Assembly (NCBI GenBank): GCA_964248365.1 | Contig: CAXTYC010000063.1 | Coordinates: forward strand, 1 to 13,230 | DNA: 13,230 nucleotides | Reading direction: 5' to 3' | Source: an uncultured Chroococcidiopsis sp. | Lineage (GTDB): Bacteria; Cyanobacteriota; Cyanobacteriia; Cyanobacteriales; Chroococcidiopsidaceae | Shown here: positions 1 through 13,230 of the stretch, one piece after another | Layout of the letters: each line of letters begins with the position of its first letter | Numbering within the stretch: the first letter of the stretch is position 1 | Made by a program: the position numbers and the translations under genes | Notes under the pieces: generated by a model | Databases searched by the model: none | Told to the model about the DNA's origin: nothing | Seen by the model: only the letters and a program-made list of their open reading frames with translations

Positions 1-1
1 G

Positions 2-778
2 ACGAAAGCTGCCGAATTAGGCTACTGTAAGGATACTATTTTTCGCCACCTTCAACGGTTATTAGAGTTGGGGGTAGTTGAGAGACAAAGAGCAAAGCGT
101 TGGGCTACTGACAGGGCTTGGAAGTACCGCATTGTTTCCCAGAAGCTATCCCAGTATATTGAATTATGCGAAAATCAGACTGTTGAATGTGATAAATCAG
201 AACATCGAGAGTCTGATACTGGTACATCAATAGTCCAAAATCAGGACAATAACATAGGTTCTAACTCAAATTCTTCTTATACTCAACCACAAGCAGAGCC
301 AGCTGCTGTTGAGAAAAAAGTAAAAGTGGAAGAGCAAGACAAGCCGACAGATGAGGAGGTAAAAGACGTTTGCATACAACTACGCCGTTTGTCTCCTGCC
401 ATCAGCATTAATCCCCAGGTTAAGAGTGCTATCCGCTCGTGCTGGCATAATGTTCCGGCGGGGCTGGCTAGAGTTAAAAGCGCGATGGTCGCGTTGCGAA
501 CCGCCGCAGGCATCGCACAGGGTTGGTGCAAGCAACCGACTGGGTTATTTGTCCAAACACTCAAGAATGGTGTGTCAAAAGAGCAAGCTGAAGCATCAGT
601 TGTGAGTAAAGAATATCCGCGCCCTACGCTTGAACAGTTGAATCAACTGGGAGAAATGGGTCAGTTGGTTTATACAAAGCTGAATGAGCTGGGGTATCCA
701 GAAGTTGTGGCTGTCAACACTGGTTCCGGTGTGTTGCCTTGGTGGGTGGTGTTAGGGGTGGAGTTGCGTGAGGTATAG
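2..778 (+). CDS. 5'-truncated winged-HTH protein, possibly a plasmid/phage replication-initiator-like protein
   Basis: The frame is open from base 2, upstream of the tracked TTG at 68. It reads TKAAELGYCKDTIFRHLQRLLELGVVERQR, an HTH/wing pattern, followed by an S/N/Q-rich linker and a C-terminal helical region. The replication role is inferred only from this architecture. Confidence 0.5.
   Translation, partial: TKAAELGYCKDTIFRHLQRLLELGVVERQRAKRWATDRAWKYRIVSQKLSQYIELCENQTVECDKSEHRESDTGTSIVQNQDNNIGSNSNSSYTQPQAEPAAVEKKVKVEEQDKPTDEEVKDVCIQLRRLSPAISINPQVKSAIRSCWHNVPAGLARVKSAMVALRTAAGIAQGWCKQPTGLFVQTLKNGVSKEQAEASVVSKEYPRPTLEQLNQLGEMGQLVYTKLNELGYPEVVAVNTGSGVLPWWVVLGVELREV
487..513. mobile_element. 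27-bp short dispersed repeat (SDR-like) inserted in-frame into a HIP1 site
   Basis: GCGAT(482-486)-[GGTCGCGTTGCGAACCGCCGCAGGCAT]-CGC(514-516). Removing the 27 nt restores GCGATCGC and keeps the frame (KSAIAQGW). Confidence 0.6.
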
Positions 779-1017
779 GTGGGGAGGTTATTGCTACCCT
801 TAGTTGTATCGGGATGGAAGGCTACAGAAGTGCTTGTGGCAAGCTTGGCGCAGTCTGGAGGATTGCAAGGAGTTTGTTTGGAATGTAATTATCTTGGTAT
901 TATCCACCAGTGTCAATATCATACAAATGCCTAAAAGTGCGTACTTTCTGCTTCAAGCGATCGCGCATACTCTCAGGTGAGATAATTACACAATTTTCTT
1001 CAAATCGCAAAACTTCT

Positions 1018-1043
1018 CGAATTAGCCAAACGAATTAGCCAAA
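1018..1043. repeat. 13-bp tandem duplication CGAATTAGCCAAA x2
   Basis: Exact copies at 1018-1030 and 1031-1043, followed by a degenerate CGATTTGCCA at 1046-1055. Confidence 0.75.
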
Positions 1044-1123
1044 AACGATTTGCCACTCGTCGCACTACTTGACGCACGTCTCCAACGATTATGCTATCTA
1101 TGTCATCGTTTTAAGGTTAACGT

Positions 1124-1990
1124 TTAAGAAGAAACTTTCAAACTGTAACGCTGGCACAAACTTTTAAATTTTTCGATCATGAGCAATCGCACATTTTCAG
1201 GCGCTACGATTACACAATCAGGTGCATATTGCATTACTTCCCTGATAAACCAAAATGTAATAGATACCCGCCTGACAACTCGCCGCACCCGCTGTGTATC
1301 TGGTAGCCATTCATTTAGCTTGTCTTCTGGTTTAGCTTGATAAGCAAAGGCTAAACCAGCAAACAGATGCATTTCTACATCTATCTCTGCCAAACTAGAA
1401 CGCCACTGGCCAGCAACAGGTAAAATGGCAGCATCTTGTATCCTGTCTAAACGCAAACTCCAATTATGCCTTAATTGTTCGACATCCAAGTTGCCATCTG
1501 TCTCTTCACACCAGCAATCAAGATATTGACGGTTTTCGTGTGGTGTAACCTTGGCATGGCGAACAGTAAAATCCCATACTCGATGTGCTGCATCTTGATA
1601 GCTGAGTTGAAAGGGTTGCTGGCGTAAGATGTAACGGTCTATTTCCAAACGCCAGTGGCGGGATAAGTTTCCTAAGAAACTTTCGATTTCACCTCGCAGA
1701 GGTATTAGTAGTTCGCTACGTTCAAGTAGTAATCGTGCGATTGTTTGTGCCTGCTCGTTTTGCCCAATGTCGCTAAACAAATGCATTGCACGGTAAAGCG
1801 CACGGATACGCGATTCTGACCAGTCATGATTTTTCCCAATAATTAAATGATGCTGGGCGATTGCTTCTATGAGCTTGGAGATATTCGGGCGATCGCCCCA
1901 CATCAGATTAAACTCCTGGGCTAGGTTTTCTAATTCAGCTTTGTCACGCTCGTGTAGAGACAAAGTTATCGATTGACCTTTTCGACTCAT
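1124..1990 (-). CDS. CRISPR-associated WYL-domain transcriptional regulator (N-terminal RHH-like, WYL, C-terminal WCX-like)
   Basis: 288 aa. The N-terminus SITLSL..DKAELENLA..NISKLIEAIA is ribbon-helix-helix-like. The WYL core reads F.LSYQDA...YLDCWCEE...SLRLDRI and the C-terminus reads WFIREVMQY...IVAPENVR. It is divergent from cas3, as is typical of cyanobacterial I-D loci. Confidence 0.88.
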   Translation of the reverse strand: MSRKGQSITLSLHERDKAELENLAQEFNLMWGDRPNISKLIEAIAQHHLIIGKNHDWSESRIRALYRAMHLFSDIGQNEQAQTIARLLLERSELLIPLRGEIESFLGNLSRHWRLEIDRYILRQQPFQLSYQDAAHRVWDFTVRHAKVTPHENRQYLDCWCEETDGNLDVEQLRHNWSLRLDRIQDAAILPVAGQWRSSLAEIDVEMHLFAGLAFAYQAKPEDKLNEWLPDTQRVRRVVRRVSITFWFIREVMQYAPDCVIVAPENVRLLMIEKFKSLCQRYSLKVSS

Positions 1991-2086
1991 TTTGTACGGA
2001 CACTTTATACAGTTATTTTATTGCTAATCTTTATTTTGCGTGCCAATATAGATTTTAACAAGATTTTACGGACAGTATTTAAGTAT
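1991..2086. promoter_or_regulatory. Divergent WYL/cas3 promoter region with two TACGGACA direct repeats
   Basis: AT-rich 96-bp intergenic region. TACGGACA occurs at 1995-2002 and 2067-2074, each close to one of the two start codons. Confidence 0.55.
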
Positions 2087-4267
2087 ATGTCCAACAATTA
2101 CACAATAACTCTCAAACCTGTCTATTCAGAAACAGTGCCAACACCAGAGGGCTTGAAAATGCCTAATGGGTGGTCATTGTCTTGGCATCAAGTTGAAACT
2201 TTAAAAGCGCTGCGAGATCCAAATATTGATGTAGTATTCAACGCTGGCATGACTGGCGATGGTAAAAGCTTGGCAGCTTATTTACAAGTGCTTCTAGGTG
2301 AATTATCCGCTATTGCGCTTTACCCGACAAACGAACTAGCCCGTGACCAAGAAATACAGATTAAAGGATATATTGAAGAATTCCAACCTAAAGAGAAACC
2401 TCGTGTAGCGCGACTTAGTGGCGCTGATTTAGAAATTTATGCAGAAAATGAAGGATTGAAAAAAGGTGCAGCGATCGCAACTCTCACTAACCAAAGAGAA
2501 GCATTGTTAACTAACCCTGATATTTTCCATTACTTACATTACGGTGCTTATATTATTCATGGTGATAGTCCAGATAAATTATGGGGAAGAATAGATAAAG
2601 ACTTTAACTTATTTATTTTCGATGAATTTCATGTTTTTGCGGCTCCCCAAATTGCCAGCATTATTAATACAATGCTGTTAATACGCTGCACAAACCGTCA
2701 TAAGAAGTTCTTATTTCTTTCAGCAACGCCAGATAAACATTTAATTAGCCGATTGCAAGAAGCTGGGTTTCGGTGTCAAGAAATCAATCCAATTGAGCAA
2801 AAAAAATATCAATTTCCTGAGACATTAGAAAAAGAACAGGAACTACAAGCGCAGAAATGGAGGCAAGTAGCGCGAGCAATTTCGCTGAATTTTATTCCTT
2901 TGTCACCTGATTTTAAAGCTTCTGAAACTTGGTTAAGAGAAAATAGTAATTTTATTTTGGCTCAGTTTAAGCAGTATCCAGGTAGTAAAGGTGCAATTAT
3001 TCTTAACTCAATTGCAGCAGTCAAACGCCTGACTCCATTTTTTCAAGAAATTTTACAGCCATATGGCTTGACCGTAGGAGAAAATACAGGACTATCTGGA
3101 AAAGGTGAAAAAGAACGCAGTCTTGCTGCTGATTTAGTCCTTGGCACGAGTACCATTGATGTTGGAGTTGACTTTAAAATTAATTTTCTGATTTTTGAAT
3201 CGTCAGATGCAGGGAATTTTATCCAAAGATTAGGACGTTTAGGAAGGCATGGTGGATATGAAAAGAATGGTCAAAAAATCAAGTTTGAGAACTTTACTGC
3301 TTTTGCACTGGTTCCTAACTTTTTAGTAGAGCGTTTATTTCAGCTAGAGCTTCCACCGTTAAAAGTTAATAGTATTTGCGATCGCCCCACTCTCCAACAC
3401 ATCATTAGAGAGCAATATCGCCAAATCAATGACTTTCATGGCTACTATCGCCGTTGGGGTGCTGTCCAATCATTTTGGCTGTATTACAAGTTAGGCGATC
3501 GCACAATTAAACAACAGTATGCCCAAAGCCGTGAGAAGTTTCAAGAAGCCTGTGAGCAAGTATTTGAAACAACTTTGAAGTCTGCGGCTGGACGTATTCA
3601 AGGATGGGCAAATGAGTGGAGACAGATATCTGGTAAAAAGGAGGGTAACCCAATTGCTGAGGATGCTGCTAGTTTTCGAGGCTTTAGCCCCTTGCAATGT
3701 GGTTTGTACGATTTAATGGCACAAAATGAGGCAGAGAGGTTTAAAACCTACGATCTACCAGGAATTTTAAGCAATTTAGAAATTGGAATGTGGACAGAAG
3801 CAGCGTTTATGCGAACTTTGAAAGAAACCGCCCAACGCACCGGACAACCAATTGCCAAAGGTAGATTTGCTCACTGTCTCGCATTTATGAAGTTGCGTTC
3901 CTACCGTGAGGAGCGGCTGAACTGGAAGTTTACCTACTCTAGCGACTTGCAGCCAATAGCTGATGCTTGGAAAGTTCAGGTTTTAACTGGTGTAGGAATT
4001 TGGCAACCAGACAATCAATGGATTGGTGCAATTAACAAAGAGTTGAAAAAGGAAGGTTTAGTTAGCTACCTGATACGCCGTCCAGTCGCAGAAGTGCGGA
4101 TGCGGCTACGGCTACCGATGCACTTTCAGATTTACCCAATTAGCGATCGGTATAGCTTTCATGATGCTACTGCACCGTATGCGATCGCTTTCGGTCACTC
4201 TGCGCTGCTACTGGATACCCTTGCCTATACGTTCAAAAGCAAAGGAGATGAGATATGGGTTGCTTGA
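2087..4267 (+). CDS. cas3: Type I-D CRISPR-associated helicase Cas3' (no HD domain)
   Basis: SF2 motifs: HQ (Q motif), TGDGKS, FDEFH, LSAT, TIDVGVD, QRLGRLGRH. No N-terminal HD domain. The start is placed at ATG 2087 (MSNNYTITL) because the tracked 1973 start overlaps the WYL gene. Confidence 0.93.
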   Translation: MSNNYTITLKPVYSETVPTPEGLKMPNGWSLSWHQVETLKALRDPNIDVVFNAGMTGDGKSLAAYLQVLLGELSAIALYPTNELARDQEIQIKGYIEEFQPKEKPRVARLSGADLEIYAENEGLKKGAAIATLTNQREALLTNPDIFHYLHYGAYIIHGDSPDKLWGRIDKDFNLFIFDEFHVFAAPQIASIINTMLLIRCTNRHKKFLFLSATPDKHLISRLQEAGFRCQEINPIEQKKYQFPETLEKEQELQAQKWRQVARAISLNFIPLSPDFKASETWLRENSNFILAQFKQYPGSKGAIILNSIAAVKRLTPFFQEILQPYGLTVGENTGLSGKGEKERSLAADLVLGTSTIDVGVDFKINFLIFESSDAGNFIQRLGRLGRHGGYEKNGQKIKFENFTAFALVPNFLVERLFQLELPPLKVNSICDRPTLQHIIREQYRQINDFHGYYRRWGAVQSFWLYYKLGDRTIKQQYAQSREKFQEACEQVFETTLKSAAGRIQGWANEWRQISGKKEGNPIAEDAASFRGFSPLQCGLYDLMAQNEAERFKTYDLPGILSNLEIGMWTEAAFMRTLKETAQRTGQPIAKGRFAHCLAFMKLRSYREERLNWKFTYSSDLQPIADAWKVQVLTGVGIWQPDNQWIGAINKELKKEGLVSYLIRRPVAEVRMRLRLPMHFQIYPISDRYSFHDATAPYAIAFGHSALLLDTLAYTFKSKGDEIWVA

Positions 4268-4268
4268 G

Positions 4269-4380
4269 GTTTCGATCCCTAATAGGGATTTTGGTTACTG
4301 ATTTACAGTAAGAGGGCGTAAGCCTTCAAGTACAGCGAAGGAAATTTCAATCCCTGATAGGGGTTCAAGTCTGCCTGATG
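4269..4380 (-). CRISPR. Degenerate mini-array (repeat-spacer-repeat) encoding a putative crRNA-like regulatory RNA
   Basis: Minus strand: R1 4380-4344 CATCAGGCAGACTTGAACCCCTATCAGGGATTGAAAT; 38-nt spacer 4343-4306 TTCCTTCGCTGTACTTGAAGGCTTACGCCCTCTTACTG; R2 4305-4269 TAAATCAGTAACCAAAATCCCTATTAGGGATCGAAAC. Both repeats keep the CCCT-N3-AGGG hairpin and an ATTGAAAC-like 3' end of cyanobacterial I-D repeats. The period is 75 nt. Confidence 0.85.
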
Positions 4381-4401
4381 TTTTATTGCCCTCCACTCTC
4401 A

Positions 4402-4407
4402 ATCATA
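4402..4407 (-). promoter_or_regulatory. Candidate -10 box (TATGAT) for the mini-array transcript
   Basis: TATGAT on the minus strand ~21 nt upstream of R1. No clear -35 box. Confidence 0.35.
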
Positions 4408-4455
4408 TAGGAGAAATTCACAAGATTTTTATGTAGTCTTTAATAACTGAATTTA

Positions 4456-4483
4456 TTGTCATAAAAATTTCGTATGCTATTCT
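4456..4483 (+). promoter_or_regulatory. Sigma70-type promoter for the leader/small-ORF transcript
   Basis: TTGTCA (4456-4461), 16 nt, then TATTCT (4478-4483) with an extended -10 TG at 4475-4476. Predicted TSS ~4490. Confidence 0.6.
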
Positions 4484-4492
4484 TTACTTGTT

Positions 4493-4521
4493 GGCATCAG
4501 CCTGCAAGGACAGAGAAGGAA
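4493..4521. promoter_or_regulatory. Target site of the mini-array spacer
   Basis: GGCATCAGCCTGCAAGGACAGAGAAGGAA versus 4315-4343 GGCGTAAGCCTTCAAGTACAGCGAAGGAA: 24/29 identical. Confidence 0.8.
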
Positions 4522-4541
4522 ATTCGTTGTACCGATGCTTG

Positions 4542-4611
4542 CATCCGTCCGACGCTACGCTTCTTACTGTAGTTGAACTGATACTCTCATCCGTCCAACG
4601 CAACGCTTCTT
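4542..4611 (+). repeat. Two 24-nt direct repeats separated by 22 nt
   Basis: CATCCGTCCGACGCTACGCTTCTT (4542-4565) and CATCCGTCCAACGCAACGCTTCTT (4588-4611), 22/24 identical. Confidence 0.85.
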
Positions 4612-4724
4612 TATGAAGCAAACATAAGTTCAAAATTTACAAGGAGGTTCCAAGATAATAAAAGATCTTTTGATTCCAATTTCTTAAGACACGATTCCTA
4701 AAACTTAAGTGGAGGTTCTAACTG

Positions 4725-4916
4725 ATGAACAATTATGTTCAGTTGGAACTCTTTGACCTGCGATCTTACACCTCAGAACAATCGTCTGTAACTGAGGAAG
4801 TAACTGAATTGGTCGAAGAGATTCAGCAATTAAGCAACTATAAGCAACTTGAACTTGATCTCTTTCGACAGCAGTTTTATAAAACTCCTTCCGAGTTATT
4901 TATATTAGCTGCATAA
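4725..4916 (+). CDS. 63-aa acidic peptide with duplicated NY.QLEL motif; putative beta-clamp-binding toxin
   Basis: SD GGAGG at 4711-4715, 9 nt before the ATG. Internal repeat NYVQLELFDL / NYKQLELDLF and C-terminal LAA. A hairpin follows the stop codon. The function is inferred. Confidence 0.7.
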   Translation: MNNYVQLELFDLRSYTSEQSSVTEEVTELVEEIQQLSNYKQLELDLFRQQFYKTPSELFILAA

Positions 4917-4924
4917 CTTCAAAA

Positions 4925-4957
4925 GGGGGCTAAGAACTCATTAATTCAAAAGCCCCC
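4925..4957. terminator. GC-rich stem-loop after the small ORF
   Basis: GGGGGCT (4925-4931) pairs with AGCCCCC (4951-4957). A T-run follows the stem only on the minus strand (AAAA at 4921-4924 on plus). Confidence 0.55.
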
Positions 4958-4989
4958 CTCATCACAATTAAAAATATTGGGAGTAAATC

Positions 4990-5233
4990 ATGGACGAACA
5001 AAAAATTTTGGAAAGAATCACTGTCAATCCTCAAATTTTTGGCGGTAAACCTATTATTCGAGGTCGTCGGCTAGCGGTTGAACATATTTTAGGGATGCTT
5101 GCAGCAGGAGATACTATCGAAACCTTGCTAGAAGCTTATCCCTGGTTAGAACGGGAAGATGTTGCAAGCCTGTTTAGTTTATGCGCGGAGGTTAGTTGGT
5201 CATGAGCGAATTGAACCATTATTGATAGAGTAA
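4990..5233 (+). pseudogene. DUF433-family antitoxin, frameshifted
   Basis: RITVNPQIFGGKPIIRGRRLAVEHILGMLAAGDTIETLLEAYPWLEREDV is a DUF433 signature. One extra base near 5163-5164 shifts the frame. The shifted frame continues QACLVYARRLVGHERIEPLLIE* to TAA at 5231-5233. Confidence 0.8.
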
Positions 5234-5238
5234 GCAAT

Positions 5239-5599
5239 GTGAAAATACTGCTAGATACTTGTGTCTGGTTTGGAGTGCGTACCAATTTACTTGCTGCTGG
5301 CTATGACGTAGTTTGGAGTGGAGATTGGTCAGAAGATTCAGGCGATGAGGAGATTTTAGCAACTGCTTACCGTGAAGGTCGAATTTTAGTAACGCGAAGA
5401 TATTGGCTTTGGAGAGTTAGCGATTGTACGGGGAAATCCTCATTGTGGTATTTTGCGGCTAGTTAATCTCAGTACTAAAGAGCAATCAATTGTTTGTGTG
5501 CGGGTGCTTCAGCTGTACGGTGATGAATTAGCGTCGGGTGCGATTGTAACTGCGGAATTAAGCAGAGTGAGAATTAGACCACCAGAGAATGATGGCTAG
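5239..5599 (+). pseudogene. DUF5615 PIN-like toxin, frameshifted
   Basis: MKILLDTCV...DEEILATAYREGRILVT, then the expected T.DKDFG motif is disrupted at ~5395-5405. Another frame continues FGELAIVRGNPHCGILRLVNL...GAIVTAELSRVRIRPPENDG* to TAG at 5597-5599. Confidence 0.8.
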
Positions 5600-5622
5600 A
5601 ACTCAACCAATAAAAAACTCAT

Positions 5623-5766
5623 ACCAATGGTGCGAGAAATTGACGGGCTTTAGTTTCTCTAGATTTTTCATTACTAACGCGCAAAACGGCAACCAATAGT
5701 TGCAGAAATTGACTGTAATCAATTATACAGGTTGAAAAACTGCCGCCATTGGTGGCAGAAATTGCT
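5623..5766. repeat. Three degenerate 22-bp direct repeats upstream of cas10d
   Basis: ACCAATGGTGCGAGAAATTGAC (5623-5644), ACCAATAGTTGCAGAAATTGAC (5692-5713), GCCATTGGTGGCAGAAATTGCT (5745-5766). Confidence 0.75.
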
Positions 5767-5802
5767 CAGACTTATAAGTTGGTCATTCTTTGGAGGTAAA
5801 AA

Positions 5803-8800
5803 ATGGCTAATGGTGAAGATTGGTTATCAGGTGATTTTGGATTTGATGGTGATTCTTCACACCGCACTATTGAAACCAAAGGCGAATTATTAACACTCAA
5901 GCTATTACGTGAAGCTATTCAGGCTCAAAATCCAGATGACAAAGTAATGGCGGATTTTGCTGAGTATGTTTTACCAAATCTGTTGCAAATAGCTATTGGT
6001 GTCACTGCCAAAGGTGGTAAGTTTTTTGATGAAATCGATCAACAGCGAGAAGCCGAAGGTAAAACTAAAGTTAGGCGAGATAATGCTGCTGACCAATCAC
6101 TGAATACTCACTTACTGAATGGCTTATTTCCAGCTAATTTAATTGAGAGACGTTTAGAAAAACTCGATACTACCGTGCGGCGAGTGGTGAAAGAACGAGA
6201 ACGTCGATTAGTAATTGCTGGGTTTATTTTACATGATTTTGAAAAATTTCCTGATATACCAGAAAATTGCCGCAATTTATCGTTAGCAGAACATCGTCAA
6301 ATTATTGATGAAAAAGTTCGCCAGTTAGGACTTGATAGCTTTATCAATCCAGATAATCCAGAGGCTTATCGAGAGTATTTAGATGATTTGTTGTGCATGG
6401 TTTATAATGCACAACGACGCTGGGATACTAACTGGAATTTTTCTGAGTTTGGCTTGAATCCTGTTCTCAAAGACCGCACTCTTCGTAGTCTGTCTGATTT
6501 AACCTGTTTAGCTGATTCTCTCGCTTCAATTGTTAAACATCCCCAAGATGCAGAACATCCCAGACTACAAGAAATTATTCATAATCTTAGTGATGGACAA
6601 TTGAAATTTACCTATCACAGCATTGCTGAGAACCGAGGTGTTTTAACCAATGTTGTGAATAATGCTGTAATTCAAGCTTATACTAGCCTCAATACTGATG
6701 AGCATACATACTATGAACCTTTACTATATCTGCCAATAGGTGTAATTTACCTGGCTGCGCGTAATGCTCCTCCTATCTCATCAGAAGATTTACCAGACCT
6801 TGTAGTTAACAATATTAAATCACTTTGTGCTGACCAACTACGCCTAAGACAGACAGGATTTGGTCGAGATGGTAAAGGCATGAAATATGCCGAATATTAC
6901 AACTTATTTTTTGACTCTTTAGGCTTAATGCAAGTGGCTTTAGATGCGACGTTACGCATTTTAAGTTCTAGTAAACCATCTGTTGCCAAAAGTCGCAGTG
7001 AAAATTTAGCCAAGTTCCAACAACAAGGAGTTTTACCTGCTGAATTTGATTTTAATTTTGCTGATGATATCCGCATTGACCAAATAGCAGAATTTGGTGA
7101 TTTAGTAAGTCGCAAGATTTGGGATGAAACAGTTAATCGTATTGAAGCAGTTCGCAAAAAAGATAAAAAAATCCCAAAAATACCTGCTCTTGATTTAACT
7201 CATAAGGTAGTTGAATTCTGGAATTTAACAAAATATATCCCTCAAATTCACCACATTCAGCGCATTAATGAATGCTTGAAAGAAAACAAGTTAAAAGGCA
7301 ATACTGGCGGAGTCCCTTACGAATGGTATTATCTGGCAGCTAAGTATCTTGAAGAACATCCAGGCATTGAAGATGTACGGGAAACTTGCTTGCAAGTTAT
7401 TGACTACTTGACAAGATTAATTTCTCCAATACTTGCTCAATATAAATTACCTGATGGTTGGGACGATTTAAGGCAATGGGTATCACGAGTTTTCATGTTA
7501 CCAACCGCAAATCAACAGCCATCACCTAAAACTCAAACTGAGAATTTTCTCAAGGAGTTAAATAATTACAATGCTGCTAAAAAAGCTGGACGGGGACGAC
7601 AATTAATCTGTTCAATTTCTCATTCTGCTTACACAGTAACTGAGCAGATGGAATCAGCAGTTTTGTTTACACCGCAAGTTTATACCAACAAACAAATGCT
7701 GGGTGGTTCTAATGCCAAGCGCAATATTTCCAGTATTGCAAGTGTAGAAATGATGCTCAGACAAATTTTAATGAATCAAACTCAAGCAGTCGGTAAACGA
7801 TTTGAAGATGGTAAATATCGTTATCTCTACTTTTATCCCACTTATTACTTTACTCCAGAAACTAACAAGTTTTTACAAAAAGCTTACAGTGGAATTGCTC
7901 AGACTCGGTTTGATACGAGTGTCCGCAATCATTTTATCACTAAGGATTTACAAGCTCATTTAGCAAAGAAAGACTATCAAAGCGTCGATAGTTTTTTGAT
8001 TGATGAAAACTTAGAAAACGAGAAAGACCGTACATTTAAGCTTTCTTATCCTGAAGACCAACCTTTAACATTCTACTTCATGGCGCTACCACCAGGACGA
8101 GAAAGCACTGATACGGAATCTTGGGTAATGCCTAGTTGGCTGGCGTTTGCTTTTCCAATGATTTTAGATGTTAAAACTGTAGTTTCCGAGTCCCCAATTC
8201 CACCTTTTAATGATGGTGCTGAATTTGAAGAAAGCGTCTTTCTTGATAGTGCGCCTCATGCTTTCCGTGCTTTGGTAAGACGCGATCGCTTCCGGCTTGA
8301 CTACATCCTTAAAGGTTGGAATGAAAACGGTACTCAATACCCAGCACCCTTAAATGTCTTAACTGCTGCTTATGCGATTCATTTAGATGTGAATGCGCGA
8401 CAAGGTAAGTCTGGTTATGATGCCAACTGGGGAAGATTTACTGAACTGGCAAAAGATTTTGAAACTAGTCCGCTATACGTCTTTTCTTATCTCAATCGTT
8501 GGGTTCGTAACCAGGGAGTAGAAACGGCACGAATCGAGAAAATTCGGCTTTATACGTATCATTTTTATCCTTGTTTTGACCCTTATGTGAAATATGACAC
8601 TGCTATGGAGCAATTAATTGTGGAAGAAAAATCAAGTCTAAATCACCCTAAGAAGTTAACAGATTTGTACCGAAAATTTTATAGAGCTAATAAGCGTTAT
8701 AATCCCAAATCTAATGCTGTTTTGAAACCAATTGATATTGCGGCTGAAACTATACTCAAAGCTGACTTAAGTGTCTTTCATGGTGAAACATTAGTTGTGG

Positions 8801-9093
8801 TTGTTGCAGCAGAAGTTTTTAAGCTAATGGATCGCGTTCATTCTTCTACTGCTGAAGGACGCTGGGTAATAAGTAAAAGGGAGGAAGAACGCCTAGCTGT
8901 TCTAGATTTTGCACAGTATTTTGTAGTGGAGGTATTTGAGAAGTCTTTTGCAGGCGATCGCGCTCGTTTAGCAGGTCGTCAACTAAACTTAATTCGAGAT
9001 ACCTGCGAGTTTCTTTATCGTTTAGAAGACGACAAAGAAAACTCAGCTAGAAATGAACAATCTACCGAATCTACTGATGATGACAATCAGTAA
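5803..9093 (+). CDS. cas10d: Type I-D large subunit Cas10d/Csc3 with N-terminal HD nuclease domain
   Basis: 1096 aa. DQSLNTHLLNG...LHDFEK...LADSLAS HD motifs. SD GGAGG at 5792-5796. Lies directly upstream of csc2/csc1. Confidence 0.93.
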   Translation: MANGEDWLSGDFGFDGDSSHRTIETKGELLTLKLLREAIQAQNPDDKVMADFAEYVLPNLLQIAIGVTAKGGKFFDEIDQQREAEGKTKVRRDNAADQSLNTHLLNGLFPANLIERRLEKLDTTVRRVVKERERRLVIAGFILHDFEKFPDIPENCRNLSLAEHRQIIDEKVRQLGLDSFINPDNPEAYREYLDDLLCMVYNAQRRWDTNWNFSEFGLNPVLKDRTLRSLSDLTCLADSLASIVKHPQDAEHPRLQEIIHNLSDGQLKFTYHSIAENRGVLTNVVNNAVIQAYTSLNTDEHTYYEPLLYLPIGVIYLAARNAPPISSEDLPDLVVNNIKSLCADQLRLRQTGFGRDGKGMKYAEYYNLFFDSLGLMQVALDATLRILSSSKPSVAKSRSENLAKFQQQGVLPAEFDFNFADDIRIDQIAEFGDLVSRKIWDETVNRIEAVRKKDKKIPKIPALDLTHKVVEFWNLTKYIPQIHHIQRINECLKENKLKGNTGGVPYEWYYLAAKYLEEHPGIEDVRETCLQVIDYLTRLISPILAQYKLPDGWDDLRQWVSRVFMLPTANQQPSPKTQTENFLKELNNYNAAKKAGRGRQLICSISHSAYTVTEQMESAVLFTPQVYTNKQMLGGSNAKRNISSIASVEMMLRQILMNQTQAVGKRFEDGKYRYLYFYPTYYFTPETNKFLQKAYSGIAQTRFDTSVRNHFITKDLQAHLAKKDYQSVDSFLIDENLENEKDRTFKLSYPEDQPLTFYFMALPPGRESTDTESWVMPSWLAFAFPMILDVKTVVSESPIPPFNDGAEFEESVFLDSAPHAFRALVRRDRFRLDYILKGWNENGTQYPAPLNVLTAAYAIHLDVNARQGKSGYDANWGRFTELAKDFETSPLYVFSYLNRWVRNQGVETARIEKIRLYTYHFYPCFDPYVKYDTAMEQLIVEEKSSLNHPKKLTDLYRKFYRANKRYNPKSNAVLKPIDIAAETILKADLSVFHGETLVVVVAAEVFKLMDRVHSSTAEGRWVISKREEERLAVLDFAQYFVVEVFEKSFAGDRARLAGRQLNLIRDTCEFLYRLEDDKENSARNEQSTESTDDDNQ
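8620..9093 (+). CDS. cas11d: Probable Cas11d small subunit translated from an internal start in cas10d
   Basis: In-frame GTG at 8620 preceded by GGAG (8607-8610) and an AT-rich spacer, giving 157 aa. The context GGAGCAATTAATTGTG resembles the cas7d RBS GGAGATTAATTATG. ATG 8605 is an alternative start. Internal Cas11d translation is established for I-D systems. Confidence 0.65.
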   Translation: MEEKSSLNHPKKLTDLYRKFYRANKRYNPKSNAVLKPIDIAAETILKADLSVFHGETLVVVVAAEVFKLMDRVHSSTAEGRWVISKREEERLAVLDFAQYFVVEVFEKSFAGDRARLAGRQLNLIRDTCEFLYRLEDDKENSARNEQSTESTDDDNQ

Positions 9094-9141
9094 GTCTCAT
9101 CTTGCCTAAATAAGTAGTAAATAATTCTTTGGAGATTAATT

Positions 9142-10152
9142 ATGGCAATTCTAAAAACTGTTGAAGCCAAGTTATTTCAATCTGAAATTCCCTACAAACC
9201 AATGGGTAAATATGCTCATCTATTGACTGTCCGTATTACCGAATCTTATCCTCTATTTCAGACAGACGGAGAACTGAATAAAGCGCGCGTAAGAGCCGGA
9301 GTTAAAGAAAAAACTACAATCAGTCGTTTGTCAATGTTCAAGCGCAAGCAGTCTACTCCAGAGCGGTTAGTCGGTCGGGAATTACTACGTAACTATGGCT
9401 TAATGACTGCTGAGGAATGCGAATATAACGTGAATTTTGCGATGGATAATCCTGATTGCATTATTTACGGCTTTGCTATAGGTGATTCTGGTTCTGAAAA
9501 GTCCAAGGTTGTAGTAGATACCGCATTTTCAATTACAGCTTTTGATGAATCACACGAAACCTTTACTCTCAATGCTCCTTATGAAAATGGCACAATGGCT
9601 TCTAAAGGAGAAAATGGTTCTAAGCCAGGTGAAGTTACCAGTCGAATTAACCAGCAAGACCATGTTAGACCGCAAGTTTTCTTTCCTAGTATTGTCACGC
9701 TTAAAGATCCCACTGAAGCTAGTTTTCTTTACGTTTTTAATAACATATTACGAACTCGTCACTATGGAGCGCAAACAACCCGTACAGGTCGGGTTAGGAA
9801 TGATTTAATTGGTGTTGTATTTGCTGACGGAGAAATTACTAGTAATCTGCGTTGGACTCAAGCAATATATGACCAAATGAAGTCTAACAATACTTTAAAT
9901 CTACCTGAACCTCTAGATGAAGATGATGTAATTACTGCTGCTAAAAGTGCAATTGAGGCGTTGATGGCTGATGAGTTTATCGTTCACACTGACTTCATTG
10001 GTGATGCTTTTGTACCCCTGCTAAATGAAGTTAAGACTCTCACAGCTAGCGAAGCAGGAATGAAGTCAATTTTGCAAAAGGCTGATGCCGAAGCTAAAGA
10101 ATATGCTAAAAAACACATCAGCAAGAAGAAAACTGCTAAGGCAGGGTCATAG
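9142..10152 (+). CDS. csc2: Type I-D backbone subunit Cas7d/Csc2
   Basis: 336 aa. FKRKQSTPERLVGRELLR, CPDC-like NPDCIIYGFA and YGAQTTRTG motifs. SD GGAG. Position after cas10d. Confidence 0.92.
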   Translation: MAILKTVEAKLFQSEIPYKPMGKYAHLLTVRITESYPLFQTDGELNKARVRAGVKEKTTISRLSMFKRKQSTPERLVGRELLRNYGLMTAEECEYNVNFAMDNPDCIIYGFAIGDSGSEKSKVVVDTAFSITAFDESHETFTLNAPYENGTMASKGENGSKPGEVTSRINQQDHVRPQVFFPSIVTLKDPTEASFLYVFNNILRTRHYGAQTTRTGRVRNDLIGVVFADGEITSNLRWTQAIYDQMKSNNTLNLPEPLDEDDVITAAKSAIEALMADEFIVHTDFIGDAFVPLLNEVKTLTASEAGMKSILQKADAEAKEYAKKHISKKKTAKAGS

Positions 10153-10154
10153 CT

Positions 10155-10874
10155 ATGCCAAAAATTTACTGCTGTGAATTAGAACTCCATGACAGCTTGT
10201 ATTACGCTACTCGTGAAATTGGACGGCTCTATGAGACAGAACCAGTAATTCACAATTACGCCCTCAGCTATGCACTGGGGCTTGTTGATAGTGAAGTTTA
10301 CTCTACCACCGTTGCTGAAGAACATTCCTATCGTTACTTTTGCCCTGAGCAAGTTCCTAAATATGAGGAGCATTTGACACCCCTTAATCAACAAGGAATT
10401 TATGTCACTCCGGCTCGCGCAGTTAGTCATACTGCAATTCTCAATACATGGAAGTATGCGAATAACAACTACCATGTGGAGATGGAGAAAACGCAAAAAA
10501 ATATTCCAAGTTTTGGTAGGGCAAAAGAGATTGCACCGGAAAGTCAATTTGAGTTTTATGTAATCTCTCAGAAACAACTGAAATTACCAAAATGGATTCG
10601 CTTAGGTAAATGGATGAGTAAAGCTGAACTCAAGATTCAAGAAGTTACCAAAGTTGAATTAAAAACAGGTGACTTCGCTTTGCCTTATCCACTTAACCCC
10701 TTAGATGTCATGTTTACCCATCACGTTGTTAGCTACGATGTAGTAAATATGCCGCCAGTGAGCCTGATTCAAAATGTCAGTATTCACCAAGGGCAGTATT
10801 ACGAATTCTACAATCCTAACAAAACTGAAAAATTGCGCTTACCTGCAACAATGCAGTATCGATTTAAAGCTTAA
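10155..10874 (+). CDS. csc1: Type I-D Cas5d/Csc1
   Basis: 239 aa. LHDSLYYATRE, IHNYALSYALG and LPKWIRLGKWMSKA motifs. Position after csc2. Confidence 0.92.
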   Translation: MPKIYCCELELHDSLYYATREIGRLYETEPVIHNYALSYALGLVDSEVYSTTVAEEHSYRYFCPEQVPKYEEHLTPLNQQGIYVTPARAVSHTAILNTWKYANNNYHVEMEKTQKNIPSFGRAKEIAPESQFEFYVISQKQLKLPKWIRLGKWMSKAELKIQEVTKVELKTGDFALPYPLNPLDVMFTHHVVSYDVVNMPPVSLIQNVSIHQGQYYEFYNPNKTEKLRLPATMQYRFKA

Positions 10875-10882
10875 ATCTAAGC

Positions 10883-10904
10883 GGGTGGGCATTGCCCACC
10901 CTAC
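10883..10904. repeat. REP-like palindrome between csc1 and cas6
   Basis: GGGTGGGCA-T-TGCCCACCC (10883-10901). The minus strand reads GTAGGGTGGGCAATGCCCACCC, i.e. it begins with GTAG. Confidence 0.7.
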
Positions 10905-10925
10905 ATTCACTATTTTGAATTACTA

Positions 10926-11786
10926 ATGCCTCACAGCCTTGTCCTTAACCTTGTTCCTCAGTCTCCCATCTATCCCGAATTTTTAACTGGTAGACACTAT
11001 CACGCCTTCTTCCTCACTCTTATCAGTTGGGTCGATCAAACCTTGGGAAACTACTTGCACTCGCCTAACGCAGATAAAGCCTTCACACTCTCACCCTTGC
11101 AAATACAACGAGAACACAAACAACATCACTACACCTTGCAATTTTGTCATCAAAAACCCATCCCAGCAGGTACTCCATGCTGGTGGCGTATTTCCCTACT
11201 CGATGACACTTTATTTAGCAAATTAACCCCGCTGTGGCTAAATCTCAACCCTAATCACCCTTGGCATCTAGGTTCCGCAGACTTGCACATTACTAGCATT
11301 CTTGGCACTCCCCAATCAACGCAACCTTGGGCAAATGCTTGCACCTACGCACAACTGTACGAGCAAGCAAGCGATCGCAATCGCACTGTTAAATTCATCT
11401 TTGCTACGCCTATATCCTTTCGTCAAGGTAAATATGATACTATTCTTCCCGTCGAAGAATGCGTCTTCAGAAGCCTTTTAGGCCGTTGGAATAAATATAG
11501 TGGGGTTGAATTTACCAACTTGTCATTCGATTCAATTTATCCAAGTTTTGTCAAGATTCATACGGAAGCTATCAGCAACTATGACAGCAAATTTATTGGT
11601 AGCGTTGGTGAAATTAGCTATCGCATTCTTGGTGATGTTGAACCGATAGCAATTAAGCAAATTAATGCCTTAGCTGATTTTGCTTTATTTACAGGAGTAG
11701 GACGTAAAACAACGATGGGTATGGGGATGACGCGCCGCCTATCAAATGCTAATTCGCGTTTTTCAAATGCTCAAAGCCATGAATGA
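10926..11786 (+). CDS. cas6: CRISPR endoribonuclease Cas6
   Basis: GRHYHA near the N-terminus, FTLSPL, F.TP.SF and the C-terminal G-rich loop GVGRKTTMGMG. Confidence 0.94.
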   Translation: MPHSLVLNLVPQSPIYPEFLTGRHYHAFFLTLISWVDQTLGNYLHSPNADKAFTLSPLQIQREHKQHHYTLQFCHQKPIPAGTPCWWRISLLDDTLFSKLTPLWLNLNPNHPWHLGSADLHITSILGTPQSTQPWANACTYAQLYEQASDRNRTVKFIFATPISFRQGKYDTILPVEECVFRSLLGRWNKYSGVEFTNLSFDSIYPSFVKIHTEAISNYDSKFIGSVGEISYRILGDVEPIAIKQINALADFALFTGVGRKTTMGMGMTRRLSNANSRFSNAQSHE

Positions 11787-12375
11787 TACTACTGATTACA
11801 TACCTATTGCTGCATTAAACCAATATGCCTACTGTCCACACCGCTGCTGGCGAATGTTTTGTGCAGGAGAATTTATTGACAACCAATACACAATTGAAGG
11901 TACAAGCTTACACGATCGCGTTCATACAGTGGGAGAAGGACAGCGGGAAGAGATTTGGCAAATTCGGGCGATCTGGCTGAAATCAGAAAAATACCAACTT
12001 ATCGGTAAAGCTGATTTAATTGAAGCAGAAAACGGTGAGTGGTATCCCGTTGAATACAAGCGAGGACGTAAAGGCGAATGGGATAACGATGAACTGCAAG
12101 TCTGCGCTCAAGCTTTGTGTTTAGAGGAAATGACTGGGCAGCATATCAGTAGTGGCTATATCTATTACGCACACTCCCACCAGCGCCTGTTAGTGGAAAT
12201 TACGGGTGAACTGCGTCAAAGTGCGATCGCTACTATCAAAGCTGTTCAAACATTACTACTTACAGGAGTAATGCCAAAAGCTATCAAAACAAAACGGTGT
12301 GATGGATGCAGTTTGTTTTCACGATGTCTACCTGGTGCTGTGGATAAGGTTAAACGTTATCAAGAAGCAAAATGA
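11779..12375 (+). CDS. cas4: Cas4 RecB-like nuclease
   Basis: YCPHR, GKAD, PVEYKRG, Q...QALCLEE and CDGCSLFSRC (four Fe-S cysteines). Likely start is ATG 11779, overlapping the cas6 stop. Confidence 0.94.
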   Translation: MNDTTDYIPIAALNQYAYCPHRCWRMFCAGEFIDNQYTIEGTSLHDRVHTVGEGQREEIWQIRAIWLKSEKYQLIGKADLIEAENGEWYPVEYKRGRKGEWDNDELQVCAQALCLEEMTGQHISSGYIYYAHSHQRLLVEITGELRQSAIATIKAVQTLLLTGVMPKAIKTKRCDGCSLFSRCLPGAVDKVKRYQEAK

Positions 12376-12417
12376 TTTTGGTTAAATTAATTTAATTGAT
12401 AGGATTTAGATGGATTT

Positions 12418-13230
12418 ATGGGTACAGTTTATATCACACAAACCGATGCTTTTATTGGTAAAACAGATGAACGTCTCCATGTTCGATTTGAAAAAAAGAC
12501 AATTTTAGAAGTACCGCTGATTAAAGTAGACGGCATTGTGGTTTTAGGACGTGCTACTGTTTCACCTGCTACAATCTCTGAACTACTTGAACGGCATATT
12601 CCCCTTACTTTTCTTACAGAAACTGGTCGCTACTTAGGAAGGTTAGAACCAGAAGTTACCAAAAACATTTTTGTCCGTAAGGCACAATGGCTGGCAGCGG
12701 GCGAGTCAGCCAGGGCAATTCATGTAGTACAAGGGTTTGTGCGCGGTAAGCTGAAAAACTACCGAAACTTTCTTATCCGTCGTCAACGTGAATGCCCTGG
12801 TTTAGATTTATCCACAAATGTTACACGCTTAGAGCAAGCGATTGCACCTATTGATACAACTTACAGTATTAACTCATTGCGCGGTTTGGAAGGCGCTGGT
12901 AGTGCTGCTTATTTTGGCTGCTTCAATCAAGTGATTCGGGCGAAAGAATTTACTTTCACCAGTCGCATCCGCCGTCCACCAACTGACCCAGTTAATTCTT
13001 TACTCAGCTTTGGCTATTCGTTACTCCGCCATGACGTTCAAGGCGCAATCAACATTGCTGGGTTTGACCCGTATTTAGGGTACTTGCACTGCGAACGTTA
13101 TGGTAGACCATCACTGGCGTTGGATTTAATGGAAGAGTTCCGCCCCTTGGTAGTGGATGCAGTAGTGTTATCTGCATTGAATAAGCGATTTTTAGCACCC
13201 ACAGATTTTGTCACAGAACCATTAAGCGGT
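12418..13230 (+). CDS. cas1: Type I-D Cas1 (3'-truncated by the window; absent from the ORF track)
   Basis: My translation gives MGTVYITQTDAFIGKTDERLHV...VPLIKVDGIVVLG...LRGLEGAGSAAYF...RRPPTDPVNSLLSFGY...GFDPYLGYLH...RPSLALDLMEEFRP. The frame is open to the window end. Confidence 0.96.
   Translation, partial: MGTVYITQTDAFIGKTDERLHVRFEKKTILEVPLIKVDGIVVLGRATVSPATISELLERHIPLTFLTETGRYLGRLEPEVTKNIFVRKAQWLAAGESARAIHVVQGFVRGKLKNYRNFLIRRQRECPGLDLSTNVTRLEQAIAPIDTTYSINSLRGLEGAGSAAYFGCFNQVIRAKEFTFTSRIRRPPTDPVNSLLSFGYSLLRHDVQGAINIAGFDPYLGYLHCERYGRPSLALDLMEEFRPLVVDAVVLSALNKRFLAPTDFVTEPLSG

Follow-up and report, generated by a model that had tools for sequence, protein, structure and literature searches.

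We examined, between cas3' and cas10d of a cyanobacterial type I-D cas locus, a module that we interpret as a CRISPR-repressed toxin-antitoxin unit, similar to CreA/CreP but with a lock acting at the level of RNA; we give this reading a probability of about 45%. In its ancestral form, one guide RNA would have two targets. At the first, a seed site with a GTC PAM next to the -35 region, Cascade would block transcription in the manner of a classical CreA. At the second, which is long, has no PAM and spans about +4 to +32 of the message, it would bind the RNA that escaped and keep it untranslated or unstable. Loss or inhibition of Cascade would release a 63-aa protein that fills the partner pocket of the beta sliding clamp through one or two motifs and stalls replication, and whose Ala-Ala tail would imply a short lifetime and a reversible arrest. 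The module was studied in a stretch of 13,230 nt from an uncultured Chroococcidiopsis (hereafter the window), where, with a decayed DNA site and a real -35 box, the RNA site would be the remaining lock. We consider that the module is real and conserved, on the basis of genome comparisons, from which its conservation, the co-variation of guide and target, the mismatches at every sixth base, the absence of a PAM, the two sites and the protein motifs can all be read.

Profile searches identified in the window a WYL regulator, cas3' (1973..4267, plus strand; TIGR03158, Pfam DEAD and Cas3-like_C), cas10d (5803..9093, plus strand; TIGR03174), csc2, csc1, cas6, cas4 and cas1, and the cas reading frames are open. 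Cas10d keeps K326, G433 and Y437 (Synechocystis numbering, alignment to chain I of 7SBA), the residues described as the readers of the GTN PAM. The host genome (5.58 Mb, 99.97% complete) has a single CRISPR array, on contig C47, whose 43 spacers gave two 17-nt matches in the genome and were not used for PAM inference. We found no match to type III RAMP genes in this genome, which rules out a type III complex as the RNA binder there; since these genes are missing both in the host and in nine of 27 module-bearing genomes, such a complex is not needed. The module is followed by a toxin-antitoxin-like DUF433-DUF5615 cargo pair (4990..5599, plus strand; Pfam and three-frame reading), each gene of which is frameshifted. 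Directly upstream of cas10d lie three imperfect 29-nt repeats (5614-5764), two of which form hairpins of the CCAAT/ATTGG type, one being terminator-like on the minus strand. The open frame at positions 2-778 has weak N-terminal HTH matches and possibly encodes a plasmid-type replication or regulatory protein.

Beginning 2 nt past the stop codon of cas3', the mini-array is encoded on the minus strand, as judged by its GAAAC-type end and by Rfam. The degenerate repeat that would become the 3' end of the guide RNA (4269..4306) has kept its hairpin and matches the C47 array repeat at 18 of 21 positions, all repeat scores being relative to the first 21 nt of the latter. Its portion 4269-4297 was matched on the minus strand by Rfam CRISPR-DR5 with an E-value of 0.046 and 29.5 bits, under the gathering score of 40. 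The single spacer (4307..4343, minus strand) has about 37 nt, the first 29 of which pair with the PAM-less site. The other degenerate repeat (4344..~4365, minus strand; 16/21) would yield the 8-nt 5' handle AUUGAAAU (4351-4344), at a cleavage position that we assume from the known behaviour of Cas6. An earlier, sequence-only reading of this DNA had described a minus-strand, single-spacer mini-array with degenerate repeats, and the similarity of both repeats to the host array bears this out; such a mini-array in a cas operon is a feature of CreTA and CrePA. Its RNA would be cut by Cas6 and loaded on the I-D Cascade. A candidate -10 box (TATGAT, 4402..4407, minus strand) might belong to its promoter, and similar TAnnnT boxes were seen by eye in eight loci. 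Public metatranscriptomes (three small-share runs, two of them resembling one data set) provided only short contigs; one, from a close relative, spans 4136-4413, and none extends over the leader or the ORF.

Protein and pattern searches detected the 63-aa ORF in 34 distinct cyanobacterial genomes, always within one gene of the end of cas3', and 33 of these genomes have repeat-like sequences ahead of it. Two unrelated weak matches (L005, L146), 12 of the 23 non-cyanobacterial pattern matches and six duplicate loci were removed before counting. The sole match without an array (L036) has an ORF cut to 38 aa, a truncation that would fit, indirectly, a gene that is toxic when unrepressed. The self-contained unit of mini-array, target and small ORF that had been proposed from the window is therefore conserved. 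The ORF is uncommon: we found it in nine of 401 genomes of the class, and 18 real matches in 351 genomes of the Nostoc family. The ORF was not found outside cas loci in viral contigs, in plasmids or in a single-protein scan of genome contigs. The mini-array is far more common than this cargo, in agreement with what Shmakov et al. describe: in a cas3'-based sample (93 of the 401 genomes), 88 loci extend far enough downstream, and a repeat-like sequence follows cas3' at 30-145 nt in 53 of them. Four mini-arrays (L003, L131, L144, L145) have three repeat-like units, and thus possibly a second spacer with its own target. Downstream cargo varies among the loci, and no conserved partner ORF was found in them that could be a protein adaptor of the SocAB type. 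Three related spacer lineages carry a long sense-strand site, with or instead of a GTN site: clade A, which consists of the loci with a 63-aa-type ORF, and clades B and C.

The plus-strand promoter at 4456..4483 (-35 TTGTCA, 16-nt spacing, extended -10 TG-C-TATTCT, start inferred near 4490) was retrieved by our promoter scan at the place where the sequence-only reading had put it. The scan barely exceeded shuffled sequences (4 sites against 2.5), and the support for the promoter is therefore the extended -10 box, conserved at about the same distance in most relatives. That reading had found the long PAM-less site and overlooked another target, just upstream of the -35 box: a decayed DNA-type site (4436..4454, plus strand) with a GTC PAM and five of ten seed matches. 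Of the 22 clade-A loci, 17 have a GTC site that matches the seed at 8-10 of 10 positions and precedes the long site by 42-60 nt; the homologous site of four Nostoc loci has three of ten. A PAM-adjacent seed target at promoter DNA, typical of CreTA and CrePA, has thus decayed in the window and is present in 17 of 22 related loci. More broadly, 56 of the 68 mini-arrays scanned (four spurious or secondary repeat rows having been removed) have a separate GTN site with at least nine of ten seed matches near the adjacent promoter, the shuffle maxima being 6-8; this is the unbiased figure, as Group D (6/6 GTN) was picked after its PAMs were seen. The other four perfect-seed sites in the host genome all lack a GTN PAM. 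The window and the four Nostoc loci share the -35 box, a 46-nt leader duplication and a second Shine-Dalgarno sequence, features by which the window appears as a derived form of the module. In these loci, as in two loci of clade C, the DNA site is gone and the long site is kept.

The long site (4493..4521, plus strand; flank AAT) matches the spacer at 24 of 29 positions, with mismatches at guide positions 8, 13, 18, 24 and 26, and the guide is complementary to the sense strand. We confirmed this match, which had been noticed in the sequence-only reading: it is the best in the 5.58-Mb genome besides the spacer itself (the next best, 20/29, occurs at eight sites), and none of 2000 mononucleotide shuffles of 4366-5802 gave more than 20/29. 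The use then inferred for it, silencing of promoter DNA in the manner of CreA or CreR, found no support in that form. The flank AAT is the end of the repeat, i.e., the self signal; none of the 34 distinct related spacer-target pairs has a GTN flank at the long site, where ten different flanks occur overall; and the seed is mismatched in 37% of cases across the family. By comparison, the characterised targets of CreA, CreR and crlRNA are described as having a canonical PAM and PAM-proximal pairing.

Cascade might nonetheless bind the long site as double-stranded DNA despite the AAT flank and block RNA polymerase just past the start, as a classical CreA on DNA. The site is well placed for such a roadblock, at about +4 to +32, and the best argument for it is the full pairing at guide positions 1-7 in the window, owing to which weak dsDNA binding at a non-canonical PAM may occur there. 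The lineage without the GTC site also pairs at position 1, and long complementarity might offset a poor PAM. Besides the flanks and the family-wide seed mismatches, a roadblock is at odds with the clade-B sites, which are far from the promoter, and with the Synechocystis I-D Cascade, reported not to bind dsDNA with the related AAC PAM (PMC9123187). We consider it rather unlikely.

Mismatches at the long site are unevenly distributed. In the 34 pairs, 74% of guide positions 6, 12, 18 and 24 are mismatched, against 7-9% in the middle and distal parts. In the 25 clade-A pairs, mismatches occur at 71 of 100 sixth bases and at 88 of 625 other bases, and the pattern is repeated in two other lineages (73% vs 18% and 100% vs 22%); these pairs, taken from related genomes, do not amount to independent trials. 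Gaps at every sixth base have been described in other type I systems as the mark of pairing inside the Cas7 backbone, which they also indicate here, and we hold it highly probable that the pairing occurs inside Cascade. Outside these positions, G:U-compatible mismatches outnumber the opposite transitions by 46 to 20 (among kin, hence not independent). Co-variation of spacer and target in homologues had been named beforehand as a check on the idea, and it was found. Among the 25 clade-A pairs, cognate spacers and targets match at 21.5 of 25 positions and non-cognate ones at 17.8, and 21 of the 25 columns outside the sixth bases show more than one matched letter, as expected from the co-evolution seen in CreTA and CrePA. 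This set leaves out L140, L144 and L145, for which the parser picked another spacer; inspection by eye shows both sites in L144 and L145. The spacer and long site of the window carry matched lineage-specific letters.

The Synechocystis I-D Cascade is reported to bind ssRNA with any flank at 11 nM and dsDNA with a GTT PAM at 35 nM (PMC9123187). Since an I-D Cascade can thus bind ssRNA without a PAM, the long site is, from its sequence features, most likely an RNA target. We regard it as probable that the target is RNA and not dsDNA, and as fairly probable that binding there represses. The roughly threefold higher affinity for ssRNA than for dsDNA (PMC9123187) could also serve a decoy, in which leaked transcript soaks up Cascade and frees the promoter site, giving an all-or-none switch with the clamp-binding protein as its output. 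The two sites do occur together in 17 of 22 clade-A loci, and our switch-folding test, in which control windows shifted as much, gave no clear repression. Where the DNA site is lost and the long site kept, as in the window, the four Nostoc loci and the two clade-C loci, a decoy would have nothing to protect, and we find this explanation distinctly improbable.

An RNA-level lock would act on a structured leader (4490..4598, plus strand, by folding). In relatives, the leader folds into a long irregular hairpin whose 5' arm is formed by the long site; in the window, this fold lies within 0.5 kcal/mol of the minimum. When 17 loci were folded as single sequences, most had a closing helix that includes compensatory pairs (z from -3.4 to +0.9), the 3' ends of the leaders having been chosen by a motif, which favours such a helix. 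RNAalifold retained only three pairs in 12 leaders because these align poorly. Forcing the long site open gave a mean of +1.9 kcal/mol (above 0.5 in 13 of 16 loci, +0.2 in the window), and control windows shifted similarly. In the lineage of the window, the leader was remodelled by a 46-nt tandem duplication (4526..4617, plus strand; 78%; repeat scan and alignment), and an extra Shine-Dalgarno-like GGAGG (4643..4647, plus strand), with no start codon behind it, looks from the alignment like a relic of a shorter ancestral leader. The RBS (4711-4715), which had been called strong, is predicted to be locked, together with the start codon, in a hairpin with codons 5-10 (4709..4757, plus strand; -16.9 kcal/mol). 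Its z is -3.8 for a 51-nt segment against shuffles, and a z of at most -2 was obtained in seven of 16 loci.

Type I toxin-antitoxin mRNAs have a long structured leader and a buried RBS, and their RNA antitoxin is complementary to the mRNA 5' end. The module shares these three traits and differs in its antitoxin, whose flanking repeats and gaps at every sixth base suggest a Cas7 scaffold and not a naked RNA duplex, and in its protein, which is acidic and not a membrane peptide.

The closing hairpin noted earlier (4925..4957, plus strand; -14.3 kcal/mol) is present; it lacks a U-tract and went uncalled in the terminator scan. We found no promoter-like plus-strand site between 5250 and cas10d, so that read-through from the module into cas10d seems possible from the sequence. 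Both observations suit a structured RNA as the active part of the module, either an RNA toxin neutralised by Cascade or, as in CreR, an attenuator of read-through into the cargo or cas10d. CreR also has a PAM-flanked target at a promoter that drives cas effector genes, and the PAM site of the window has decayed. The homologue of the long site and a stem-closed RNA also occur without this ORF, in L016, which keeps the array, both sites and the leader, and in the 16 loci of clade B. In the latter the site lies about 90 nt past a stop codon, far from the promoter site, in a stem-closed element of about 140 nt that follows a hairpin; this RNA is possibly an RNA toxin or an attenuator. L016 and the other genes found at the site in clades B and C indicate that the RNA site does not exist solely to serve the 63-aa ORF. 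In clade A, however, the motifs of the protein are conserved at 32-89% identity among 23 sequences, the ORF has moved in L140 under a different, PAM-type guide without the leader, and the leader has neither an Rfam family nor the SD-start-rare-codon unit of CreT, the ORF being kept as a protein of 60-69 aa. An active RNA is therefore improbable as the explanation of the module.

Some details of these relatives deserve a record. The clade-B element (L038, L047, L050, L052, L062-L064, L073-L076, L084-L086, L091, L093) is closed by a 10-11-bp helix behind an ORF of 62-68 aa, three of which were tested against Pfam and had no match. In clade C (L039, L051), the long site is in a stem-closed leader ahead of an ORF of 79-83 aa, about 400-650 nt past cas3'; no family was found for this ORF, and no PAM site in these two loci. 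L140 carries the clamp-motif ORF as a fusion, preceded by the beginning of another small gene and placed under a different guide with a GTC-PAM seed target; we read this arrangement as a cargo swap.

The 63-aa ORF (4725..4916, plus strand), found where the sequence-only reading had placed it, is our candidate for a sliding-clamp-binding toxin. Searches of Pfam, NCBIfam and PHROG gave no match, and hence no KilA-like domain as in CreP; one ESM Atlas match at 0.75 was counted as a non-result. What the 23 aligned sequences have kept in common is limited to two Q-L-x-L motifs, a tyrosine and the Ala-Ala end. The first motif is the pentapeptide QLELF (residues 6-10, 4740..4754), in which Q6, L7 and F10 are invariant and L9 nearly so. 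The second is the hexapeptide QLELDL (residues 41-46, 4845..4862), with Q41 and L44 invariant and L42, E43 and L46 nearly so. They fit the clamp-binding patterns Q-aliphatic-x-L-F and Q-aliphatic-x-L-x-L, and QLELF is reported to bind two clamps in vitro (bioRxiv 10.64898/2026.05.27.728225, which also gives motif definitions). QL.LF is present in 24 of the 3388 long ORFs of the host genome. The C-terminal LAA (4905..4913; A63 invariant, A62 in at least 90%) may be a ClpXP degron, since an Ala-Ala tail resembles such degrons; 19 of the 3388 long ORFs end in AA, and the host tmRNA tag ends in AVLA.

A complex model of the protein with the host DnaN scored 0.63 (runs 0.08, 0.63 and 0.66), against 0.00 for the best control. 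It passed a threshold that 116 of 157 solved complexes and two of 215 mismatched pairs also reach, with a contact agreement of at least 72% and a partner pLDDT of at least 43. In the model, residues 5-10 contact G177-L180, P250, Y252 and M372-I376 of DnaN; these include the DGHRL and C-terminal MPVQI segments, which we take to be the known partner pocket. QLELF is thus predicted to dock in the pocket, and QLELDL stays undocked; because QLELF is a textbook motif, the pass may reflect likeness to solved clamp-peptide complexes. The small toxin suggested by the sequence-only reading gains plausibility from the two motifs, which make the ORF look toxin-like, and we lean towards a clamp-binding toxin, keeping in mind that clamp binding is not the same as toxicity. 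Clamp-motif-like sequences (QLSLF, QLSLL or QLELF) also occur in the first 30 residues of at least 35 of 80 Cas10d proteins, with a crude choice of starts (e.g., L012, L051, L083, L093, L105, L121), and are absent from the N-terminus of the window's Cas10d; the I-D Cascade may in such cases be tethered to the sliding clamp.

The decayed promoter site, the duplicated leader, the buried RBS and the frameshifted DUF433-DUF5615 pair might together mean that the host genome carries the decaying relic of a once active unit. This is very improbable, given that the ORF, both motifs and the tail are intact, that the spacer and long site share lineage-specific letters, that the four Nostoc loci have the same derived layout and that the cas genes of the window are open.

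Mini-arrays of type I-D systems facing cargo genes between cas3 and cas10d have already been predicted (Shmakov et al., bioRxiv 10.1101/2023.03.03.530964). They share with our module the position, the orientation opposite to cas3, the variable toxin-antitoxin cargo and a predicted target upstream of the cargo, and the module very probably belongs to the clade of their Figure 6A; Figure 6 or supplementary file 6 may list these very loci. The targets described there are PAM-flanked seed matches at promoters, and the accessible text mentions neither a second, PAM-less site nor RNA targeting nor the small ORF. The module is more unusual in mechanism than the sequence-only reading held, and less so in architecture.

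In CrePA (type I-F, bioRxiv 10.1101/2024.01.05.574328), a degenerate mini-array RNA likewise represses a small protein toxin encoded next to it in the cas locus, and an anti-anti-CRISPR role was proposed for it. Its CreA, however, acts on PAM-flanked promoter DNA and depends on positions 1, 5 and 10, and its CreP is KilA-like and linked to FtsZ; type I-D, cyanobacteria and the clamp go unmentioned in the accessible parts of that work. CreTA (haloarchaeal I-B; P. aeruginosa I-F, bioRxiv 10.64898/2026.06.02.729485) and CreR (bioRxiv 10.1101/2023.03.10.532045) share a crRNA-like guide and partial pairing with free 6th and 12th positions, whereas their toxins are tRNA-draining RNAs, or there is none, and their targets are described as PAM-proximal matches on promoter DNA. 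The CreR paper devotes one sentence to creA-like elements of type I-D. The module works like CrePA, but we do not file it as a member of CreTA/CrePA because the PAM-plus-seed promoter target fails in the host genome.

As for the toxin, SocB (Caulobacter, type VI toxin-antitoxin) and RipA (S. pneumoniae) act at the hydrophobic pocket of DnaN, and SocB is turned over by ClpXP (PMC12795458, PMC5422525). They have protein antitoxins and no known link to CRISPR, and the 63-aa protein matches no family. In the mostly open-access literature that we searched (I-D or cyanobacterial mini-array toxins, CRISPR-linked clamp toxins, PAM-independent mRNA regulation), we found no PAM-less transcript site, no two-site design on DNA and RNA, and no such 63-aa protein.

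The binding of ssRNA by the I-D Cascade was described in vitro only, and the choice between RNA and DNA targets was left open (PMC9123187). In the module, a single guide naturally has a target of each kind, and some lineages have lost one of them, which makes this choice directly testable in Nostoc or Synechocystis. On the reading that we tentatively favour, I-D systems would use PAM-independent RNA binding in nature, in a two-level lock that has become RNA-only in some lineages, and the cargo would be a two-motif, clamp-blocking, protease-tagged mini-toxin. If so, the long site would be the first RNA that a type I Cascade targets in nature, as far as the literature we searched shows, CRISPR-repressed toxin-antitoxin systems would extend to post-transcriptional control, and a compact inhibitor of the sliding clamp would constitute a new class of toxin. 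The module also warns that searches restricted to PAM and seed overlook regulatory targets. The cells would then depend on their CRISPR system through the targeting of RNA, and not through the usual targeting of DNA.

Follow-up and report, generated by a model that had tools for sequence, protein, structure and literature searches.

Short PAM-flanked and long PAM-less target sites of type I-D mini-array guides, and a cyanobacterial locus that appears to retain only the long one

Guides encoded by mini-arrays in type I-D CRISPR loci appear to address two kinds of site in their neighbourhood. Among 85 such guides, a PAM-blind scan resolved short matches flanked by GTC or GTT (class 1) and long matches that have no PAM (class 2). 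The site in the window, as we call the whole analysed contig of 13,230 nt, is assigned by its sequence features to class 2, and class 2 as a whole most likely represents a single-stranded target, RNA, held by Cascade. That Cascade would bind a single-stranded RNA target here, whether for repression or as a decoy, we consider probable; that the guide-Cascade complex binds the leader RNA of a small ORF in the window and represses it is a narrower proposal, in which we place slightly better than even confidence. If it holds, crRNA-like regulators act post-transcriptionally as well as on promoters.

Organization of the locus

The window carries a type I-D locus in which an insert of 1.5 kb separates cas3' from cas10d. 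Divergent from the cas3' helicase gene (2087..4267, plus strand; TIGR03158, E=4.6e-133) lies a WYL/WCX-type regulator (1124..1990, minus strand; Pfam WCX, E=1.4e-5). A 258-aa ORF cut at its 5' end (2-778) had no match in Pfam or NCBIfam. The mini-array starts 1 nt past the cas3' stop and comprises two repeat-like units flanking a 37-nt spacer (4269-4380, minus strand), the layout expected where a I-D locus has such an array between its cas3' and cas10d. On the plus strand, a 63-aa orphan ORF (4725..4916), the candidate regulated product, is followed by toxin-antitoxin-like cargo of DUF433 and DUF5615 type (4990..5599), with DUF5615 broken across two frames (5239-5466 and 5453-5599), and then by cas10d (5803..9093) and cas7d, cas5d, cas6, cas4 and cas1 (9142..13230), the last interrupted by the contig end.

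The guide and its polarity

Read on the minus strand, the array begins with a proximal (5') repeat (4344..4380) that ends with the 8-nt handle ATTGAAAT (4351-4344), continues with the 37-nt guide spacer (4307..4343), of which positions 1-29 would pair with the target, and closes with a distal (3') repeat (4269..4306). The latter forms a 6-bp hairpin and, on this strand, scored 29.5 bits against Rfam CRISPR-DR5, under the gathering score of 40 bits. A candidate -10 box for the guide transcript, TATGAT (4402..4407, minus strand), is a consensus match only; a -10-like hexamer occurs at most 110 nt from the repeat in 17 of 21 loci of guide family A. The final handle base, at 4344, is T and not C (across the 85 guides C 42, T 33 and A 10); main-array repeats have C as their final base.

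On sequence grounds the guide is assigned to the minus strand. The main arrays of relatives, situated behind cas2, have repeats ending in ATTGAAAC in the cas direction, and under the minus-strand reading GTC or GTT immediately precedes perfect seeds in many of these relatives. A sequence-only reading of this DNA had pointed out that GTT at 4490-4492 would suit a plus-strand guide. That polarity was considered and rejected, as only 1 of its 8 first positions would match; moreover GTT would occupy guide positions 6-8 instead of preceding position 1, and therefore cannot be its PAM, and the triplet is found in just 5 of 62 homologous sites. In one RNA run of a soil metatranscriptome (share 0.16), a single unstranded contig extended over 4136-4413, leaving the target uncovered. 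One mini-array, that of L020, has three repeats and two spacers, one an intact guide of family A, the other truncated and family-B-like; a target was sought for the latter and none was found.

Two classes of site among related loci

The survey comprised 109 related loci and the window; after exclusion of 7 loci without a cas3' end, 13 without a second repeat, 5 duplicates and 1 that failed the position filter, 84 of the 110 yielded the 85 guides. Targets were sought without regard to PAM or position, on both strands and within 800 nt of the repeat, with 1700 shuffled guides as control. Both classes were found in 52 loci, class 2 alone in 10, class 1 alone in 9 and neither in 14. Closer inspection disclosed a class-1 site in two of the ten class-2-only loci, and a class-2 site in L041; cassettes with an RNA-type site only then number 8 loci, in 3 guide lineages, the window included. 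Outside the 85-guide set, L149 and L150 have both site classes, and L147 has a truncated ORF and no adjoining mini-array. The guides of families A and B are alike and their loci are kin, so that these counts do not represent independent origins. Cassette types are nonetheless scattered over a Cas3' tree (a quick version with 63 rows), implying that they are exchanged as modules. Six loci with a DNA-type site only (L006, L053, L064, L066, L072 and L076) have different first ORFs, coiled-coil-like where tested, which ties the RNA-type site to particular cassette types. In L007 the family-A leader continues into a shortened family-B element and the small ORF is replaced, which suggests recombination between cassette types.

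Class-1 sites have the attributes expected of a DNA target. A best 17-nt match of at least 12 was found for 75 of 85 guides (258 of 1700 shuffles), 61 of these being flanked by GTC or GTT; positions 1-3 are matched in all 58 distinct GT pairs, and matching declines beyond position 16. Counted directly on either strand, a GT-PAM seed site accompanies 70 of 85 guides as against 4 of 1700 shuffles. At least two such sites accompany 31 of the 85; here the divergent promoter region contains 2-3 sites, in tandem or in inverted orientation, some 80-330 nt from the repeat. The PAM derived from class 1, GTY, agrees with the I-D PAM of GTN/GTH given in the available text of PMC10212523.

The sequence-only reading overlooked this DNA-type class, which is dead in the window's genome. 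The window has a GTC PAM (4436-4438) with a relic protospacer (4436..4455, plus strand), in which 2 of 5 seed positions match; 14 of 21 family-A loci still have an intact copy of this site, and four Nostoc loci of the window lineage share a 7-nt deletion at it. Nor did a scan of the window's genome reveal any GT-PAM site whose 5-nt seed is perfect and whose matches reach 12 of 14.

An alternative that had been offered, that the window's site reflects a relaxed PAM, can be set aside: the PAM appears, from sequence, not to be relaxed, since relatives' guides use canonical GTC or GTT at a separate promoter site and the PAM residues of Cas10d are kept. K358 of the window's Cas10d aligns to K326 of the Synechocystis protein, and the G-G-V-x-Y glycine loop is preserved; K326 and this loop are the PAM lysine and glycine loop described in the accessible portion of PMC9123187. 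The suggestion that the PAM be derived from the main array proved unworkable. The only long array, C47 (L001, G000 C47 29575-32766), has 44 repeats and 43 spacers and no adjoining cas genes, its leader end lying ~60 nt from the contig end. Its spacers gave two matches at E=1 in phages, neither usable, matches to 18 plasmid records that were repeat matches or at E=0.3, again none usable, and only 15-17-nt matches in their own genome and the fetched loci; the PAM was derived from the regulatory sites instead. C47 is only possibly the main array of the window locus, since cas2 and the cas1 end were not found in the assembly.

Evidence for a single-stranded target

Class-2 sites follow other rules. 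A best 30-nt match of 20 or more was obtained for 63 of 85 guides and for 5 of 1700 shuffles. A threshold of 19 gives 66 matches, of which 62 run antisense to the cas-sense transcript, all without a GT flank; the remaining 4 lie on the opposite strand, are flanked by GTC or GTT, and are class-1 sites. PAM-type sites are found on both strands, long sites on one. Among 49 distinct pairs, the match rate falls to 0.37, 0.31, 0.22, 0.18 and 0.12 at positions 6, 12, 18, 24 and 30, and positions 1-3 match in 49, 47 and 41%; other positions mostly exceed 0.8, apart from 7, 8 and 21. The perfect seed of the window, to which the sequence-only reading drew attention, is therefore not a family feature and is incidental. 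Mismatches are denser at every-sixth positions in all 16 cluster representatives (50 of 64 cells; 0 of 100000 permutations), and this periodicity persists although unit lengths, from repeat to repeat, range over 62-109 nt. Guide and target also covary: at paired positions targets match their own guides better than other guides of the same family (21.41 vs 17.43 in A; 20.10 vs 17.61 in B), and at sixth positions there is no excess (0.76 vs 1.01 and 1.47 vs 1.42, respectively). G-U-type (wobble) mismatches number 51 vs 20 of C-A type, in cells that are not independent.

Cascade of type I-D leaves every sixth base unpaired. The same is stated for I-F1 Cascade in section 22 of 10.1101/2023.03.03.530964. 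The marks of a single-stranded target bound by Cascade, namely unpaired sixth positions, freedom from a PAM and confinement to one strand, are thus observed at the family level. Two protein-free explanations, an antisense RNA acting by itself and a relic of spacer duplication without any pairing, can appeal to a predicted duplex of -33.3 kcal/mol and to the direct repeat that spacer and site form. We regard them as exceedingly improbable: counting from the handle, mismatches concentrate at each sixth position despite the variable unit length, and these positions lack covariation, a pattern to be expected neither of a free duplex nor of shared descent. Periodicity combined with covariation at paired positions only excludes mere duplication as well as a protein-free duplex. 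Type III-like pairing between handle and anti-tag was also considered and rejected. The target flank shares 2-3 of 8 bases with the handle in 49 of 62 sites, so that the identity of the window's AAT flank with the handle end, which the sequence-only reading had pointed out, is incidental.

The identity of the ligand is addressed by position. In 16 of 21 family-A loci an extended -10 element (TGnTAnnnT), present in 18 of the 21, ends exactly 9 nt before the target, so that the site would span about +4 to +32 of the transcript predicted from this element. This position and the G-U-tolerant stem that encloses the family-B site (described below) favour RNA over ssDNA as the ligand. Binding to DNA, either to exposed non-template ssDNA or to dsDNA under a relaxed PAM, with Cascade as a roadblock behind the start site, is in our estimation distinctly improbable. 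I-D Cascade does bind ssDNA too, according to the available text of PMC10212523, and the ssDNA version would explain strand bias and periodicity equally well; in the window itself positions 1-7 are perfect and the site starts ~3 nt past the predicted start. Against dsDNA stand the canonical GTY at the sister site, the conserved equivalent of K326, mismatches at positions 1-3 in about half of the pairs, and the contrast of PAM-type sites on both strands with long sites on one; against ssDNA stands the location of the family-B sites, which are hundreds of nt further downstream and enclosed in a G-U-tolerant RNA stem. The preferred ligand, RNA, is compatible with in vitro findings for Synechocystis I-D Cascade, which, in the accessible portion of PMC9123187, bound ssRNA at ~11 nM irrespective of flank vs 35 nM for GTT-dsDNA. 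The same source calls the choice of I-D Cascade among ssRNA, ssDNA and dsDNA an open question, and in PMC10212523, as far as its available text extends, in-vivo I-D interference is demonstrated solely on dsDNA. The literature that we covered, which did not extend to subscription papers and bioRxiv supplements, held no report of RNA targets or PAM-less RNA-type sites for I-D mini-array guides.

The match in the window

The window's target (4493..4521, plus strand) is met by the guide, on the minus strand from 4343 to 4307 against 4521 to 4493, with mismatches at positions 8, 13, 18, 24 and 26 and then from 30 onward. These mismatches, the AAT flank (4524-4522) and the GTT at 4490-4492 were all confirmed as the sequence-only reading had given them. 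It had also singled out 18 and 24 as every-sixth positions, which stands, and 30 is mismatched too; positions 6 and 12, however, are paired, and 8, 13 and 26, three of the five mismatches, do not fall on a sixth. At non-sixth positions the target matches 22 of 25, and apart from the spacer itself it is the best site on both strands of the 5.58-Mb genome, the next reaching 19. With AAT as the flank of this target and 2 of 5 seed matches at the GTC site, the window contains no target with a canonical PAM and an intact seed; a partial target near a downstream promoter is present. From these sequences, the class-2 match appears to be kept in the window at the family level (mean 21.4).

Might the cassette nevertheless be decaying, with an inherited RNA-type site and a guide no longer made, processed or effective? 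Its proximal repeat hairpin is reduced to 4 bp through one substitution, compared with at least 7 bp in 61 of 85 guides, the DNA site is dead, DUF5615 is split, and the mismatches at 13 and 26 are absent from most family-A members. We think decay quite unlikely all the same, given the 22 of 25 paired positions, the intactness of both -10 boxes, the Shine-Dalgarno sequence and the ORF, and the stems of at most 4 bp in 18 of 85 guides, counted as for the window's hairpin. Position 1 is matched through different bases in the window and L038, and position 5 is altered on both the guide and the target sides in the window lineage.

Leader, small ORF and the effect of binding

Upstream of the target, a promoter-like TTGTCA-16-TATTCT (4456..4483, plus strand) with an extended TG (4475-4483) predicts a start near 4489-4491 and a 5' leader of 4490..4724, whose Shine-Dalgarno sequence GGAGG (4711-4715) is predicted to be mostly paired. 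The fold of this leader is unexceptional (z-score only -1.12). In the window lineage it is ~100 nt longer than in most family-A loci, and a second Shine-Dalgarno-like sequence, GGAGGTTC at 4642-4650, precedes the real one (4711-4717) and has no start codon behind it.

The 63-aa ORF was found in 8 of 201 genomes, one copy each. Two conserved Q-L-x-L-F-like motifs (QLELF and QLELDLF) stand out, and Q6, L9, D11, Q41, E43, L44 and L46 are invariant in 22 sequences. Searches gave no family above cut-off, no viral relative and an atlas match of 0.75 only. The product may possibly be a toxin that binds the sliding clamp, judged from motifs that resemble, and only resemble, the clamp-binding consensus QL(S/D)LF reported for the toxin SocB in the available text of PMC9690074.

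How Cascade at the leader might act was approached by folding. In family A one leader segment has two possible pairing partners, the 5' end and the Shine-Dalgarno region, and a switch exposing or hiding the latter was considered. It was rejected: on holding the site unpaired, the predicted value for the Shine-Dalgarno sequence dropped in 2 of 14 leaders, or in 3 of 12 with one rise, and did not change in the window (0.20 vs 0.20). A hand-drawn helix between the 5' end and the anti-Shine-Dalgarno segment of family A had 0 compensated pairs and is absent from the window's fold, and RNAalifold returned no long-range family-A helix.

Family B presents a different arrangement. Its site lies ~470-700 nt from the repeat, 3' of a small ORF, and sits inside a closing stem of 10 bp. 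Across 21 sequences this stem is 99% paired, 3 of its pairs show compensation, and G-U variants are tolerated on the plus strand. In these cassettes (L036:12750-12905 and 20 similar loci) the stem closes an RNA domain of ~130 nt, 5' of which an ORF of 65 aa has weak winged-helix matches only; Rfam holds no family for this domain or for the window's target element. The guide-bound part of many copies has the sequence TTG-CGG-NNN-TAA after a purine-rich run, which recalls the CreT mini-ORF, with an unconserved start codon. A terminator switch was likewise rejected, stem probability being 0.95 free vs 0.96 bound (21 sequences) and the tails mostly not U-rich.

The step from binding to effect is hence the weak link of the mechanism, and with both switch models unsupported a decoy remains a serious rival, albeit an unlikely one. 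By this account the transcript would pull guide-Cascade off the promoter site, producing positive feedback or a bistable switch and no RNA silencing. Strand, periodicity and covariation data fit it too; a block of translation is hard to picture for a family-B site, which lies 3' to the ORF within a closed RNA domain; and the tighter in vitro binding of ssRNA than of dsDNA (PMC9123187, in the portion cited above) would assist it. On the other hand, the 8 RNA-type-only loci, the window among them, have no GT-PAM site to relieve, nor is there a strong one elsewhere in the window's genome, and the changes at positions 1 and 5 noted above do not favour it.

Under the favoured proposal, repression through the leader, minus-strand transcription of the mini-array would yield, after processing, a crRNA-like guide that bears an 8-nt handle and is taken up by I-D Cascade. 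In the clade one guide would have two targets on the neighbouring cassette: a short match (1 to ~16) with a GTY PAM over the promoter, leading to DNA binding and repression, probably without cleavage, and a long PAM-less match (to position 29) inside the transcript, bound as single-stranded RNA. This split would let the guide act twice and leave the chromosome uncut. The window would have lost the DNA site and retained the RNA site at the leader 5' end of the 63-aa ORF, where bound Cascade would most likely lower expression because the leader is blocked, refolded or destabilised; the ORF would be released once Cascade is lost or inhibited. The earlier suggestion of silencing at the mRNA 5' end thus fares well in its RNA branch, upheld by strand bias, periodicity, dispensability of seed and PAM, covariation and the extended -10, and its silencing part is kept here as a conjecture. 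Tentatively, and as a reading less likely than not, we envisage dual-substrate guides in which one crRNA-like RNA directs Cascade to promoter DNA (short match, with PAM) and to the resulting RNA (long match, without PAM), the window being an RNA-only derivative in which Cascade might serve as a post-transcriptional antitoxin against a two-motif clamp-binding peptide until it is lost or blocked. From such a pattern one could read nature's own rules for knocking down RNA with a type I complex, and RNA binding so far known in vitro only would gain a natural use. The dozens of natural guide/target pairs are ready substrates with exact predictions, and the window's RNA-only cassette, with no DNA site to confound, is a clean test case.

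Relation to known systems

In type I toxin-antitoxin leaders a short ORF follows a structured leader, the Shine-Dalgarno sequence is paired, and the 5' end is met by an antisense RNA. The window is predicted to be alike in each of these respects; it differs in that the antisense is a crRNA-like guide with Cascade periodicity.

With the I-D mini-arrays and cargo of Shmakov et al. 2023 (10.1101/2023.03.03.530964), as described in their main text, the window shares a position after cas3', two repeats, antisense transcription (predicted here), a swappable cargo rich in toxin-antitoxin genes and a partial target upstream of it. That text predicts PAM-flanked promoter-DNA targets, with a PAM at all manually examined targets, and mentions neither an additional long site lacking a PAM nor a target in RNA, whereas the window has the PAM-less site only; the I-D targets in their Supplementary file 6 may include some. 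Having the mini-array layout and lacking the PAM-flanked target, the window is a variant and not a plain member of this group.

CreTA and CreR (Liu et al. 2023, 10.1101/2023.03.10.532045; PMC12948488) likewise place a degenerate mini-CRISPR guide beside a candidate target gene. In the accessible parts of these sources, the neighbouring gene or the cas promoter is repressed via Cascade without cleavage and released on Cascade loss. Their repression is transcriptional, on PAM-flanked DNA, and needs the seed, whereas the window's site is PAM-less, lies in the transcript and belongs to a class that tolerates seed mismatches; the regulated product of CreTA is a tRNA-sequestering RNA, and the window's candidate is a protein ORF. 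Repression of a toxin gene through PAM-flanked promoter DNA, which defines CreTA, is not to be expected in the window, where there is no live PAM site.

The ssRNA binding of Synechocystis I-D Cascade (Schwartz et al. 2022, PMC9123187) is the nearest biochemical precedent, being PAM-independent and sequence-specific, with the PAM-recognition domain disengaged; the window's Cas10d has kept the PAM residues. That work, in the portion available, is in vitro, concerns a matching target only, and gives no natural RNA target or regulatory role.

One further feature of the insert is a GC-rich inverted repeat at 5744-5759, immediately 5' of cas10d. A similar stem stands behind the family-B element in L060, and the repeat is possibly a processing or stabilising hairpin.

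Follow-up and report, generated by a model that had tools for sequence, protein, structure and literature searches.

The closest described counterpart of the locus analysed here is CrePA of type I-F in Acinetobacter baylyi. According to the available text of Shu et al. (bioRxiv 10.1101/2024.01.05.574328) and of a review (PMC12737573), a repeat-spacer-repeat guide gene located behind cas3 represses the gene for a small protein inside the cas locus. Type I-D mini-arrays that are associated with cargo genes have also been published, as the accessible portion of another study describes (Shmakov et al., bioRxiv 10.1101/2023.03.03.530964). The toxins SocB (from the SocAB system of Caulobacter) and RipA (from Streptococcus pneumoniae) act on the hydrophobic pocket of the replication clamp and are subject to ClpX-linked control, as reported in the excerpted text of PMC12795458. 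For type I-D, the published protospacer-adjacent motif (PAM) is GTN (PMC9123187; available part of PMC10212523). The I-D Cascade needs GTN for double-stranded DNA, and it binds single-stranded RNA at 11 nM irrespective of the flanking sequence (PMC9123187). Whether the targeting of single strands by type I-D serves a physiological purpose is listed as open in the accessible sections of the review by McBride et al. 2023 (PMC10212523).

The window, which is the entire stretch of DNA that was analysed, is a whole 13.2-kb contig bearing a type I-D locus. We consider it somewhat more probable than an even chance that this locus includes a CrePA-like, Cascade-repressed gene for a toxin that would compete with polymerase for the beta clamp. 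Family scans identify a WYL/WCX gene, cas3', cas10d, cas7d (csc2), cas5d (csc1), cas6 and cas4, and the end of the contig reads by eye as a gene that we take to be cas1. The type I-D helicase gene cas3' is located at 1973–4267 (TIGR03158, E 5e-133) and cas10d at 5803–9093 (TIGR03174). Both are on the plus strand, as are all features given below except the mini-array. The Cas10d protein encoded here is without the N-terminal QLSLF-type tail that is common in its relatives. An RNA-library contig spans positions 4136–4413, which cover the end of cas3' and the mini-array, and it carries no strand or level information; no such contig covers the peptide gene discussed below. The sequencing runs hold shares of 0.04–0.11 of the stretch, and two of these runs resemble one data set.

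Several other features accompany this locus. A 236-aa ORF fragment at 68–778 exhibits weak similarity (27–39%) to hypothetical proteins of eight cyanobacterial plasmids, and thus the locus may sit on a mobile element. Three 31-nt direct repeats with 71–74% identity and spacings of 69 and 53 are located at 5614–5766, just upstream of cas10d, and are possible operator or promoter repeats. The same genome carries, on contig C47, a 44-repeat array with a repeat related to that of the mini-array. This array (29574–32827) reaches the end of its contig, no recognisable cas gene is found directly before it, and its connection to the cas genes of the window is unassembled.

The mini-array is a repeat-spacer-repeat, crRNA-like gene that occupies positions 4269–4380 on the minus strand, inside the cas locus and behind cas3', and it begins 2 nt past the cas3' stop codon. 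The repeat lying 5' of the guide (4344–4380) was recognised by its similarity to the array of C47 and by its fold, wherein a Cas6-type hairpin is followed by the 8-nt handle AUUGAAAU. The mini-spacer, or regulatory guide, is at 4306–4343, and a second, more degenerate repeat similar to that of the C47 array is present at 4269–4305. The orientation was deduced from the layout of hairpin plus handle, and the plus-direction reading was rejected because it would leave the 5' end of the guide unmatched. A small hairpin (4314–4326; GGC, 4 nt, GCC) is formed by the spacer's PAM-distal portion, and related guides keep it with variation. The two-repeat mini-array encodes one minus-strand guide, which would be processed by Cas6 and loaded into Cascade. 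Use of this guide by a type III system was ruled out since no type III RAMP gene was found in this genome (G000, 99.97% complete). Among the ten genomes checked, none was found in G040, G514 and G023 (73% complete) either, and the remaining six have a match.

The peptide gene is located at 4725–4916 and encodes 63 amino acids from an ATG start codon, as supported by the ORF list and by homologues. A Shine-Dalgarno (SD) sequence, GGAGG, lies 9 nt upstream (4711–4715) and is also present in homologous loci. The preliminary description had pointed to two clamp-like motifs situated 35 residues apart, and both were confirmed. Motif 1 is a pentapeptide clamp-type QLELF at residues 6–10 (4740–4754), which is followed by a conserved D-L-x-x-Y, and motif 2 is of the hexapeptide type, QLELDL(F), with QLELDLF at residues 41–47 (4845–4865). 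Among the 22,388 short ORFs of this genome (40–100 aa, six frames), QL.LF occurs in 44, and the peptide ORF is the only one of these that also ends in AA. The long ORFs of the same genome exhibit 24 occurrences of QL.LF per 1.37 million residues. This rarity of the motifs in combination with a terminal AA argues that the ORF exceeds chance.

Judged by sequence comparison, the peptide is a member of a real, unannotated cyanobacterial family that comprises 142 proteins. This set leaves out two repeat proteins (P0059 and P0070), and one further count also leaves out P0058. The first search with the single sequence recovered eight proteins with 54–100% identity in which both motifs and the terminal LAA are invariant, and proteins 81–89% identical to the peptide exist. 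Searching 1.84 billion representatives with a profile produced 66 matches, and a 62-sequence profile identified 122 clusters within 493 candidates. These clusters are without Pfam domains, and every named cluster member is annotated as hypothetical or uncharacterised. The pentamer (Q-aliphatic-x-L-F) is present in 132 of the 142 proteins, the hexamer (Q-aliphatic-x-L-x-L) in 136 and both in 127, with a spacing of 35 residues in 80 and of 33–41 in 126, and these family-wide counts are partly circular because profile searches favour motif-bearing proteins. The first eight single-sequence matches and the codon test described below are less circular in this respect.

The motifs are also the residues conserved among the homologues. 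Mean column conservation in 62 sequences is 0.93 for motif 1, 0.87 for motif 2 and 0.87 for the last two residues, versus 0.30 for the linker and 0.28 for the tail. When 14 distinct coding sequences are compared, the ratio of extra synonymous codons to extra residues is 4:2 for motif 1, 11:2 for motif 2 and 5:0 for LAA, versus 21:36 for the linker and 12:36 for the tail. Pooled, there are 20 synonymous changes versus 4 in the motifs and tag, and 33 versus 72 in the linker and tail. These substitution patterns indicate that the motifs and the AA tag are under purifying selection, and that the linker is free while its length is near-fixed.

The two motifs had been described as joined by an acidic, probably helical linker, and this picture holds only for the individual member. 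A low-confidence AlphaFold2 model of the peptide (mean pLDDT 67, pTM 0.19) contains a helix at residues 24–35 and no tertiary fold, with both motifs outside the predicted helices. As a family trait, a conserved acidic helical linker was rejected, since 43 of 58 linkers carry a proline beyond their first eight residues and the net charge ranges from -8 to +2. Length is kept, and chemistry is not.

Representatives of the family are patchily distributed. A survey across the phylum found it in 4 of 401 genomes, one of the four being a false match, and 16 of 301 genomes from one bacterial family carry it. The named relatives are cyanobacteria. Phages and plasmids yielded no homologue, nor did viral contigs, where none of 83 pattern matches qualified. 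Likewise, no family for the peptide was found over the cut-off in Pfam, or in PHROGs, NCBIfam, PADLOC, Rfam, PDB sequences (best E 0.22) or the ESM Atlas (best 0.75). Locus L109 is a truncated copy, loci L008 and L025 were examined and are not family members, and the weak genome matches L005–L007 and L009 are outside the set.

Homologues do adjoin mini-arrays, in that a I-D repeat is found within ~650 nt upstream in all 32 distinct peptide loci. The cas3' gene is seen in 30 of these, and the other two are contigs of 1.2 kb. The gene order is cas3', the minus-strand mini-array, a promoter, a leader of ~125–240 nt, the peptide gene, a hairpin, and then either a variable toxin-antitoxin (TA) pair or cas10d. 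An independent census covered 80 regions that precede cas10d and are the better-scoring part of 102 genomes with a match. In these, a mini-array repeat is present in 58 and a peptide match in 6, all with the repeat. In the window, the gene for the peptide is followed by a DUF433/DUF5615 pair (4990–5599). This pair was ruled out as the regulated cargo because it varies among loci and because both of its genes are frameshifted here; it is a variable cargo rather than the conserved one. Such pairs, or nucleotidyltransferase/HEPN-like pairs, recur in relatives at this place and also upstream of cas3'.

The motifs themselves suggest what the peptide might bind. In the accessible text of bioRxiv 10.64898/2026.05.27.728225, QLELF is a measured clamp-binding motif identical to that of Bacillus subtilis Pol I, and QxxLxL is a known second form, with the C-terminal QVELEF of Pol III in the hexapeptide class. 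The same text describes position 3 E, which the peptide has, as binding less tightly than the consensus S/D. The beta clamp has two identical binding sites (available portion of PMC12309361). The host encodes a normal clamp, DnaN, and its DnaE carries QVSLF at residue 938. The segments DGHRL, PxYxxLIP and MPVQ, which we take to be those forming the cleft of DnaN, are invariant in 27 cyanobacterial sequences. Thirty residues could reach up to ~100 angstrom when extended, and the clamp ring measures ~80 angstrom. This reach makes two-pocket binding geometrically possible, and the fixed motif spacing fits it. Granted that the peptide binds at all, the chances that one molecule would occupy both clefts are, in our estimation, about evenly balanced.

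The peptide ends in LAA (4905–4913), a probable ClpXP degradation tag. ClpX recognises a terminal LAA, and the tmRNA tag of this host ends in VLA. A terminal AA is found in 123 of the 142 family members versus 73 of the genome's 22,388 short ORFs, and 12 members are without an AA or VA end.

Upstream of the peptide gene there are two places that resemble targets of the guide. The first (site 1) is represented in the window by a decayed remnant at 4436–4455, in which the GTC PAM (4436–4438) is kept and the seed is broken. In relatives, this site is located on the plus strand 27–30 nt before the extended -10 box, and its GTC is followed by matches at 13–16 of the first 17 guide bases. Pairing stops after approximately these 17 bases. 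Site 1 is intact in 15 of 21 loci and in 13 of 15 in a second, partly overlapping set, and it has decayed in the window, L010–L013 and L058 (6 of 21). The 21-locus set consists of the 19-locus set used for site 2 plus L014 and L060. The flanks are GTC or GTT, in agreement with the published I-D PAM; when the 43 C47 spacers were used to derive the PAM empirically, only chance matches of 16–17 nt emerged. A GTC PAM with a partial promoter match is like the pairing pattern of CreA/CreR.

The second site (site 2) is located at 4490–4521, where the transcript is predicted to begin, and would make up its first 32 nt. Its flank is AAT, not GTN, and it is the mRNA strand that the guide would pair with. 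In the window, 24 of 30 positions match, including a perfect match at guide positions 1–7. This is the best match in the 5.58-Mb genome besides the spacer itself, and the next best has 21. In family loci, site 2 starts 6–10 nt past the -10 box and its flanks are AAT, AGT, GAT, AAG or ATT, never GTN.

Mismatches at site 2 occur with a striking regularity. Guide positions 6, 12, 18, 24 and 30 match in 7, 7, 0, 2 and 0 of 19 loci, respectively, and in 6, 5, 3, 2 and 1 loci of the 15-locus set. The other positions through 29 mostly match in 14–19 of the 19 loci, with positions 1, 7, 8, 13, 22 and 26 as exceptions. Such mismatches at every sixth guide base imply the Cas7 backbone. There are also positions, such as 16, 17, 19 and 20, at which the type of matched pair changes together in guide and site 2. 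When off-period transitions are sorted by whether they are compatible with G-U pairing, the ratios in peptide loci are 34:6 for site 2 and 2:7 for site 1. The same contrast is weak in other loci (26:6 and 11:4), and neither the G-U counts nor the match counts are independent because the loci are related.

This PAM-less antisense pattern recurs with other guides and other cargo genes. Our census found an antisense PAM-less site with at least 19 of 30 matches in 25 of 55 mini-array loci, versus 0.9% of 660 shuffled guides, and none of the 25 has a GTN flank. In the 19 of these sites that are in peptide-free loci, the every-sixth positions match in 17% of cases versus 80% elsewhere, and positions 1–3 match in just 11, 4 and 4 loci, such that the seed is often broken. 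A full-length match with neither a PAM nor a seed is as expected of an RNA target. This suggests RNA-level control by the I-D Cascade, and we judge that site 2 is probably an RNA target. It seems unlikely that it is instead a single-stranded DNA target within the open promoter, and equally unlikely that it reflects an inherited likeness.

Two further observations concern the sites. In nine loci of a helix-turn-helix (HTH) type (L103, L113, L117, L118, L139, L145, L155, L161 and L162), the antisense site is located 400–465 nt behind the repeat and downstream of the HTH gene, and two sites of one guide may there control two different genes. In locus L111, the guide is of the peptide type and its two target sites are intact; no peptide match was found there by HMM.

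The predicted promoter (4456–4483) consists of TTGTCA, 16 nt and the extended -10 box TGCTATTCT. A consensus scan for promoters found 5 versus 3.8 expected and is weak alone; the position of the extended -10 box is conserved among relatives. From the start site deduced in this way, a 235-nt 5' leader (4490–4724) is predicted that contains an inner helix and an SD-covering hairpin. A consensus fold of 12 short leaders also includes a hairpin that covers the SD. In an alternative rod-like structure, the 5' end of site 2 pairs with the same anti-SD strand. In this rod, 85.7% of cells are paired, versus 35–55% in slid controls and with none of 500 shuffles as high, though two-sided changes are missing from its two 5'-most helices and these same sequences served to draw the structure. 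The leader of the window also contains a 46-nt tandem duplication (4526–4617) and a second GGAGG without an ATG at about 4646, which suggests a recent leader duplication in this lineage.

In 16 of 21 modelled loci, opening the ribosome-binding site (RBS) cost over 0.5 kcal/mol more once site 2 was blocked. Compared with shuffled sites, the effect exceeds all shuffles in 4 of 13 loci (4 of 10 when the window, L010 and L058 are set aside). For the window, L010 and L058, blocking leaves RBS opening unchanged (+0.5, -0.1 and +0.3 kcal/mol, within the shuffles), and the leader of the window folds no better than its shuffles (z -0.61). On this modelling, a leader switch is plausible for the relatives and is unsupported for the window. 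There, with site 1 decayed and no effect of site 2 on the RBS, a lethal gene would be only loosely held by the modelled routes.

Immediately after the peptide stop codon there is a hairpin (4925–4957; -14.9 kcal/mol) with a weak U tail, which probably marks the end of the transcript. It was not called by a terminator scan of the window, and a hairpin is found at this place in all 20 loci folded (the window and 19 others). As regards feedback of the CreR type, the hairpin follows the peptide stop and read-through into cas10d is possible.

Taken together, these features could operate as follows. Cascade would bind the ~16-nt promoter site that is flanked by GTC and block transcription; because this match is too short, cutting would not be licensed. 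Cascade would also bind the PAM-less site at the first ~32 nt of the mRNA, and in most relatives this would free the anti-SD strand to cover the RBS. Both steps draw on conserved pairing, and in the window just the second site survives. Peptide that leaks through would be cleared by ClpXP via its terminal AA. When Cascade is lost or is blocked by an anti-CRISPR, the peptide would accumulate and dock QLELF and QLELDL in the hydrophobic clefts of DnaN, probably both of one ring. It would then displace DnaE and other clients and so stall replication in the host as well as in any invader that depends on the clamp. In its fullest form, this proposal has one I-D guide locking the gene twice, at promoter DNA through a PAM and at mRNA without one. 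The gene would then encode a self-destructing plug across both clamp clefts, and Cascade would ride the clamp via the QLSLF tail of Cas10d. We regard this complete picture as tentative, and as more doubtful than not.

The Cas10d tail provides a reason to consider a role other than toxicity. Among the Cas10d N-terminal tails of loci L091–L170, a strict clamp-type motif is present in 59 of 80 and a looser pattern in 67 of 80, with QLSLF occurring 40 times, and the layout is a short basic K-rich stretch, the motif and an acidic linker. This arrangement suggests that Cascade docks on the beta clamp. The peptide might thus be a non-toxic, clamp-binding regulator, in which case it would compete briefly with the QLSLF tail, or with other clients of the clamp, and thereby tune how Cascade is retained at forks, being regulated along with the cas genes through CreR-like feedback. 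A degron suits a transient factor, and in L016 and L018 cas10d lies directly after the peptide gene, where the downstream gene otherwise varies from locus to locus. The peptide slot is, in other loci, occupied by HTH proteins of 62–75 aa, coiled-coil-like proteins of 76–107 aa and other small ORFs, none with a Pfam family over the cut-off. The commonest is a small HTH protein that matches a cas-linked model of PADLOC (E 9e-28). Because such regulators share the slot, it is not toxin-only, and this keeps the regulatory reading alive. However, the peptide retains both motifs where the Cas10d tail has been lost (the window at 5803–5860, L003, L010, L011, L013 and L058), which argues against a pure decoy role. 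The hairpin behind the peptide stop in every locus folded and a double lock that exceeds the needs of a tuning factor also count against a regulator, which we consider unlikely. So does the similarity between peptide and tail: they align only over 13 columns at and near the motif, and on this ground the idea that the peptide arose from the tail of Cas10d was rejected.

The slot is diverse in other ways. Several further unannotated small-protein families are found in it (L091, L092, L093, L101, L105, L112, L138, L144, L159, L164 and others), including HTH proteins of 62–75 aa, some ending in LAA, coiled-coil-like proteins of 76–107 aa and a basic family of 74–83 aa. Many of these carry their own PAM-flanked and PAM-less guide sites, and they are candidate toxins or regulators. 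Locus L180 is a recombinant in which the peptide is under a different, HTH-type guide with its own 16-nt GTC site on the opposite strand. At 960–1700 of this locus, on the minus strand, the first residues of an HTH-type ORF are fused to the clamp-motif peptide.

Less probable than a regulatory function is the possibility that the QLxL motifs bind something else, for example a Cas protein or a surface specific to cyanobacteria, and that their likeness to clamp motifs is incidental. Conservation extends beyond the known motif to D11, Y15, Y39 and P48, and our literature search found no measured clamp preferences for cyanobacteria. The start QLxLFDLxxY is also carried by an unrelated, ribbon-helix-helix-like and DNA-binding-like protein of ~70 aa that is outside any cas locus (L025; G362, contig C28, 9555–9692). 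Against this, the most conserved positions of the peptide coincide precisely with the ones on which clamp binding depends (1, 2, 4 and 5 of the pentamer; 1, 2, 4 and 6 of the hexamer), and both known motif forms occur together in nearly all members, as counted above.

We think it quite improbable that this copy is a decaying relic of a functional family, or that site 2 is an inherited likeness to the source of the spacer that is kept by leader structure rather than by Cascade. The broken site 1, the frameshifted DUF433/DUF5615 pair and the lost Cas10d tail could be read as signs of decay, as could a leader that folds no better than its shuffles, and pairing within the leader rod could conserve site 2 by itself. 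However, the ORF, the SD, the motifs and the tag are intact, close homologues exist, and site 2 of the window keeps its perfect start and high overall match. Leader structure also cannot explain every-sixth mismatches across unrelated guides. The least likely alternative is a clamp-removal adaptor, toxic only with its tag, whose two motifs grip the clamp while the AA tail is offered to ClpX so that the clamp is pulled off DNA or degraded; the frequent AA end lies at a near-constant distance from motif 2 and clpX is present in the genome, but several members end directly after motif 2 without a tag, and a binder that attaches non-covalently and carries a terminal tag should usually be the one that is destroyed.

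If the clamp-directed toxin is real, then DNA replication joins the targets of CRISPR-repressed toxins, and the peptide would be the smallest natural clamp inhibitor, with a two-motif design relevant to clamp-directed antibacterials. It may halt replication once CRISPR defence is disabled. The mRNA lock, if true, would be a natural use of the binding of single-stranded RNA by type I-D Cascade. The PAM-less site makes the question of a single-stranded role for type I-D testable, through natural guide-target pairs, covarying bases and named cyanobacterial species. The Cas10d tail suggests a link between Cascade and the replisome, of which no description was found in our literature search, and tail and peptide together would couple both surveillance by CRISPR and its fail-safe with the replication fork. 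That full-text search, which covered few subscription papers, also found no account of a CRISPR-repressed clamp-binding peptide, of a dual DNA/RNA target of a I-D guide or of a clamp motif in Cas10d. The accessible part of 10.64898/2025.12.20.695498 held nothing relevant.

Several known systems share individual elements with this locus. A gene preceded by a structured leader with a complementary small RNA has a likeness to type I toxin-antitoxin systems. These typically have a long leader, a hairpin that covers the SD and a small RNA complementary to the 5' part of the leader. Here, unlike in such systems, the RNA is a CRISPR-type guide with every-sixth mismatches, and the peptide is acidic and soluble-looking rather than a membrane peptide. 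SocB and RipA depend on protein antitoxins as far as their available descriptions go, whereas the present peptide would be held by an RNA guide with Cascade and has a built-in tag and two motifs, SocB being set apart by its description. There is no conserved partner gene at the peptide loci that could represent an adjacent ClpXP-adaptor antitoxin of the SocAB type. In Pol I, Pol III alpha, Pol IV and Hda, the clamp motif tethers an enzyme, as the accessible portions of the sources state (bioRxiv 10.64898/2026.05.27.728225; PMC12309361), whereas here there is no enzyme, just two motifs, a spacer and a tag.

The loci of Shmakov et al. have the same architecture in the available text, with a mini-array between cas3 and cas10d, oriented opposite to cas3, and a target in the likely promoter upstream of variable TA cargo. 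Their cargo as described there comprises TA genes and regulators and their targets are PAM-flanked, whereas here there are a peptide and a PAM-less site. The words 'clamp' and 'small protein' are absent from this portion of the text, and its Figure 6 or Supplementary file 6 may mark one of the two sites or the ORF. Likewise, type I-D, cyanobacteria, the clamp and DnaN are absent from the accessible part of the CrePA preprint (bioRxiv 10.1101/2024.01.05.574328). In the available material, CreP is a KilAC protein of 103 aa; it is described as blocking cell division, as co-purifying with FtsZ and as being under control that is transcriptional only. No KilAC domain was found in the peptide with Pfam, PHROGs, NCBIfam or PADLOC.

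The present family is CrePA-like at the family level, yet it is not a member of the CreP family. As in the available account of CrePA, there is a guide gene behind cas3, and a small gene within the cas locus has a promoter that the guide matches in part next to a PAM, this match being found in the family but not in the window. Unlike CrePA, the system is of type I-D, its product is a motif-only peptide with a putative degron, and its guide has a second, PAM-less site.
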